DNA of 64,000 bases from Dethiobacteria bacterium. Lineage in GTDB: Bacteria; Bacillota; Dethiobacteria; DTU022; UBA8154. Positions 1 through 64,000 of this stretch are shown here, piece after piece. The stretch covers positions 7,313 to 71,312 of the forward strand of contig JBMNEM010000006.1 in assembly GCA_050948785.1 (NCBI GenBank), in the 5' to 3' direction. The notes beneath the pieces were generated by a model. The model saw nothing but the letters and a program-made list of their open reading frames with translations, was not told the DNA's origin and searched no databases. The first letter of the stretch is position 1. Every line of letters starts with the position of its first letter. A program made the position numbers and the translations under genes.

Positions 1-909
1 GTTATCATAAAGCTTGGCCGGACACAAAACCAAGACATTGTCTTCCCGAAGTTCAAAGTATTTAATCACGGCCAGAGCTTCGAAGGTTTTTCCCAGACCA
101 ACACTATCGGCAATAATACACCCGTTATATTTGTTAATTTTCTGGATAGCGGAAACCGCCGCATCTTTTTGGAACTCATACAGGCTGTTCCAGATCACCG
201 ATTTTTTAAAACCTGTTCGATCCTTTTCAAAACGCTCTACACCGCTATCAAGCTGGCCGCCGAAAAGCTCCTTCAATGTAAAGTAATACAAAAATTCAGG
301 GGAATAATCCTTGTAAACATAATTGAGGCTTTCCAGCAACACTCCTTTGTAGTCTTCGGTATAATCATTATTGCTCCAGATAATCTGAAAGAGCCTTTTA
401 AAGTGCTCCATCTGGGCTTGATCATTAACGATAGAGTTGAAATGAATCGGTGCAAGTTCACCGCGTTTTGTCCTTCCGGATACTTCAAGGGAGGAGGTGC
501 CGTGTATGGCTACTTCGTCATCAATCATGATAATATTGCCCGTAACTTTACCTGGCAATTTAACTTTTCTGACATTGACATGACTTTTAATAAAATCATG
601 CATGGACTTTGCTTTGGAAAAATGTATAAGTTTGTTTTTTTGAATGATATCATAGGAGTTGAAAAAGAGATCGCTGGTATTTTGACTGATTTCAAATTCA
701 CGGGGCAACTCACGTCCTGATGGCACATAAGCAGTATTACGGATTATAAAGTTGATTTGATCTACATTCTGCAGGTTTTTGGAAAGTTCCCCGAACACGG
801 ATAAAGTCAACTTATCGTTGATAATATTAATGCTCCTGCTGTTCTTGGCCTGGAGAACTTCATTGATTTTTAAGATAAGCTGGTCGTTGGAGCTAATGAC
901 CTCATGCAT
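1..909 (-). CDS. SNF2-family (RapA/HepA-like) helicase, N-terminal 303 codons; continues beyond window start; N-terminal region with degenerate PLD/HKD-like motif
   Basis: Minus-strand ATG at 907-909 preceded by GGAGGT; uninterrupted frame to position 1 (absent from the ORF track because no stop lies in the window). Translation contains ...KINKYNGCIIADSVGLGKTFEALAVIKYFELREDNVLVLCPAKL = helicase motif I of SNF2 type (xADxVGLGKT). Upstream 'GNIIMIDDEVAIHGTSSL' resembles the end of a PLD HKD motif but lacks the H and K. Confidence 0.6.
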   Translation of the reverse strand, partial: MHEVISSNDQLILKINEVLQAKNSRSINIINDKLTLSVFGELSKNLQNVDQINFIIRNTAYVPSGRELPREFEISQNTSDLFFNSYDIIQKNKLIHFSKAKSMHDFIKSHVNVRKVKLPGKVTGNIIMIDDEVAIHGTSSLEVSGRTKRGELAPIHFNSIVNDQAQMEHFKRLFQIIWSNNDYTEDYKGVLLESLNYVYKDYSPEFLYYFTLKELFGGQLDSGVERFEKDRTGFKKSVIWNSLYEFQKDAAVSAIQKINKYNGCIIADSVGLGKTFEALAVIKYFELREDNVLVLCPAKLYDN

Positions 910-1005
910 ATTTGCTGTACCTCCTAATCCCCACCCTTATCTTTCCATATCTTCAAAGCAATTCCAACCTCCGCTTTCCCACAGTGTTATAATCTTTTTT
1001 ATCGT

Positions 1006-1041
1006 CTAAAAACCTGCCGCGGGGAAGGTTCCTGTGGCAGG
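1006..1041 (-). terminator. Rho-independent terminator downstream of TM2-protein gene
   Basis: Minus-strand hairpin CCTGCC...GGCAGG followed by TTTTT (plus-strand AAAAACCTGCCGCGGGGAAGGTTCCTGTGGCAGG). Confidence 0.4.
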
Positions 1042-1129
1042 TCCAACTGTTGCTGAAGCAGGATAAAAATGATGAAAAAAAACAGGCAGGTTGGGGGGGG
1101 TATATCGAAGAATTTAAAGACAAAAGGAT

Positions 1130-1465
1130 TTAAGGAGCGGGAATAGTGTCTTGCGTGGCAATGTCTCGCAAAGCAATAATTTTGCCAATAAGCAGCTTCT
1201 CTACGGTTTCGTTGTGTCTATCTACCCATGAGTTGATGAAAAAAGCGTTGATAAGAGTCCAGACACCAAGGCCGCCAAGAGTAAGCGTCATAGCAACTCC
1301 CATTCCAATGTGTCCAAGATAATACCGATGTCCTCCGATGCCACCCAAAAACAGCCATAGCAGCCAGGTAATGAGTTTGGATTTCTTTTGTTTCTCGTAT
1401 TCGATTGAAAAAATATTTAGCTCGTGTGGCGTAAATTTACTTTTAGCAGCAAGGAGCGTGTCCAC
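1130..1465 (-). CDS. TM2 domain-containing small membrane protein
   Basis: 111 aa with motif 'GGIGGHRYYLGHIGMGV' (TM2 domain GxHRFYLG signature), two predicted TM helices; RBS AAGGGGGAAG upstream. Confidence 0.6.
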   Translation of the reverse strand: MDTLLAAKSKFTPHELNIFSIEYEKQKKSKLITWLLWLFLGGIGGHRYYLGHIGMGVAMTLTLGGLGVWTLINAFFINSWVDRHNETVEKLLIGKIIALRDIATQDTIPAP

Positions 1466-1647
1466 AGTCGGCTTCCCCCTTAGGTTAATTATGGTTTACT
1501 TAAATATTCTATAAAAACAAGACAATTCCTGCCTCATTTATTCAGTCTGTCCCTCATTGACCAAATTGAAAACGGAGAGCCTCTTCTAGACGCAAAAAAC
1601 GTTTTTGAAAAGATGAGAAAAAAATATGGAAGAGAATAGTTATAGTG

Positions 1648-2942
1648 TTATATTTCCCCAAAGATAAGGTGCTCCATGATCAATACCGCTAAAACTCCTA
1701 CCACAAACCCGTTGCCGAGAAGGGGCCTTAAAATAACTGGAAACGTGTTCAAGACACTATCTGGCAGGAAAGAGATGATGATGCTCAGCATGAGGGGAAG
1801 CCCGATCACCAGGCCATTTTCAAAATGAAAACCCTTTTGAGCATCAAGGACCATGGTTAACCCCGCGGCAATCTGTGAACACATGATGTAGAGAAAAACG
1901 CCGCCCACTACTACCGGCGGAATACCGCCAATAAAGGCAATTACCGGCGGCAGAAACGACACGGCCAGTACAGAATCAGGCCGGCAGGTATAAGGGTAAA
2001 GCGTGAGGCGCAGCCTGTCGAGGCAATTACGCCGGGGCTCAGGGAAAAATTGACCGGGCCAATCACACCCCCAAGACCCGCCAGAAAATTAAGTATGCCT
2101 GTCAGTGAAAGCCCCCTGGTAACCCGTTCCGGCATACGCTCCGGTTTCAGCAAGCCACCCACGGAGTAGATCGAACCCAGATCATTGATGGCCAAAGCCA
2201 AAAAACAGACAAGAAAAGAAATAATGACTCCCGGTTCAAAACTCAGGTTGAAATTCGTTTTGAACAAAAAGTCAGCAGTAAATTTATCCTGAACGGCCGG
2301 TGCGCTTTCCAAACCCTGGGGAAAAACCAGGTAATAAACAACTGTCCCGGCAATCAGTGCCCACATAATCAAGGTGGATTTCCAAAAACCGTCAACATGC
2401 CTGCTCACCGCAAAGATACAGAGTACAAAAACCAGAACAAAGCACAAATTTGCCCAGGCAAGTTCAGGGACAGCAGAGGATGTGCTCAGATTTAAAATCA
2501 TGGGCGTAAGGGTAAAAGCAATCATGATCAGAATGGTGGCCACAACCGGTGGTGTAAAAAGTTTTTTGAGATGGTTGAATAATCCCGCAGCACTCAGCAG
2601 AAAAAGAACAAGGCCCCCTAAAGCCATAGCTGTATAGATAGCGCTGATCCCGCTCCCCCGGCTGGCAGCGATCCCCACAAGGAGTATTGTGGCCGGGCCC
2701 ACTACAAGCGGCAGCTGGTGGCCCCATAACAACTGAACCAAAAGAGAAGCCCCTACTACAAAAAACACTTTTTGAATATAGGTAATCTGCTCTACAAATT
2801 CACTAAAATGCAAACCGGCCACTATATTCCCCACAATCACAACAATCGGAACCATAATTGCCAACCACTGCAAACCCAGGAATATCAGTTCAGCAAGGGG
2901 TGGCATCTCATCAAGCCCGTATTTAAACTTTACCCGATCCAT
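1648..2942 (-). pseudogene. NCS2-family nucleobase (xanthine/uracil) permease, interrupted by a frameshift near 1963-1980
   Basis: ORFs 1941..2942 (333 aa) and 1648..1962 (104 aa) are consecutive parts of one ~430-aa NCS2 permease ('...GVIASTGCASRFTLIPAGLIL' then 'LAVSFLPPVIAFIGGIPPVVVGGVFL...') in frames offset by 1 nt. Either an authentic frameshift or a sequencing error. Confidence 0.6.
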
Positions 2943-3150
2943 TTATGAGCCTTCCTTCCTTATATATGTACTCATTCATAAATTCTTGGATAAAAATTTA
3001 ATTGCCCCTTTTATCTTTATTCCTTCAATATCAGGCCTCTTCTTTCCTTCTAAAAGCAATTAAACATTGCCCCGGCACTGATTGCAGCAAAAAAGACCGT
3101 TCCGTCTCCAATTAATTTCCAAAAACTACATCCGGGGAATTCATTGTTTT

Positions 3151-3180
3151 GCTGCCAGGTCTGATCTATAATTATAGAAC
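3151..3180 (+). promoter_or_regulatory. dinB promoter: -10 TATAAT (3157-3162) overlapped by Cheo/LexA box AGAACATCAGTTCT (3166-3179)
   Basis: GAAC-N4-GTTC inverted repeat matching the Gram-positive LexA consensus CGAACNNNNGTTCG, immediately downstream of a TATAAT hexamer, ~30 nt upstream of the Y-family polymerase start. Confidence 0.5.
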
Positions 3181-3205
3181 ATCAGTTCTGTAAGGGTGCT
3201 GGTTT

Positions 3206-4447
3206 ATGCTTGAATCAAAAGTAATCATGCTTGCGGATATGGAATCCTTTTATGCCAGTGTCGAAGTCGCCAAGAACCCTGCTTTACGTGGAAAGCCTGT
3301 GGCGGTTTGCGGAGATCCGCAAAAACGGCGGGGCATTGTTTTGGCTGCAACCAAAGAAGCCAAGGCTTACGGCATTAAAACGGGCATGGCGGCGTGGGAA
3401 TGTGCAAGTTTATGTCCACAGGTAGTCCTAGTCAGGCCCCACATGCAGGATTACATCGATGCATCGTTAAAAATTACGGATGTCCTGGCCAGGTTTACCG
3501 ATCGGGTCTCCCCCTACTCTATTGACGAGCAGTTCCTCGATATGACGGGATGTGAAAGACTTTTTGGCCCTCCGGAAGAAATGGCCAGGCTAATGATCAA
3601 AAAGGTATGGAAAGAAATCGGTATTAAGTGCCGTGTGGGGATCGGGGAAAACCCCCTGCAGGCCAAGATGGCGTGTGACCGGTTTGCCAAAAAAAACAAA
3701 GCAGGCTTTTTCAGATTATCTCATCAGAATTATGCGCAGCATACCTGGCCCCTGCCGATCAGAGATCTATTCGGTGTGGGTGCCCGTATGGAGCGTAATT
3801 TTTTTAATATTGGCGTGCGGACAATCGGACATCTGGCACAGCTGCCGAAAGAAGACCTGAAATTCAGGTGGGGTGTAAATGGGGAGGTTTTATGGCTTAA
3901 TGCGCAGGGGATTGATTATTCGACGATAAAACCACTGGAAAGTGTAAAAGATACCCGCAAAGGAACCAGCCACTCCATAACCTTACCCCGGGATTACCGG
4001 TCTAAAAAGGAAATAGAAGTTGTTTTATTGGAGATCGTGGAAGAGGTCTGCCGGCGGGCCAGGTCCTGGGGTAAGGTGGGGCGGGTTGTCCATGTCTACT
4101 GCCGGGGCGCCGACTTTGATTTCCCCACGGGCTTTTCCAGACAGGTGAAAATGTCCGAACCGACAGCGATGACCATGGATGTCTATGCCTACGTCTTAAA
4201 GCTGTTTTATACTCATTGGGACCGGCGGCCGGTCAGGGCCCTGGGTGTCGGCCTTGCAGGTCTTTTGGATTTGCGGGAAATACAGCTCTCCCTGGTTGAT
4301 CCGAAAGAGAAAAAAATGGCCTTGAGTAAGGCCATGGACTCTATCAGGAACCGCTACGGCCCGACAAGCCTGTTTAGATCGTCCTCGCTGACAGCAGGCG
4401 GGATGCTTTTTGACCGGGCGACCAAAATCGGCGGGCACGAGGCCTAG
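3206..4447 (+). CDS. dinB: Y-family DNA polymerase IV (DinB-like, translesion synthesis)
   Basis: 413 aa; N-terminal 'IMLADMESFYASVE' catalytic motif of Y-family polymerases, typical palm/finger/little-finger length. Confidence 0.85.
   Translation: MLESKVIMLADMESFYASVEVAKNPALRGKPVAVCGDPQKRRGIVLAATKEAKAYGIKTGMAAWECASLCPQVVLVRPHMQDYIDASLKITDVLARFTDRVSPYSIDEQFLDMTGCERLFGPPEEMARLMIKKVWKEIGIKCRVGIGENPLQAKMACDRFAKKNKAGFFRLSHQNYAQHTWPLPIRDLFGVGARMERNFFNIGVRTIGHLAQLPKEDLKFRWGVNGEVLWLNAQGIDYSTIKPLESVKDTRKGTSHSITLPRDYRSKKEIEVVLLEIVEEVCRRARSWGKVGRVVHVYCRGADFDFPTGFSRQVKMSEPTAMTMDVYAYVLKLFYTHWDRRPVRALGVGLAGLLDLREIQLSLVDPKEKKMALSKAMDSIRNRYGPTSLFRSSSLTAGGMLFDRATKIGGHEA
4109..4291. repeat. Direct repeat copy 1 (internal to dinB) of ~183-bp segment duplicated at 8360..8542
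   Basis: About 92% nucleotide identity by eye to 8360..8542 (encodes ADFDFPTGF..MSEPTAMTMDVYAYVLKLFYTHWDRRPVRALG.GLAGLLDLREIQLSLVD in both copies). Confidence 0.8.
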
Positions 4448-4536
4448 GTTGTTCAATACCTTTTTCAGTTTTATAAACAATTCGCCAGGGCGGGCTGATT
4501 GATACCCTGTAGGTAAGCTTCTCCGGTAGGCTCAAT

Positions 4537-5286
4537 CTATTGTTTTTTTCTGTGGTGATGCCAGGTATCCAGGAGAGAATGAGGTACTTCGAGGCCATTC
4601 CTTTCCATCAGACTGTCATTACCCATCACTACGGCCGGCTCTCCATCAGCCTGGATCCGGCCACCTCTCAGCAGCAGGACGCGGCTGCAGGTTTCCAGAA
4701 TAAATTCCAGGTCGTGTGAAGCGATAAGTACAGTTTTATCCGTCATCGTATCAAGGAGCTGAATCAGGCGGCGGCGGTAGCGCAGATCAAGGTCGGAAGT
4801 AGGTTCATCCATGATCAACAGCCTAGGGGCCATAGCCAGGATACCGGAAAGAGCCACAAGGCGCTGTTCCCCACCGGAAAGATGGTGTGGAGGCCGGTCC
4901 AGCAAGGCCGTGATCCCGGTCAATGCGGCCGTTTCCTCTATTCTCTTCCGGATCTCCTCACTTCCCAAACCCATGTTTTGCGGACCGAAAGCAATATCAT
5001 CCCTGACCGAAGGGCAGATCAACTGATCCGCGGTATGCTGAAAAACCATACCCACCGCTGGATAAAAAACGCCAGGCTTAACCGGTTGGCCGAATATCTC
5101 CAGCCGACCGGATGTCGGCTGCAGGATCCCGGTAATTAAAAGAAAGAGGGTGGTTTTGCCGGCGCCATTGGGACCAATCAGCCCTACCTTTTCACCGGCT
5201 TTAATCGTACAATTGATCCCTGCAATAATCGGTAGCTGTTCGGGGTAGGCAAAATGCAGCGCCTTTATGCTCAAAGCTTCTGTCAA
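4537..5286 (-). CDS. ECF-type Ni/Co transporter ATPase component (CbiO/NikO-like)
   Basis: 249 aa ABC ATPase: Walker A 'GPNGAGKTT', signature 'LSGGEQ', Walker B 'LIMDEPTSDLD'; downstream of Q and M components. Confidence 0.8.
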   Translation of the reverse strand: MTEALSIKALHFAYPEQLPIIAGINCTIKAGEKVGLIGPNGAGKTTLFLLITGILQPTSGRLEIFGQPVKPGVFYPAVGMVFQHTADQLICPSVRDDIAFGPQNMGLGSEEIRKRIEETAALTGITALLDRPPHHLSGGEQRLVALSGILAMAPRLLIMDEPTSDLDLRYRRRLIQLLDTMTDKTVLIASHDLEFILETCSRVLLLRGGRIQADGEPAVVMGNDSLMERNGLEVPHSLLDTWHHHRKKQ

Positions 5287-5401
5287 AGTTGGTTTCCTCC
5301 AGGTTTATTCTTGTAGCTTTGCTTCCCTTATCTACGATTATAGCAGAATTCCCTGCCAGTGCGCAGTTATTATCCGGATTTTTTAATTGACAACAGCATT
5401 T

Positions 5402-6160
5402 TTAGAGGAAGGCTTGAGACAGAATGATGGCTGCAGCAAGTAGCAGCACAACCGCCAACAGCAGGTAATCCGCGACAGCGGGCCGGAAATCTGAAAGCGG
5501 TTGATCACCATTACCGTAACCGCGTAGCGTCATCGCCTGGAAAACCCTTTCCGCCTGTTTATTGCTGCGAACCAGCAACGAACCGGTAATATTGGCAAAG
5601 GTCTTCAATGAAAACAGTGATTTGCCCTGAAAACCACGCAGGCAGGCCGCCGCGTGCGTGCGCTTCAAATCGCCGCTCAGTTGAAAAAGGTAACGGTAGG
5701 TAAATAGCAGCAAATCAGTCATCAGCCAGGGAATGCCAAACGCTCGCATCGTCCTGGTCAGCAGGGGCAGTGGGGTTGTGGCAAAAAGAACCACAACCAC
5801 CATGAAGATAGCCGTAAACTTGGCGGCTACCAGCAGCAGACTGAGGCAACCTTCCAACCGCAAAGCAAGTGGCCCGAATTGCCAAAGCACAGTCTGCCCC
5901 GACCAAAACGGCAGTATAACAGCCATGGCCACCAGAAAAAACCCGGGCAGGCGCAGCCGCGAAACAAAATAAGCAAATGGCAGCGCCGAGAACCGGTAGA
6001 TGATCATGGCGCTTAAAAACATCAGTGGTAAAATGCGCAAATCCTGCACCAAGGCAAAGGAGAAAACAAGCATGATTAAACCCGGCAGCTTGAAGCGAGT
6101 TTCCCAGCGGCCGAACAAACTACTTAGCACTGTAGAACCAACTACCGCTTCGCTGATCAT
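5402..6160 (-). CDS. ECF transporter transmembrane (T) component CbiQ/NikQ-like
   Basis: 252-aa polytopic membrane protein with CbiQ-like profile; 4-nt overlap with upstream M component. Confidence 0.7.
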   Translation of the reverse strand: MISEAVVGSTVLSSLFGRWETRFKLPGLIMLVFSFALVQDLRILPLMFLSAMIIYRFSALPFAYFVSRLRLPGFFLVAMAVILPFWSGQTVLWQFGPLALRLEGCLSLLLVAAKFTAIFMVVVVLFATTPLPLLTRTMRAFGIPWLMTDLLLFTYRYLFQLSGDLKRTHAAACLRGFQGKSLFSLKTFANITGSLLVRSNKQAERVFQAMTLRGYGNGDQPLSDFRPAVADYLLLAVVLLLAAAIILSQAFL

Positions 6161-6813
6161 TTCGGATCAACCTCCAAGAGAGCAGGCTGCACGCGCAGCA
6201 GGAACAACACAACCATGGCCGTGAATACGCCTTCCAGTAAAGCTACCGGCAGGTGAGCCAGGCTTAAGGTCAGCACAGCAGCTTTTTCAGCGGCGGCATC
6301 AAAAGAGGCCGAGGCCGGGGCGACATAAATCAGCAGCAACGCCGCGATCATGGCCCCTGCAACGACGGCCGTAAAGGAGGCCAGGAAAGCCAGCAGCCCG
6401 TTGGGCAGAGGCTTTTGCAAACCAAAGAAACGGCGCAGGCTGAAAAGACGGTGCGCCAGCAAGGCCGGCAGACCCATCAGGCAGGCGTTCACGCCAAGGG
6501 TGGTCAGACCACCGTGCTGAAACATGATCGCCTGCAGCAGCAGGCCCACCAGGACAGCAGGGAATGCAAACCAGCCGAGCATAACACCCATAAGGCCGGA
6601 GAGAACCAGGTGCACACTGACTGGCGGCACCGGAATATGAATCAGCGATGCAACAAAAAAAGCTGCAGTCAGCAGGGCTGCCTTGGGAATAACGTTTCGC
6701 GGATTACCATACTGCTTCTTGATCTTGTGCAGTGATAGCCAGGTCATACCGCCCGTCACCGCATAACCGCCGACAGCGGCGGAAACCGATATAATCCCGT
6801 CCGGAATATGCAT
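6157..6813 (-). CDS. Ni/Co ECF transporter substrate-capture component CbiM/NikM-like
   Basis: Starts 'MHIPDG', the conserved N-terminus of CbiM/NikM; 218 aa multi-TM. Confidence 0.75.
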   Translation of the reverse strand: MHIPDGIISVSAAVGGYAVTGGMTWLSLHKIKKQYGNPRNVIPKAALLTAAFFVASLIHIPVPPVSVHLVLSGLMGVMLGWFAFPAVLVGLLLQAIMFQHGGLTTLGVNACLMGLPALLAHRLFSLRRFFGLQKPLPNGLLAFLASFTAVVAGAMIAALLLIYVAPASASFDAAAEKAAVLTLSLAHLPVALLEGVFTAMVVLFLLRVQPALLEVDPK

Positions 6814-7284
6814 TTAGCTTTGCCTCCTACTGAAGTATAGTGCAGTACCGAACAGCCCCCAAATCACCGCAGCGATCATCAGGAACTTCTGCGGTCCGGT
6901 AAACCCGGTAGTGCTGGCAGGGCTGACAGCACTTTCGTCAACCTCGATCCTGATCAGCCCGCCGTGACCGGCGAGACGTGCTTGCACTTCCCACAACCCG
7001 GGTATTTCCGAGTCAGGAACAAAGAAAAATTTACCGTCCTCGTCACAGGTGCCGGTAAGCCAGGGTTCAGCCGGACTGCCGGGCGCAAATACAGCTACTT
7101 GAGCCCCTGCCATCGGACCCCCAGTATCATAACAGGCGGTAACCTCGATAGCGTTGCTCTCTATATATTCAAGCTCAACCCCGTGGGCCAGCGCCTCGCC
7201 TGCCGGAAAAATAATCAGCAGGCAGATTGAAACAACCACTGCAACCAGGCAGGCATAACCGGCAGACCGGCTTTTCCCAAACAT
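6814..7284 (-). CDS. Bitopic membrane protein with extracytoplasmic domain (possible NikL-like accessory component)
   Basis: 156 aa: N-terminal TM/signal, ~100-aa external domain starting 'AHGVELEY', C-terminal TM; tightly linked (stop adjacent to start of the M component). Confidence 0.35.
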   Translation of the reverse strand: MFGKSRSAGYACLVAVVVSICLLIIFPAGEALAHGVELEYIESNAIEVTACYDTGGPMAGAQVAVFAPGSPAEPWLTGTCDEDGKFFFVPDSEIPGLWEVQARLAGHGGLIRIEVDESAVSPASTTGFTGPQKFLMIAAVIWGLFGTALYFSRRQS

Positions 7285-7301
7285 GCTTAAAACCCCCTTG
7301 G

Positions 7302-8146
7302 TTAGTTAATAAATTCTGCCAGACAGTGACCTTCGCCGACATGGGCCAGGTGAGTCAGAATAGGAACCAACAGTTCATAATCATCAGCGCTGAGGTTTTC
7401 CTCGAGGAAAGCCAGATCGACTTCCACGACACCATCTACAGCCAAGGCCGCCAGCGGTTCAAAACCGAGCGCCCCCTGGTTCAGGGGATCATCCGGATCT
7501 TCTTCCCCGTAACCAAAAAGATGGTCAAAGTGGAAGGTCATTTCAAGATCGGCAGTTCCGCCAGGAGTTACTACCCCCTTGCGTTCGTCACCTATGTAAT
7601 CACCGCCTTGATAGGCAACCTCCTGCTCGATACCGAAGGTAAAATCAATCACTGTTCCATCTTTTTCAGCCTGCCCGGCTAAAAACAGACTGTACCCGGC
7701 GGACGGTCCTTCAACAGCCCGGAGCATTTCCCAGGAAATAGCATTATAATGCCCGGTCGGCACTTCCGCCAACTCATCAAGCACTACGGGATCACTTGCC
7801 GGGTCGGCCAAGTTTACTGAGTGTATACCGGACGGTTCGACTTTTTCCTGGTAGTCGATATCCCAGCCCTGTTCGGTATCATAGGGCGGATCGGTCTGGT
7901 ATGCCGTAATGTTGCCCATGGTAGCGTAGGCCCGATCAAAGGAAAGCTCCCAGCCATCCTTGGAAAGGAACCCCTCACGGATAAACTCTTCCCCGTTCGC
8001 TGTAAAGGCAAGTGTTCCTGTTTCTACGGTATCTCCTGTTATAACATCACCTTGGGGCGCCGCTTCCTCACCACCACATCCACCAAGAAACAAAAAAGGC
8101 ACCATCAGCAACACAACAATGACGACTAATCCATTTTTTTTCATTG
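7302..8146 (-). CDS. Lipoprotein, possible periplasmic NikK-like component of the Ni/Co transporter
   Basis: Probable start is the second ATG (MKKNG..., RBS GGAGGT 7 nt upstream); signal peptide plus lipobox 'FLGGC'; first gene of the operon. Confidence 0.35.
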
Positions 8147-8277
8147 CCTGACCTCCAGTATTTTGCATAACCGGCGGATATGGCCAAACTTCAGGCCAAA
8201 ACTAACCCCTCCACCTTGTCGTGCTACAAAATTAATATTTATGTTATGTATTTCGCTATTACTTTTTATTTTCCTGC

Positions 8278-8601
8278 TTGGCACATAAAAAAACCGGCAA
8301 AGGATACCTTTTACCGGCAGCAATCTGCTGTGGAGACAGTCCCTGTGACACCTCCTGGGGCGCTGACTTTGATTTCCCCACGGGCTTTTACAAGCAGGTG
8401 AGAATGTCCGAACCGACAGCGATGACCATGGATGTCTATGCCTACGTCTTAAAGCTGTTTTATACTCATTGGGATCGACGGCCGGTCAGGGCCTTGGGTG
8501 CCGGCCTGGCGGGTCTTCTGGATCTGCGGGAAATACAGCTCTCCCTGGTCGATACTCAATCTTTTTTAGTTTTGGGGGTAGAGGCATATCATGCGGGGTG
8601 A
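8278..8601 (+). pseudogene. dinB gene fragment (61-codon internal segment of the Y-family polymerase) with unrelated flanking codons
   Basis: 107-aa ORF whose middle is near-identical to DinB residues ~302-362 (copy 2 of the 183-bp repeat); no polymerase N-terminal domain. Confidence 0.7.
8360..8542. repeat. Direct repeat copy 2 of dinB internal segment
   Basis: See 4109..4291; same orientation; 4.07 kb between copies, containing the dinB 3' end and the whole Ni/Co transporter operon. Confidence 0.8.
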
Positions 8602-8648
8602 CGGAATCCTAATCGTCAGGTATCCGTCAAGGATGAGGTAACCGGGTC

Positions 8649-9470
8649 TCAACCAGTAGGTGTGGCACCCGGTCGATAGGCCACTGTTATTCTGTGGCAG
8701 CTGTTATTTGCAGCTGTTTTCCAATCAAACCAACCGTAGCTTTGAATTTTTATAAAACCCAACTCCGTCAGCCATAAATCCAATTCTTTTTTTAAAATCG
8801 GGCGAACGGGGATTCTGACTTCTTCCTGGCAAACACGAATACCGGCCCTGATACCAGCAGGAGCAATCTTAAAAATCAGCTTCGCCTTTTCCCCTTCCTT
8901 CTCACGCTTTAACCACAGCTTTACCTTCAAACCCAAGGTATTGTCTTTCCAAAACAGGTATAAGACACACATTCCGTTGTAACAGATAGTCATAATTAAG
9001 GGTATGAATAATCAGGATTCCGCCTGGTTCAAGCTTTAAATACATTTGGGCCAATGTTCCCCAGATATCTTCTTCACTTAAGAGGCAAGACAACGAATTC
9101 TGTAAGCAGACAATCAAGCCACACTGTTCCCTGTAAAGACTGGATATGTCACGCATATCCCCTAAACAAATCTCCAGCTGTACACCCGCCCGGACACTTT
9201 TATAATTTATTTCTTTGATGATCAGCGGCTCAGGGACAAAGACAGTGACACCTTTGCCCCATTGGGCCAATAAAACAGCCAGTTCGCCGCTTCCACAAAA
9301 CACATCGAGCACTTTCCGAATATCGTGACTTTCTAAAATATTTTTAAAAAACTTGGCTTGTTGTTCATCCAAGCCGAAAGCAAAGTCGCTGGCATTCCCG
9401 CACCATTTAGAATCCTTGTCAGGTAAACCCTTTTTACCATTAGAAGTGAGCATGCAAATCATCGCCCCCG
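8649..9470 (-). pseudogene. Class I SAM-dependent methyltransferase, apparently frameshifted between ~8902 and ~8993
   Basis: ORF 8902..9564 has motif I 'VLDVFCGSGELAVLLA' and 'LEPGGILIIH'; likely start ATG ~9470 after GGCGGGGGCG. Overlapping ORF 8649..8993 in another frame reads like a methyltransferase C-terminus. Confidence 0.5.
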
Positions 9471-9712
9471 CCTTCCGGCAGGTGACCATACTGCTGAAGA
9501 TACTGCTGGATAAGCTGATTTTCTCTCTGGATATATGGAAAATTTTTCTCATTCCCGGACTCAACAGACAACTTGATATCGATAATCATTATTTACTCCA
9601 TCTCCTCACCCCAATGGGCTAATTTCTTATTCCTCAAACAAAGAGACAGCCTTCATGAAACAGCAATGTGTAAGCGCTGGCCCGCATCATGGCCGTCTCA
9701 GGACTATTTTCC

Positions 9713-9994
9713 TTACCATGAATGTGTGATTGCCCCCAAGGGACAGGACCTCTGGCAGGCCAAGCTGCGTTCCCCGTTTATGGGCTTGCAGGAGCTGCAG
9801 GAGTATTTGATCTTATTACGATGCTCCTCTTTAACACCGATAACTTCCTCATCATAGTCATTAATAAATATCTCCAGGATCTTTTCTATACAGACTTTAA
9901 CACAGGGCTTTTCTACACATTGGGCACAGTTATTGGTGTCTATGCTGATGAAAAATTCACCGGAGCCATCTTTGTATCCGTAATGGGCAATCAT
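9713..9994 (-). CDS. Small Cys-rich ferredoxin-like protein (atypical 2x4-Cys spacing)
   Basis: 93 aa; C-x2-C-x4-C-x3-C ('IDTNNCAQCVEKPCVKVC') and C-x2-C-x10-C-x3-CP; RBS GGAGGT 9 nt before ATG; same strand as and directly upstream of the methyltransferase. Confidence 0.4.
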   Translation of the reverse strand: MIAHYGYKDGSGEFFISIDTNNCAQCVEKPCVKVCIEKILEIFINDYDEEVIGVKEEHRNKIKYSCSSCKPINGERSLACQRSCPLGAITHSW

Positions 9995-10245
9995 TTATTT
10001 TTTACCTCCATTGCCCTCTCGGAAAAAACCCGTAACATCCTGGCTTTTTCCCAGCCCACATCAGGCCTATTTTTTCCCAGCCGGCAATTGCCTGATACCG
10101 CCCACTTACTATTAAACAGGGATGCTGTTATAATTTTAATAAAATAAAGAAAAGAAAAAAATCGCTTAAAAGCATGGAAGCAAGTTTAAAAAAGAGTGAA
10201 TTAAGGGTTAACACTTTTGGATCAACCCAAAAACCAAACATATAA

Positions 10246-10274
10246 TTGACCAGAAAACAGATAAGATATATAAT
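10246..10274 (+). promoter_or_regulatory. Consensus sigma-A promoter (TTGACC-17-TATAAT) for the histidine kinase/response regulator operon
   Basis: TTGACC at 10246-10251, 17-nt spacer, TATAAT at 10269-10274; ~60 nt upstream of the kinase start. Confidence 0.55.
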
Positions 10275-10334
10275 TTTAATGAAGTGAAGCCTATTTAAAT
10301 TTTTGGAAAGAATATTAAAAGAATATTAAAGGGT

Positions 10335-12014
10335 GTGAAGCTTTCCATGCTTTCTTCCGAATTAGATACAAAAGCGGAGTTAATCCTGGTCTGTAGAGTA
10401 AGTCCCACATTTAATGTCGGCAAAAAGCTGGAAATTTCTCTACAACGCATCCTGCAAAATTCCATAGATTACTTTGAATTTTGGCGCGCAGGCCTTTTCC
10501 TGGTGAGGGAGGGCCGACCCCCCATCTGGTGGAAGGCTGCCAAAGAGAAGCTTACTAAAAAAAGTAAAAAAACAGACCGGTGGTCACAACTTTGTGAGCA
10601 CCTCTCTACAGCAAAAAACAATAATGAACAAAAGGTGCTGGAACCCTTCAATCCAGTAATTGCCACTACTTTACCGGTAATTTTAAGAGCCGGCGAGCCA
10701 GTGGGCACAATGGAGATAGGCATTTTCAATACTGACATTCAAAATGCCCAATATATGCTTGTCAAAGCCGTTTCTCTTGGCCGGCATATGGCCGATATCA
10801 TTCAGGAATCTTTGTTCCAAAAACAAAAAGGCCCCCACTTTATGAAGCTGGCGGTCTGGATGGAAATGGTCAATACCATCAGCTCTACCCTGGACATTCG
10901 ACAGGTTCTTCATGTTGTAGCCCAACTTACAGCGGATCTTTTTTCTGCCAAAAGCTGTATCTATCTGCTGGATGAAGAAGATCAAACCTTGATTCCGGCT
11001 GTCGCCGTGGGCAGCTACGATCCGGAATTGCGGAAAAATTTTAAAGCGTTACGGGGAACCAAGCCCTTTCCGGCTATCACCCGTGTAATTAAAACCCAGC
11101 AGCCGGTTTTAGTTACCCCGCAAAATATACACCGTTTTCTTACACCTGATATTATTAAAGATTTTAACTATGGTTGGATGGTCCTGGCTCCCATACTTGT
11201 TGAAGATAAGACCATCGGGGTAATGCAAGTGGACCGCCCTAAGGAAACGACAGGTTTCGATCTGGAAGAAAACGAGATTATTTTTGCCATTGCCCGCGCT
11301 ACGGCTATCGCCATGGAAAACTCCCGGTTAATAGAAGTGCTGGAACAAAAGGAACAGCTTTTACACCAACTGGTTAATAAGATTATTACGGCGCAAGAAG
11401 ATGAACGCAAGCGCTTGGCTGCTGACTTGCACGACGGTATCATTCAGTCCCTTATTGCCATCTGGTACCGCTTACAGCGGATCAAATCCGCTCCGGAAAC
11501 CGATCCTGAAAAATGGTACGACGAAATCTCCGATCTGACCAATCTTTTAAGCGAACAAATTCAAGATATCCGGCGCATCCTTTACGATCTCCGTCCTCTG
11601 ATTTTGGATAACTATGGCCTTATTCCCGCAGTGGAATCTTATGTCCACAACTTACAGGAAAAACACAATCTGCCCGTTGAAATAGTCACCAGTGGGAAAG
11701 ATAAACGACTGGAGTCAAAAACCGAGGTTACACTATTTAGAATATTGCAAGAAGCGCTCACCAATGTGATCAAACATGCCCATGCTACACAGGTAAAAGT
11801 AAAGCTGGCCATCACAAAAGAAGAAGCAACCTTGGAAGTCGAAGATAACGGTACCGGCTTGGATTTTGCGCTCCTTTCCGCCGGCCAGGCCCGCAACCGC
11901 CTGGGCTTAGCCAGTATTCAGGAGAGAGCACTTTTGTTGGCCGGTTCATGCAACATAGATTCACAACCGGGAAAGGGTACACATATTACAGTAAAAATTC
12001 CCTTAAAAAATTAA
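10335..12014 (+). CDS. Cytoplasmic sensor histidine kinase with two GAF domains, HisKA_3 (NarX/DegS-class) dimerisation domain and HATPase
   Basis: 559 aa, no TM segments; H-box 'LAADLHDGIIQSLIAI', C-terminal ATPase 'LQEALTNVIKHA...VEDNGTGL'; the start may instead be the ATG at 10347. Confidence 0.8.
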   Translation: MKLSMLSSELDTKAELILVCRVSPTFNVGKKLEISLQRILQNSIDYFEFWRAGLFLVREGRPPIWWKAAKEKLTKKSKKTDRWSQLCEHLSTAKNNNEQKVLEPFNPVIATTLPVILRAGEPVGTMEIGIFNTDIQNAQYMLVKAVSLGRHMADIIQESLFQKQKGPHFMKLAVWMEMVNTISSTLDIRQVLHVVAQLTADLFSAKSCIYLLDEEDQTLIPAVAVGSYDPELRKNFKALRGTKPFPAITRVIKTQQPVLVTPQNIHRFLTPDIIKDFNYGWMVLAPILVEDKTIGVMQVDRPKETTGFDLEENEIIFAIARATAIAMENSRLIEVLEQKEQLLHQLVNKIITAQEDERKRLAADLHDGIIQSLIAIWYRLQRIKSAPETDPEKWYDEISDLTNLLSEQIQDIRRILYDLRPLILDNYGLIPAVESYVHNLQEKHNLPVEIVTSGKDKRLESKTEVTLFRILQEALTNVIKHAHATQVKVKLAITKEEATLEVEDNGTGLDFALLSAGQARNRLGLASIQERALLLAGSCNIDSQPGKGTHITVKIPLKN

Positions 12015-12039
12015 CATCCCTGTAGAGGAAAGGAGGCTT

Positions 12040-12750
12040 ATGGTGACCATTAAACTTTTGATTGTAGACGACCACCCCATGGTTAGAGAAGGTTTGTCAG
12101 TTATGCTGGCCACCTGTGATGAAATCACTTTACTTGGTAGCTGCAGCAACAGTGAGGATGCTATAAAAGCAGCTATGGAAAAAGAGCCCGACATCATTCT
12201 CATGGATATCAAAATGGAAGGGAAAAGCGGGATCGAGACAACTAAAGAAATTTTAATCCTGAAGCCTCAGATTAAAGTCATTTTTTTAACTGTTTTTGAA
12301 GATACGGAATCAATTCGTCAGGCTTTACAATCTGGTGCTGCCGGTTATATCTTAAAGCATGTTTCCCGGGAAAAATTGATCGAAACCATAAAACGTGTCT
12401 TTAATGGAGAAACCGTCATCGACCAATCGATTTTTCATCAAATAGTGAACGATTATACCCGCTTGAGTAAAAAAGTTGCCGAAACAAGTGGATCCCTGAA
12501 ACAAGAAAAAATTGAGGATTTAACACCGCGTGAACAAGAAATCCTGCAGCATCTGGTTAAAGGGCTAACTAATAAAGAGATCTCTACAGCTACCAATCTG
12601 GCGGTGGATACTGTAAAAACTCATCTTCGCAATATTTTCCGCAAATTTGGTGTAAAAAATAGAACACAAGCCATTACCCAGGCAATGAAATTAAGTCGGA
12701 ACCCGGATAGTGTCCTTTTTTATGATCTCAGAACTATGGGGCGGGAGTAA
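12040..12750 (+). CDS. NarL/FixJ (LuxR-HTH) family response regulator
   Basis: 'LLIVDDHPMVREGL' receiver domain; C-terminal 'LTPREQEILQHLVKGLTNKEISTATNLAVDTVKTHLRNIFRKFGV' HTH. Confidence 0.85.
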   Translation: MVTIKLLIVDDHPMVREGLSVMLATCDEITLLGSCSNSEDAIKAAMEKEPDIILMDIKMEGKSGIETTKEILILKPQIKVIFLTVFEDTESIRQALQSGAAGYILKHVSREKLIETIKRVFNGETVIDQSIFHQIVNDYTRLSKKVAETSGSLKQEKIEDLTPREQEILQHLVKGLTNKEISTATNLAVDTVKTHLRNIFRKFGVKNRTQAITQAMKLSRNPDSVLFYDLRTMGRE

Positions 12751-12770
12751 TTTATTGTGGTTACTCCCAC

Positions 12771-12801
12771 CCTATCCACTCCCGGGTAGGCTTATTTTTT
12801 T
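12771..12801 (+). terminator. Intrinsic terminator after response regulator
   Basis: CCTATCC-ACTCCC-GGGTAGG hairpin followed by CTTATTTTTTT. Confidence 0.55.
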
Positions 12802-12802
12802 A

Positions 12803-12840
12803 AAATTAAAAAAGAACACCCTTGCAAGTGTTCTTTTGTG
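12803..12840 (-). terminator. Intrinsic terminator after tsf (bidirectional hairpin)
   Basis: AAGAACAC...GTGTTCTT 8-bp stem flanked by A-run on the plus strand and T-run on the minus strand. Confidence 0.55.
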
Positions 12841-12863
12841 ATGATTTATTTTTATCAGGAAGT

Positions 12864-13469
12864 TTACGGAGATTCCAAACTCTCGCCTATCTCAAAGCGC
12901 ATAAAACGGCGGATAATAATATTTTCACCTATCTTGGCCATTTTTTCCGTAAGAAGCTCTTGTATAGTTTTTTTATCATCCTTAATAAAAGGCTGTTCTA
13001 AAAGACAGTTTTCCTGAAAATACTTTTCAATCCGGCCGCCAATTATTTTTTCCACAATCTTTTCCGGTTTACCTTCGCGCAGCGCTTGTTTGCGTAAGAT
13101 TTCTTTTTCTTCTTCTATAACTGCAGCAGGCACATTTTCCCGGCTGAGATAGAGGGGGTTGGTCGCAGCAACCTGCAGGCAAATATCTCTGACAAAATCC
13201 TTGAATTCTTCATTACGGGCAACAAAATCCGTCTCACAGTTAACCTCAACCAGGACACCAACTTTGCCTCCCATGTGAATATAAGAATCGACAACCCCCT
13301 GGGCCGCGATCCTTCCCGCCCTTTTGGCCGCACTGGCCAAACCTTTCTCGCGTAACAAATTGATGGCCTTTTCTTTATCGCCGCCCGTTTCCACCAAGGC
13401 TTTTTTACAATCCATCATCCCGGCACCGGTTAAAGTCCGGAGTTCCTTGACCATCTCTGCTGTAATCAT
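12864..13469 (-). CDS. tsf: Translation elongation factor Ts
   Basis: 201 aa; '[24 protein letters not shown]' UBA-like N-terminus and EF-Ts core. Confidence 0.9.
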
Positions 13470-13518
13470 TGTCTGCTCTCATCTCCTTACTAAAAACTAA
13501 AAACTTCCCCACCGTTAG

Positions 13519-14316
13519 TTATTTATTAAGCATTTCCTTTTTCTCATCATTGCCAGTACTATTCACAGGCTCTTTGGCCGTCTCCTCTGCCTCACTCTTC
13601 TCTTTTCTTTCAGCCTCCGCTTGAGCAACCTGCAGGCCCTGCTTACCCTCCAGCGATGCCTCCGCAATTTTGGAGGTAATCAGCCTGATCGCCCTGATAG
13701 CATCATCGTTACCCGGTATCAAATAGTCAACTTCGTCCGGGTCACAATTTGTATCTACAATGGAAACAATCGGTATTTCCAATTTACGCGCTTCAGCAAC
13801 AGCTATTTTTTCCTTACGGGGATCAACAATATAAACTGCCCCGGGAAGTTTCTGCATATCACGTATGCCACCTAAAAACTTCAACAATTTTTCCTTTTCA
13901 TGGCGCAGCTTGATAACTTCCTTTTTAGGCAGACTTTCAAAGTAGCCATCTTCTTCCCTTTTTTCCAGCTCTATCAGCCTGTTGATACGTTTACGAATTG
14001 TGCTGAAGTTGGTAAGCATGCCCCCAAGCCAGCGCTGATTTACAAAGGGCATTTCACAGCGCGTAGCCTCTTCTAGGATAGATTCCTGCGCTTGTTTTTT
14101 GGTGCCCACAAAAAGAATTTTTTCTCCCTGTAACACCAGGTTTTTGACAAAATTGTAGGCTACATCCATCAAGCGGACCGTCTTCTGCAGATCGATAATA
14201 TAGATTCCATTCCGCTCTGTAAAAATATATCCACGCATCTTGGGGTTCCAGCGCCTTGTTTGGTGCCCAAAATGGACCCCTGCTTCCAACAGCTGTTTCA
14301 TGGTAACAATGGACAT
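13519..14316 (-). CDS. rpsB: 30S ribosomal protein S2
   Basis: '[27 protein letters not shown]'; start set at the internal ATG (14314-14316) preceded by AAGGAGGT rather than the longer ORF-track start at 14436; Lys/Glu-rich C-terminal tail. Confidence 0.9.
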
Positions 14317-14470
14317 TTTACGTACTCTACCTCCTTGGTTTAGCCTCCGCTGTATCATTACCGCAGGAAGCCCTTTAAAGGGCACCTCCCCACGATTTCC
14401 ACAGCGTGCGTATTTAAGCCATACGTAGTATAACATAGTTCCTGATAATTGACAATCTACGCCACTTATT

Positions 14471-15028
14471 TTAATTCAACCAGACTACAACAGGAATGGA
14501 ATAATATCTGGTCAGGGGAATTCTAATGACTTGGCCATTCAAATCCGTCATTAAAATTTTTAAAACATTCTCCGTTATATTTTGGCTGAACTCCTCCACA
14601 GATTCCTGTTTTTCCAGGTCTTGAAGTACTTCCAGGACATAAAAAGTAACATCGCGGCGCAAATCATCTTCCAGTTCCTGAATAAATTGCGGAGGCAGGT
14701 TCACCGTATAGCCCCCGATTTCCAGTTTACCAATAGAAATAAAATCCTGCGTATACTTTTCCACTAAAGAAGGAACTTCGGATTTTATCTCTGCCATCAA
14801 AACAGGAAATTCCTTCTGCATCTGGCGCTCTATCCCCTGGTTGACAATGCCCAGAACGGTTTCCCCCCGGAGGTAGATGTTGATACCCGTTGTGTTTTTA
14901 AGGGTAATCGCCAAGGCCGTAGTAAAAAAGAGCAAAAATCCTACGAGCATACCCGCACAAAAAAATAAAAAATTTCCCGAAGGAATTTTCCTTTTTCGTG
15001 TTATTTTGTTTTTATGGCGTGACAACAT
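14471..15028 (-). CDS. Hypothetical membrane-anchored protein
   Basis: 185 aa, single N-terminal TM helix, no recognisable motif. Confidence 0.35.
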
Positions 15029-15180
15029 ATACCCTCACCTGCCCTTTTTATATACTAGACTCTATAATGGCAATTTATGCCTGGTCATTGCGTCCATTTC
15101 TCAAGTATAATTTCCGGGCCGCCGGTTCCTGAAATGCATAACCATTTCACCGGCAAGGGTACTTCCAGAGCTTTAAAAGT

Positions 15181-15232
15181 AAAATAAAAATGGCAGTAAC
15201 TTCCCGGGCGCTGATCAACCCGCTGTTACTGC
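15181..15232 (-). terminator. Terminator of the tRNA operon
   Basis: GGCAGTAAC...GTTACTGCC stem; on the minus strand it is followed by ATTTTTATTTT. Confidence 0.5.
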
Positions 15233-15241
15233 CGCTTTTAG

Positions 15242-15316
15242 TGGTGGGCGAACGGCGATTTGAACGCCGGACCCCCTGCTTGTAAGGCAGGTGCTCTCCC
15301 ACTGAGCTATTCGCCC
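15242..15316 (-). tRNA. tRNA-Val (anticodon UAC)
   Basis: Reverse complement GGGCGAATAGCTCAGTGGGAGAGCACCTGCCTTACAAGCAGGGGGTCCGGCGTTCAAATCGCCGTTCGCCCACCA: cloverleaf, anticodon loop CUUACAA, encoded CCA. Confidence 0.85.
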
Positions 15317-15321
15317 CTTGG

Positions 15322-15397
15322 TGGTGACCCCTAGGGGATTTGAACCCCTGCTGCCAGCTTGAAAGGCTGGTGTCCTCACCGATTAGACGAAGGGGCC
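15322..15397 (-). tRNA. tRNA-Glu (anticodon UUC)
   Basis: Reverse complement GGCCCCTTCGTCTAATCGGTGAGGACACCAGCCTTTCAAGCTGG...GGGGTCACCA; anticodon loop CUUUCAA. Confidence 0.8.
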
Positions 15398-15401
15398 AAG
15401 A

Positions 15402-15477
15402 TGGTGGGCCCACTAGGACTCGAACCTAGAACCAACCGGTTATGAGCCGGTAGCTCTGCCAATTGAGCTATGGGCCC
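15402..15477 (-). tRNA. tRNA-Met (anticodon CAU; elongator or lysidine-type Ile2, not initiator-like)
   Basis: Reverse complement GGGCCCATAGCTCAATTGGCAGAGCTACCGGCTCATAACCGGTTGGTTCTAGGTTCGAGTCCTAGTGGGCCCACCA; anticodon stem lacks the three G-C pairs of initiator tRNA. Confidence 0.75.
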
Positions 15478-15484
15478 ATAAAAA

Positions 15485-15559
15485 TGGCTCCCCAGGCAGG
15501 ATTCGAACCTGCAACCCACCGGTTAACAGCCGGTTGCTCTACCGTTGAGCTACTGAGGA
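15485..15559 (-). tRNA. tRNA-Asn (anticodon GUU)
   Basis: Reverse complement TCCTCAGTAGCTCAACGGTAGAGCAACCGGCTGTTAACCGGTGGGTTGCAGGTTCGAATCCTGCCTGGGGAGCCA. Confidence 0.85.
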
Positions 15560-15579
15560 ATGCCTTCAGGACAATTCAT

Positions 15580-15608
15580 ATTATAACGGATTAACCAGGT
15601 ACAGTCAA
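15580..15608 (-). promoter_or_regulatory. Consensus sigma-A promoter of the tRNA operon (TTGACT-17-TATAAT)
   Basis: Minus-strand reading: TTGACTgtacctggttaatccgtTATAAT ~20 nt upstream of tRNA-Asn; AT-rich UP-like region further upstream. Confidence 0.6.
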
Positions 15609-15758
15609 GTGCTTTGCCGCTGTTTATAATTATTTGTTTAGTTTTTTATACCGGGACTTCCCTTTATCCTTCCAAACCACGACTTGCCGATTTCCGATAG
15701 TCTTCCAGCCGCGTGCTTCTGGCGCCCTGAACGGCAATTATTGGAATAGGATCTGCAT

Positions 15759-16865
15759 CTATTCCAGGTAGTCTTTAAGCCGCTTGCTGCGCATCGGATG
15801 TCTTAACTTGCGCAGCGCTTTGGCTTCAATCTGCCTGATACGCTCCCTGGTCACCCCGAAAACCTGCCCTACTTCTTCTAAAGTACGGGTGCGTCCATCA
15901 TCAAGGCCAAAACGTAGACGCAGCACTTTTTGTTCACGAGGGGTCAGTGTATCCAGGACATCCTCCAGTTGTTCCCGGAGAAGTTCGAATGCCGCCGCTT
16001 CAGCAGGTGCTTGAACTTCCTGATCTTCAATAAAATCCCCCAAATGGCTGTCGTCTTCCTCCCCGATAGGTGTTTCCAGGGAGACCGGTTCCTGGGCTAT
16101 TTTAAGAATTTCCCTGACTCTTTCCACGCTGGTATCCATCTCCTGGGCAATCTCTTCCGGTGACGGTTCGCGACCGAGTTCCTGGACAAGCTGCCGCGAA
16201 ATCCTGACCAGCTTATTGATCGTTTCCACCATATGGACAGGGATACGGATCGTTCGGGCCTGGTCGGCAATAGCCCTGGTGATCGCCTGCCTGATCCACC
16301 AAGTTGCATACGTGCTGAACTTATATCCCTTCCGATAGTCAAATTTTTCCACAGCCTTAATCAGTCCCAGATTGCCCTCTTGAATAAGATCCAGGAAAAG
16401 CATACCCCTGCCGACATATTTTTTGGCAATACTCACCACCAGGCGCAGGTTGGCTTCCGCCAATCGCCTTTTTGCCTCCTCTTCACCCTCTTCCATCCTC
16501 TTGGCCAGCTCAACTTCTTCTTCCGGTGTCAGGAGAGAAATTTTTCCGATTTCTTTAAGGTACATCCGTACAGGATCATTGATGCTTATTCCCGTGGGAA
16601 GATAGGTATTGGTTTCTCCTTCCGGGGCATTTTTCGAATTCTCTCCTCCACCTGTATCGACATCCGCTGCTTCGTCCACCACTTCAATACCCTGGCGGGT
16701 GAGCTCTTCATAAAATTCGTCGATCACTTCTGTAATCAGGTTAAAATCCTGCAGGGCATCAAGAATTTCCTTATAGGTAAGGTTACCCTTTTTTTTGCCC
16801 TTTTCGAGGAGGGAACGTTGTATTTCCTGTAAAGAGGCTTTCTTTTTCACTTCTTTAGACATCAA
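15759..16865 (-). CDS. rpoD: RNA polymerase primary sigma factor (sigma-70/SigA)
   Basis: '[34 protein letters not shown]' region 2.4/3, region 4 HTH at C-terminus. Confidence 0.9.
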
Positions 16866-18672
16866 GATCCTCTCCTTCTCCGGAGCGGTAAAGCTCCTCT
16901 TCCCACTTCTTTAAATCATGGATACGCTGCAGTTTTGCACTGATTTCCTCTCTTTTTTCACTACCTTGTAATGATTTTATCAACATTTCTCTCTCTGCGG
17001 CCCAGCGCAGGGTTTTTATTTTTCTCAAGCAATCTTTTACGATCTTTTCAACCCTGGACTCTTCCACCAGATCAGTTGAAATGGCCATCTTCATGATCAA
17101 TTTATGCATCTCCTGCTCAGAAAAGTAACTTAATAATACGGCCTCACTTATTTCACGACCCTCTTGATCCAAGGCAAACAAGTACCGGGCAATTTCCCGG
17201 TGAGGGCCCGCCGTAAAACTATCGGGATCGATTTCTTGGGCACGCAGCTCCCCAAGGTAATGAGGATAACGAATAAGGCAGGATAAAAGTTCCTTTTCGG
17301 CAAGTTCCCGGGGAGAAATATTACTGTTTTTTACGATTTTTAAAACCTTTTTTTTACTTTCCGGGGAAAAGCTTCGTATTTTATTCTCCAAATCTTCCCG
17401 TAATACCTCTAGAGAAACGTTAATTTCTCCGGCGATTTTTTTCAGATACTCCTCTCTTTCCAGAGTCTCTTGGAGATCACCGAGAATCTCGCGGGCCTCT
17501 TTCCAGTAATTGATACGGCCTTCTTCTTCCTTCAGATCATGCCGCTTTTTACTTATATATAAACGGTACCCGGTCAGGGATCTGGCCGGCAGCAAAATTT
17601 CCTTTCGAAAAGCTTCCCCCCCATGTTCACGCACAAAATCAGCCGGGTCTCCTCCTCCGGGAAGCTGTGCCACCCTGACCTGACAACCCTCATTTTTGAG
17701 AAGCTCCAATCCCCGCAGAGCTGCAATTTCTCCGCCGGTGTCCGCATCAAAAGCCAGAATAATCTTATCCAGGCGGCTCCTTAAAAGGGAAAATTGTGTC
17801 TCCGTCAGTGCTGTTCCCAAAGGTGCCAGAGCCTCTTTGATACCATGCTGGTGCAGTGTAATCACATCCATATAGCCTTCAACCAGCAGGGCTTCCTTTT
17901 TTTTCCTTACCTCCGGCAGGGCGCGATGCAAACCATAAAGGATCCGGCGTTTATTAAAAAGGGGAGATTCCGGTGTATTCAGGTACTTGGGTTCTCCCTG
18001 GCCCAGAATACGGCCGCCAAAAGCTACCACCCGTCCCTGGCTGTCCCCGATAGGAAAAATCAAGCGTCCCCGAAAGTAGTCGTAAAAACGGCCCGGGGGT
18101 TTTTCCCCTACCAGCCCGCCTTTTACCGCCAATTTAAGATCAAGTCCCTTTTTGCGCAACTCACCTGTTAACCCTTCCCAGCTATGAAGAGCATAACCCA
18201 GCCCAAAATCCATAATCGTTTGCTTGGTTATACCTCGTTTTAAAAGGTAGTTTAAAGCTTCTTTTCCTCCGGGAGCCTTCCACAAAAGATCCTGGTAATA
18301 TTTTTGCGCCAGGGAATACATTTTTAGTAATGTCTCCCGGAGCTGCCTTTCCTTCCGTTCCGCGGGAGAGGAAGGAAAAGGACTAATATTTATACCCGAG
18401 CGCTGCGCCAAAAAGCGTACCGCCTCGGGGAAACTGCAACCTTCCATCTGCATAATAAAAGCAAAAAGATTGCCTCCACTTTGACACCCAAAACAATAAA
18501 AGATCTGTTTTTCCGGGGACACGGTGAAAGAAGGGTTTTTTTCGGAATGGAAGGGACAAAAACCCACGTAATTTTTTCCGGTTTTGCGCAAATCGATGTA
18601 AGAGGAGACCACTTCAACGATATCAAAACGGCTGCGGACATCCTCAATCACCTCACCGGGTATATAACCCAT
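16855..18672 (-). CDS. dnaG: DNA primase
   Basis: Zinc-ribbon '[25 protein letters not shown]', TOPRIM domain; 605 aa; overlaps the rpoD start as in the conserved dnaG-sigA operon. Confidence 0.9.
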
Positions 18673-18699
18673 TTTACCTGCCTCCGGATTTTCTTAAAA

Positions 18700-18746
18700 T
18701 TATTCTAAAAAATTATAAAAAACCTCATCCCGGGAAGAGACGAGGT
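18700..18746 (-). terminator. Intrinsic terminator after the dGTPase-like gene
   Basis: Minus-strand CCTCGTC...GATGAGG hairpin followed by TTTTTTATAATTTTTT. Confidence 0.45.
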
Positions 18747-19017
18747 ATAACGCCCAAGTTCAGATCTTTTTACTCACCTGAACGAACCTGACATTGCTCC
18801 GCTAGAGAAGCCCCCTCTCATTTCCAAAAAATACCCGGCCTCAAATTTGGCCAGTAACCCCGGATTTTAAAAAGGCTGTGAACTTAAACATTATATTCTA
18901 TAACACATAAATATATTCCTGCTCTTTGGTAAAAAAATGTTTTTGCGTGAATTTTAATGCGACACGCTTATATTATATACTAATTCCTATTTTCTATTCT
19001 TTAAGAACTGTTTCAAG

Positions 19018-20016
19018 CTAATTTTCCCAGGGCTTGGGAATAAAAAGTTTTTCAAAAACTATGATAATATAACGATCGGTCATGCCGGAAATATAATCGC
19101 AAACAGAACGCTGCAAGCCATGCCTTTCCATCTGTCCTCTGATTTCCGGAGGCAACACCGCGGGTTTTTCCAGGTAGTAGTGATAAAGCGTTCTAACAAT
19201 AAATTTGGCCCTTTGCTCTTCACTTTTGGCGGCAGACCCGACATAAACATTTTGAAATAAAAACTTTCTGAGGCTTTCAGTTATCTCACCAAGATCTTTG
19301 CTCAGGGAAATTTGGGGGCGATCCCAGCTATTTTTGATCAGATCGCGGATCATTGTATTTAATCTTTCTGAACCTGTTTTGCCCAGATAGGCTATTTCTT
19401 CCGCCGGTAGTTGTTCAAACTTTAGAATACCCCCGCGCAGAGCATCATCTATATCATGATTGATATAAGCGATGCGATCACAGACCCTCACAAGCTGTCC
19501 TTCCAGGGTTGCAGGCTTCCTTTGACCGGTATGGGTTAAAATGCCATCCCGTACTTCCCAGGTTAAATTTAAGCCCTCCTCCCCTTCCAGAAAATCTACC
19601 ACCCTTAAACTTTGTTCATTGTGTTTAAACCCCTCGGGGAAAAGATCATTGAGTGCATCTTCCCCGGCATGGCCAAAAGGTGTATGCCCCAGATCGTGCC
19701 CCAGGGCAATGGCCTCCGTAAGATCTTCATTTAACCGTAAAGCCCGGGCCACCGTGCGGGCCACCTGAGAAACTTCGATGGTGTGAGTCAGGCGTGTACG
19801 GTAATGATCTCCTTCCGGGGCAATAAAAACCTGCGTTTTGTGTTTTAGCCGCCGAAAAGATTTGGAATGGACAATACGATCCCGGTCTCTTTGAAAAGCG
19901 GTCCGCACATCACAGGGCTCTTCCCCACGTTTCCTGCCGCGACTATGCTTGCTCCGCGTGGCCAGAGGCGATAAAAGATGCTCTTCCAGCTCCTCTAATT
20001 CCTGGCGAAAATACAA
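19018..20016 (-). CDS. dgt: dGTP triphosphohydrolase-like HD-domain protein
   Basis: 'RTRLTHTIEVSQVARTVARAL...LGHDLGHTPFGHAGE' HD motif of the dGTPase family. Confidence 0.75.
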   Translation of the reverse strand: MYFRQELEELEEHLLSPLATRSKHSRGRKRGEEPCDVRTAFQRDRDRIVHSKSFRRLKHKTQVFIAPEGDHYRTRLTHTIEVSQVARTVARALRLNEDLTEAIALGHDLGHTPFGHAGEDALNDLFPEGFKHNEQSLRVVDFLEGEEGLNLTWEVRDGILTHTGQRKPATLEGQLVRVCDRIAYINHDIDDALRGGILKFEQLPAEEIAYLGKTGSERLNTMIRDLIKNSWDRPQISLSKDLGEITESLRKFLFQNVYVGSAAKSEEQRAKFIVRTLYHYYLEKPAVLPPEIRGQMERHGLQRSVCDYISGMTDRYIIIVFEKLFIPKPWEN

Positions 20017-20193
20017 TTCCGCTTCCCCCTTTTAGTCCGGACAGGCCGGAGACGGCTCAGCCGGCAAAGAAGGCCGGCTGCCGGCAGGCAAACAAGACAT
20101 GAGCTCTGCCGGGCGGCCAACAGGAGTCTTAAAAGCCGAGCCCTCAAATTCCCCGCAAAAACACTGCGTAACGACACCGGCTCGCTGTCCCGC

Positions 20194-20799
20194 CTAAAGT
20201 TGACGTTTTTTCCGTAAAGAAGCAGTAGCCTGGCAAACCTGCGCAACTCTTTGCCCCAACATAAAAGCCCTTTTCTGAGCATGCTGATCATTCTCGGCAG
20301 ATCCCCCAACGCAAGTGCCATGGTGGCCCGCACTTTTTTCGTGACTGTCGCCCACCACAATCATGCCCTGAACAAACATCATGCTGTGCAGGGCACGCAG
20401 AGTTGTTTCCTGCCCGCCAAAACGGGCTGCACCAACGCTTAAAGCACCGCCCACGGTATTCAAAAGTTTTTTCCCTCTTCTCAAGCGACGGGTTTTATCC
20501 CAAAAAGCTTTTAGCTGGGCGGAAACAGTCCCAAAATAAACCGGACTGGCTAAAAGCAAGCCATCAGCAACGGCCATTTTTTCGAATACCTTTTCCAGCT
20601 CCGTACCTTGGTAACATACCCCCCGGCATGGAGTTTCACAACCGCTGCAAAAAGGACTTTTTCCTTTCTCCAAAATCTCCTTTATAAAAACCGTTTCCGT
20701 TTTGGCACCCAGTTCCCTCGCAGCCTTTAAAGCTGCTTCCAGAATGAAAGCCGTGTTCCCCTGCCGGTTGGGGCTACCGTTTAATCCAATAATCAGCAT
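20194..20799 (-). CDS. NADPH-dependent FMN reductase-like iron-sulfur flavoprotein
   Basis: 'MLIIGLNGSPNRQGNT' flavodoxin-like N-terminus plus compact Cys cluster 'CSGCETPCRGVC'. Confidence 0.55.
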   Translation of the reverse strand: MLIIGLNGSPNRQGNTAFILEAALKAARELGAKTETVFIKEILEKGKSPFCSGCETPCRGVCYQGTELEKVFEKMAVADGLLLASPVYFGTVSAQLKAFWDKTRRLRRGKKLLNTVGGALSVGAARFGGQETTLRALHSMMFVQGMIVVGDSHEKSAGHHGTCVGGSAENDQHAQKRAFMLGQRVAQVCQATASLRKKRQL

Positions 20800-20897
20800 T
20801 TTTTTCCCTCCTGATTTTCCTTAAATTACTCTTGAATCCTCTAGGCTGGTTATGAGAAAATAGTAAAGTGTAACCTTAATAAAAAAGCTTCACTATT

Positions 20898-22136
20898 ATG
20901 TTAACTAAAATGGAGGAGGCATCCAAAATGATGAGCACAACCGGGAAAATTAAGAAAATTGCAGTTGTCATGCTGGTCCTTTTGCTTTGCATTTCAGGGC
21001 TGTTTAGTCCAAAGAAAGTACTGGCACAGGATTTATCCCTTCCGGAAATCGGCTCGTATGCCGCGGTATTGATGGAATTCTCCCGTGAAGAGATAATTTT
21101 TGATAAAAACAGCACTGAACAACTGCCTCCCGCCAGCCTAACCAAAATCATGACTCTTTTATTGTCCTATGAAGCTCTACAGCAAGGTAAAGTTACCTGG
21201 TCGGAAGAGGTTACCGTCAGCCAAAAGGCTTGGGAAACAGGAGGCTCCCAGATGTTTTTGGAAATAGGCCAGAAAGTGCCCTTCGGGACAATGCTGACCG
21301 GCATCGCCACCATCTCCGCCAATGATGCCTGTGTAGCCGTAAGCGAACACCTTTGTGGCTCAGAGGCTGTTTTTGTCCAGGAAATGAATAAAAAAGCCAA
21401 GGAACTGGGACTAATAAATACACTTTTCCAGAATTCTTCCGGCCTGCATCACCCTGAACATTATTCCAGTGCCGAAGACATGGCCCGGCTTGCCCATTAT
21501 TTAATCCAAAATTTCCCGGAAAGCCTGAAACTGCATTCTCAAACCGAATTTACTTTTAATAATATCTTACAATATAATCGCAACCCTCTCTTGGGACGTT
21601 ATAACGGAGCTGACGGGCTAAAAACAGGACATACTTCGCAAGCAGGTCATTGCCTGATCGGAACTGCCAGCCAGGGAGGCCTGCGTTTTATTACCGTGGC
21701 AATGAATGCTGCCAGCCCCGCCGTAAGGCAAAAAGATACTGAAACCATGCTGAACTATGCCTTTCGCAATTATACGCTGCACAGGGTCTTCCCGGCAGGT
21801 GAAACCATCGCTACGGCCAAAGTAAAAGGCGGTGAAGAGCGTTACGTCGATCTATACCTGGAACAACCGCTGGAAGTAGTTATGCTCTTCAACCGTCAGG
21901 AAGATCTGGATCTCCAGATCGAGGTTCTGGAAAATACTCCGGCACCGGTCAATAAAGGTGATTCTTTAGGGAGCGTCAAAGTCCTGCTCGATAACGAAAC
22001 CCTGGCCGAAGCACCTTTACATGCTGCAAAAAATATCCGAAGGGCCAACGTCTTCTCCCGGTTTTTCCGTTTCATCGGCGACCTTTTGGCCGGCCTCTGG
22101 CAGCAACTGACGCAAGCCCTTCGTAATTTGCTTTAA
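20898..22136 (+). CDS. D-alanyl-D-alanine carboxypeptidase (S11 peptidase, PBP5-like)
   Basis: Signal peptide; SxxK 'ASLTK', SxN 'SAND', KTG 'KTGHT'. Confidence 0.8.
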   Translation: MLTKMEEASKMMSTTGKIKKIAVVMLVLLLCISGLFSPKKVLAQDLSLPEIGSYAAVLMEFSREEIIFDKNSTEQLPPASLTKIMTLLLSYEALQQGKVTWSEEVTVSQKAWETGGSQMFLEIGQKVPFGTMLTGIATISANDACVAVSEHLCGSEAVFVQEMNKKAKELGLINTLFQNSSGLHHPEHYSSAEDMARLAHYLIQNFPESLKLHSQTEFTFNNILQYNRNPLLGRYNGADGLKTGHTSQAGHCLIGTASQGGLRFITVAMNAASPAVRQKDTETMLNYAFRNYTLHRVFPAGETIATAKVKGGEERYVDLYLEQPLEVVMLFNRQEDLDLQIEVLENTPAPVNKGDSLGSVKVLLDNETLAEAPLHAAKNIRRANVFSRFFRFIGDLLAGLWQQLTQALRNLL

Positions 22137-22149
22137 TCTTTCGGGAAGA

Positions 22150-22190
22150 AACCGGCAGCGGGGCTGCGGCTAGTCTTCTTTTTTATCTTT
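22150..22190 (+). terminator. Intrinsic terminator after the carboxypeptidase gene
   Basis: CCGGCAGCGGGGCTGCGG hairpin followed by CTAGTCTTCTTTTTTATC. Confidence 0.45.
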
Positions 22191-22309
22191 TAAGGCCGCC
22201 TGGGTTGCTGCTATCAAAATAGACCAATCACTATTTTTCGCTATTATGGAACACTTTTTTAAATCTTCAATTTTATAGTAGTCGGGACTAAATGCACATA
22301 ATAGCTTTT

Positions 22310-24559
22310 TTATTCCGTTCCTACTTTTAGAGCTTCACTCATGGAAACTTCGTTAACTCTCTTTGCACACAACAGCTTGCTTAGCTGGTAGGTTAACATA
22401 ATAACCACGAAGCAGACAACCACATAAAGGGGGCTAATAATGGTTGGCAGCACTAAATTGATCATATTACCAAGATAGCCGTATATTGCGCCCATCGACG
22501 CCGCCATAATAGGAATGCTGAGAATAAATCCAGCCACTATGACAAAGGTAGAGCTGTTTAGTATCATGGATTTGATCTCCCTACGTCGATAACCAAATAC
22601 CTTAAAAAGTGATATGGTGTTTCTATTTTCCTCAATAATCAACGAAGTTACAAGATAGAGAATAATCAAGGCCACAATACTGGAGACAATCGTCATTAAT
22701 GCTACCATGGAAATCATCTGCCCAAAAAATTCGTCCATTGCGTTAGGCATCTCACTCATGGATTTTATTCCTGATAGCTTTTCACTAGGAATATCAAGCT
22801 TAATTGTACTAAAAACCCCCATATAGCTGTTTTCTGGAAGCCCCAGTTTTTTGTTGAATTCTGTTATTGGCACATATATAAACTGCTCAACGTAGGAATC
22901 AGCGATAGCGTCAATATGAAAGGTGTAGGGCTTCCCATCCTCTTTGTTGATGAAAGTTACAGTATCCCCAGCTTTAATGCCCAGTCGATTGGCCAAAGCC
23001 TTGGTAATATTTGTTTGATTGTTAGGAATAGGATTTCCTTTACTATCCTTCAGAGTCACAATTCTTGAATCTGACTTTATCCCAGTTATATAAAACTCAA
23101 TTCCCTCATTGTTTTCAGGATAAAACTTCCCTGCATTAAAAGCCTCTGCCCCTTCCGGCGCCTCACCGAATTGTAGATCCCTGAAGGCATATTCGTATTC
23201 AAACTGGTATACATCCGAGGTGTTAAATACATGGTTCATAGAGTTCAAGATAGTGAAACCAAAGAGCATTAAGACAGAGGCACTGGTAACTCCCAGGAAG
23301 AGAAATACAAGCCGTGAGATGCTTCTAAACTGCTCCCGTAGCTTAAACTTGGTGCTGAACTTAAACCTTTCTAGTTTAAAGGCTCGCTCCAGTGCATTAA
23401 CCTTGGTTTTTTGCTTGTCCCCCTTCATAAGCTCCGCCGGAGAGCGCTTCAGTTCTGATCGTATAACGAGATAGCTGCTGAGGCCTAAAAATATTGTAGG
23501 CGTCAGTATTCCAATTAATACATTTAGAAAGCTTAATTTAATGCCTGGAACAGGAACATTATAGTAGGAAATCATAGCCATAACCATTGGCTCGATAGAG
23601 GGTAGTGCCAACAGGCTTCCTATCATTCCACCTGCAAAAGCCAGCAGCAGCGGGATAGCCATATAGTGGCGCGTTAGCTCTCGTCGCCGGTAACCTTGGG
23701 CATAAAGTGTCCCGACAATCACCGATTCCTGGCGGATCATGCGCCAGAACATGATGCCGATAATTAAGCAAGACAAAAGAAACATTGCGGCTGGTAATGG
23801 TACGCTCATGGTTTTCATACCGATAATAGACGCCCAAACCACTCTTGCCCGTTTGTTGTTCATAATGTCAATCCAGTCAGATACTGTTATACCTTCTACC
23901 CGTAAACGTTCCCGAAATTGTACCGCCTGTCTATTAAGGCTCTGGGTTCTGTCATTAAACCTGACGGAATAGATGCTGGCAACATTATCTATATCTGAAA
24001 ATTCCTCACGATTTATAACCGCCACACCGAAATCATTGGGCGAATACAGTATATCATTCACGTTCTTTAGAGGATAGATATAGTGGGGCAGAGACACAAA
24101 ACCCACAACAGTGAAGGTTTTATCTGCCATCTCTATTTGACTGCCTACAGAATAACCGTTGGCTTTGGCAAAGGCAGGGTCAAGTAGAATCTCCCCCGAA
24201 CCTGAAAGCCCTCGTCCCTCTATAACAGCCGGAATGTTCAGCTTTTCTGTTTCACTGAGGAGCCGCAGGGTAAGGGTATCGGACAGTTCAGCGTCAAAGC
24301 TCATATACTCCTCAATGATGACGTCAAACTCTTTCTCTAATTCTGCCCTATCAGAAATAACTCTATCGGTTGAAAAGGACAAATCTTCCTGCATATGTTC
24401 CTCAGTAAAGGTTGTTACCAGGTTAGCTAGATTTTGAGAAAGCCCCGCAGCCACAATAAAGGTATAGCTCCCCAGGATAATCAGCATAAAAATACCGAGG
24501 TAGCGCAGTTTGTTTTCTTTCAGTATCCGCAGAACTCTTCTATTCAAAACCATCACCAC
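22310..24559 (-). CDS. FtsX/MacB-family ABC transporter permease (two FtsX-like modules)
   Basis: 749 aa; two repeats of a large extracellular domain followed by a 3-4 TM bundle; 7-nt overlap with the ATPase gene; lower GC than its surroundings. Confidence 0.7.
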   Translation of the reverse strand: MVMVLNRRVLRILKENKLRYLGIFMLIILGSYTFIVAAGLSQNLANLVTTFTEEHMQEDLSFSTDRVISDRAELEKEFDVIIEEYMSFDAELSDTLTLRLLSETEKLNIPAVIEGRGLSGSGEILLDPAFAKANGYSVGSQIEMADKTFTVVGFVSLPHYIYPLKNVNDILYSPNDFGVAVINREEFSDIDNVASIYSVRFNDRTQSLNRQAVQFRERLRVEGITVSDWIDIMNNKRARVVWASIIGMKTMSVPLPAAMFLLSCLIIGIMFWRMIRQESVIVGTLYAQGYRRRELTRHYMAIPLLLAFAGGMIGSLLALPSIEPMVMAMISYYNVPVPGIKLSFLNVLIGILTPTIFLGLSSYLVIRSELKRSPAELMKGDKQKTKVNALERAFKLERFKFSTKFKLREQFRSISRLVFLFLGVTSASVLMLFGFTILNSMNHVFNTSDVYQFEYEYAFRDLQFGEAPEGAEAFNAGKFYPENNEGIEFYITGIKSDSRIVTLKDSKGNPIPNNQTNITKALANRLGIKAGDTVTFINKEDGKPYTFHIDAIADSYVEQFIYVPITEFNKKLGLPENSYMGVFSTIKLDIPSEKLSGIKSMSEMPNAMDEFFGQMISMVALMTIVSSIVALIILYLVTSLIIEENRNTISLFKVFGYRRREIKSMILNSSTFVIVAGFILSIPIMAASMGAIYGYLGNMINLVLPTIISPLYVVVCFVVIMLTYQLSKLLCAKRVNEVSMSEALKVGTE

Positions 24560-25251
24560 TCAATCCTTTCTGCTGGAACAATCACTTGATTAACCACTTC
24601 ATCTACGACTTCCCCACTTCTCAGCCTAAATACCTTGTTTGCCATAGCGGCAATGGCACCATTGTGGGTTATCATCAAGATGGTTGTTCCGTATTTTTTG
24701 TTCACCTGTCGCAGAAGTTTCAGGATGCTACGAGACGTCTGGTAATCTAGTGCTCCGGTAGGTTCGTCACAAAGCAGCAACTTTGGATTCTTGACAATGG
24801 CTCTTGCAATAGATACACGCTGTTGCTCTCCGCCACTCAATTCCCTAGGAAAGCGGTGTTTTTTATCCAGCATTTCCACTGCTTCTAAAACCTCATCAAT
24901 CTTCAGAGGCGATTTACTTATATTGGAGACTACTTCAATATTTTCCCCAACTGTAAGGTTAGGAACAAGATTATAGAACTGGAATACAAAACCGATGTCT
25001 TCACGTCTATATTCCGTCAGTTCATCGTTGTTCAACTTGTTTACTTCAATCCCATCTACAATGACTTTGCCGCTATCGCCGCGATCAACGCCACCAATGA
25101 TATTCATTAGGGTGGATTTTCCTGAACCCGATGGCCCAAGGATGACACCGATTTCCCCCTTTCCCAGTTTCATCTCAATCCCCTTTAATACATCAGTTTT
25201 AATCACCCCAGTTGTGTAGCTCTTCTTCAAATTTGAAACATCAATAAACAT
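24553..25251 (-). CDS. ABC transporter ATP-binding protein (MacB/LolD-like)
   Basis: 'GPSGSGKST', 'LSGGEQQRVSIARA', 'LLLCDEPTGALD'. Confidence 0.85.
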   Translation of the reverse strand: MFIDVSNLKKSYTTGVIKTDVLKGIEMKLGKGEIGVILGPSGSGKSTLMNIIGGVDRGDSGKVIVDGIEVNKLNNDELTEYRREDIGFVFQFYNLVPNLTVGENIEVVSNISKSPLKIDEVLEAVEMLDKKHRFPRELSGGEQQRVSIARAIVKNPKLLLCDEPTGALDYQTSRSILKLLRQVNKKYGTTILMITHNGAIAAMANKVFRLRSGEVVDEVVNQVIVPAERIEW

Positions 25252-25252
25252 G

Positions 25253-25885
25253 TTATTGTTCCTCCTTTTTATAAAAACACCGTTTCAAAATATCGAAATA
25301 TTCATCCGATTCACTAAGTACTTCCATGCCAACATCTTCAATAGAATCAACTTTATCCCTATGCAGTTCGGCAAAACTCAGCATCGTCCAGTTAATTATA
25401 TTAATCATTTTTTCACGATCAATATCTTCCCGAAATTTTGTCCAATCAATATTTTTATAACCTCTTTCCAAACCGCTTACGATGAGATCTTTACCAATTT
25501 TTTTAATTTCAGATTTCACTTCAGCAGCATCCTCATGGGCTAGAGCCCTTAGAAAATTAAATGCTTGCGGGAACTTTTTATAAATTTTAAATTTAACTAA
25601 TCCTATTTGTCTCATTCTTTCAAAAAAATCCATTTCATTCCAATCTACTTCAGCATAGATTTTTTCAATCATCTCAGCTACATAATCAAGCAGGAATAAA
25701 TACAGTTCCTTTTTACTGTTAAAATAGTTGAATAATGATCCTTTAGATATTTCTGCTTCCTTAATAATCACGTTTGTAGAAGCTCTTTCATAACCACTGC
25801 GAGCAAATTCTTTAAGAGCTGCATTGATGATACGTTCTTGTTTATCCTTTTCTAAACTATAAAATCTTGTATTGATGACTTTCAC
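25253..25885 (-). CDS. TetR/AcrR-family transcriptional regulator
   Basis: N-terminal HTH 'IINAALKEFARSGYERASTNVIIKEAEISKGSLFNYF'; probable GTG start at 25883-25885. Confidence 0.8.
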   Translation of the reverse strand: MKVINTRFYSLEKDKQERIINAALKEFARSGYERASTNVIIKEAEISKGSLFNYFNSKKELYLFLLDYVAEMIEKIYAEVDWNEMDFFERMRQIGLVKFKIYKKFPQAFNFLRALAHEDAAEVKSEIKKIGKDLIVSGLERGYKNIDWTKFREDIDREKMINIINWTMLSFAELHRDKVDSIEDVGMEVLSESDEYFDILKRCFYKKEEQ

Positions 25886-25904
25886 CTCATTTTCTCAGAT
25901 ATGT

Positions 25905-25962
25905 AATTGACCACTATGGTCATTTGCTATTATTGTATATCATATGACCATAGTGGTCAATT
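25905..25962. promoter_or_regulatory. Pair of palindromic TetR-type operators (TGACCAnnnTGGTCA) in the tetR/ABC operon promoter
   Basis: AATTGACCACTATGGTCATT (25905-25924) and ATGACCATAGTGGTCAATT (25944-25962) are exact reverse complements of each other; each is a 6-3-6 palindrome; 20-80 bp upstream of the tetR start. Confidence 0.6.
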
Positions 25963-26232
25963 AAATTTTGTTAAGAATTTGTATATCTTTAAGAATGACA
26001 TCTTTCCTTATTTTCAAAGTATATGTTTTCATCCTATAAAAACTCCAAAAGACTTTAATCTATCAATACCCCATTAATTTTACTTCCCTGCAAATTAATT
26101 CCAGCCAATAAATAAAATTTATCTCTTTCACTGAGCCCCTAAAAAACTGATCAATAAATGTTTGATTATTAATGTTTAGTTTTTATTCAAATACCTATTT
26201 TCTATCAACACTTCACTGGATAATATTAAATA

Positions 26233-26285
26233 AAAGGTATTGTCTCTTAAACCACTAAAAGACAATACCTTTACTTTATTTTATA
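26233..26285. terminator. Strong bidirectional intrinsic terminator (after ppdK; also bounds the low-GC island)
   Basis: 12-bp perfect stem AAGGTATTGTCT...AGACAATACCTT, T-runs on both strands. Confidence 0.6.
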
Positions 26286-26347
26286 CATATACTCGCTGTA
26301 TAAGGCTTATAAACAATGTCTATGCAACTCCTAAGTTAAACTCTAAT

Positions 26348-29020
26348 TTACCCTTGATGCTTTATAGCCGCTTGCGCTGCCGCCAGCCGGGCGATAGCGA
26401 CACGGAAAGGCGAACAGCTTACATAATCAAGGCCAACCTGGTGGCAAAATTCAATTGACTGCGGTTCGCCCCCATGCTCTCCACAAATGCCAAGCTTCAA
26501 ACCGGGCTTTATTTCCCGACCCTTGGTTACTGCCAAAGAGACCAAACATCCGACCCCTTTTTGGTCTAAAACCACAAAGGGGTTTTCAGGTAAAATTTTC
26601 TCCTGAAGATAATAGGGCAGGAATTTTCCCTCAGCATCATCGCGGCTAAAACCAAAAGCCGTCTGCGTTAAATCGTTGGTCCCGAAAGAGAAGAAATCAG
26701 CGTGCCCGGCGATCTCATCTGCTGTAATACAGGCCCGGGGCAGCTCAATCATTGTCCCTACAGTATAGCTGAATTCCAGACCCATTTCTTGCATTACTTT
26801 GGAGGCTTCATCCTCCACAATAGCGCGCATGGCTTCCAACTCGCGGGCATGTCCGACCAAGGGGATCATAATCTCAGGATTAACTTCCAAGCCCTCTTTT
26901 TTCAAGGAAATTACAGCCTGGCAGATTGCTCTGACCTGCATCCGGTAAATTTCCGGGAAAACCAACCCGAGGCGGCAGCCTCTGTGCCCGAGCATGGGAT
27001 TCATCTCTGCCAATCCCCGTGCTTTTTTTAAAAAAGCCTCTTTTTCCTGCAAATCCGGGCCCTTTTCCCCCCGTTCCAGCGCACAGGCAACCTCTACCTG
27101 AAGTTCCTCCAGGTTGGGTAAAAATTCGTGTAATGGGGGGTCCAGAAGGCGGATTGTCGTCGGCAGGCCTTCCATTTCCCGCAGGATCCCCTCAAAATCC
27201 CCCTGCTGTATAGGCAAAAGCTGAGCGAGGGCTGCCCTTCTTTCCTCCTCTGTTTCGGCCAGAATCATCTGCTGGACAACCGGAAGTCTCTTTTGTTCCA
27301 TAAACATGTGTTCTGTCCGGCACAGTCCAATTCCTTCCGCTCCAAATTCCCTGGCTTTACGGGCATCTCTCGGGGTATCAGCGTTCGCTCTGACCTGCAG
27401 GCGGCGCTTTTCATCCGCCCAGGAAAGAAGCAGTTTGAATTCCGGGCTGAGCGTGGGAGGAATCAGGGGCACCTCACCAGAATAAACATGGCCGGTAGTA
27501 CCGTCAATGGAGATCGTCTCTCCCTCGCGGATAATCTGCTCACCCACCTGGAATGATCCGGCCTGCGGATCGATTTTAATCGCCTCGCAACCACTGATAC
27601 AGGGTTTCCCCATACCTCTGGCCACAACAGCGGCATGGCTGGTCATCCCGCCCCGGCTGGTTAAAACACCCTCGGCAGCGACAATACCGTGAATGTCATC
27701 CGGAGTTGTTTCCGAACGCACCAGGACGACCTTTTCCCCTTCCTGACTTTTCTTTTCAGCTGTATTAGCATCAAAAACAACTTTCCCCACAGCTGCACCG
27801 GGGGAAGCAGGTAAGCCCTTGGCCAGGGACACCAGCTCCGCAGCAGGGTCAATGCGCTGGTGCAGTAAGTGGACCAGCTGTGCGGGCTCAACTCTGAGGA
27901 GTGCTTCCTCTTTTGTAGAAATTCCCTCTTGAACAAAGTCTACAGCGATCTTTACTGCTGCCTCGGCCGTTCTTTTACCGTTTCTGGTCTGAAGAATATA
28001 GAGTTTGCCTTTTTCCATCGTTAATTCAATATCCTGCATATCCCGGTAATGCTTTTCCAAATTTGTACAGATCGAGGTAAACTCTTTATAGATATGGGGA
28101 AACTTTTCCTTTAAAGCGGAAATAAGCAGAGGTGTGCGTATACCGGCCACAACATCTTCCCCCTGGGCATTGAACAAAAACTCGCCGTAAAGCTGTTTCT
28201 CACCCGTAGCAGGGTTTCTGGTAAAAGCCACACCTGAACCGCTATCCTCTCCCATATTGCCGAAAACCATCGCCTGGATATTTACAGCCGTGCCAAGGTG
28301 ATCCGGAATTTGATTCAAACGGCGATAAACAACCGCCCGGGGATTATTCCAGGAGGCAAAAACAGCTTTGATTGCCTCCAGAAGCTGATCATGAGGGTTT
28401 TGAGGGAAAGCCCCGCCGCTCTCCTCTTCAATAATCTGTTTGTAGCGTGCAATCACTTTTTCCCAACCCTCGGAAGGTAATTGCTGATCACTTTGCACCT
28501 TAAAAGCTTCCTTGCATTTCTCCAGCGCCCTTTCAAAATGGCTGTGTTCAATATTCAGGACTACATCACCGTACATCTGCAAGAAGCGCCGGTAACAATC
28601 CAGAGCAAAAGTTCTGTTACCTGTAGAGCCGGCCAAAGCTTCCACCGTGTCTTCATTTAAACCAAGATTTAGAATAGTATCCATCATGCCGGGCATGGAA
28701 AAATAAGCTCCGGAGCGAATTGAAAGCAGCAAAGGGTTCTCCGGGCTTCCAAGGACTTTACCCGTTTGCCGCTCCAGCTCCCGCAGGGCTTCAAAAACTT
28801 CGGCCTTGAACTCCTCCGTAAGGGTTTCTTCCCGCCGGTAATATTCGTTACAGGCTTCGGTTGTCACAGTAAAACCTGGCGGTACCGGCATCCCCAAACG
28901 AGTCATCTCGGCCAGATTGGCCCCTTTGCCCCCTAGTAATTTTTTCATTTCCATATTTCCTTCAGCAAACATATAAACCTGTTTAGCTATGCTCAATTTC
29001 CTTTGCCTCCTTGACGACAT
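26348..29020 (-). CDS. ppdK: Pyruvate, phosphate dikinase
   Basis: 'FAEGNMEMKKLLGGKGANLAEM', PEP-utilising and phosphohistidine domains; ~880 aa; exact start uncertain. Confidence 0.9.
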   Translation of the reverse strand: MSSRRQRKLSIAKQVYMFAEGNMEMKKLLGGKGANLAEMTRLGMPVPPGFTVTTEACNEYYRREETLTEEFKAEVFEALRELERQTGKVLGSPENPLLLSIRSGAYFSMPGMMDTILNLGLNEDTVEALAGSTGNRTFALDCYRRFLQMYGDVVLNIEHSHFERALEKCKEAFKVQSDQQLPSEGWEKVIARYKQIIEEESGGAFPQNPHDQLLEAIKAVFASWNNPRAVVYRRLNQIPDHLGTAVNIQAMVFGNMGEDSGSGVAFTRNPATGEKQLYGEFLFNAQGEDVVAGIRTPLLISALKEKFPHIYKEFTSICTNLEKHYRDMQDIELTMEKGKLYILQTRNGKRTAEAAVKIAVDFVQEGISTKEEALLRVEPAQLVHLLHQRIDPAAELVSLAKGLPASPGAAVGKVVFDANTAEKKSQEGEKVVLVRSETTPDDIHGIVAAEGVLTSRGGMTSHAAVVARGMGKPCISGCEAIKIDPQAGSFQVGEQIIREGETISIDGTTGHVYSGEVPLIPPTLSPEFKLLLSWADEKRRLQVRANADTPRDARKAREFGAEGIGLCRTEHMFMEQKRLPVVQQMILAETEEERRAALAQLLPIQQGDFEGILREMEGLPTTIRLLDPPLHEFLPNLEELQVEVACALERGEKGPDLQEKEAFLKKARGLAEMNPMLGHRGCRLGLVFPEIYRMQVRAICQAVISLKKEGLEVNPEIMIPLVGHARELEAMRAIVEDEASKVMQEMGLEFSYTVGTMIELPRACITADEIAGHADFFSFGTNDLTQTAFGFSRDDAEGKFLPYYLQEKILPENPFVVLDQKGVGCLVSLAVTKGREIKPGLKLGICGEHGGEPQSIEFCHQVGLDYVSCSPFRVAIARLAAAQAAIKHQG

Positions 29021-29840
29021 TTAAAATTTTACTGGCTACTTCTTCCACCGCCTTGTTGGTAACATCAAAAATCTTACACTGCAGGCGGCGCATGATCCGG
29101 CGTGAATAATCCAGCTCCTCCATAATTCTCTCCAGATCTGCATAATCAGCTTGGGCTTTTAATCCCAAGGCATTTAATCTCTCCTGGCGGATTTCCCGCA
29201 AAATAATGGGATCAAGAATTAAACCGATTACTTTACGGGAGGAAAGCCAGAAAAGTTCCGGCGGCGGTTCTACCTCCGGAACCAGAGGCAGATTTGCCAC
29301 CCGTAGTTTACGACCGGCCAGATACATACTCAAGGGGGTTTTAGAAGTACGTGACACCCCAATGAGCACAACATCCGCCAGCATCAAACCGCGGGGGTCT
29401 TTACCATCGTCGTACTTAACGGCAAATTCGATTGCTTTCACCCGGCGAAAATAATCCTCATCCATGCGGCGGATCAAACCTGGTTCCAGCCGGGGATCTT
29501 TAGGCAAAATTTTGGAAAAAGAATCCAGCATGGGACCCATGAGATCAACAATGGGCAGATTATATTTCTTTGCTTCCTCTATGATGGCCTGCCTTAACTG
29601 AGGCAAAACAAGTGTATAGGCAATCATGCCTTTACGCTCAGCTGCTTCCCGGACTACTTTCTGCAGGCGCTCCACATTGGATAAAAACGGCTCCCGTTGC
29701 AGCTCTACCTGACCGGAATTAAACTGGCTGGCCACAGCTTTAACCACAAATTCAGCTGTTTCTCCGGTAGAGTCGGAAACAATATAAACAAGCGGTTTAC
29801 CTTCTTTCGGCAATTCCAGGAAACACCTCCTTGCCTGCAA
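28983..29840 (-). CDS. Pyruvate, phosphate dikinase regulatory protein (PDRP, DUF299, YqfL-like kinase/phosphotransferase)
   Basis: 'LVYIVSDSTGETAEFVVKA' and P-loop-like 'GVSRTSKTPLSMYLA'. Confidence 0.85.
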   Translation of the reverse strand: MQARRCFLELPKEGKPLVYIVSDSTGETAEFVVKAVASQFNSGQVELQREPFLSNVERLQKVVREAAERKGMIAYTLVLPQLRQAIIEEAKKYNLPIVDLMGPMLDSFSKILPKDPRLEPGLIRRMDEDYFRRVKAIEFAVKYDDGKDPRGLMLADVVLIGVSRTSKTPLSMYLAGRKLRVANLPLVPEVEPPPELFWLSSRKVIGLILDPIILREIRQERLNALGLKAQADYADLERIMEELDYSRRIMRRLQCKIFDVTNKAVEEVASKILNVVKEAKEIEHS

Positions 29841-29858
29841 TTTCTACTTAATCATATT

Positions 29859-31997
29859 CTACTTTGATAAAAAATAATCCTCTGTTAATTTATTTAACAT
29901 GCGGGAGGGAAAGGTTATTTTAGAAAAATCAGCCAGCTGCAGGTAAAGGTTTTTTATTGCCAGTAAAAAAGCCAGCCTGTTGTTGCGGATCCTTTCATCC
30001 TCGATCATCACCAGTACTTCCTCAAAAAATAAATCCAAAGGGGTTTTCAAGGAAGCCAGGGCCGCCAGCATTTCCTCCAAATCGTTTACGGCAACGCCGG
30101 CTTCAACTCTTTTCCTGGTGCGGATATACTGCTGGTAAAGCTTTTTTTCACCTTCCTCCTGAAAAAGCTCTTCCGTTAATTCGATCCCGGGCCTGGCCTG
30201 CCGGGCCAAATTGGCTACTCTGACATAGGCGGCTGCCGCCAGGGCCAGGTTTTCACTCTGGCGATTTTTCTGTAAAAAGCTAACCCGCTGCCAGAGAAGC
30301 GCAATTTGCTCCAGGGGTATATGCAGGACAGCCTCGATCAGATCGTAATCCATGCCCTTTTCCTGAAAAAGATAGCGGAGCCTTTGCCAGGCAAACTCCT
30401 TGATCTGGGCAAGCAGCTCCTTCTGTGGCAAATCCTGCAAGTTTTTATTTTCCTCATACAAGCGGCTTAAAGCCTGTCCGAGCAGCTCCCCAAAATTCAA
30501 AGGGAAACCCTGCTCCAAGAGTATCTGTAAAAGTCCCAGACATTGACGCCTTAGCGCATAGGGATCCTGTGACCCGGTCGGGCGTATCCCCAGGGCAAAA
30601 AAAGCGGCCAGGTGATCCGCTTTGTCCGCGAGAGCCACAAGGGCTCCCGGCCTGGTGCGGGGAAGGCGATCCCCGGCAAAACGGGGCAGGTAATGTTCAA
30701 AAACAGCCGCGGCGACAGCCTCCTCTTCTCCGGAGTGGAGAGCATATTCTTTGCCCATGCTCCCTTGAAGCTCCGGAAATTCTCCCACCATGCCGGTGGC
30801 CAGATCCGCTTTGCAAAGATAGGCAGCCCGGAGGGCAGCCTTTTTATCCCCGGCGTTAAAATCCAGCCGCTCCGCCAGGAATTGGCAGGCAGCTACCAAG
30901 CGTCTTGTTTTTTCATAAAGAGAGCCCAATCCCTCCTGAAAAAGGATCCTCTTCAGCTTTTCCACTTTACTTTCCAGGGAGGTTTTTAAATCCTCTGTAT
31001 AAAAAAAGCGTGCATCGGCCAGCCGGGCTTTCAAAACTCTTTCATTGCCGCTCCGGACGATAACCGCAGGTGCAGCGCTATTGTTGGAAACAACAACAAA
31101 GAAAGAACAGATTTGCCCCTGCAGGTCCTCAACGGGAAAATAGCGCTGGTGGCTCTGCATCGTCGTAACCAGAACTTCCCGGGGTAGCTGGAGATAATTT
31201 TCCGGGAAGGAACAAAGTAAAACCTCCGGTTTTTCGACAAGAAACGTAACCTCCTCCAGCAAAACCGGGTCAATATGGGCCTTCAGCCCCTGTTCCGCAG
31301 CAGCCGCTTGCACTTTTTCGGTAATTATTTGCCTCCGGCGTTCCGGATCAACCAGCACCCCGGCTTCCTCTATAGCGGAGAAATAATGCGCCGGCTCTTT
31401 GATCACCAGCGGCCCCGGTTTCAAAAAACGGTGCCCCCTGGTTTGATTACCGGCCTTTAACCCGCCATAGGTAAAGGGGATCACCTCGGTCCCGTATAAG
31501 CAAAGGAACCAGCGTATCGGCCGGGGAAATCTAATCTTGTTTTCTCCCCAGAACATATTCTTGGGAAAGGTAAGATCTTTAACTAAATTTGGCAGGAGCT
31601 CTATTAAAACCTCTGCTGTTTTTTCCCCGGCAACTTTTTTTATGGCGAAGAGATGTTCACCCTTTTCCGTTTTTTCAATGCTCAGCTCTTCTACCTTCAG
31701 GCCCAGCCTGCCGGCAAACCCCAGGGCGGCCTTTGTAGGGTTCCCTTCCGGGTCAAAAGCCACATGCCGCGCCGGCCCCCTGATTTTTTCTTCTTTACTG
31801 CGCTGTTCCCCGGCCAGATCCTTGACTAGTAGAACCAGACGGCGCGGGGTGCCAAAAGTCAAAACATTTCCGCAATCCAGGCGGTGTTCCTGGAAAAGCT
31901 TTTCAGCTTTTTCCTGCAGCTGTTTTAATCCTCCGGGCATAAAGCGTGCCGGAATTTCCTCAGTACCGATTTCCAATAATAAATCATGCACAACCAT
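29859..31997 (-). CDS. glyS: Glycine--tRNA ligase beta subunit
   Basis: 712 aa, 'LLEIGTEEIPARFMP' N-terminus typical of GlyS. Confidence 0.9.
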   Translation of the reverse strand: MVVHDLLLEIGTEEIPARFMPGGLKQLQEKAEKLFQEHRLDCGNVLTFGTPRRLVLLVKDLAGEQRSKEEKIRGPARHVAFDPEGNPTKAALGFAGRLGLKVEELSIEKTEKGEHLFAIKKVAGEKTAEVLIELLPNLVKDLTFPKNMFWGENKIRFPRPIRWFLCLYGTEVIPFTYGGLKAGNQTRGHRFLKPGPLVIKEPAHYFSAIEEAGVLVDPERRRQIITEKVQAAAAEQGLKAHIDPVLLEEVTFLVEKPEVLLCSFPENYLQLPREVLVTTMQSHQRYFPVEDLQGQICSFFVVVSNNSAAPAVIVRSGNERVLKARLADARFFYTEDLKTSLESKVEKLKRILFQEGLGSLYEKTRRLVAACQFLAERLDFNAGDKKAALRAAYLCKADLATGMVGEFPELQGSMGKEYALHSGEEEAVAAAVFEHYLPRFAGDRLPRTRPGALVALADKADHLAAFFALGIRPTGSQDPYALRRQCLGLLQILLEQGFPLNFGELLGQALSRLYEENKNLQDLPQKELLAQIKEFAWQRLRYLFQEKGMDYDLIEAVLHIPLEQIALLWQRVSFLQKNRQSENLALAAAAYVRVANLARQARPGIELTEELFQEEGEKKLYQQYIRTRKRVEAGVAVNDLEEMLAALASLKTPLDLFFEEVLVMIEDERIRNNRLAFLLAIKNLYLQLADFSKITFPSRMLNKLTEDYFLSK

Positions 31998-32029
31998 TTA
32001 TTCACCGTCCATCGTAAAGTTATTCCCCT

Positions 32030-32896
32030 CTAACTCCCGGAAACTTTCATTAAAGAATCCCGTTGCCCCAGGTAATGCCTTCCACACTGCCGGGCCAGCT
32101 CCCTGATGCGGGCAATATAGCCGGTTCGCTCCGTAACACTGATCGCCCCGCGGGCATCAAGCAGATTAAAAACATGCGAACACTTTAAAACATAGTCATA
32201 AGCAGGTAAAACGAGTTCTTTTCCCAGGACCCGCTTTGCTTCTTTTTCATAAAGTGTAAACAGCTCCAGAAGTAAAGAAGTATCCGCCTCCTCAAAGCTG
32301 TAACAGGAATGCTCCTGTTCCGCACTTTGGAAAACATCACCATATTTTACCTGCGGTGTCCACTGCAGATCAAAAACATTGTCACATTTTTGTATAAACA
32401 TGGCAATACGCTCCAGGCCATAAGTCAACTCTACGGGGACAATTTCCAAATCAAAACCCGCCACCTGCTGGAAATACGTAAACTGGGTGATCTCCATCCC
32501 ATCCAGCCAGATTTCCCAGCCCAGACCCCAAGCTCCCAGGGTCGGGGATTCCCAATCATCTTCGACAAAACGAATGTCGTGTTCCTGTCGATCTATTCCC
32601 AGATGAAAAAGACTTTCCAGATAAAGATCCTGAATGTCCGCCGGAGCCGGCTTAAGAATAACCTGGTATTGAAAATGTTGATAAAGGCGGTTGGGGTTTT
32701 CCCCGTAACGCCCGTCTGCCGGGCGGCGCGAGGGCTCCACATAGGCCACCTTCCAAGGCTCCGGTCCCAGTGCCCGCAAAAAAGTGGCCGGATTCATCGT
32801 TCCGGCACCCTTTTCAATATCATAAGGCTGCCAGAGCAGGCACCCTTTCCCTACCCAAAAATCTTGCAAACTAAGAATCAACTCCTGAAAAGTCAT
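32030..32896 (-). CDS. glyQ: Glycine--tRNA ligase alpha subunit
   Basis: '[48 protein letters not shown]'; start set at the ATG 32894-32896 with GGAGG RBS. Confidence 0.9.
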
Positions 32897-32911
32897 GCCA
32901 ACACCTCCTTC

Positions 32912-33140
32912 AAAAATAAAAAAACCCTCCATTTAGGGACGGGAATAGTCTTTCCCGCGGTTCCACCCTATTTCCCATGAAGGGCTCTCTTCCCTGGGGT
33001 ATGGTTTTCGGAAGGCCTTTCGCCCGGCTGGCCCGGCCGGGTTTCCACCCACCCCGGCTCTCTGAAGCGGACTGACAATGCCTGGCTACTTTTTCCAAAC
33101 CTGCAGCGGTTCATTTTTCTATTTCTATTCTAAAATTAAC
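32912..33140 (-). promoter_or_regulatory. T-box riboswitch leader of glyQS (expected glycine specifier)
   Basis: Minus-strand sequence AAATAGGGTGGAACCGCGGGAAAG (plus-strand 32954-32973 reverse complement) matches the T-box consensus AAUUAGGGUGGNACCGCG; AGAGAG stem-I motif upstream; terminator hairpin plus U-run (plus-strand 32911-32940) just before the glyQ RBS. Confidence 0.7.
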
Positions 33141-33206
33141 AAAAAAACAAGGGGAAGTCAAGATGCAGAAAAGAGTTTGTGTGATTTATGGCAAAAATAC
33201 AGCAAT

Positions 33207-33569
33207 TTAGCGCCACTCTACCTCCAGAGAACAACGGGCCAGGAGTAAACCCAGCATACTTAGAGAGGCCAGGCGAGGAAAAGCAGCTGTGCCGAAGATA
33301 CCAAGGACAAGTGGGACTCGAAACAACGTGCCTCCCGGCCGATTCACTTTAATCTTGATCTCTTTGCTTTTTTTCAGGATCCTTGACCAGATGCGGCCTC
33401 TTTTCCTGCGGGAAGTAAAAATGATCCTGCCTTCCTCTTCTAAAATAACCAGGGCTTGGAGAAGATCGCCTCCTGTCTTTTCCAACAGTTCGGCAGCTTT
33501 TTTGTAGCTTAAACCAGCTTTTCCGCTTAACATCTCTACCTGTTCCAGTGTTGCCGGCATATTAAACAA
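33207..33569 (-). CDS. Hypothetical protein with UBA-like N-terminal domain
   Basis: 120 aa; 'LEQVEMLSGKAGLSYKKAAELLEKTGGDLLQALVILEEEG' resembles UBA/EF-Ts-N-type helical domains; basic middle, hydrophobic C-terminus. Confidence 0.35.
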   Translation of the reverse strand: MFNMPATLEQVEMLSGKAGLSYKKAAELLEKTGGDLLQALVILEEEGRIIFTSRRKRGRIWSRILKKSKEIKIKVNRPGGTLFRVPLVLGIFGTAAFPRLASLSMLGLLLARCSLEVEWR

Positions 33570-33614
33570 TTCCTTTCAAATTTAATCCAACTCTCCTTTA
33601 TTCTGTGACATTAT

Positions 33615-34406
33615 TTAACTTTTATCCCTGGAATAATTGTTAATTTCCTCCAAAAAGGAAAGGCCCTGCAAGGAGCCGGCAGAAGTCCAGTACTGTAAAA
33701 ATTGCCCGATAAAAAGTTGCAGCTCTTTTTTTTGTTCTACTCCCGCCTTGATGTTCCGGGTTTTCGCCGGCCTTAAACCCAACAGGTGGTTAGCCAGAGC
33801 CAGCGTGCCTCTGGAAAGGGTGAAAACCTCCCCTTCACGGGGACGGCACCGTTCACAAAGAATTCCCCCGGCACTATTATTCCAAAAAAAGGGGCCCTGC
33901 TCATCCCCACAATAAAGACAGCCCGTTAAATGAGGGCGATAACCAAGCAGCGAGAGCAGCTTTAATTCAAAGAACCGTGCCAGGATTTCCCCGTCAACAT
34001 TTTTTTCGTCTAGACAGGACCAGCACTCTAATAGAAGATTAAAGATGGCCGGGGAGGGCTCCCCTTCTTCCACCAGCTTTTCCACAAGTTCACAAAGATA
34101 CATCCCGTAGGCATAAGCCTTGACATCTCTCCTGATCTGCACAAAACTTGTCTCGATTTCCAGCTGGGTTACCGTATACAAGGATTTGCCCCTGTACAAT
34201 AAAAAAAATCCGCAAGTAAAATAATCCACTCCCGCTGCCAGCCTGCTTTTGACCTTACGGGCACCGGGGGCGACAGCAGCCAGCTTGCCCCGCTCCCAGG
34301 TTAAAAGGCTTAAAAGCCGGTCTCTTTCCCCCAAGGGGCGGGAGCGTAAGATAAGCGCCCTGGTCTTTAAGAGCTTCAACAGCCTTATTCCTCCCTCTGG
34401 CACCAA
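33615..34406 (-). CDS. recO: DNA repair protein RecO
   Basis: OB-fold N-terminus, C-terminal zinc motif 'CLYCG...CERC'. Confidence 0.85.
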   Translation of the reverse strand: MVPEGGIRLLKLLKTRALILRSRPLGERDRLLSLLTWERGKLAAVAPGARKVKSRLAAGVDYFTCGFFLLYRGKSLYTVTQLEIETSFVQIRRDVKAYAYGMYLCELVEKLVEEGEPSPAIFNLLLECWSCLDEKNVDGEILARFFELKLLSLLGYRPHLTGCLYCGDEQGPFFWNNSAGGILCERCRPREGEVFTLSRGTLALANHLLGLRPAKTRNIKAGVEQKKELQLFIGQFLQYWTSAGSLQGLSFLEEINNYSRDKS

Positions 34407-34439
34407 ACAGCAAATTGCTTTTATTTTTTATCCGAATTT

Positions 34440-35321
34440 CTACCCGTAGCCAAATTGGTGAAGGCTGCCTTCCTTGCGGCGCCAATCCTTTTTAACCTTT
34501 ACCCAAAGGTTTAGATACAGCGGATTACCTAAAATCTTTTCCAGCTCCAAACGGGCCTCTGTACCAATTTCTTTGAGCATACGGCCATTTTTGCCAATAA
34601 GAATCATTTTCTGTGATTCTTTCTCCACGTAAATCACAGCCTGGATATCCAGTAAATTCCTGCCTTCACGTAATTTCATGCTCTCAACCTCTACAGCTAC
34701 GGAATAGGGTACTTCCTCCCGGGTCTTCAGGATAATTTTCTCCCTGATGATCTCCCCGACCAAAAATTCTTGCGGACGATCAGTCGAAAACTCCGGTGGG
34801 TAGTAAAGGGGGCCTTGGGGCAGGACCCGCACAATTTCCTCCAATAGCGGTTCCAAATTATTTCCCTGCAGGGCAGTAACCAAAAAATGCTTTTTAAAGG
34901 CATAAAGATGCAGGTACAGGGGCAGCCATTGTTCCGTAAAAACCGGGGAAGCCAGATCTATTTTATTGGCAACCAGAAAAACAGGTGTGTCCAGATTACG
35001 CAATAAAGAAGCTATATACCTGTCTCCCCGGCGAGGCGGGCAAGTGGCTTCCACCACAAAGAGAAGCAGTTCCACTCCTTGCAGGGCCTCCCGGGCCACC
35101 TTGACCATATAAGCGCCCAGCTTGTGTTTGGGTTTATGAATGCCCGGTGTATCTAAAAATACAATCTGGGCCTTTGGTGTCGTCAGAATAGCATGGATAC
35201 GATTTCTAGTTGTTTGGGGTTTGTCAGAAACAATCGATACCTTTTTACCCAGGAAAGAATTGATCAGCGTTGACTTGCCCACATTGGGGCGTCCTATTAC
35301 GGAAACAAAACCCGATTGCAT
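34440..35321 (-). CDS. era: GTPase Era
   Basis: 'GFVSVIGRPNVGKSTLIN', 'DTPG', 'NKID', C-terminal KH domain. Confidence 0.9.
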   Translation of the reverse strand: MQSGFVSVIGRPNVGKSTLINSFLGKKVSIVSDKPQTTRNRIHAILTTPKAQIVFLDTPGIHKPKHKLGAYMVKVAREALQGVELLLFVVEATCPPRRGDRYIASLLRNLDTPVFLVANKIDLASPVFTEQWLPLYLHLYAFKKHFLVTALQGNNLEPLLEEIVRVLPQGPLYYPPEFSTDRPQEFLVGEIIREKIILKTREEVPYSVAVEVESMKLREGRNLLDIQAVIYVEKESQKMILIGKNGRMLKEIGTEARLELEKILGNPLYLNLWVKVKKDWRRKEGSLHQFGYG

Positions 35322-35355
35322 AAACCTACCCCTTTGCCAAATACCTCATTATTTA

Positions 35356-35739
35356 TCATGATCCCTTAAACGGATAAGGTAACAGCTCCTCCAGGTTAAA
35401 AATCAGGGGTTCCCCTTCTTCCCCGGCAACGACCACCTTCAGTTTCCGGGAAAACTCCCCCAGAACCTGGCGGCAGGCACCGCAAGGCAAAGGTTTACTC
35501 TCACCATCTGCAGCAATAGCAAGCAGGGAAAAAGAGCGATAACCGGCAGCAACGGCGGCCGAGAGTGCAACTCTTTCCGCACAGATGGTTAATCCTAAAG
35601 AAGCGTTTTCGATATTCACCCCTTTGAATATCTCCCCTTCTGTGGTCAGCAGAGCAGCTCCTACCCGGTAGTCGGAATACGGAGCATAGGCAAAGGGCAG
35701 CATCTCCCGGGCCAATCTGAGCAGTCTTTGTACATCCAT
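35356..35739 (-). CDS. cdd: Cytidine deaminase
   Basis: 'CAERVALSAAVAAG ... PCGACRQVL' zinc-binding CDA motifs; 127 aa. Confidence 0.9.
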   Translation of the reverse strand: MDVQRLLRLAREMLPFAYAPYSDYRVGAALLTTEGEIFKGVNIENASLGLTICAERVALSAAVAAGYRSFSLLAIAADGESKPLPCGACRQVLGEFSRKLKVVVAGEEGEPLIFNLEELLPYPFKGS

Positions 35740-35759
35740 TTAAAATCTTCCTCCTGCCG

Positions 35760-36806
35760 CTAACTCCGGAACTGGGGAAGCTTAACATTCTCTTTTTTTT
35801 CAATTTCCACACGAAAATTACGATGAAATTCCAAAGAAAAGCGGATAATGTCCAGACCGCTGGTCAGAACATCAGCATCCCCTACCGCTTCAATAACCAC
35901 AGGATTGGCCGGTATCTCCTTCTGGTTTACCCGGATCACCGGGCCTACACAGCGGAGCGGTGAAGTGGCAATCAGACGCTGCCCGCCTACGGCCACTCCT
36001 TTCGCGCCCGCAGCAAAGAGCTCATTTACCACATCACGGACATCGGTATCGTGGATAAGATCGCCGGCGCTATAACCGTCCTGGGCATCATAAAGCTTGA
36101 TCACCACCCCCGGGCCGGACATCTCTGCCAGGCCGGCAGCAACCCGCAGCTCGTGCATACTGACTCGTAAGGAATCCAGCTCTTCACTCAGAGCCTGAAC
36201 ATAATCAAGAGGGTCATAGGGAACCAGCATGCGGCTGCGGCCTTCTTCCGCCTCAATACGGAAAACCCGCTCCGGAGCCATGCCTCCTTCAAGGTAAATA
36301 TTTAAAATTTCTTTTAACGAATCCTCATGCAAAACCGGCGGATCCGCAACAACCCCGTTGCTGGAGGAAACCCGCAGGGTAAACTGGATTTTTCCCGGTT
36401 GTCTCTGTAAGTTTTTGTCCCGATCAATGAGCACTAAAATTTTCTCCCGTAAAAGAGCATCCCATTCTTTCAGTATAGTTTCCTGGACCTGGCGTCCATG
36501 GGTAAAAAGCAGGCTCGACAGTTCATCACCGTCTTTGGCCAGATCAAGCTCATAACAAAAAGTGGCCAGTTTTTCCTTGACGGAAGCACGATCCTGCACC
36601 CCCAAATCCTGTGCCAGACGCTTGTTGTACTCTACTATATCTTCGATCATCACTTGCTTGGGGGCAAAACTGTCATTTTTATCCGTAAACTGTATGTAAA
36701 GGAAGTTAAGGCTCAGCCCCACAAGAACCGTGTTGAAAATTAGGATTATGGCCACCAGGATCAGCATTTTATTGTCGACAACGACATAGCCGGAACCCGG
36801 TTTCAT
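35760..36806 (-). CDS. DUF881-family membrane-anchored protein
   Basis: Start set at ATG 36804-36806 (RBS GGAGGGGGAG) rather than the longer ORF overlapping dgkA; N-terminal TM; C-terminal 'DVVNELFAAGAKGVAVGGQRLIATSPLRCVGPVIRVNQKEIPANPVVIEAVGDADVL' resembles the DUF881 signature. Confidence 0.5.
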   Translation of the reverse strand: MKPGSGYVVVDNKMLILVAIILIFNTVLVGLSLNFLYIQFTDKNDSFAPKQVMIEDIVEYNKRLAQDLGVQDRASVKEKLATFCYELDLAKDGDELSSLLFTHGRQVQETILKEWDALLREKILVLIDRDKNLQRQPGKIQFTLRVSSSNGVVADPPVLHEDSLKEILNIYLEGGMAPERVFRIEAEEGRSRMLVPYDPLDYVQALSEELDSLRVSMHELRVAAGLAEMSGPGVVIKLYDAQDGYSAGDLIHDTDVRDVVNELFAAGAKGVAVGGQRLIATSPLRCVGPVIRVNQKEIPANPVVIEAVGDADVLTSGLDIIRFSLEFHRNFRVEIEKKENVKLPQFRS

Positions 36807-36838
36807 CTCTAAAACAGCTCCCCCTCCGTAAATAATAC

Positions 36839-37201
36839 TTAATGGAGATCTTTTAACCTGTCGGCGAAAACGATATAGCCAACAACAAGTGCAAATAAAG
36901 CTGCACATAAAACCGCACCGGCCGCCACATTTTTAGCCAGGCGCGCCAGCGGGTGAAATTCTTCTGTTTTCAGATCAACGGCGGCCTCCAAAGCCGTATT
37001 CAACATTTCAGCAATCAGGACCAGCGCGATAGCTGTGAGCACAAAAAGAAGTTCAAGCCTTTCCACTTTAAAATAAAAAGAAGCCGCCAGGGCGATTATG
37101 GCACTGATTAAATGCAGTTTCATATTTTTTTCCCTGCGCAGGGCACAAAAGATACCCTGCAAAGCATCCATCAAGCTGCGTATAAATTGTTTGCGTTTCA
37201 T
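36839..37201 (-). CDS. dgkA: Diacylglycerol/undecaprenol kinase DgkA
   Basis: 120 aa, 3-TM, 'NTALEAAVD' motif. Confidence 0.8.
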   Translation of the reverse strand: MKRKQFIRSLMDALQGIFCALRREKNMKLHLISAIIALAASFYFKVERLELLFVLTAIALVLIAEMLNTALEAAVDLKTEEFHPLARLAKNVAAGAVLCAALFALVVGYIVFADRLKDLH

Positions 37202-37290
37202 AACTCCATCATCCTGTAAAAGGCTTTCAGAATTTCATTGCTTTTCCTGTCAGGCAGCTCCCTCTTCGGGTTAAGACAAATTCCCACTTT

Positions 37291-37737
37291 TCACAGTTTA
37301 AATTTTTTAAGAACCAGTTCTTTCTTTGCCAACATCTCTTGTTCCGCTTCTTTTGTTTCATGATCGTATCCCAGTAAGTGCAGTATACCATGTATCGCCA
37401 GGAATGCAATCTCCCGCCGCAACGTATGTCCGTAAACTTGGGCCTGCTCCTGCGCTTTTTCCACAGAGATAACGACATCACCGAGAATTTTTTCCTCTTC
37501 CAGTGCAGTGGTGTTATCTTGCAAGTTAAAAGCCAAAACATCGGTCGGACAATCATCACCCCTGTAAGTAAAATTTAATTCCTGAATATAGCCGTTGTCT
37601 ACAAGAATAATACTGACCTCACATTCCTGAGACTGCCCTTCCAATCGCAAAATTAAATTACCCACCTCTTCCAGCAAAAATAACTGATCCGCTGAAATTT
37701 CAATAATATCCTGTATATTAGTAACCAGAACTGCCAC
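37291..37737 (-). CDS. ybeY: rRNA maturation endoribonuclease YbeY
   Basis: 'HGILHLLGYDHE' zinc-binding motif. Confidence 0.9.
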   Translation of the reverse strand: MAVLVTNIQDIIEISADQLFLLEEVGNLILRLEGQSQECEVSIILVDNGYIQELNFTYRGDDCPTDVLAFNLQDNTTALEEEKILGDVVISVEKAQEQAQVYGHTLRREIAFLAIHGILHLLGYDHETKEAEQEMLAKKELVLKKFKL

Positions 37738-39852
37738 TTATTTTTTCCCCCTCTCCAGATCCGCTCTTAATTCCTTTTCTGGATATTCAATTCTCTGGTG
37801 AAAAACTCCCGCGAGAATGTGGACGAAAGTATCCCCGATTTTATCCAAATCCTTCAAAGTCAAAGGTGCTTCATCCAGCTGCCCATCGTTTAGCTTTTCC
37901 TTAATAATCTTTCTAACCATACCTTCAATCCTCCCGGCTATCGGGCGTGATAAGGAACGTACCGCGGCCTCTACAGCATCAGCCAGAAGAATGATCGCGG
38001 CCTCCTTGGTTTGCGGTAAAGGACCTTCATAGCGAAATTCCTCCTCCGTAACCGCGATCCCCTTGTCTTCTTTATCTGCTAACTGTTGATAAAAATATCC
38101 AATTAAACTTGTCCCATGGTGCTGTTGAATAATTTCGATCACGGGAAACGGTAGTTTGGCCTCCCGGGCAAGCTCTAAACCATCTTTAATATGGGAACGG
38201 ATAATCAGCGCGCTGAGGTAGGGGGAAATTTTGTCGTGAGGGTTATCACCCGTAAACTGGTTTTCGACAAAAAGGTAGGGGCGCTTTATCTTGCCGATAT
38301 CATGATAAAACGCCGCCACCCGGGAAAGAAGGGGATCAGCTTTGATCGCCTCTGCCGCCGCCTCGGCAAGGTTTCCAACGACGATACTGTGATGATAAGT
38401 GCCGGGAGTCTCTAGCAGCAACTTGCGCAGCAGAGGGTGGCCCGGATCGGCCAATTCTAATAGCGTAACAGCGGTTGTCAAACCAAAGGCGCTTTCCAGG
38501 TAGGGCAAGAGACCAATCGCCATTACGGAGGAAAAAAGACCGTTTCCCAGGCCCGCAAGGACAGAAATGCTGAATTCTCTCAAAAAATCATATTCCAGCT
38601 GAAAACCCCTGTTGAGAAGGAGCAGGGCGGTAATACAGAGAATATTGACCCCCCCGACATAAATACCCGCCCTGGTAAGATCGGAACGCCTCTGCAGGCG
38701 GGAAACACTGCATATTGCTACCAGACCGCTAAACAAAGATACAATTATATAATTAAATTCCCCATCAACAACAAATCCAAAAAGCAGTGCCATAATCATA
38801 CTGATCAGTACTGCCAGACGGGGCTCAAAAAGAACGGCAATCAGTATTGCACCCATAGCCATGGGCATTAAATAACCGGAAAAGTAACGCATCGCCAGGC
38901 CAAGCACAAGCGTTAAAACGACAATCAAACCCAGCAAGGAAAGCGAAGTGAAACTGTCATAAATATCCCTGTTAAAAAGATAAAGATATAATATTACTAA
39001 AATAAAAATAATAGCAAGTATAAAGAAAAGTCCGGCATACCCTCCCCGGTTAATACGCGACCCCAGCAACCCCAGGTCTTTTAGTTGAGCGATATGCTTC
39101 GCGGTGATTTCCTCCCCTTCTTGCACAATCAAGGATTTTTTTAAAATACGGACCGGCTCTACCGCCTGCCTGGCCGCTTCTTGGTTTGCCTTTGTCGCCA
39201 CTGCGTTAAAGATCATATTGGGTTGAATAAGAGGGGTAAGCAATCTTTCCGTTCCTTGCCGAATCTCCAGACTGAAAGGCAACAAACCCGTTTCCTGTAA
39301 AACCTGATTCAAGGCATCCTGCTTTCCTTCCTGTCTAATGCCTTTGGACATGACCTCCTCAAAGATCTTTTCTATTCTGGCCTGCAGCTCGTTCAGGCTG
39401 TCATGGTTCTGCTCTAAAAGAACACGAATAAACTCCTCCGGCAGCAGGACATCCGGATTTTCTTTAAAAAACAAGGCTGCCCTGTCCTCCACGCCGTCAT
39501 CTTTTAAGTTTTTAATTCTCCTAATTTCTTCAAAGAAATGGACCAGAAAAGTTTTCCCCTCTTCCAAAACATCAGGAACATGGTCATAAACCTCCGGAAC
39601 AGCAACAGCTGCTTCTTCCCGCAGCATGTTTGTAGTAAAGGTGTCAATCACTTCTCTGTGGGCAATAATCCTTTGCGGGCTGGGCATCCCCAACTCCACA
39701 GAAACCCCCAGAGGCATAATGGAAAAAAGGAGAAAAAAATATATGAAGATAAAAAGGCCGGCCCCCAGAAGAAATCTCCGGCCTCCTTTACTTTTGATCA
39801 AGAAATAAAAATCACTTAAAAATACTTTGGCTTTAATCCATAAATGCAGCAT
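37738..39852 (-). CDS. pgpH: 7TM-receptor-HD phosphohydrolase (YqfF/PgpH-type c-di-AMP phosphodiesterase)
   Basis: 704 aa: extracellular domain, 7 TM helices, C-terminal HD domain 'HSIVVGNLAEAAAEAI...AAFYHDIGK'. Confidence 0.75.
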   Translation of the reverse strand: MLHLWIKAKVFLSDFYFLIKSKGGRRFLLGAGLFIFIYFFLLFSIMPLGVSVELGMPSPQRIIAHREVIDTFTTNMLREEAAVAVPEVYDHVPDVLEEGKTFLVHFFEEIRRIKNLKDDGVEDRAALFFKENPDVLLPEEFIRVLLEQNHDSLNELQARIEKIFEEVMSKGIRQEGKQDALNQVLQETGLLPFSLEIRQGTERLLTPLIQPNMIFNAVATKANQEAARQAVEPVRILKKSLIVQEGEEITAKHIAQLKDLGLLGSRINRGGYAGLFFILAIIFILVILYLYLFNRDIYDSFTSLSLLGLIVVLTLVLGLAMRYFSGYLMPMAMGAILIAVLFEPRLAVLISMIMALLFGFVVDGEFNYIIVSLFSGLVAICSVSRLQRRSDLTRAGIYVGGVNILCITALLLLNRGFQLEYDFLREFSISVLAGLGNGLFSSVMAIGLLPYLESAFGLTTAVTLLELADPGHPLLRKLLLETPGTYHHSIVVGNLAEAAAEAIKADPLLSRVAAFYHDIGKIKRPYLFVENQFTGDNPHDKISPYLSALIIRSHIKDGLELAREAKLPFPVIEIIQQHHGTSLIGYFYQQLADKEDKGIAVTEEEFRYEGPLPQTKEAAIILLADAVEAAVRSLSRPIAGRIEGMVRKIIKEKLNDGQLDEAPLTLKDLDKIGDTFVHILAGVFHQRIEYPEKELRADLERGKK

Positions 39853-39853
39853 T

Positions 39854-40858
39854 TTATCCTGATCCCCGGTTTTTTACATCCTGATATTTTTCGTAGGCCT
39901 TAATAATTTTTTGCACCAGATTATGCCGAACCACATCCTGGTCACTTAAATAAATAAAAGCTATCTCCGGAATATCTTTTAAAACACTCATAATTTCAAC
40001 TAAACCGGAAAACTGGGCCCGGGGAAGATCTATCTGGGTGATGTCCCCCGTGATTACAACCTTGGAACCAAAACCCATCCGGGTCAAAAACATCTTCATT
40101 TGTTCGGGAGTGGTATTTTGAGCTTCATCCAAAATTATAAAAGAATCGTCCAGTGTTCTTCCCCGCATATAGGCCAGCGGGGCAACCTCAATAACTCCTT
40201 TTTCCCTGTACTTCAAAAAGCTTTCCACGCCCATTAAATCATAAAGAGCATCATAAAGGGGACGCAGGTAAGGATCAACCTTATCGTGCAAATCCCCGGG
40301 CAAAAAACCAAGGTGCTCCCCGGCTTCCACGGCAGGCCTGGTTAATACCAGCCTCTGCACAATTTTATTCTTTAAAGCAAAAACAGCCATCGCCATCGCC
40401 AGGTAGGTCTTACCGGTCCCAGCCGGGCCTATACCAAAGACAATCTCATAACCACGTAAGGCTTCCACGTATTTTTTTTGGCCCAAAGTCTTGGGACGGA
40501 TTTTTTTACCCCGGTCGGTAACAAGAACAAAGTCGTTAAAAAGAGATTTGATTTCCCGGCCTTGTCCCCCCTTGGCAAGCTTCAAGGCATAAATAAATTC
40601 CGGAGTCGTTAAAAAATGCCCTCCTCTGATTACAGCCAGAAGTTCTTGAAAAAGAGTATATACTCTTTCCACATCTTCTTTTTTACCCTGGAAGGTAAGC
40701 TCGTCTCCCCGGGGAATAATTCTCACCATAAAGCTTTCTTCCACCAGGGAAATGTGCTCATCAAATTTTCCGAGCAAGGGGAAAACTTCATCCATGTCCT
40801 TTAAATAAAGCTTGGATTCTTCTTCATACTCCTCCGTCAAGAAATAAGTTCCCTCCAC
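39854..40858 (-). CDS. phoH: PhoH-family ATPase
   Basis: 'GPAGTGKTYLAMAMA', 'ILDEAQN'; the annotated start overlaps the yqfD end by 35 nt, so the true start may be internal. Confidence 0.9.
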   Translation of the reverse strand: MEGTYFLTEEYEEESKLYLKDMDEVFPLLGKFDEHISLVEESFMVRIIPRGDELTFQGKKEDVERVYTLFQELLAVIRGGHFLTTPEFIYALKLAKGGQGREIKSLFNDFVLVTDRGKKIRPKTLGQKKYVEALRGYEIVFGIGPAGTGKTYLAMAMAVFALKNKIVQRLVLTRPAVEAGEHLGFLPGDLHDKVDPYLRPLYDALYDLMGVESFLKYREKGVIEVAPLAYMRGRTLDDSFIILDEAQNTTPEQMKMFLTRMGFGSKVVITGDITQIDLPRAQFSGLVEIMSVLKDIPEIAFIYLSDQDVVRHNLVQKIIKAYEKYQDVKNRGSG

Positions 40859-42068
40859 TTCCTAAAGAAATTTGGGGGATAACGATATCCTCTAATGTTT
40901 CAAACATTGCACGGCAGCCAACTGTCCCTAGTTCATAAAAATAATATTCGCTGGCCATTCTTTTTTTAATCACAGTTCCCCGGGAAAGCTGGGCACCAAC
41001 CTTCTTGAAGGCTTCACTCCTGGCTTGCTGCAAAGCTTCCTGCGGAGAAACAGGCTGTATTTCTACCTCAAATTCCCAATAGTTATTATTTAGTAATTCG
41101 ACAGGCAGGCAAAGATTCCTCCATGCAAAGGTCCGTTTAATTTTTTCCAGCTCGTAATTACGGTAAGGAGAATTTTGGAAACCCCAAAGTAGATATTCCC
41201 GATCTTTGATCCGCAGGGAAAAGGAACGGGAATGAACACCCGTTTTTCTTTTTATTACCCTGTACAAAGGCGCTTCCGCATAGCTTTCATACCAGACAAG
41301 GGCTTCAACTTTTCCCTTCGGCCGGACATCTATACTTTTTTCTACAGGTTCTCCATTATTCTCCTCGTTCTCCTCTTCAATTGTCACTTTTCCGGAAATA
41401 AGCACCTGGCCTTTTTGTACAGTATCCCCAATATCAACAACAGCTTCCCCGGCCAGAACCAAAATATCCACAACAAGCCCATCTTTGGCGGCAATCAGGT
41501 TGGTGACCACTTCTTCTGGAGGAGGTTCTCCCTGCCGCTCAATAACCTGGACATTCAGGCAAACACCATCCAAACTGACCCCTACCCACTGCAGCCCCTC
41601 CAGCTCCAAAAGAAGTTTTCTTTCCAGGTCGGAAAGATCAACGTTGCTCTTCAGTACGCCTTTACGGACACCGCTATTTTCTAAAATAGCGGCAACTTTG
41701 CCGGTGTTCACACCTTCGTTTCCCTGAATATTAATCTGCCAAATAAACTGCGATAATAAATACTGCGTAAGACAAAAAAGAATAATCCCAACCAGTAACC
41801 CTTTCCGGCGCCAACCCTGCAGCAGGATAAAGGGTGTTCCCTTTTTTTGCAGTATTTTTACCCTGCAGCCGGTTTTTTTGAGAAGGGGACGCAGGCGTTT
41901 AAAATCCCGGGGCCTGATTTTTACCGTTACTGTATTCGCTTGGTAGTTCAGGTCCCAAAAATAGATCCTGTTTTTTACTGTTAAATTTAAAAGCCTCGCT
42001 ATCCCCGGCCCCTGCAGGGAAATAAGCAAATACCCCGGCCAGAGCCCCCTTCGCTCCAGCACAGCCAA
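40824..42068 (-). CDS. yqfD: Sporulation protein YqfD (stage IV-like)
   Basis: 414 aa, membrane-anchored, position between yqfC and phoH as in Bacilli/Clostridia. Confidence 0.7.
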   Translation of the reverse strand: MAVLERRGLWPGYLLISLQGPGIARLLNLTVKNRIYFWDLNYQANTVTVKIRPRDFKRLRPLLKKTGCRVKILQKKGTPFILLQGWRRKGLLVGIILFCLTQYLLSQFIWQINIQGNEGVNTGKVAAILENSGVRKGVLKSNVDLSDLERKLLLELEGLQWVGVSLDGVCLNVQVIERQGEPPPEEVVTNLIAAKDGLVVDILVLAGEAVVDIGDTVQKGQVLISGKVTIEEENEENNGEPVEKSIDVRPKGKVEALVWYESYAEAPLYRVIKRKTGVHSRSFSLRIKDREYLLWGFQNSPYRNYELEKIKRTFAWRNLCLPVELLNNNYWEFEVEIQPVSPQEALQQARSEAFKKVGAQLSRGTVIKKRMASEYYFYELGTVGCRAMFETLEDIVIPQISLGSGGNLFLDGGV

Positions 42069-42092
42069 ATCTTTAACCCGCCTTTCTCCAAA

Positions 42093-42404
42093 TCACTGAT
42101 ATTCCAGGGAACGAATCTCCCCTTCGATAAAAATTTCTTCACCAAAAAAATTTTTAATGACCAAGTCTTTACCTTTAATAATAATCTCGCCGCCCCTTAT
42201 TTTCAGACGCAGCAATTCATCACTGTATTCAATAATGCCACCATAATTTTCCAGATAGAGCTGTACATTGCCTATTAACGTCACCCGGGGCAAATTTAAA
42301 AGAAGTTCTTTGGGTAGTTCAAAAAAATCAGCCAGGCTTTCCGACCATTTTTTCTTTTTTTCCCCGAATTCCTTACCCCTCAAAAAATAACGCCTCCTAG
42401 TCAT
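42093..42404 (-). CDS. yqfC: Sporulation protein YqfC
   Basis: 103 aa 'LPRVTLIGNVQLYLENYGGIIEYSDELLRLKIRGGEIIIKG' typical of YqfC. Confidence 0.7.
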   Translation of the reverse strand: MTRRRYFLRGKEFGEKKKKWSESLADFFELPKELLLNLPRVTLIGNVQLYLENYGGIIEYSDELLRLKIRGGEIIIKGKDLVIKNFFGEEIFIEGEIRSLEYQ

Positions 42405-42773
42405 TTTCTCTACCTGTTTATTAAAATTTATGCTTTAATTATAAGGTTATGCCACCTGATGGGATGCCCATACTACAAAATACCGGGTAAAAAAAACAAA
42501 GCGCTGTTACTATCCAGGAAATAAAGGCTGAAGCACGGGACGGTTCAAGCGTCCCCGCAGCGCAACACAGGACCTGAAGGGAAGAAGATATAACCGCCTC
42601 CCCATGCTCGCCGCCCGGTCGCAAACAACCTGTTGACCTGAGAGTAGTTACAGCACGTTCATTAAAACAGCTTTGAAAGCAGCTTTGTTCTGCCAACCTC
42701 TGTACAACGAACTGCTTTCATAAAAGTGATTTTGTGAAGTCGGAATAAAAAGTGTTCATAAAGCAAATATTTG

Positions 42774-43289
42774 CTATTTTTTCACCCTGGCGGAATGGAA
42801 AGGTCTCCGGGCACGTGGAGGAGAAAGGACCTCCAGAGCAACTATACTCAAAGCGAGATTATCCCCTTTTAGCAGTCTCGCCAGTTCATATTCCCGCTTA
42901 TGCCGGATAACTTTCTCCTGACCTTCTTTCCTGGAGGAGACAGGAACTTCCCGCCTCATAGCCGCTACCTGCCATAAAGGCTGACTTTCATCCCCCGGAA
43001 TTTCATCCTCGAAAAACAAGGGTTGCAAACTTGGTTTGGCCACGGCCATCTCCCCGGGCGCTGTTTCTTCTTTGTCCTCCAAACCTTCCCGGACATCCAT
43101 GACCCCGCCTTCTGTTTCCTGCGGATTTTTCTCCTTTCGAATATCAAATAAATCGGGAGGCAAGGGAGGTCTGAGAGGCCGTCTCTGGGGTGGTAACGGC
43201 TTTCCCCCCCCACCCCGAAAAGACTGAAAAAGAGAAGAAAGGACCTTCAGCACAATCAAAAGAATGATCAGTTCCATGCGTCCATACAC
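42774..43289 (-). CDS. Hypothetical membrane-anchored, Pro-rich protein (positional YqfB equivalent)
   Basis: 171 aa, N-terminal TM, 'KPLPPQRRPLRPPLPPD'. Confidence 0.35.
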   Translation of the reverse strand: MYGRMELIILLIVLKVLSSLFQSFRGGGGKPLPPQRRPLRPPLPPDLFDIRKEKNPQETEGGVMDVREGLEDKEETAPGEMAVAKPSLQPLFFEDEIPGDESQPLWQVAAMRREVPVSSRKEGQEKVIRHKREYELARLLKGDNLALSIVALEVLSPPRARRPFHSARVKK

Positions 43290-43315
43290 ACCTCTTCAGA
43301 TTTGGTTAATCTCTT

Positions 43316-44398
43316 TTACTTGCGACCCGGATTCTCTTCATCATTATCCGCTTTACCCAGTTTGGAAATAGAATCCCGCATCTGGGTATCAGCAAAAATA
43401 TTTTGCAGGTTATAATAATCCATGACACCGAGTTTGCCTTCACGCAGGGCCTGGGCCATGGCTTCAGGCACTTCTGCTTCGGCCTCCACAACTTTGGCGC
43501 GCATCTCCTGCACGGCCGCTATCATTTCCTGCTCTTTGGCCACAGCCATGGCCCGCCTTTCCTCGGCCTTGGCCTGGGCAATACGCTTATCGGCCTCCGC
43601 CTGATCTGTCTGCAGCTGTGCCCCGATGTTTTTGCCCACATCCACGTCCGCAATATCGATCGAAAGAATTTCAAAAGCCGTGCCGGCATCGAGGCCCTTG
43701 TTCAACACCGTGTGAGAAATCATATCGGGATTCTCCAAAACTTCCTTGTGACTTCCGGAAGAACCAATGGTGGTGACAATCCCCTCCCCCACCCGGGCGA
43801 TAATCGTTTCCTCTCCTGCACCCCCGACCAGGCGATCGATATTGGCCCGGACTGTCACCCGTGCCTTGGCCTTGACTTCAATGCCATCCTTAGCTACCGC
43901 GGCCACTACAGGAGTCTCAATAACTTTGGGGTTTACACTCATCCGCACCGCCTGCAGAACATCCCTGCCGGCCAGATCTATTGCCGCCGCTCTTTCAAAG
44001 CCCAGCTCGATATTCGCTCTTTGGGCAGCGATGAGAGCGTTGACGACTTTATCGACATTACCGCCGGCCAGGTAATGGCCCTCCAATTTATTTACATTTA
44101 ACTCCAACCCGGCCTTGGTTGCCTTGATCAGTGGTTCGACGACTTTAGCGGGGATGACACGCCGCAAACGCATCCCGATTAGCGTAACGATACTGACACG
44201 CACGCCAGCAGCCAGAGCAGCGATCCATAATCTCAAAGGTATAAAACTGAATAAAATAGAAAAACCGACAATAATAAGCACAAGCAGGATCAAAAAAGGT
44301 AAAAAACCGTCCACCATGATCATCCTTTCCGTGTATAATTGCAAAAAAACATTGCTGAAATAATCAAACATTACTGATAATCGAAACAGCTCTTCCAA
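43316..44398 (-). CDS. floA: Flotillin-like protein FloA (SPFH domain)
   Basis: 360 aa; N-terminal hairpin TM, SPFH core, Ala/Glu-rich coiled-coil C-terminus. Confidence 0.8.
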
Positions 44399-44406
44399 GA
44401 AAAATG

Positions 44407-45786
44407 CTATCGCCGGCTGTTTTCCCTTTCACCGGCGCCACAAGAGCGCACCACTATGCGTCTTCCTTCCACCTTGATGACCTCGATGTTCGCTCCTGCC
44501 GGAATATAAGAACCTTCGCTGACCACATCAAACCTGGAGCCCTCGATCTCCGCAATCCCGGCGGGCCGGAGAGGGGTAATGCTTTGGCCGGTTTTGCTTG
44601 TTAGATAGTACCAATCCGCCGTGGAGCTGAAACCCCCTTCCCTGGTAGCAGCCTCCAGCAGGACAAAACTTCGCAGCGTACCCTTACGCTGGAAATATTT
44701 AAAAGCAAGGTAACCTGCCAGCGCGGAAACTACAAGGGAAATAAAGAGCATTTTTACCCCTAGATCGGTTGAAGCAGCGGTCAAAACAATGGAAGCAGAA
44801 ACGCAAACAAGACCCCCTGCTCCCAATACACCAAATCCCGGTATAAAAGCCTCGATAAGAAGTAAAATAATACCAAAGGTAAACAAGAAAATAGCCGGCC
44901 AGCCGCTCACCCCGGTAAAGAAATGCCCCCCAAAATAAAGACCAAAAGAAAGTATACTTAAAAGACCGGCCAAACCAAAGCCCGCTGTAAGAACTTCCAC
45001 GATCAGAAAAAGGAAGGCTGCGGAGAGAAGAAGAGTAGCGACCACGGGTTTTATCAGCCACCCGCTGAAAATCTCCCACTGGGTTGGCGCTGTTCTAACC
45101 AGACGGGACCCTTCAAGATTAAGAACCGGCAGCAACCCGGCCAATTTGGCGGCTGTTCCATCACTAAACCCCAGGTCTTCCGCTTCCTGAGCGGTAAGAG
45201 TTAAAAGCTCCCCGGCAGTAACAACGCCTTCAATGGCAATTTCCTTGCGGACCATTGCCGCTGCCAGAAGAGGATCTTTGCCCTGTTTTTCAGCGGCTAC
45301 ACGCATCTCTGCTTCCCAGGAAGAAAGATATTTTTCATCAGCAGCCTCCTGGCTGCCCAGAATCCTGGGTTCGGCAGCTCCAATAGTCGCCCCGGGAGCC
45401 ATGAAAAATTCATCCGTGCTGAGGGCTAAATAAGCGCCTGCAGAAAGGGCATGGTATTGAACATAACCATAAACAGGAAAGGGGGACTCGTCAATAAGCT
45501 TGCGGGCCTTTATCGCCGTATCGATATAACCTCCGGGAGTATCCAGCTCCAGGATTACGGCAGCAGCACCGGCATCGGCAGCCTCCTTTAAGGAGCGCTC
45601 AAAATAGACTAGCCACCCCGGCTCGATCTCACCCTTCACAGGAAGAACATAAACTGGCGCGGCGCCGGGCGTGGAACTGGCAAATATACCGAAAACAAAA
45701 GTTAGAACCAGGGAAAATATGACTACAAAACAAAGCTTTTTAAACAAAGGATAACCCCCTAGAAGAGTAAAACTTGGTTTTACCAA
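44407..45786 (-). CDS. NfeD-family membrane-bound serine protease (YqeZ-like)
   Basis: 459 aa: ClpP-like domain, polytopic membrane segment, C-terminal OB-fold; upstream partner of floA. Confidence 0.75.
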
Positions 45787-46006
45787 GTTCTACCGGAAAT
45801 ATTTATCCTAATTTTTACTAAAAATCCCGCCTTCCTTTCATTTAGGGGGAGGTAAACAGCAGCTGAATAAGAATTTTCCCTATTTCCATCCTGATAGAGG
45901 AAGGGCCCCACTCACCTTATTTAAAGGCTTATTAAGAAAAGTTTAAACCTTTAATAAAATGCCAAACCTCATTCTTAAGGGCCCTCCGGCTATCTTGAAA
46001 CATTAT

Positions 46007-46198
46007 TTATCGATAAGATCTTCTTTTTCTGCGTATTTTACGCGCCGCTTCGGCCTTTTTTTTGCGGCGAACGCTTGGTTTTTCATAGTGTTCTCTTTTA
46101 CGTATCTCCGAAAGTATACCTGTCCGTGCACATTGCCTTTTAAACCTTCTCAGGGCGCTATCAAAACTCTCGTTCTTACCAACTTTTACTTCAGACAC
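46007..46198 (-). CDS. rpsU: 30S ribosomal protein S21
   Basis: '[42 protein letters not shown]'. Confidence 0.9.
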
Positions 46199-46363
46199 AT
46201 GCTTCCCTCCCCTCAGCCCGACCTGATAAAAAGGTCCTACGGAAAACCGTTCAACTTATTATACCTTTTGACCGAATAGCTGTCAATGAGAGACAAAATG
46301 TAAAAAAGATTTTATACTCAAGGGTACGCACTGGATAAATATTAATTTTTATTTATCTCCGTT

Positions 46364-46702
46364 TTACTGCTCTCCTAAAGGTCGTCCCCCCAAGAGATGA
46401 AAATGAAGATGATTTACTTCCTGCCCTGCATCCCGGCCACAATTCATAATCAGGCGATAACCTTTTTCCTGAATGTTTTTCTGCCGGGCAATCTCTTGAC
46501 TTACCCAGAGCAGATGTCCCATGAGCCCTTTATGCTCGATTTGCAGGTCATTGAACGTGGGAATATGCAAGCGTGGTATAATAAGGACATGGACAGGAGC
46601 CAAAGGAGCCTGATCATGAAAGGCAACAACCTCTTCATCTTGATAAACAAACTGCGACTGTATTTCTCCGCGGATTATTTTACAAAATACACAGTTTTCC
46701 AT
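46364..46702 (-). CDS. HIT-family (histidine triad) nucleotide hydrolase
   Basis: 'VNHLHFHLLGG' HxHxHxx motif. Confidence 0.85.
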   Translation of the reverse strand: MENCVFCKIIRGEIQSQFVYQDEEVVAFHDQAPLAPVHVLIIPRLHIPTFNDLQIEHKGLMGHLLWVSQEIARQKNIQEKGYRLIMNCGRDAGQEVNHLHFHLLGGRPLGEQ

Positions 46703-47038
46703 GAAAACGCCTCCTTAAAAAAACTTCACCGCAAGGTTATTATAGCATTTTATCCTTTTGTATCCCATACAAAATAGCAAGCAGAAATATATTTATACTA
46801 ATAATTCTCCCGGTTTATACTTGAGGAGTTATCATCAAGCATGAACCAAACGTAACAGTCCCGTTTTTTTTAAAAAAAATTCTGTTATAATACTTATGGA
46901 GGCAAAAGAAGTTTTTTTCAGGACCGCCACCCGGTTGAACTTGAATTATAAGCTTTTGGGGAAATAAAGGGTGGTGCCCGGCCCTGCCCCAAATTTGGTC
47001 GCTGTTCAGTTTAACTGTACAATGGAAGGATTGAAAAT

Positions 47039-48103
47039 ATGTACGGGGATATTACTGTTCAAGAAGCAATAAAGCTACCCACAGCTATTTTTATCGATCT
47101 GCGCTCCCCACATGAATACGGGCAAGGCTCTATTCCCGGTTCCGTAAACATCCCTCTTTTTAACGATCAGGAACGGGAAATTATCGGGCTGCAATACAAA
47201 GAAGACCGGCATCATGCCCGGATGACAGGTTTAAATCTCGTTAGCCCCAAACTCCCGGAAATTATGGAGAAAATCATCCGGTTGGGATATAATAGAATAC
47301 CGGTTGTGTACTGCTGGAGAGGAGGTTTGCGGAGTAAAAGCGTTTACAATCTCCTGGAAACAGTGGGGATACCCGCCTACAGACTGCCGGGTGGCTATAA
47401 AGCCTACAGGCGCTTCATTCTGGATCAGCTGACTGCTTATGAACTTAAAAAACCCCTCTTTGTTCTTAACGGGCTTACAGGCACCGGTAAAACAGAAATC
47501 CTGCGCCTGCTTATGGCCAGAGACTGCCCGGGTATTGATCTCGAGGATCTGGCTCGCCACCGGGGTTCCCTTTTTGGACATATAGGTTTTCGGGAAAAAC
47601 GCTGCCAGAAAGATTTTGATGCTCTGCTCTGGAACCGCCTGGAGGAACTCCAGAGCGCTCCCTACCTGCTCCTGGAGGGTGAAGGTAAAAGGATCGGTTC
47701 TGTTTACCTGCCTGCCTTTCTCTTCCAATCTATCCAGGAGGGAGCGCACATCCTTCTGACAGCCCCTTTGGAAAAGAGGGTTGAACGACTCCTGAAAGAA
47801 TATACCCCCTCTATCCAGGACGAAATCGAAGAGATTGAGGGGGCCATTCAATCACTTAAAAAATACCTCGGAGCAAAAACGGTTGCACACTTCCTTTTAT
47901 TATTAGAACAGGAAAATTATCCGGAGTTGATCCGCCTGCTTTGCGAACGGTATTATGATCGTCTATACAGTGAATCCCAGCCGGAAAAAACCGGTGGTTT
48001 TGCCCTGGCCGTAGATAGCAGTAATCCTGAAAAAGCAGCCGCAGAAATTATGCAATTCGTACAGCAAGCGTTGGCAACACAAAATATCCAACCCCGGGCC
48101 TGA
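47039..48103 (+). CDS. selU: tRNA 2-selenouridine synthase (rhodanese + P-loop)
   Basis: Rhodanese 'VYCWRGGLRS' active-site Cys, Walker A 'GLTGTGKT'; 354 aa. Confidence 0.75.
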   Translation: MYGDITVQEAIKLPTAIFIDLRSPHEYGQGSIPGSVNIPLFNDQEREIIGLQYKEDRHHARMTGLNLVSPKLPEIMEKIIRLGYNRIPVVYCWRGGLRSKSVYNLLETVGIPAYRLPGGYKAYRRFILDQLTAYELKKPLFVLNGLTGTGKTEILRLLMARDCPGIDLEDLARHRGSLFGHIGFREKRCQKDFDALLWNRLEELQSAPYLLLEGEGKRIGSVYLPAFLFQSIQEGAHILLTAPLEKRVERLLKEYTPSIQDEIEEIEGAIQSLKKYLGAKTVAHFLLLLEQENYPELIRLLCERYYDRLYSESQPEKTGGFALAVDSSNPEKAAAEIMQFVQQALATQNIQPRA

Positions 48104-48142
48104 AGCCCTTATAATATTTCATTATGAAAGGAGTAAAAACCT

Positions 48143-48520
48143 GTGAACGTTTATGACCATGCCCATGCTTTGGCCAAAGCAATCAAGTCGTCCCCGGAAT
48201 ACAAAAACTTTATAAAATGCCAGGAAAAACTGGAAAAAGATCCCCACGCCAAGGAGATGCTTACTGATTTCCAAAAAACTCAATGGGAATTGCAAAAACA
48301 AAAAATGTCCGGCTTGGAGGTGGCACCGGAGCAGGAAAAACGTCTGACCCAAATGTGGGAAGTTATCAGCCTGAATATGGTTGTTAAGGAGTATCTGGAG
48401 AGGGAGTACCATTTTAGCGTGATGCTTGCAGATGTGCAAAAGATCATTGGAGAAGCACTGAAAGATATTATTTCCCAGGAAATACCAGAAGAATCCCCGG
48501 CACATGACAAAGAGCAATAA
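48143..48520 (+). CDS. YlbF/YmcA (UPF0342) family regulatory protein
   Basis: GTG start after AAAGGAG; 'AIKSSPEYKNFIKCQEKLEKDPHAKEMLTDFQKTQ' family signature. Confidence 0.55.
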   Translation: MNVYDHAHALAKAIKSSPEYKNFIKCQEKLEKDPHAKEMLTDFQKTQWELQKQKMSGLEVAPEQEKRLTQMWEVISLNMVVKEYLEREYHFSVMLADVQKIIGEALKDIISQEIPEESPAHDKEQ

Positions 48521-48553
48521 TAGAAAAAAGCGGGCTTCCCGATCCCATTCAGA

Positions 48554-49111
48554 CTATTTGACCGTTTCCTCGGCTTCTTTTTCTACTTCATTTTCCTGGT
48601 CCTCTTCTGCCTGCCAAAAAGGGACAATCCGGCTTAAAACGCGGTCTTCATGATCTACAAACTGCCATACAGCATTATCCAGGTCCACAGCCTGCCGATC
48701 AACGGTAATCACATGGAAAAAATTATCCTTGGGTTCTACCAAAACCCTGATTTCCACCTCTCCAAACCTGGGTATGACATTCATATTGTGGATTTCACTG
48801 TTAACTGCAAATACAGCCACCTCTGCGGCAGCATTAAAGGGATAATCGGGAAGAGACAGACCCATATCCTGGGAAACCCTGGTCCATTCTTCATGATCGG
48901 CCACAAGACTAAAAGAAGTCGGCGCCGTCAGAGCCCCCTGATCAGTAGTGGTAAAAACCAGGCTCTCCACGCCGCCTTCCGGTAACCCGGCGGTTGGTTC
49001 GGTACGGAAAAAATTATCATAAACCGTCAGGCCAATCAAAAGTACCAGTAGAAACAACAGCGGAATGAGACGGCGTGCTTCTACAACAAAAAACTTGCTT
49101 CTTTTTCTCAT
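48554..49111 (-). CDS. Hypothetical membrane-anchored protein
   Basis: 185 aa, N-terminal TM, acidic C-terminus. Confidence 0.3.
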   Translation of the reverse strand: MRKRSKFFVVEARRLIPLLFLLVLLIGLTVYDNFFRTEPTAGLPEGGVESLVFTTTDQGALTAPTSFSLVADHEEWTRVSQDMGLSLPDYPFNAAAEVAVFAVNSEIHNMNVIPRFGEVEIRVLVEPKDNFFHVITVDRQAVDLDNAVWQFVDHEDRVLSRIVPFWQAEEDQENEVEKEAEETVK

Positions 49112-49256
49112 TAGCTTTCCCCCTTCAATATTTCCTTCCTTGATTATATGCGGGGGAAAGCCTGAGTATGACTGTCATTACAATTTACCGGGCATCTTCT
49201 ACTGTGCTGCTTAGCTTGAATAGTCCCTTGAAGAGTCTATTGGGGAGGGCTGCTTT

Positions 49257-50633
49257 TTACTCTACCAGGTAACCCTGCAGGTAACCGCGGCAATTTTTTG
49301 TCATGTAAACTTCGCCAATTTTACCCCTCCACTTTCCGGTGGGCACAGAAGCGTGTACCCGCAGGTAATTGGAGGTCAGGCCTTCAAAAAAGCTGCACTG
49401 CTCCCACTTTTTTTCCTTTTCCGGCTGCTGGCCAGCATTATCCCGGGTTACCGGCATTTTCAGCTCTTTTTCAAAAAGAACGGCAAGCCTCCGCCCGAGA
49501 AACTTTTCCTGAAAAGTTGCAGAGAGCTCCTCTCCCAGGGAGAGCATGGCCTTGCTCCTTTCCTCTTTTGCCTGTGGGGAAACCTGCGGGGTCATGGCCG
49601 CAGCCTTCGTGCCCGGACGGGGTGAATATTTAAAGACATGTAAACGGCTGAAGGAACATTCCCGGACAAAACTGATACTATTATGAAAATGTTCGGTGTC
49701 CTCCCCGGGAAACCCGACCATAATATCCGTGCTTACAGCCAGATCGGGTAAAACATCCCGTAACCTCTTTAAAAGACCGGCATAGCCGGCAGTATCGTAA
49801 GGACGCCCCATTTTCCTTAAAATAGTGTCATCGCCGCTCTGTAAAGGGATATGTAAATGGCAGCAAATTTTTTTTTGAGCCTGGAGTACAGAAATCAGTT
49901 CTTCACTGAAATCTGTCGGTTCAATTGAACTGAGGCGGATTCTCTCTATCCCCTCCACCGTAACAGCCTTTTTCAAAAAAGAAGCCAAGCTTACCGGAGG
50001 GGTAAAATCCATCCCGTACAACCCCAGGTGAATACCCGTGAGTACTACTTCCTTAAAGCCGGAGCTGCTGATATCCTGCAGGTATTCCATCCCTTTTTGA
50101 AGGGAAAGACTGCGCAGCGGCCCCCGGGCCAGAGGAATAATGCAATAACTGCAAAATTGGCTGCAGCCATCCTGTATCTTTAAAAAAGCCCTTGTCCGGC
50201 CTTGTTCTGGCAGAAAGGGCATCTCCTCAAAAACAGCCTTTTCCCTGTAAGGTTTAACCGGGGAAATAAAATTTTCTCCGGCAAGCTTTTTTTTGACCAG
50301 TTGCGGCAGAGAAAGGCGTTCGGCGGTACCTAAAAATAAATCTGCCTCGGGCAAAGAGGCAACACCGGCGGGATTGGCCTGGACATAGCAACCTGTCACC
50401 GCCACCAGAGCTTCGGGGTTACGCCTTTTCGCCCGGCGAATAAGCTGCCGTGATTTGCGATCGGCCAAATGGGTAACGGTGCAGGTATTTACCACGTAGA
50501 CATCCGCCCGGTCTTTGAAATCGACAATCGTAAAGCCTTCCCGGCAGAATTCCCTTTTGAGGGCCTCCGTATCATAATAATTTACTTTGCATCCCAGAGT
50601 GTAAAAGGCAACCTTCAATGGCAATGAACACAC
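49257..50633 (-). CDS. mtaB: Radical-SAM tRNA methylthiotransferase MtaB (YqeV-type)
   Basis: 'VAFYTLGCKVNYYDTE' MTTase N-terminus, CxxxCxxC 'CSQFCSYC', TRAM C-terminus. Confidence 0.8.
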   Translation of the reverse strand: MCSLPLKVAFYTLGCKVNYYDTEALKREFCREGFTIVDFKDRADVYVVNTCTVTHLADRKSRQLIRRAKRRNPEALVAVTGCYVQANPAGVASLPEADLFLGTAERLSLPQLVKKKLAGENFISPVKPYREKAVFEEMPFLPEQGRTRAFLKIQDGCSQFCSYCIIPLARGPLRSLSLQKGMEYLQDISSSGFKEVVLTGIHLGLYGMDFTPPVSLASFLKKAVTVEGIERIRLSSIEPTDFSEELISVLQAQKKICCHLHIPLQSGDDTILRKMGRPYDTAGYAGLLKRLRDVLPDLAVSTDIMVGFPGEDTEHFHNSISFVRECSFSRLHVFKYSPRPGTKAAAMTPQVSPQAKEERSKAMLSLGEELSATFQEKFLGRRLAVLFEKELKMPVTRDNAGQQPEKEKKWEQCSFFEGLTSNYLRVHASVPTGKWRGKIGEVYMTKNCRGYLQGYLVE

Positions 50634-50652
50634 CCCTGCAATAATTTCAGAA

Positions 50653-51414
50653 TTAGTAGCACCCCAGATCCCCCCAAACGTACATCAGCACAGCAAGAAC
50701 AGCCAGGGGGGCTGTCTCTGCCCTTAAAATACGCGGCCCCAGAGTAAGAGGGTAAAAACCTGAGAGCCTCTTTAGTTTTTCCATTTCCCGGGGAGCAATT
50801 CCCCCCTCCGGGCCGGTAAAAATGCATACTGACTGCGGGGGGACTTTAATACTTTCAACCAAGTGCCGGAGTCCCCTCTCCCTTTCTTCCTCCCAGGGGA
50901 CAAGAATCATTTTTTCTCCGTGCAGCAGGTCAAGCATCTCCGTAAAACTTAAAGGTTTTAAGACCTCCGGGACAAAACTGCGGCGACACTGCGCCGCAGC
51001 AGCAAAGGCAATATTTTGCCAGCGCCGGGCCCTTTCCTCCCCTTTGCCCCTCTTTAGTTTTACAACCGTCCTCTCGGTTAAGACCGGAACAATTTTGCTC
51101 ACGCCCAGCTCTACAGACTGACGGACAATCCGGTCCATTTTTTCGCCTTTGGCAATTCCCGAAAACAAAGTTACTTCCAGCGGGGGCTCAGCATTTCTGT
51201 CCAACTCATGTAAAATCTTCGCCTCAGCTGACTGCGCACCGCGGGAAAGAAGGCGGGCTGCAAAAGCCCTGCCCCTGCCATCGGCAAGCACAATACGTTC
51301 GCCCGGCCTTAACCGTGCTGCCTTTAGATGCGTAAACACCTTTCCTTTCAAAATAATATGCTCTTGATTATAAAGATCCCCCGGAGGAAGAAAAAACCAG
51401 AAAGACACCCGCAT
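50653..51414 (-). CDS. rsmE: 16S rRNA (uracil1498-N3)-methyltransferase RsmE
   Basis: PUA-like N-terminus, SPOUT fold 'IFTGPEGG'. Confidence 0.85.
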   Translation of the reverse strand: MRVSFWFFLPPGDLYNQEHIILKGKVFTHLKAARLRPGERIVLADGRGRAFAARLLSRGAQSAEAKILHELDRNAEPPLEVTLFSGIAKGEKMDRIVRQSVELGVSKIVPVLTERTVVKLKRGKGEERARRWQNIAFAAAAQCRRSFVPEVLKPLSFTEMLDLLHGEKMILVPWEEERERGLRHLVESIKVPPQSVCIFTGPEGGIAPREMEKLKRLSGFYPLTLGPRILRAETAPLAVLAVLMYVWGDLGCY

Positions 51415-51471
51415 CTCTCCCGTATAATCCCATGATCGTAAACCTGAGATCTTGATATACTCTAAAGGCAG

Positions 51472-52602
51472 TTATTTCGCATTAAACGTATCCTTGACGC
51501 GTTCAAAAAAACTTTTATCCTCATGATCAGGAATTTCCAGGCCGCTGACCTGGGCAAATTCCTGCAAAATTTTTTTCTGCCGGGCATTTAGACGGCGCGG
51601 CACCTCCACTTTTATCCTCACAAGTTGATCTCCCCGGCCAAAACCCCGCAGAGAGGGCACCCCTTTCCCTTTAAGCCGAAAAACAGCTCCCGGCTGGGTC
51701 CCCTCCGGAATACGTAACTTAGCCTTCCCCTCAAGGGTGGGCACTTCAATTTCCCCCCCCAGAGCAACATGGACAAAACTAAGCGGGATTTCACAAACAA
51801 GGTTATTATTCTGGCGTTTAAATATTTCATGGGGGCGCACGTGAATGACCACGTAAAGATCTCCCGGTGGCCCCCCTTTGGTTCCAGCTTCTCCTTCACC
51901 GGAAATACGCAACCTGGAACCGCTGTCCACGCCGGGAGGAATCTTAATTTCAATTTTTCTTTCCCGTATAACCCGCCCTTCACCGCGGCATTGTGGGCAG
52001 TGCTCCTTAATAATCCGGCCTTCGCCCCGGCATTTTTCACAAGTTTTTACACTGACAAAACGACCAAAGGCGGTATTGCGCACAACCTGCTGCTGGCCCG
52101 TACCCCCACAGGCCGTGCAGGTAACAGGGGAAGTTCCTTCCCGGGCCCCTGTCCCCCCGCAAGCGGGACAATTTTCAGCCCGGGGAATATTTAAAAAGGT
52201 TGTTTTCCCCTGGACAGCTTCCTTTAGGGAAATTTCCAGATCATAGCGCAAATCCGCGCCGCGCCGTGGAGCGGATGCCTGCCGGCCTCTTCCCGTTGTA
52301 AAGCCGCCTCCAAAAAAGGTATCAAAAATGTCTTCAAACCCGGAGGTAAAATCACCAAATCCCCCAAACCCCTGGAAAGATTCTCCTTCATGACCGAAAC
52401 GATCATAGTTCTCTCTTTTTTGGGGATCACTGAGGACCTCGTAAGCATCTTTGATTTCTTTAAATTTGGCCTCACTGTCCTTATCAGAATTAACATCAGG
52501 ATGATACTGCCGGGCCAGTTTGCGATATGCTTTTTTAATTTCTTCCGGGCCGGCATCTCTCTTTACACCCAGAGTCTCATAATAATCTTTCTTCACAGTC
52601 AT
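51472..52602 (-). CDS. dnaJ: Chaperone DnaJ
   Basis: J-domain 'DYYETLGV...HPD', G/F region, four CxxCxGxG zinc motifs. Confidence 0.95.
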
Positions 52603-52631
52603 TCTTCTTCCGCCCCTTTAAAAAAGAAGCC

Positions 52632-54494
52632 TTATTTCTTTTCCTCTTCGTCAACAACCTCATAATCAGCATCGACAACATCTTCCTGATTACTATTATA
52701 CGATCCGGCCCCGCCTCCCGGTCCATGGGGGTCTCCCCCTGTACCGGCCTGGTCTTCTTTACTGACCTGTTCATAAAGTTTGGTGGAAATCTCATGCAGG
52801 AGTCCGCTTAATCGCTCAGAGGCAGCTTTTATTTTTTCCAGATCACTGCTTTCTGCAGCTTCTTTTAGCTCCCCAATCGCCCCTTCAATGCGTTCTTTTG
52901 CAGCGCCGTCCACTTTATCACCCAGCTCACGCAGGGTTTTTTCGGTGGAATAAATTAAAGCATCAGCCTGATTGCGGGCATCAACAAGCTCTTTCATTTT
53001 TTTATCCTCGGCGGCATATTTTTGGGCATCCTCCACCATTTGTTCGATTTCGTCATTCCCTAAACCGGAAGAAGCCGTAATCGTCACCTTCTGTTCCCTG
53101 CCGGTCCCGAGATCTTTCGCTGAAACATTGACAATACCGTTGGCATCAATATCAAAGGAAACTTCAATCTGTGGGATTCCACGCGGCGCCGGAGGAATAC
53201 CGTCAAGGATAAAACGCCCCAGCGTTTTATTTCCCGCAGCCATTTGACGTTCACCCTGCAGGACATGGATCTCCACGCTGGTCTGGTTATCGGCAGCCGT
53301 AGAAAAAATCTGCTTCTTATCCGTGGGTATAGTTGTATTTCTTTCGATAATTTTCGTAAAAACCCCGCCCAGGGTTTCAATGCCCAGGGAGAGTGGTGTT
53401 ACGTCAAGCAGCAAAACATCCTTCACTTCGCCAGCCAAAACTCCCCCCTGAATAGCTGCCCCCAAGGCGACGACTTCATCGGGATTGACACCCTTGTGTG
53501 GCTCCTTACCGAGAAGATCTTTAATCACCTTCTGAACTAGGGGGACCCTTGTGGAACCGCCCACTAAAATAACCCGGTCAATACCTTTCGTTCCTAGGCC
53601 GGAATCAGAAAGGGCCTGGCGTAAAGGGCCCATGCTTTTTTCTACAAGATCCTCAATCAGTTCCTCAAATTTGGCTCTGGTAAGAGTCATATCCAGGTGT
53701 TTGGGCCCATCGGCCGTAGCCGTAATAAAAGGAAGATTGATATTGGTACTTGTAACACTGGATAGTTCGATTTTCGCTTTTTCCGCGGCATCTTTTAAAC
53801 GCTGCATCGCAGTGCGGTCCTTACTCAAGTCAACTCCCGTTTCTTTCCTGAACTCGGAGGTCAGGTAGGAGATCACCCGTTCATCAAAGTCATCACCGCC
53901 CAAGCGGTTGTTCCCGCTGGTAGCCTTAACCTCCACCACTCCCTCACCGAGTTCCAGGATGGAGACATCAAAAGTTCCGCCGCCCAAATCATAAACCAGG
54001 ATGGTGTGATCTTCACCTTTATCCAGGCCGTAGGCCAGAGCCGCTGCCGTCGGCTCATTGATAATGCGCATGACCTCCAACCCGGCAATACGGCCGGCAT
54101 CTTTAGTCGCTTGCCGCTGGCTGTCCGAAAAATAAGCGGGAACGGTAATAACTGCTTTTTCAACTTTTTCTCCTAGGTAGCTTTCAGCATCGGCTTTGAG
54201 CTTTTGCAAGATCATGGAAGAAATTTCCTGAGGTGTATAGTCCTGCCCATTGATATGGGCTTTATAACCCGTTCCCATTTCTCTTTTAATCGAGAGAACC
54301 GTCCGGTCAGGATTTGTAATCGACTGGCGTTTAGCCACCTGCCCGACTATTCTTTCCCCTTCCCTGGTAAAAGCTACCACGGAAGAAGTTAACCTGCTAC
54401 CTTCGGCATTCGGTATTATTTCCGGCACACCGCCTTCTAAAACGGCAACGGCGCAATTTGTTGTTCCCAGGTCAATACCGATAATTTTAGACAT
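52632..54494 (-). CDS. dnaK: Chaperone DnaK (Hsp70)
   Basis: '[14 protein letters not shown]', '[10 protein letters not shown]'. Confidence 0.95.
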
Positions 54495-54575
54495 TGCTAT
54501 TCCCTCCTCATAAAAGTTAGCCTTTTTGAACTACTTTGAACTGCTGTGCGGGCAAATCATTGATTTTCTACCCGT

Positions 54576-55169
54576 TTATTCTACAGAAACCTTGACCTTA
54601 CTTGCTCGTAAAACCCTTTCGTTCATGATATATCCTTTTTGCAGCTCCTCCACAACCGTATCAGGAGGATAAGCAGAACCTTCTTCTCTTAAAACAGCCT
54701 CATGATAGTGGGGATTAAAAGGCTGCCCGACACTTTCGATCGGAGCTACCCCTTCGCTCATTAAAATCTCCATAAAATGTTTTTTAATCATCTCCAGCCC
54801 TTCCCTGATACTCGCAGGGCCTTCTTGTAAGACTGAAAGAGCCCTTTCCAGGTTATCAATTACCGGTAAAAGTTTTTGGACCAGGTTAAAGTTCGCCAAA
54901 GTAATCATTTCTTCTTTTTCAGCGCGCCCACGCTTGCGAAAATTATCAAAATCGGCTTGCAAACGTAGCAATCTATTTTTGATCTCGCCTTTTTCCTGCT
55001 CAAGCTCAGCAACTTTTTGTTGCAGCCTTTCCACAGATAAAAACTCCGTTTCTTTCCCAGTTTCTTCAGTTTCCGGAGTTTCTTCCCTATCCCCGGCTTC
55101 TTGCCGGGCAGGAATATCTTTTCCCTCTGCAGAAGTACCTGGAAACGAATGAGGGTTTTTTTCCTCCAC
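54576..55169 (-). CDS. grpE: Nucleotide exchange factor GrpE
   Basis: Start set at GTG 55167-55169 (RBS AAAGGAG) just after the hrcA stop, instead of the hrcA-overlapping ATG at 55328; C-terminal GrpE core. Confidence 0.85.
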   Translation of the reverse strand: MEEKNPHSFPGTSAEGKDIPARQEAGDREETPETEETGKETEFLSVERLQQKVAELEQEKGEIKNRLLRLQADFDNFRKRGRAEKEEMITLANFNLVQKLLPVIDNLERALSVLQEGPASIREGLEMIKKHFMEILMSEGVAPIESVGQPFNPHYHEAVLREEGSAYPPDTVVEELQKGYIMNERVLRASKVKVSVE

Positions 55170-55189
55170 TGCCTGATCACTCCTTTTGA

Positions 55190-56218
55190 CTAAAGCCTTC
55201 GCAGATGACTGACGATCTGCTGAATAACGGCTACCGTTTTTGAATAGTTCATACGTGTGGGACCCAACACGGCAATAGTCCCCATTATTTCTTTGCCGAG
55301 GCAATAAGTGGCCATGACAAGACTGCACTCCTGAACCTCTTTCAGGATATTTTCCTTACCGATACGGATCACAACATCCTCCCCACCGGCAACCGGCCTT
55401 TCCAATAAAGCCGCCAGCAAAGAATGCTGTTCAAAAAGGGAAAGCAAAGTCTTGATCTTCTTGATATCCTCAAATTCAGGCTGGTTGAGTATATTGCTTG
55501 TGCCCCCTAAAAACACCCGTCTTTCATCTTCAGCCAAGCTATCTTCCAGCAGCATGAAAGTATCTTCCAGGAATTTAATATGGTGATAAAGATCACGGCG
55601 CAGCTCGCCAATCAGTTGGGAGGTAATTTTATCAATAGTAAGGCCCTCCAACCGCTGATTGAGGTAAGTGACAATACGCCCCAACTCACCGGAAGAAAGC
55701 GTTCGTGGAAGATTAATAATCTTGTTTTTGACAAATCCCGTATCTGCTACCAGGACCAGTAAACCCCTCCGGTTATCAACCGGCATAATTTGCAATTTTT
55801 TAAAAGCACTTTTTTTCAGCTGTGGCCCTAAAATAAGCGAAGTATAGTTGGTAAGTAAGGACAAGAGCTGGGAAGTATGCTTGATAATCTCTTCCATTTC
55901 CTTTAATTTCTCATACTCGTAAACTTCCTTAATCTTGGCCTTTTCTTTTTCCTCCAGTTCCGGAGCCTCCATCAGCCAATCCACATAATAGCGATAGCCT
56001 TTTTGGGAAGGAACCCTCCCGGCAGAAGTATGCGGTTGAAAAAGATAACCAGCCTCTTCGAGGTCAGCCATCTCATTACGAATCGTCGCAGAACTCAAGC
56101 CAATTTTGTAACGCCTGGCAATAGTGCGGGAACCGATAGGCTGGGCTGATTTGATGTGTTCGGTAATAATTGCCTGCAGAATGATCTGCTTACGTACACT
56201 GAGCCCCATCCCCTTCAC
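55190..56218 (-). CDS. hrcA: Heat-inducible transcription repressor HrcA
   Basis: Winged-helix N-terminus 'GSRTIARRYKIGLSSATIRNEMADLE'. Confidence 0.9.
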   Translation of the reverse strand: MKGMGLSVRKQIILQAIITEHIKSAQPIGSRTIARRYKIGLSSATIRNEMADLEEAGYLFQPHTSAGRVPSQKGYRYYVDWLMEAPELEEKEKAKIKEVYEYEKLKEMEEIIKHTSQLLSLLTNYTSLILGPQLKKSAFKKLQIMPVDNRRGLLVLVADTGFVKNKIINLPRTLSSGELGRIVTYLNQRLEGLTIDKITSQLIGELRRDLYHHIKFLEDTFMLLEDSLAEDERRVFLGGTSNILNQPEFEDIKKIKTLLSLFEQHSLLAALLERPVAGGEDVVIRIGKENILKEVQECSLVMATYCLGKEIMGTIAVLGPTRMNYSKTVAVIQQIVSHLRRL

Positions 56219-56227
56219 CCCTTATCA

Positions 56228-56254
56228 ATTAGCACTCAGAAGCCGAGAGTGCTA
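56228..56254. promoter_or_regulatory. CIRCE element (HrcA operator)
   Basis: TTAGCACTC-agaagccga-GAGTGCTAA: perfect 9-N9-9 inverted repeat immediately upstream of hrcA. Confidence 0.9.
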
Positions 56255-56515
56255 ACCACTCTTTTTTACAATAACACCCACCTTAAAATTTGTCAAGTTT
56301 AAAAACCTGTTTTCAACCTCTTGAGCTATCCTTGAAAAGGGGTACTGAGCTTCAAGTTATGCTTACACCTGAAAAATTCTATAATAAAGAGATAAAGAAC
56401 ACTTATCTGTCTTTCCCTGACCAAAGAATATCTCCGGACAGGCTGGGGTAGAATATATCGTTACTTGGCCCCTCGCTTCCCGGTGCTCTCCTGATAACAA
56501 TATTATTTTGTTTTA

Positions 56516-58138
56516 TTAACCAAAAAGTTTTATAAACTTTTCTACCAGTTTCGGATCAAACTGTGTACCGGCGTAACGCCGGATTTCCGCTACGGCTTCC
56601 TCATGTGAGAGGGCGCTGCGGTATGGACGTTTGCTGGTCAACGTATTATAAGCATTTACAATTGCAAGAATACAGCTGGTATGAGGTGCTTCCTTCTGCT
56701 GCAGGTCGCCGGTATAAATATCCTTATGAGCATGCTGGAAAAGAAGATTCGGGAGGGCAAGAAAACTCATTTCATCCGGCGGCAGTCCCACCTCTTTACC
56801 CAAGGTAAGAGCCATCTCCCTGACCTTATCATTTAATACTGAGGGAAAACCACGGGTAAAGAGAATGGAAAGGGTAGACAACAGCGAACGGGATAAGGGG
56901 CTTTTAAAATGTCCTACTTTATTAATCTTATCATGGTACATGGCGCGATCGGCTTCCCGAAAAACATCCGTCAGGGAATGCTCCGGTGATGTGCTGGTAC
57001 TTACCCCCAGTGAAATACTCAGGGGAACCTCCGGGCTGGAATGATTATAAAGCTCTATAGACTCTTTAATGCGCTGACAGGCCTGCAAGGCTATATTTTG
57101 GGAGGTATGCGGCAAAATAACGGCAAATTCATCGCCCCCGATACGGGCCACGACATCGGAAGAACGAAAAGGCCGGCTGATGGCTTTCGCCGCAGCTTTG
57201 AGCAGAACATCCCCTTGGTCATGACCCAAGGTATCATTAACAGGTTTTAAATTATCTACATCACAAACGATGATACTTGCCGGGCGAAAACGGGGCGTAT
57301 CCAGCCTGCGCATCTCCTCTTCAAAATAACCCCTGTTGTAAATGCCGGTCAGGGCATCATGGATGCTCAGGTATTCCAGTTTCTCCTCCGCTTTTTTGCG
57401 TTCTGTAATATCCATCTCCATACGGATAGCTTCCAAACAACGCCCACCCTCCAAAACAGGAAACATACTGGAATAAACCCAGCGCTTTTTCCCCTCGGCC
57501 GTCACGATAGTACATTCCCGCGCTTCTATGGGTAAGCCTTCATCAAAAACTTTCTTTAAATCTTCCTTAAACATCTCTGCTTCCCGGCCTTCCAAGAACA
57601 GCTCATAAAAAGGTTTTTCCAGGACATCCTTCATCCTCATACCGTACAATTTTTCAGAAACAGGATTCCAATGATAGATACAACCGTTATGATCAAAACT
57701 CTGGATAGCCACCATGGGAGTATATTTGATCATTGATTCAAAACGACCCAAAACGTCAGCAAGTGCTTTCTCCGCCCATTTACGCTCAGTAATATCCCTG
57801 GCCACCCCCCTTACTTCAGGAGGTTTGCTATCCTGGTGACAAACAACCACATTAAACTCTAAAAAGCGTTCCTGCTTTTTTCTGGTAAGCAGACAGAGCA
57901 CCTTTTGGACATACTTTTCCCTGGAGATACTCTGCAGGTAATGGGAATAATTTCCTAAAAACCGCGGGGCTACAAATTCTTTTAAATTTTTATGGAGAAC
58001 TTCCTGAAGAGTATAACCCAGCAATTGGAAAGCGTAACGATTAACATAGCTGATTTTTCCTTCTAAATCATGAATAAAAAAAAGATCCGGGACATCTTCA
58101 AAAAAATTATCAGAAAAGCTTTCTGCAATGCCCTTCAT
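56516..58138 (-). CDS. PAS-domain diguanylate cyclase (GGDEF) with C-terminal partial HD-GYP-like domain
   Basis: Two PAS/PAC-like segments; 'RIGGDEFAVIL' GGDEF motif; C-terminus 'AIVNAYNTLTSKRPYRSALSHEEAVAEI' resembles the end of HD-GYP domains, with no intact HD or GYP motifs seen. Confidence 0.7.
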   Translation of the reverse strand: MKGIAESFSDNFFEDVPDLFFIHDLEGKISYVNRYAFQLLGYTLQEVLHKNLKEFVAPRFLGNYSHYLQSISREKYVQKVLCLLTRKKQERFLEFNVVVCHQDSKPPEVRGVARDITERKWAEKALADVLGRFESMIKYTPMVAIQSFDHNGCIYHWNPVSEKLYGMRMKDVLEKPFYELFLEGREAEMFKEDLKKVFDEGLPIEARECTIVTAEGKKRWVYSSMFPVLEGGRCLEAIRMEMDITERKKAEEKLEYLSIHDALTGIYNRGYFEEEMRRLDTPRFRPASIIVCDVDNLKPVNDTLGHDQGDVLLKAAAKAISRPFRSSDVVARIGGDEFAVILPHTSQNIALQACQRIKESIELYNHSSPEVPLSISLGVSTSTSPEHSLTDVFREADRAMYHDKINKVGHFKSPLSRSLLSTLSILFTRGFPSVLNDKVREMALTLGKEVGLPPDEMSFLALPNLLFQHAHKDIYTGDLQQKEAPHTSCILAIVNAYNTLTSKRPYRSALSHEEAVAEIRRYAGTQFDPKLVEKFIKLFG

Positions 58139-58298
58139 TTTGATGTTCCTTTCACCAGTCTGATGATCTTCGGATATAATATCTTACTTTATTATAACAG
58201 AGCAACCTGAAAATTGAACCTACACCAAAGAATACTTTTTAAAAACAATATTTTACAATACCTGTAGCGGCGTGCCGGTTATTGAATAAAAATCATTT

Positions 58299-58496
58299 TT
58301 ATTTGAACAGCAGGAAATAATCTTTACCGGCAAAGATAATGATTATTTTATCCCTGTCCAGCTTGAAACTGAGAGCCTTTGCCGGGCTCTGGAGGGCCGT
58401 AAGTTCCAGAATACCCTTCTCGGCCGCGTACAGGCCACAATAAACAAGCAATAAAAAAAGCATCATCCCCCAAAAAAATAAGGCTACGGGTTTCAA
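58299..58496 (-). CDS. Small hypothetical membrane protein
   Basis: 65 aa, TTG start 12 nt after AAAGGAG, one TM helix. Confidence 0.3.
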   Translation of the reverse strand: MKPVALFFWGMMLFLLLVYCGLYAAEKGILELTALQSPAKALSFKLDRDKIIIIFAGKDYFLLFK

Positions 58497-58675
58497 CAGC
58501 GGATTAACACTCCTTTGTAAACCTTTAGCCTGTACTTTGAACCAAAAAAATTTTTTTATACCAACGGTAGCAATCCGATATTAGCATAAAGAAAAGCCAA
58601 CCGCAGATCTCCAGCCGCGGGCCAGCCGCGGGGACGGTCCTTGTGGCAGGGGAACAGCCGGCTCGCTGTCACGCC

Positions 58676-59824
58676 TTACTCAAAAGTACTGGCCAGTACT
58701 TCTGCCAGGTAGGGTATAGCCCTTTGGAGTTCTTCTTTGCTGTTTTCATGTCCGCCAATCTCCACAATAAGACTACGTGAATGCAAATGCTGGTTGTAGC
58801 AGTCATAAACATTTTTTAAGATACCCCGGGAAAAATCCGGGTACTTTTCCTGTAGGATGTTTTCTAAAAAAAGGGCAAAGCGCAGGTTACTGGACCACCC
58901 TTCATGACGGGTCCCAATCACAAAAAGAACTCTGGCTGTTTCCTGCCCGGCAACATTTGATGTCGTAATTTTACGGGAGGCACCGTCACGGTGCAAATCC
59001 AGTACCACCTGGATTTGCGGATTCTGCTGCAGTATTTTTTCGATAGCCGGGCCGGCTTTTTCGTAAGCATAACGCCGGGGGCGATCAAAAACCTCCTGAT
59101 AGTGCAGAACGGGAAGGCCATAATCATCCTGCAATATTTTGGTCAAGGCTGCACCGAGAGAAACTACGGTTTGATCCGGCTCGGTAGCATAAGTCTTTCC
59201 GGAAACAGGAAGAAAGGACTCGCTGGCATGCGTATGGTAAATGAGGAGCAGGGGTTTATCACTCTCAGGTGTAAAGGGCTTTTCCCGGGGAAGCTCCGTT
59301 CCTTTCTCCGCTAAAAATGAAACGCCTTCTTCCCCCTCCAAAAATATTTCTCCACCCGGAATACCGGAATCGTCCCCGGCAGCCGAAGGGTAAAACATTT
59401 TTGAGGCCTCCAGAACCTGAAAACCGGCCAACTCATTACTTAATAACATCTGTGGGTAATCCCGCCATAATGGAGACTTAAAATGTAAACCTGCTTCCTT
59501 ATCCGATACAATATTGGCAGGCCCCATGCCCGGAAGTGAGTTGGAAATCAAAGTAAGGTAATCCACGTTAAATACTCTCTCCGCAATTATTGTTTTGATG
59601 TTGCCGGAATTTAAAAACGCACCCGCGCTTAAGGGGTAAATAAAAAAAATAATAGCTATAATTAAACCGATAATCATCAGTACAGGGGTAAAATCCCGGC
59701 CGGAGGAGGAGCCCTTGCGAACAAGGTTGTGACGGTAAAAAGATCTTCTGGAACGCCTCACCAGGATACGTTTATTTATAAACAAAAAAACCCCCCTTTT
59801 AAAAATATCGTATTTACTATGCAT
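58676..59824 (-). CDS. spoIIP: Stage II sporulation protein P (SpoIIP, cell-wall amidase/endopeptidase)
   Basis: N-terminal TM; 'LLIYHTHASESF' hallmark. Confidence 0.8.
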   Translation of the reverse strand: MHSKYDIFKRGVFLFINKRILVRRSRRSFYRHNLVRKGSSSGRDFTPVLMIIGLIIAIIFFIYPLSAGAFLNSGNIKTIIAERVFNVDYLTLISNSLPGMGPANIVSDKEAGLHFKSPLWRDYPQMLLSNELAGFQVLEASKMFYPSAAGDDSGIPGGEIFLEGEEGVSFLAEKGTELPREKPFTPESDKPLLLIYHTHASESFLPVSGKTYATEPDQTVVSLGAALTKILQDDYGLPVLHYQEVFDRPRRYAYEKAGPAIEKILQQNPQIQVVLDLHRDGASRKITTSNVAGQETARVLFVIGTRHEGWSSNLRFALFLENILQEKYPDFSRGILKNVYDCYNQHLHSRSLIVEIGGHENSKEELQRAIPYLAEVLASTFE

Positions 59825-59893
59825 ATGCGGGGGGAGATAATAAATATGCTTTTCCCCGGAATGATCACAGATATAGTAATCCGTTATATTCCG

Positions 59894-60289
59894 TTATTTA
59901 TGCTCCATTTTTTTCCTGTAATCCGCAATGGCGTTATGCAGGGCGTCAGCAGCCAGGTTTGAGCAATGCAGTTTGGCCGGAGGTAAACCTCCCAATTCTT
60001 CTGCCACATCTTTATTTGATAAGGCCAGGGCTTCTTCCAGGGTTTTTCCTTTGACCATTTCCGTCAAAATACTGCTGCTGGCAATCGCTGCTCCACAGCC
60101 AAAGGTTAAAAATCTGATATCTTTAATCACATCCTCCTCCACTTTGATAAAAATTTTCATGATGTCCCCACATGTCGTATTACCGACTTCTCCTACACCG
60201 CTGGCGTTATCTATTTCCCCTACATTGCGGGGGTTTTGAAAATGCTCCATAACTTTTTCATTGTACATTTCTTTCCCTCCCAAAATCAT
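59894..60289 (-). CDS. iscU: Fe-S cluster assembly scaffold IscU/NifU-like
   Basis: 'NPRNVG', 'GDIMKIFIKV', 'CGAA', 'LHCSNLA' conserved Cys motifs. Confidence 0.85.
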   Translation of the reverse strand: MILGGKEMYNEKVMEHFQNPRNVGEIDNASGVGEVGNTTCGDIMKIFIKVEEDVIKDIRFLTFGCGAAIASSSILTEMVKGKTLEEALALSNKDVAEELGGLPPAKLHCSNLAADALHNAIADYRKKMEHK

Positions 60290-60317
60290 TTTACCATCGC
60301 CTGCAGCTTCTCTGCAA

Positions 60318-61475
60318 CTATTTAAACAGGGGGGACATCTCCCGCAGTTTTGCTACAGTTTCTTGAATGATTTTTACTGTATAATCAACTTCCTCAGGAG
60401 TATTATCCCGGCCCAAAGTAAGACGCAGCGACCCCTGGGCCGTCTGGCGGTCCAATCCGGTAGCCAGCAACACATAAGAGGGCTCCAGGGAACCGGAAGT
60501 ACAGGCCGAGCCGCTGGAAACAGCAACACCTTTTAAATCCAGGCTCAATAAAAGTGATTCACCCTCTACATAAAGCGCGCTTACGTTTACATTGCCCGGC
60601 AGCCTTTTTTCAGGGTGTCCGTTCAGCCGGACATCTTTTATTTGCAGCAATCCCCTGATGAGGCGATCCCTTAATTGTTTTAAAGCCCGGCTTTTCCCTT
60701 CTATATCCGTAGTAGCAAGTTCGATGGCTCGGCCCAGTCCTACTATTCCAGGCAGATTCTCCGTTCCGGGGCGCAGCCTTTTTTCCTGCGCACCGCCAAA
60801 AACAAGCTGTTTTATCCCGGTTTTTTTACGAACATACAGGGCCCCCACGCCTTTGGGACCATAAAACTTATGCGCGGAAAGGGACAGCATATCAATGGGC
60901 TGTTCTTTTAAATTAATAGCCATATTTCCAATCGCCTGGACGGCATCTGTATGGAAATAAACGCCTCTTTCCCGGCAAATGCGGCCAATCTCCTCAATGG
61001 GCTGTATGGTTCCGATCTCATTGTTGGCGGTCATAACCGTCACCAGGATCGTTTTATCCGTTATTTTGCCGGCCAGCTCCTCCGGGTCAACCATACCGTA
61101 GCGATCAACGGGTAAAAGAGTAACCTCAAACCCGGTTTTGCCGAGATAGCTAACCGTATCCAGGACAGCATGATGCTCAATGGAACTGGTAATAATATGC
61201 CGGCGTTTCCCGGAGGAAAAAAATCTCGCTACACCCTGGATAGCCAGATTATTCGCCTCCGTTCCCCCGGAGGTAAAGATAATCTCCTCCGGAGAAGCAC
61301 CCAACGCCCGGGCAGCCTTCTCCCTGGCTACCTCCAGAGCTTTACGGGCTTCCCGGCCCCAAAAATGCAGGCTAGAAGGGTTCCCGCAGTTTCCCTTCAG
61401 GTAAGGAAGCATCGCCGCCAGGACTTCCTCATCCAGGGGGGTGGTAGAACCATGATCCATATAAATCCTTTGCAT
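60318..61475 (-). CDS. iscS: Cysteine desulfurase (IscS/NifS class)
   Basis: PLP-Lys 'SLSAHKFYGPKG', active-site 'SSGSACTSGS'. Confidence 0.9.
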   Translation of the reverse strand: MQRIYMDHGSTTPLDEEVLAAMLPYLKGNCGNPSSLHFWGREARKALEVAREKAARALGASPEEIIFTSGGTEANNLAIQGVARFFSSGKRRHIITSSIEHHAVLDTVSYLGKTGFEVTLLPVDRYGMVDPEELAGKITDKTILVTVMTANNEIGTIQPIEEIGRICRERGVYFHTDAVQAIGNMAINLKEQPIDMLSLSAHKFYGPKGVGALYVRKKTGIKQLVFGGAQEKRLRPGTENLPGIVGLGRAIELATTDIEGKSRALKQLRDRLIRGLLQIKDVRLNGHPEKRLPGNVNVSALYVEGESLLLSLDLKGVAVSSGSACTSGSLEPSYVLLATGLDRQTAQGSLRLTLGRDNTPEEVDYTVKIIQETVAKLREMSPLFK

Positions 61476-61534
61476 GATGAAAGGCCCCTTTCAATTTTAA
61501 TCACAACCACCGGTTTTAAAAACAGGTGTGGGAA

Positions 61535-61969
61535 TTAGTATCTCCAATCAAGCATGTCCTGTAAAGTAATATTATCTAATAAATGATTAATATGATCTCG
61601 CAATTTTTCCCATACGTTTCTTGCCAGGCAGATATCCTCGCGGCTACAACGCTGCTCCCCCTCCTTCCTTTCATCGAGGCAGTCTACAGGAGTAATTGGG
61701 CCTTCCAGAGCCCTGATAATATCGCCAACACAAATTTTTTCCGGATGGTATGCCAGGGAATAGCCGCCTTTTGCTCCCCTGGTACTGCTAATCAGGCCCT
61801 CACGTCTTAATGCTGCAAAAATTTGTTCCAGAAACTGCTGGGAGATATTTTCCACCTGGGCAATTTGACTTAAGGGGATCGGCCCACCTGGGTAGTTTAA
61901 AGCCAGGTTAACCATAGCTCTGACACCGTATTCTCCTTTTGCCGATAAACGCACCCGGCTCCCCGCCAC
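61535..61969 (-). CDS. Rrf2-family transcriptional regulator (IscR-like, with Cys cluster ligands)
   Basis: HTH N-terminus 'SQIAQVENISQQFLEQIFAALRREGLISSTRG'; Cys residues 'PVDCLDE...CSREDICL'. Confidence 0.8.
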   Translation of the reverse strand: MAGSRVRLSAKGEYGVRAMVNLALNYPGGPIPLSQIAQVENISQQFLEQIFAALRREGLISSTRGAKGGYSLAYHPEKICVGDIIRALEGPITPVDCLDERKEGEQRCSREDICLARNVWEKLRDHINHLLDNITLQDMLDWRY

Positions 61970-62016
61970 CTTTCCGGATCATTTTTGCCTATATTTTGAT
62001 GTTAACACCCTAATAT

Positions 62017-62031
62017 TGAGTGTTTTACTCA
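62017..62031. promoter_or_regulatory. Palindrome TGAGT-N5-ACTCA upstream of the Rrf2 regulator (candidate autoregulatory operator)
   Basis: Perfect 5-5-5 inverted repeat ~50 bp upstream of the regulator start. Confidence 0.3.
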
Positions 62032-62254
62032 GGATTTAAACTAAGAAAGAAAAAACTGCCAAAAACAGATGCTCTTCTACTATTCCAACCAACCAATACA
62101 ACAGGATTTACCACAAAATTATCACAAAATATTTTCAGAGTCAAGAGAAAAAAACAGCGGAATTAACGCTTACTTACAACAGAAAAATCTTGGCCCATAA
62201 CTCAAAAAACCCGTAGAAATCATGGTTGATTCCACTGCATAAGGATTTCTTGGC

Positions 62255-62677
62255 TCAGAAGTAAGCAATGGCCTGGGCAATGGCATAAAAACCATCATGG
62301 GACATGGAAATTTCTATACCTTTGATCCCCTGTTTTTCGGCCCAGGACTGCGCTGCCCCTCTGAGAAAAACTACAGGCTTCCCCCTTGCTCCGGGAAGAA
62401 TCTCCAGGTCACGCCAGCCAACCTGGCCGATGCCACAGCCGAGAGCCTTGGCCACAGCCTCCTTGGTGGCAAAACGAGCCGCCATGGAAGGAAAGGGGTT
62501 CCTTTTTGCCTGTAAAAATTCGATTTCTTTCTCCGTAAAAATCTTTCTTAAAAACCGCTCCGGCCGGCGGCGGTAAGCACGGGCAATGCGCTGAATGCGG
62601 ATCAGATCGATGCCCACACCTTTTATCCCCGGATAAACACCCTCATTCAACTGCTGCGAACTCCTTTTGTCCCGCAT
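62255..62677 (-). CDS. acpS: Holo-[acyl-carrier-protein] synthase
   Basis: 'IKGVGIDLIRIQRI...RFATKEAVAKALGCGIG...ISMSHDGFYA'; true start probably internal to the 140-aa ORF. Confidence 0.75.
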   Translation of the reverse strand: MRDKRSSQQLNEGVYPGIKGVGIDLIRIQRIARAYRRRPERFLRKIFTEKEIEFLQAKRNPFPSMAARFATKEAVAKALGCGIGQVGWRDLEILPGARGKPVVFLRGAAQSWAEKQGIKGIEISMSHDGFYAIAQAIAYF

Positions 62678-64000
62678 TATTCGGGTGCGTTTCCGGAAGG
62701 GTCAACCCGGGAACGGTGTTTTTTTTCCAGATGGAGACTGAGAAAAGAAATATCTGCCGGGGTCACACCGTCAATTCGGGAAGCCTGCCCCAGCGTGCGC
62801 GGCCTGATAACTTTTAATTTTTCCCGGGCCTCGATCGAAAGATTGGCCAGCTCATCGTATGCAAAATCCTGGGGAATGATCCTTGATTCCAACCGGGCCA
62901 GCTGTTTAACGCTATTTTCCTGTTTGGCAATATAGCCTTCGTACTTGATTTGCGTCTCCACCTCCCGGAGAATATCCTCATCCCTGGAAAGCAGCAGGCG
63001 CTGTTCCTCTTCGAGAATTCCGGCCATGTTTTTAAAATTTATCTCCGGCCTTTTCAGTATTTCCTCCAGGGAGTGCGGTTTAGTCAGTGGGGCGGTACCG
63101 ACCTTGGCCAAGGACGCGTTCAGGGAAGCTGAAGGGTTTAACCGTATGCTCCGGAGCTTTTCCTTCTCCTCCTCCAGAAGGCGCTTCTTTTCCTGCAAAA
63201 GCTTGTAATGTTCTTCACGCACAAGCCCCAGGTGAAAACCTTTTTCCATCAGGCGTAAATCAGCGTTATCGTGCCGCAGCAGCAGGCGGTACTCACAGCG
63301 GGATGTAAACATGCGGTAAGGTTCCGTTACTCCTTTAGTCGTCAGGTCATCAATCAATACGCCGATATAAGCTTCGGTCCTTGTCAGGATAAAAGGAGGC
63401 TCACCCCGGCATAACAGGGCGGCGTTTATCCCGGCGATGAGTCCCTGCGCCGCGGCCTCTTCGTAACCTGTAGTGCCATTAATCTGGCCGGCAAAAAACA
63501 GTCCTTTTATTTGTTTGGTTTCCAGCGTTGTTTTTAACTGTGTAGGAGGAAAAAAGTCGTACTCAATGGCGTACGCCGGGCGGGTAATCACAACATCCTC
63601 CAGCCCGGGAATGGTACGCAGGAAGGTATACTGTAATTCTTCCGGCAAACTCGTATAAATCCCCTGCAGATACATCTCCTTTGTTTCTTCGCTTTCCGGT
63701 TCAATAAAAATAGGGTGCCTGGCCCGGCCAGTGAATCTGACCACTTTATCCTCGATGGCCGGACAGTAGCGCGGGCCCTTGCTCTTCATGAGGCCTGAAT
63801 AAATGGCCGCGTAGTTTATATTATCCAGGATCAGCTTGTGGGTCTGTTCATTTGTATGGGTCAGGTAACAAGGCACCTGCTTAAACTCCCTGTCCGGTGT
63901 GAAATAGGAGAAGCTGCCGGCGCCCTCTTCCCCTTTGACGGGTATAAGACCTTCAAAATTGATACTGCGCCTGTAAACACGGGGAGGTGTCCCTGTTTTA
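62677..64000 (-). CDS. mnmG: tRNA uridine 5-carboxymethylaminomethyl modification enzyme MnmG (GidA), C-terminal ~440 codons; N-terminus beyond window end
   Basis: '[15 protein letters not shown]', '[22 protein letters not shown]', C-terminal '[16 protein letters not shown]'; the open frame continues to position 64000 without a start. Confidence 0.85.

Follow-up and report, generated by a model that had tools for sequence, protein, structure and literature searches.

The leftmost 909 nucleotides of the window, that is, of the whole 64-kb stretch of DNA analysed, hold the beginning of a gene whose remainder lies outside it, which raises the question of what protein this fragment starts and in what system that protein might act. 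A preliminary description had read it as a minus-strand gene with a ribosome-binding site that stays open through position 1, a reading borne out by 303 stop-free codons running in translation from 909 to 1 and leaving the window at its left edge, by an ATG at 909-907 and by the sequence AGGAGGT at 925-919. The start codon is called correctly, since homologues from isolate genomes and MAGs (L008, L010, L012 and L128) can be aligned from residue 1. A consensus scan found no sigma-70-like promoter, and a promoter and terminator scan of 700-1500 was empty. The features discussed below are as follows.

1..909, minus strand: 5' part of the helicase gene, codons 1-303 of about 1055 (open frame, PADLOC match, homology to L006 and L128)
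909-907, minus strand: start codon ATG (read from the sequence)
919..925, minus strand: Shine-Dalgarno sequence AGGAGGT, nine bases upstream of the ATG (direct reading)
910..983, minus strand: upstream leader of about 75 nt, shared with other carriers of the helicase gene (blastn)
310..909, minus strand: N-terminal PLD-fold domain, catalytically degenerate, approximately residues 1-200
487..543, minus strand: remnant of the HKD motif, residues 123-141 (family alignment)
127..300, minus strand: helical linker from the PLD-like domain to the helicase core, approximately residues 204-261 (secondary structure of an AF2 model)
1..183, minus strand: start of SNF2 ATPase lobe 1, residues 243-303 (Pfam SNF2-rel_dom and ResIII matches)
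85-108, minus strand: SNF2 motif I, DSVGLGKT (motif search)
12864-13469, minus strand: tsf, adjoining rpsB
13519-14436, minus strand: rpsB, adjoining tsf

The visible fragment and its family

Consistent with the SNF2 assignment of the preliminary description, residues 265-282 read IIADSVGLGKTFEALAVI, which is SNF2 motif I, and are followed by LVLCPAKL, motif Ia. The Pfam SNF2-rel_dom model matches residues 257-302 (E 1.7e-5), slightly below its gathering score, a shortfall due to the window covering no more than some 50 residues of this domain. The linker in front of this lobe carries the conserved family residues Y208, W240, F246 and Q247, all of them invariant columns in alignment A1.

The separate PLD-like domain that had been proposed for the N-terminus, with Thr and Asn in place of the catalytic His and Lys, is likewise recovered. 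In the family alignment, in which KVTGNIIMIDDEVAIHGTSSL is aligned with FLHGKMYHI...GSSNFT of relatives, T123 occupies the His position, N125 the Lys position and S140 that of the Asn of GSxN; the remnant keeps D130, and G137-T-S-S140-L stands where active members read GSSNFT. The corresponding H128, K130 and N149 are invariant in the HKD-intact set (alignment A2). Within the clade of the window gene N invariably replaces the Lys and S the Asn, and the degenerate motif is strongly conserved (x-G-N ... D-D ... G-S/T-S-S-L-E), one of several distinct degenerate types across the family. The Pfam PLDc_2 match on the fragment is weak (E 0.081, 13.2 bits vs a cut-off of 27; residues 91-178 to profile 49-132), whereas HKD-intact relatives, alignable with roughly residues 14-303 of the fragment (E 1e-36 to 1e-41), exceed the gathering score at matching positions with 31-43 bits. 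These alignments show the N-terminal domain to have a PLD fold but to lack the His, Lys and Asn of the catalytic HxK(x)4D...GSxN pattern of PLD-superfamily nucleases (Nuc, BfiI, NgoAVII, SauUSI). The non-catalytic PLD folds of FAM83 and TrmB are among its closest structural matches; the DUF1669 domain of FAM83A/B, which are eukaryotic kinase scaffolds, and the sugar-binding domain of the archaeal regulator TrmB belong to unrelated biology, and these pseudo-PLD domains are a precedent for a non-catalytic role only.

The fragment matches the PADLOC family PDLC01075 ('HKD+Snf2', C3a139) with E 2.1e-57, well outside what chance would give, residues 1-303 corresponding to profile positions 1-272 of 948. 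Close full-length relatives match this profile end to end, as evidenced by the protein of Sporolactobacillus sp. STSJ-5 (L008; E 9e-254, profile 1-947 of 948), which has 80% amino acid identity. Such matches show the predicted window protein to be a further, direct member of this catalogued family, although the family name implies an HKD motif that the window's clade lacks. An NCBIfam search returned no model for a PDLC01075-type family, with DrmD, DpdE, ZorD and RapA matching around motif I only, and a PDB search returned no solved structure for the family, only generic SNF2 cores and weak RapA matches. The L128 protein scored 124 bits against a 'phospholipase D-like anti-phage protein' model with a cut-off of 1100, and is not of that kind either.

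The MAG 'Clostridiales bacterium AS08sgBPME_86' includes a 2.7-kb contig (L006) that represents the same locus as the window, given its 97.9% nucleotide identity over window positions 1-1097. This contig carries the frame on to 852 clean codons before ending inside the helicase gene, with motifs II (DESH), III (SATP), V and VI (QRFGRIDR), all outside the window, intact; a motif search found motifs I-VI intact in L006, L128 and L008. The closest complete helicase genes encode 1054-1056 aa, including L128 (GCA_046128195.1, 1056 aa, 91% amino acid identity), L010 (86%) and L008 (80%). In L007 (89%) the helicase is split into 606+458 aa with all four operon genes present, the copies in L002-L005 are truncated at 429 aa, and the reading frame in L001, an ENA contig of low coverage, is shifted after codon ~437. 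Given the disrupted copies in L007 and L002-L005, the unseen part of the window copy could also be damaged. The idea that homologues are generally truncated or split, to which the initial matches (all <530 aa) had given rise, was rejected when wider searches returned proteins of about 1050 aa: homologues shorter than 530 aa come mostly from short contigs or from candidate selection, and real disruptions are confined to L002-L005 and L007.

Module boundary and conserved neighbours

Nucleotide similarity to other carriers extends past the start codon and then stops, at window position 948 for L001 and 983 for L007; beyond the leader only L006, from the same locus, stays similar, up to the end of that contig at 1097. 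The gene upstream of the helicase also differs between relatives, being a UvrD-like C-terminus in L001 and dnaX-recR in L128. Since similarity ends at about 948-983, the helicase gene with its leader of about 75 nt appears to open a separate module, one running leftwards out of the window. This departs from the earlier view of the helicase as the outer edge of a 12.8-kb accessory block interrupting the rpsB-tsf neighbourhood, a view that neither gene content nor the similarity break supports. The tsf and rpsB genes are adjacent and uninterrupted, and the 1-12.8 kb stretch beyond tsf holds ordinary cellular genes: a two-component system of a GAF histidine kinase and a LuxR-type response regulator, a methyltransferase, CbiM/CbiQ/CbiO (ECF transporter), a DinB polymerase, a split xanthine/uracil permease and a TM2 protein. 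No defence genes or mobility marks were found among the genes between helicase and tsf, and an Rfam scan of the window returned four tRNAs and nothing else.

The genes that would lie to the left were sought in relatives by clustering the neighbouring ORFs around the helicase gene in 26 genome loci, which yielded three conserved downstream partners only. The first (~240 aa) is a DUF4391 protein (Pfam PF14335, E 1e-45). The second (~650-720 aa) is a Type III Mod with an N6_N4_Mtase domain and the DPPY motif (PADLOC MTase_III, E 8e-169), and the third (~1020 aa) is a Type III Res with ResIII and RE_endonuc domains (the latter at E 1e-26; PADLOC REase_III, E 5e-201) that matches NCBIfam PRK15483 with E 4e-92 and 310 bits, under the equivalog cut-off of 564. 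Beyond these, no neighbour cluster occurred in more than 5 of the 26 loci, and across all loci sampled the recurrent clusters were DUF4391, Mod, Res, c5 and c6 only. Gene order in relatives is helicase, DUF4391, Mod and Res (PD-(D/E)XK endonuclease); among the nearest loci, L007, L010 and L008 have all four genes, and L128 has helicase, DUF4391, Mod and the start of Res, which is cut by the contig end. These neighbourhoods show that the helicase heads a conserved predicted operon in relatives. The partner kinds foreseen in the preliminary description (a methyltransferase, a nuclease and a DUF-type protein) therefore do exist in relatives, and the link to defence that it drew agrees with neighbours that are restriction-modification (R-M) genes. 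Both Mod and Res are full-length matches to the components of classical Type III R-M (EcoP15I, Mod2Res1-2); unlike that two-gene arrangement, an SNF2 helicase and DUF4391 are also conserved upstream here.

The helicase also has matches in 533 plasmid records, and in 110 of these the match spans 80% or more of the protein. The complete set of four is annotated on plasmids from B. cereus, E. faecium, Enterobacter asburiae, Acinetobacter sp. NEB149 and Vibrio vulnificus, under the PGAP labels 'helicase-related protein', 'DUF4391 domain-containing protein', 'site-specific DNA-methyltransferase' and 'DEAD/DEAH box helicase family protein'. On an Acetobacter ascendens plasmid Res has no annotation and is broken by an IS1380 element, its two pieces being recovered with the partner HMM, and a Desulforapulum plasmid has Mod and lacks Res. 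Some plasmid copies of the operon hold inserted IS elements or extra genes.

The four-gene operon is a common and apparently uncharacterised type of R-M operon. No experiments on any family member were found in the searchable literature, in which 'PF14335' did not occur, 'DUF4391' appeared only in two unrelated papers and 'C3a139' only in a survey of CRISPR accessory genes; papers on SNF2/HKD/Type III combinations concern related but different systems (Hma, BR, PbeA, CglI and MORC operons). For a common operon that databases list only under names such as 'helicase-related protein', 'DUF4391', methyltransferase and DEAD-box helicase, the comparison of loci offers a picture that can be tested.

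Catalytic state of the PLD domain and partner genes

A further 80 loci came from scanning metagenomes with HKD-intact members of the family. Loci were classed by the state of the HKD motif and their neighbours scanned with HMMs built from the partner clusters, and architectures were counted in the 50 loci with at least 7 kb of downstream sequence (21 HKD-intact, 29 HKD-degenerate). The two classes differ in architecture. The HKD-intact loci have one large fused methyltransferase gene (1200-1600 aa) downstream of the helicase (20/21) and neither Mod nor Res (0/21), whereas 23 of the 29 HKD-degenerate loci carry Mod and Res and none carries the fused methyltransferase; the remaining degenerate loci have DUF4391 and Mod only (3/29) or none of the partners (3/29). 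Three seeming exceptions to this pattern trace to artefacts, namely one truncated and one split gene, or to a lone His-to-Asn change. The plasmid examples that have DUF4391 and Mod, seven in total, are HKD-degenerate throughout, with Res detected in six. No locus sampled combined an active HKD site with Res, and the HxK/N residues are missing from every member of the Res-linked branch examined. The combination of an inactive PLD domain with a helicase had been thought an unusual configuration; as a degenerate HKD goes with Mod and Res in 23/29 loci, a dead PLD domain is instead the rule in the Res-linked branch.

The large fused gene encodes a weak N-terminal DUF4391-like region (20-26 bits) followed by an Eco57I/N6_Mtase methyltransferase, with a TaqI_C specificity domain in two of the five fused proteins scanned, and is Type IIG- or DrmMI-like by PADLOC. 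Sub-threshold Pfam DUF4391 matches occur in four of these five proteins, and an hhalign comparison of the free-standing DUF4391 with the fused N-terminus (probability 96.3%, E 1.8e-9, 158 columns) confirms their homology at the level of sequence profiles. Free-standing DUF4391 was detected in 21 of the 23 degenerate loci with Mod and Res. By these profile matches DUF4391, whether free-standing or fused to the methyltransferase, is the constant predicted partner of the helicase in the loci sampled.

In a crude neighbour-joining tree of the helicase core, intact and degenerate forms fall into two blocks, each of which contains one representative of the other form; P0136, an HKD-intact representative, groups with the degenerate block. 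The complementarity between HKD and Res is thus largely clade-wise, and it may stem from one or a few evolutionary events rather than from repeated replacement. The pattern suggests how ATP-dependent restriction systems swap nuclease modules.

Proposed role and alternative readings

Taken together, window positions 1-909 are probably the start of an SNF2-type dsDNA translocase of about 1055 residues that carries a pseudo-PLD domain and takes part in restriction with DUF4391, Mod and Res, where Res is the subunit that cuts. In this scheme Mod would mark host DNA and recognise the target sequence, Res would supply DNA cleavage with its PD-(D/E)XK nuclease, and the SNF2 protein would translocate along unmodified DNA by ATP hydrolysis and not cleave it. 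DUF4391 may be an adaptor tying the SNF2 protein to the Mod/Res complex, as suggested by its fusion to the methyltransferase in the sister branch. The roles of the SNF2 protein and of DUF4391 are those that we infer from the architecture of the loci.

The PLD nucleases Nuc, BfiI and SauUSI dimerise through their PLD domain. For this reason we posit that the dead PLD domain could be retained as a scaffold for dimerisation, for DNA contact or for both, a non-catalytic role that fits the strong conservation of the HKD remnant in the window's clade. In the sister two-gene branch, the HKD-SNF2 protein is the sole candidate nuclease and would act as a nuclease-motor, similar to SauUSI, PbeA and the Type-2 BR helicases, guided by the DUF4391-carrying methyltransferase/TRD protein.

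More tentatively, and at somewhat less than even likelihood, the arrangement of pseudo-PLD SNF2 protein, DUF4391, Mod and Res operating as outlined would constitute a widespread, experimentally undescribed class of ATP-dependent restriction. If so, a Type III enzyme would cooperate with an additional motor of the SNF2 type, attached by way of DUF4391, and the four-gene class would be the sister of a two-gene class consisting of an HKD-active SNF2 nuclease-motor and a DUF4391-methyltransferase-TRD fusion. The nuclease job would have moved from the HKD domain to Res, with the conserved pseudo-nuclease domain gaining a dimerisation or DNA-sensing task, and one end of a system of this class would lie in the window. 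The family would then be a natural case for learning what a retained pseudo-nuclease domain does. The gene in the window is itself a fairly ordinary defence gene, and the family-level pattern of HKD, Res and DUF4391 is somewhat more interesting.

Several known systems combine similar parts. SauUSI of Staphylococcus aureus (PDB 7CLG) is an ATP-dependent restriction enzyme that unites a PLD nuclease and an SF2 helicase, but it consists of one protein, is modification-dependent, and has both an active HKD motif and its own target-recognition domain, whereas the window gene has a dead HKD motif and an SNF2-type motor, with recognition and cleavage presumably left to Mod and Res. Type-2 BR systems comprise a DUF499 ATPase, an N6-methyltransferase, an HKD-SNF2 helicase and DUF3780 (PMC12839542), and HmaA bears a PD-(D/E)XK domain (PMC11232893). 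Both resemble the present family in having an SNF2 helicase with a nuclease domain within an R-M-like operon, and the HKD domain of Type-2 BR is also N-terminal. They differ in helicase family (PADLOC HmaA, 95 bits over the C-terminal lobe only, vs 843 for PDLC01075), in the DUF499 and DUF3780 neighbours, which are absent here, and in that their nuclease domain is active.

These systems with an active nuclease domain bear on the alternative that survives best, namely that the PLD-like domain is still a nuclease with non-canonical residues and the helicase a restriction subunit beside Res. In SauUSI, PbeA and Type-2 BR systems it is an HKD-SF2 helicase fusion that acts as the nuclease, and the strong conservation of the degenerate motif in the window's clade suggests a constrained pocket. 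The nuclease role seems to have passed from helicase to Res, as the domain keeps HxK...GSSN in the Res-less sister branch and is presumably the nuclease there. We consider a cleaving PLD domain beside Res unlikely.

Slightly less likely still is that the gene encodes the SNF2 helicase DrmD of DISARM fused to the PLD protein DrmC, acting with DrmA and DrmB and not with a Type III enzyme. In DISARM class 1, an SNF2 helicase is paired with a separate PLD protein. That system (DrmD, DrmMI, DrmA, DrmB and DrmC) likewise combines SNF2 helicase, PLD protein and adenine methyltransferase, DrmD models are the next-best helicase matches after PDLC01075, DrmMI is likewise a next-best profile match, and on plasmids of Bacillus cereus the four genes come immediately after annotated DrmA and DUF1998 (DrmB-like) genes. 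The scores, however, are low: the L128 protein reaches 154.5 bits vs the NCBIfam DrmD cut-off of 610 and 108.1 vs 950 for DrmD_b, and PADLOC gives 135 bits for DrmD. DrmA and DrmB are absent at most loci, no DrmA/DrmB-like cluster being conserved in the 26 genome loci nor on the six non-B. cereus plasmids examined; PGAP names the plasmid-borne proteins only as helicase-related, and the PLD domain is fused and inactive, unlike the separate, active DrmC.

The origin of the PADLOC model points to another reading, that of a type III CRISPR-Cas accessory protein. C3a139 is named in a survey of genes beside type III cas cassettes (cluster 139, representative Tthe_0931, 4 loci, label 'HKD+Snf2'; Shah et al. 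2019, PMC6546367). This published label is at odds with the neighbourhood seen here, in which the genes conserved beside the helicase across ~50 loci are either DUF4391, Mod and Res or the methyltransferase fusion, and the annotation of seven plasmid contexts has no cas genes. Proximity to cas in four loci is what the clustering of defence islands would produce. We consider an accessory role very improbable.

Least credible, and in our view refuted, is a housekeeping RapA/HepA- or YwqA-like SNF2 protein, an identity favoured by the SNF2 ATPase with its weak RapA matches in NCBIfam and PDB and by the housekeeping genes to the right of the helicase, but contradicted by a RapA score of 55.4 bits vs a cut-off of 576 for the L128 protein, an N-terminal PLD fold in place of the Tudor-like domains of RapA, R-M genes as neighbours in relatives, the differing upstream contexts of close relatives and the frequency of the family on plasmids. 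The preliminary description had itself named an orthologue of RapA/HepA without PLD support as the contrary outcome, and the same scores point away from it. The edge gene is thus to be annotated as the putative motor subunit of an R-M-type defence module and not as a housekeeping helicase.

Modules with additional or disrupted genes

The four-gene module, in which a helicase with a degenerate HKD motif is followed by DUF4391, Type III Mod and Type III Res genes, is accompanied by further genes on several plasmids. On Bacillus cereus plasmid NZ_AP022875.1 (L041, 4110-17843), genes annotated as DrmA and DUF1998 (DrmB-like) lie immediately upstream of helicase-DUF4391-Mod-Res, which suggests a composite of DISARM and Type III-like loci, and approximately 14 further plasmids resemble this one. 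In the module on Enterobacter asburiae plasmid NZ_CP083835.1 (L044, 11970-15262), two genes separate DUF4391 from Mod, one for a 626-aa 'ATP-dependent endonuclease' and one for a DUF2130 protein, and a WYL-domain gene lies upstream of the helicase. On other plasmids, too, small HTH or WYL genes are found upstream of the helicase.

Disrupted helicase copies were observed in relatives. Four metagenome contigs (L002-L005; L002, 10001-16054) encode a copy with 60% identity that ends at 429 aa; downstream of it lie a 189-aa ORF, a gene for a YhcG/DUF1016 PD-(D/E)XK nuclease and Type III Res, with neither DUF4391 nor Mod found by Pfam annotation. Protein P0029 consists of the helicase N-terminus fused in frame to YhcG_C. 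The arrangement on these contigs is a rearranged or decayed variant found in several samples. In Firmicutes bacterium UBA5486 (L007, 10001-13160) the helicase gene, with 89% identity, is broken into two ORFs (606 and 458 aa) while all three downstream genes are intact; the gene is either a pseudogene or misassembled.

Variation among HKD-intact two-gene systems

The two scanned examples of the two-gene system, composed of an HKD-intact SNF2 helicase and a fused DUF4391-like/methyltransferase gene without Res, are both followed by a gene for an SMC/AAA_23-type ATPase of ~520-560 aa as identified by Pfam (L076, 16934-18604; L083, 17481-19034). PADLOC gives a mad3 match for the L083 ATPase (E 6e-16) and mad2 matches for the methyltransferase fusions at L049 and L083. 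This ATPase may be a third component of the two-gene system or may tie it to MADS-like systems. A helicase of the HKD-intact clade (L093, 1570-4911) has the catalytic His replaced by Asn (LLNGKMYHV...GSSNFT) with the fused methyltransferase still downstream; the site could have been inactivated recently, or the change could stem from misread sequence.

Surroundings of the helicase gene in the window

A poly-C/poly-T tract (1070-1110; minus strand, ccccccccaacctgcctgttttttttc) is positioned between the helicase leader and the TM2 gene. L006, a MAG contig from the same locus, stops at position 1097 of the window, inside this tract, which therefore probably breaks assemblies. Features further along the window are as follows.

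1648-2942, minus strand, split xanthine/uracil permease gene (Pfam Xan_ur_permease)
12864-13469, minus strand, tsf, short EF-Ts form of 201 aa
15245-15559, minus strand, four tandem tRNA genes
15759-16865, rpoD-like sigma factor gene

The permease is divided between two overlapping ORFs, 333 and 104 aa long, which share positions 1941-1962, and is probably a frameshifted pseudogene or the product of a sequencing error. tsf is not followed by the usual pyrH-frr, the position being taken by a two-component system on the opposite strand, and the tandem tRNA genes are flanked by a 185-aa ORF adjoining rpsB and by the rpoD-like gene.

Follow-up and report, generated by a model that had tools for sequence, protein, structure and literature searches.

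The window analysed here, a 64-kb stretch of DNA from a Dethiobacteria bacterium, carries an intact dinB gene and, some 4 kb downstream on the same strand, a short piece of dinB that is cut at both ends (R2). We consider it rather likely that R2 is the relic of an old illegitimate recombination event, probably of the one-sided-homology (HFIR) type, at a synteny breakpoint. The features of the locus, in order of position, are:

3176-3189, plus strand: putative Cheo-type LexA box AGAACATCAGTTCT, 17 nt 5' of the dinB start
3206-4447, plus strand: intact dinB, DNA polymerase IV (Y-family), 413 aa, from Pfam and NCBIfam matches
4104-4300, plus strand: repeat copy R1, within dinB (codons ~300-365), C-terminal half of the little-finger domain
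4537-8168, minus strand: five-gene Ni/Co ECF transporter cassette, from Pfam and NCBIfam matches
4537-5286, minus strand: cbiO, ABC_tran and ECF ATPase families
5402-6160, minus strand: cbiQ, TIGR02454 at 115 bits (cutoff 111.8)
6157-6813, minus strand: cbiM/nikM, CbiM NF004906 at 266 bits (cutoff 205)
6814-7284, minus strand: NikL-like gene, 156 aa, NF058648 at 1e-12, 48 bits against a cutoff of 100
7302-8168 (likelier 7302-8144), minus strand: DUF4382/NikK-like lipoprotein gene, 288 aa, DUF4382 being NCBI's name for its homologues
8278-8601, plus strand: 107-aa ORF enclosing R2
8286-8318, minus strand: intrinsic-terminator-like hairpin with a T-run, from a terminator scan and also present in the MFE fold
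8357-8553, plus strand: repeat copy R2, dinB relic cut at both ends
8649-9564, minus strand: class I SAM-dependent methyltransferase gene, first gene of the right-hand synteny block

The upstream gene encodes a DNA polymerase IV with catalytic (IMS), thumb and little-finger (IMS_C) domains. The Pfam domains IMS PF00817 (7e-47), IMS_HHH_1 PF21999 and IMS_C PF11799 (3e-23) were all matched, the gene being full length, and the product scored 563 bits against NCBIfam PRK03103/NF002848 (cutoff 381). Orthologues with 74-93% amino acid identity are found in Dethiobacteria/Bacillota MAGs and in metagenome contigs. The predicted box upstream of the gene has the form of the SOS (LexA) operator of Bacillota dinB genes; it is unique in the window (0.02 matches expected by chance), and the promoter region around it is kept in the relatives L001 and L024.

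The alignment of R1 and R2 is gapless, spans 197 nt and contains 14 mismatches (92.9% identity, offset 4253); a repeat search extended the pair to 4099-4300 and 8352-8553 (202 nt, 92%). The direct repeat that the initial annotation had put at 183 bp is thus real and slightly longer. Self-BLASTN of the entire 64 kb, the check proposed at the time, recovered this pair (E 2e-79) as its sole significant repeat, so the match is not due to chance. A 72-nt stretch of R1 (4150-4221) matches R2 perfectly. The two copies had been read as encoding the same 61-aa stretch; they in fact encode 65 residues, 4 of which differ (S>Y, R>K, K>R, V>A; 94% identical). At the left joint (4099-4103 and 8352-8356), 3 of 5 bases match, which is ambiguous as microhomology.

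R2 lies in a 480-nt spacer between the transporter cassette and the methyltransferase gene. It matches positions 52-109 only of Pfam IMS_C, with abrupt edges, and tblastn found only DinB residues 301-368 at this place. Flank alignment and self-BLASTN/tblastn detected no DinB similarity outside these edges, in keeping with the earlier description of an ORF whose flanking codons are not those of DinB. This ORF is probably not a gene because it begins with TTG, has no Shine-Dalgarno sequence and is flanked by codons unrelated to DinB. Neither a catalytic domain, nor a full little finger, nor a credible start or ribosome-binding site, as a functional dinB would have, was found in R2 or the ORF, and gene callers that report an 'IMS_C' protein of 107 aa at R2 yield a spurious product. 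The JGI annotation lists the ORF as a hypothetical protein (P0001). Present-day R2 is probably an inert scar without function.

R2 lies at the meeting point of two conserved gene orders. On the left, L001, L002 and L004 share the permease-dinB block as far as the dinB stop; the right block, rpsB-tsf-RR-HK-ferredoxin-methyltransferase, is common to L041-L046 and ends at the methyltransferase stop. Beyond permease-dinB the relatives that share it continue with other genes, and those that share the right block continue past it with adh_short-thiolase-...-HGD-POR; neither the cassette nor a piece of dinB stands at these places in any of them. A nik-type cassette 3' of dinB was absent from all six relatives with enough flank (L001, L002, L004, L005, L006, L008). 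No relative with dinB adjoining the cassette was found, several of the closest dinB contigs (L003, L007, L024, L026, L028) being too short to show it. Because no relative has dinB followed by the methyltransferase gene and each shared block continues differently, we read the locus as a junction of two synteny blocks, not as a simple cassette insertion.

The DNA between R1 and R2 consists, as had been described, of the dinB 3' end (4301-4447) and the five minus-strand cassette genes. These genes are predicted to supply the M, Q and O components that form the core of a NikKMLQO-type Ni/Co ECF transporter. The cassette resembles the NikKMLQO/CbiMNQO transporters (Rodionov and colleagues; Zhang et al. 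2009, PMC2667541) in these components, in lacking CbiN/NikN, and in the presence of two candidate accessory components, a small NikL-like membrane protein plus an upstream-encoded extracytoplasmic lipoprotein. It differs in that its gene order is K-L-M-Q-O and its NikL match falls below the NCBIfam cutoff; its Ni/Co specificity is putative. No Pfam or NCBIfam model matched the 288-aa NikK-like lipoprotein, CbiN was not found, and neither a B12 riboswitch nor any other Rfam element was found 5' of it. Across its clade the five-gene unit is kept at 72-78% amino acid identity, and its neighbours are unrelated from genome to genome. The hairpin at 8286-8318 stands between R2 and the cassette promoter region and may end transcripts from the methyltransferase gene. 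The window copy of that gene carries a frameshift; other contigs have it intact (270 aa).

We found no integrase or transposase among the Pfam/NCBIfam matches of the genes examined (1 to about 18.6 kb), as had been stated before, nor did any similarity to phages or plasmids turn up. Inverted repeats are limited to chance-like pairs of 20-26 nt (76-80% complementary), none of them at the edges. A transposon, IS or integrative element was rejected on these grounds, and a target-site duplication is excluded by the length of R1/R2, 197 nt at 93% identity.

The 14 differences between R1 and R2 comprise 10 synonymous and 4 nonsynonymous changes (dS 0.245, dN 0.028, ratio 0.11). For the whole gene, the window dinB and that of the nearest other lineage (L024) gave a dS of 0.271, a dN of 0.034 and a ratio of 0.12. 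Over only 65 codons, the nonsynonymous share of 4/14 compares with ~75% expected under neutrality (P=3e-4) and ~63% expected if R2 alone had decayed neutrally (P about 0.01). A three-taxon comparison of R1, R2 and L024 was near-star, with 5, 9 and 10 private changes, respectively. The low dN/dS and the orthologue-level distance suggest that R2 derives from a second, once-functional and separately evolving dinB and not from a recent in-place duplication. Since this source would have diverged while still working, it was most likely a sister-lineage allele, at roughly the distance of the closest other species sampled.

The initial annotation had proposed that the cassette was acquired or rearranged by recombination involving a second, diverged dinB copy, or else by duplicative insertion, with the dinB 3' end regenerated in the process. 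The second copy is borne out by the selection signature and the distance, and the cassette is indeed absent 3' of dinB in relatives and free of mobility genes. On the other hand, no relative was found to have the expected empty site, in which the methyltransferase region would come straight after dinB, and duplicative insertion is disfavoured by a divergence that points to a heterologous donor or second diverged copy.

HFIR-type replacement appears to be the most economical route to this arrangement. DNA from a related strain, with an intact dinB and then the transporter cassette, would have paired on the left with the recipient in or upstream of dinB, and on the right would have joined illegitimately inside the recipient's own dinB, at codon ~300. 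The resident dinB would thereby have lost its first 0.9 kb, its 3' part staying behind as a direct repeat. In a further step, earlier or later, a rearrangement or deletion would have trimmed the relic by its final 147 nt and brought its new end to a point 95 nt from the methyltransferase stop. The seam would then join (...permease-dinB) to (methyltransferase-ferredoxin-HK-RR-tsf-rpsB...), with the self-contained NikK/L-CbiMQO cassette also within. The locus has the predicted anatomy of an HFIR relic, namely an intact homologue upstream, a 5'-truncated remnant downstream on the same strand and homology on the anchor side only: left synteny is kept and right synteny is broken at the dinB stop. 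The order of events, the HFIR mechanism itself and the assignment of resident and incoming alleles are our inference. Against this route, the two edges of R2 need two separate events, and 14 differences are too few to tell which allele was resident.

There are precedents for displacement of the HFIR type in which the 3' remnants of genes are left orphaned downstream of an incoming module (PMC5361080; also PMC3240628). Known cases include orphan 3' ends and immunity genes at Vibrio T6SS and Rhs loci, and HFIR in Acinetobacter, Pseudomonas stutzeri, Streptococcus and E. coli (PMC5361080, PMC3240628). The present locus shares with them an intact incoming gene upstream, a 5'-truncated, diverged remnant downstream in direct orientation, one-sided homology and the lack of an integrase or transposase. 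It differs from them in that the gene is a housekeeping SOS polymerase and not a polymorphic toxin, that R2 is also 3'-truncated, that an unrelated transporter operon lies alongside, and that the mechanism is deduced, no donor configuration or intermediate having been found. R2 is also like the pseudogene fragments seen at synteny breakpoints, being a short, sharp-edged, non-coding piece in a spacer where two gene orders meet; unlike those, it has its intact homologue 4 kb away and forms with it a direct repeat with a perfect core.

The locus belongs to ordinary genome history and is not a new type of element; it would not surprise a specialist and opens no long-standing question. It is a tidy, datable case of chromosome reshuffling, with no mobile-element genes involved, in an uncultured Dethiobacteria-like lineage: apparently a sister-lineage allele took the place of a housekeeping gene, a metal-uptake operon came along and a molecular scar remains.

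R2 could instead descend from a resident paralogue, which we think improbable. The ancestor would have had two nearby working dinB genes; the cassette would have inserted in the 5' part of the second, and the 3' end of that gene would have been deleted. A long-lived paralogue gives an identical purifying-selection signature, which counts against the HFIR reading, and the direct orientation and closeness of the copies fit as well. Some Bacillota do have two loci of the subfamily, such as Alkalihalobacillus (L011 and L012). However, no second dinB or dinB fragment was present near dinB in the six relatives with 8-10 kb of flank, and the related MAGs had one dinB locus each in our scan. The between-species distance of R1 and R2 would, moreover, place the duplication before the split and demand its loss everywhere else.

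Another reading, which we regard as quite unlikely, is that a foreign dinB fragment, acquired for example via transformation and unrelated to any displaced resident dinB, served to patch a double-strand break or a rearrangement joint. This single step would account for both edges of R2, for their sharpness and for a position exactly at the synteny seam. Yet it needs a coincidence, since the parent gene of the fragment lies 4 kb away on the same strand, and no further filler fragments were detected in the two spacers.

We see very little chance that R2 arose in place as a partial duplicate of dinB, whether through replication slippage, unequal crossing-over or duplicative insertion, and that this extra copy then decayed neutrally. 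The copies are direct, same-strand repeats within 4.3 kb and their identical core could be residual identity, but the nonsynonymous share is too low for neutral decay of R2, the divergence is that of orthologues, and the flanks of R2 are unrelated to those of R1 on both sides.

Similarly far-fetched is an exapted regulator, in which R2, as an antisense segment within the methyltransferase 3' UTR (stop 8649, terminator 8318-8286), would pair with dinB mRNA and modulate Pol IV. The predicted antisense is 93% complementary to this mRNA over 197 nt, perfect core included; the sole terminator-like hairpin 3' of the methyltransferase gene sits just past R2; and R2 is invariant across seven independent contigs. 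But the non-repeat DNA beside it is equally invariant (0.13-0.17% diversity, or ~2 differences expected in R2; P(0) about 0.13), that strand has no unusual fold (z -0.88) and no Rfam match, and the methyltransferase gene is frameshifted in the window. The bolder version, in which a trans-antisense RNA of pseudogene origin would tune the SOS mutator polymerase and gene conversion with the resident dinB would keep its core perfect, strikes us as more doubtful still.

The arrangement is not peculiar to the window. Seven contigs (L021/L032, L022, L033-L037) span the methyltransferase-R2-nikK side and five more (L047-L051) run from cbiO through the dinB 3' end into R1, all with 97.8-100% identity to the window, and L022 and L034 cover the whole cassette. 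At least 13 independent metagenome contigs back the junctions. All conspecific contigs have the same arrangement, and it is fixed in the sampled population. A mis-join of two loci at a repeat was rejected as next to impossible: the 489-kb contig L021 stops inside the cassette and short-read contigs do break in or near the repeats, but each junction is bridged by independent contigs that come from different samples, and a repeat of 93% identity is too diverged for a chimeric join. Because short-read assemblies break at the dinB repeat, the species has no complete dinB on record, and the absence of excision or deletion variants from the conspecific contigs is a weak test. The direct repeats might, as the initial annotation suggested, let the cassette be excised or amplified, and the 72-nt core could occasionally allow RecA-dependent deletion of the 4.25-kb unit. 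Such a deletion, if it occurs, would take out the cassette and leave DinB with 15 unrelated residues in place of its final 48.

The initial annotation had reported that a segment of dinB is duplicated downstream, bracketing a transporter operon. Ungapped comparison confirmed the direct repeat: R1 (4104–4300), inside the intact dinB gene, and R2 (8357–8553) align over 197 nt without gaps, with 14 mismatches (92.9% identity, offset 4253 nt). The pair is the sole repeat that self-BLASTN finds in the whole window (E 2e-79), and a repeat search stretched it to 202 nt at 92%. Each copy encodes 65 residues, of which four differ. R2 corresponds to DinB residues ~300–365 only (IMS_C profile positions 52–109), and both of its edges are abrupt. 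A 72-nt run of perfect identity (4150–4221 in R1, 8403–8474 in R2) is mildly longer than 14 scattered mismatches predict (P ~0.02); gene conversion could explain it, but so could chance. The features between and around the copies are listed here.

Last 147 nt of dinB, plus strand: then an 89-nt spacer, then the minus-strand five-gene operon (the cassette)
CbiM/NikM, CbiQ and CbiO, minus strand: the remaining three genes of the operon
156-aa NikL-like membrane protein, minus strand: listed second in the operon
7302–8168, minus strand: DUF4382-type lipoprotein in the NikK position, first gene of the operon
480-nt spacer holding R2: between the operon start and the stop codon (8649) of MT, a minus-strand class I methyltransferase gene
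8318–8286, minus strand: terminator-like hairpin and T-run between R2 and the operon promoter region
107-aa ORF holding R2: TTG start, no Shine-Dalgarno sequence

Is the arrangement real? The MT-R2-NikK side or the cassette is spanned by seven metagenome contigs (L021/L032, L022, L033–L037) that are 97.8–99.9% identical to the window, and five further contigs (L047–L051) run from cbiO into the 3' end of dinB, two of the five ending within R1. One of these, the short-read contig L049, stops at 4192, within the 72-nt identical stretch. The R1-cassette-R2 arrangement is thus no artefact and is fixed in the sampled population. All seven contigs carry an identical R2, but this invariance weighs little: the adjoining spacer and the NikK-like gene hardly vary either (0.13–0.17% diversity, predicting ~2 differences in R2), a local background too low for population data to reveal selection on R2. 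Across strains, the cassette and R2 are almost invariant while MT and the sequence beyond it differ by 1.7–2.9%. The step is sharp: contig L035 has 2 SNPs in 7250–8647 versus 35 in 8648–9613, and L033 (5640–10729) also shows it. These patterns suggest that the cassette-R2 block spread recently by recombination or a sweep, with its edge at the MT stop.

The host gene of R1 is intact. IMS, thumb and IMS_C domains are all present in its 413-aa product, whose NCBIfam score for DNA polymerase IV is above the cutoff. At 3176–3189, 17 nt upstream of dinB, is a perfect Cheo-type LexA box, AGAACATCAGTTCT, which occurs once in the 64 kb (0.02 expected by chance). The surrounding promoter region is kept in two loci from other genomes or metagenomes, L001 and L024. 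Together, the box and its conserved surroundings make SOS regulation of dinB probable in this clade. Exact-sequence look-up returned no record for the window's DinB or permease, and the TM2-gene contigs extend leftwards without reaching dinB.

The cassette resembles the NikK/L-type variant of Ni/Co ECF transporters, which lacks an N component (PMC2667541). We regard it as a putative Ni/Co transporter; the NikL match of the 156-aa protein falls under the curated cutoff. The NikK-position gene probably starts at 8144 rather than at the longest-ORF position 8168, because its homologues are 280 aa, the length given by the 8144 start; the ATG there is preceded by GGAGG. Searches for RNA elements upstream of the cassette and over R2 gave no riboswitch or other Rfam match. 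Similarity of the cassette DNA to the related cassettes L038–L040 is restricted to coding sequence (69–75% identity) and gives no sharper cassette boundaries. When both R2-flanking spacers and the spacer between dinB and cbiO were compared with the window and every retrieved locus, no match rose above chance level (13–17 nt).

We wondered where R2 came from. Of the 14 differences between the copies, 10 are synonymous and 4 nonsynonymous (dS 0.245, dN 0.028, ratio 0.11), and neutral divergence is rejected (P=3e-4). A more lenient model of in-place duplication, with R1 constrained and R2 decaying freely, is also rejected (P ~0.01). The whole dinB gene compared with L024, the closest orthologue found (91.8% nt identity), gives the same values: dS 0.271, dN 0.034, ratio 0.12. 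The three-way comparison of R1, R2 and L024 is near-star, with 5, 9 and 10 private changes, respectively; the relatives that follow reach at most 85%. Because both the selection signature and the divergence equal the window-L024 values, we read R2 as a fragment of a second dinB that stayed functional while it diverged, most likely in a lineage about as distant as a sister species, and that was truncated late. R2 might instead be the remnant of a resident dinB paralogue, which would leave the same selection signature. However, each related MAG yielded a single dinB locus of this subfamily, which favours an allele of another lineage over a paralogue. L024 was the sole close orthologue from the metagenome DinB scan, on a 1.8-kb contig whose flanks match neither side of the window. 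A donor search of a large protein index with the R2 peptide recovered only the 107-aa ORF itself, the word index being too coarse for a 65-aa query.

We then compared gene order with relatives; the organism groups with Dethiobacteria/Bacillota MAGs. On the left, the permease-dinB adjacency is common to L001, L002 and L004, and similarity ends at the dinB stop codon. Downstream of dinB, L001 and L002 share one gene order, which includes a 429-aa gene and a TRAP transporter, and none of these genes is in the window. On the right, rpsB-tsf-RR-HK-ferredoxin-MT is common to L041–L046, and similarity ends at MT; the adh_short, thiolase, amidohydrolase, 2-hydroxyacyl-CoA dehydratase and POR genes beyond it are all missing from the window. 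The L001/L002 TRAP transporter would link the two blocks if it were the DctPQM set next to tsf in L041-type genomes, but at 40–49% identity the two are paralogues. Members of the same clade also have the five-gene cassette (72–78% identity for the NikK-position protein), as a constant unit with different neighbours each time; it is not exotic DNA, but it does relocate. In one relative, L039 (4029–8473), it is followed by pyrrolysine genes (PylD, radical-SAM PylB-like, PylC-like and a PylS-like tRNA synthetase). No relative examined has the cassette or a dinB fragment adjoining dinB or MT, and the 4.2 kb from the dinB stop to the MT stop is thus the seam between two synteny blocks. The predicted empty site, with dinB followed directly by MT, was absent from the genomes examined.

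How might the seam have formed? Among the genes examined in the first ~18.6 kb we found no integrase or transposase; there is no meaningful inverted repeat, and searches for a plasmid or phage origin gave no relevant matches. The locus has an intact dinB upstream, a diverged homologue lacking its 5' part further downstream in the same orientation, and homology to relatives on the left side only. This anatomy is the outcome expected from homology-facilitated illegitimate recombination (HFIR), for which T6SS and Rhs loci, where displaced modules leave orphaned 3' remnants, offer a precedent (PMC5361080; PMC3240628). For both reasons we favour an HFIR-type replacement. Incoming DNA from a related strain, carrying dinB and a convergent transporter cassette, would have been anchored on its left side by homology, while an illegitimate joint fused it to the resident dinB at codon ~300. 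A further rearrangement would have trimmed the 3' end of the relic and abutted it to the MT block. We infer the order of events, their direction and the mechanism; neither the donor arrangement nor an intermediate was found among the relatives examined. The earlier interpretation is partly supported: a second diverged dinB copy and recombination are borne out, but duplicative insertion and a simple insertion site are not, and no excision was seen. The locus is a further instance of an already known type of genomic scar.

The relic is probably inert today. The repeats could support rare RecA-dependent deletion, which would remove the cassette and leave a DinB cut off at residue 365 with a tail of 15 unrelated residues (...LSLVDTQSFLVLGVEAYHAG); such a product makes a useful switch unlikely. 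No contig contained the deletion junction, a weak test because short-read assemblies break at the repeat. An unconventional and improbable reading is that read-through from MT would place an antisense-dinB sequence in its 3' UTR; the terminator position would fit, but R2 invariance is uninformative, the fold of minus-strand RNA over R2 is not exceptional and no Rfam family covers it.

Other differences mark the neighbourhood. Between the histidine kinase and a 93-aa ferredoxin, L041–L045 carry two BcrAD/BadFG-type activase genes that are absent at window 9995–10334, and between tsf and the response regulator they carry a DctPQM TRAP transporter that is absent at 12750–12850; the neighbourhood has thus lost several gene sets. 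In the window, frameshifts interrupt both the xanthine/uracil-type permease (1648–2942, minus strand) and MT (8649–9564, minus strand), one in each gene. Other conspecific contigs are one base shorter at ~8932–8937, giving an intact 270-aa MT; L055 differs from the window permease by 2 nt at 1971–1973, and L021 has a private 1-nt deletion in cbiQ (5805). The permease, MT and cbiQ frameshifts have two candidate explanations, long-read indel errors and strain-specific pseudogenes. A four-tRNA array (15245–15559, minus strand), with no integrase nearby, lies between the rpsB side and rpoD-dnaG, ~7 kb from R2. At the left end, a partial SNF2/ResIII-like helicase gene (1–936, minus strand) runs off the window with a GC content of 38–41%, below its surroundings; it may belong to an accessory island, of a defence or another type.
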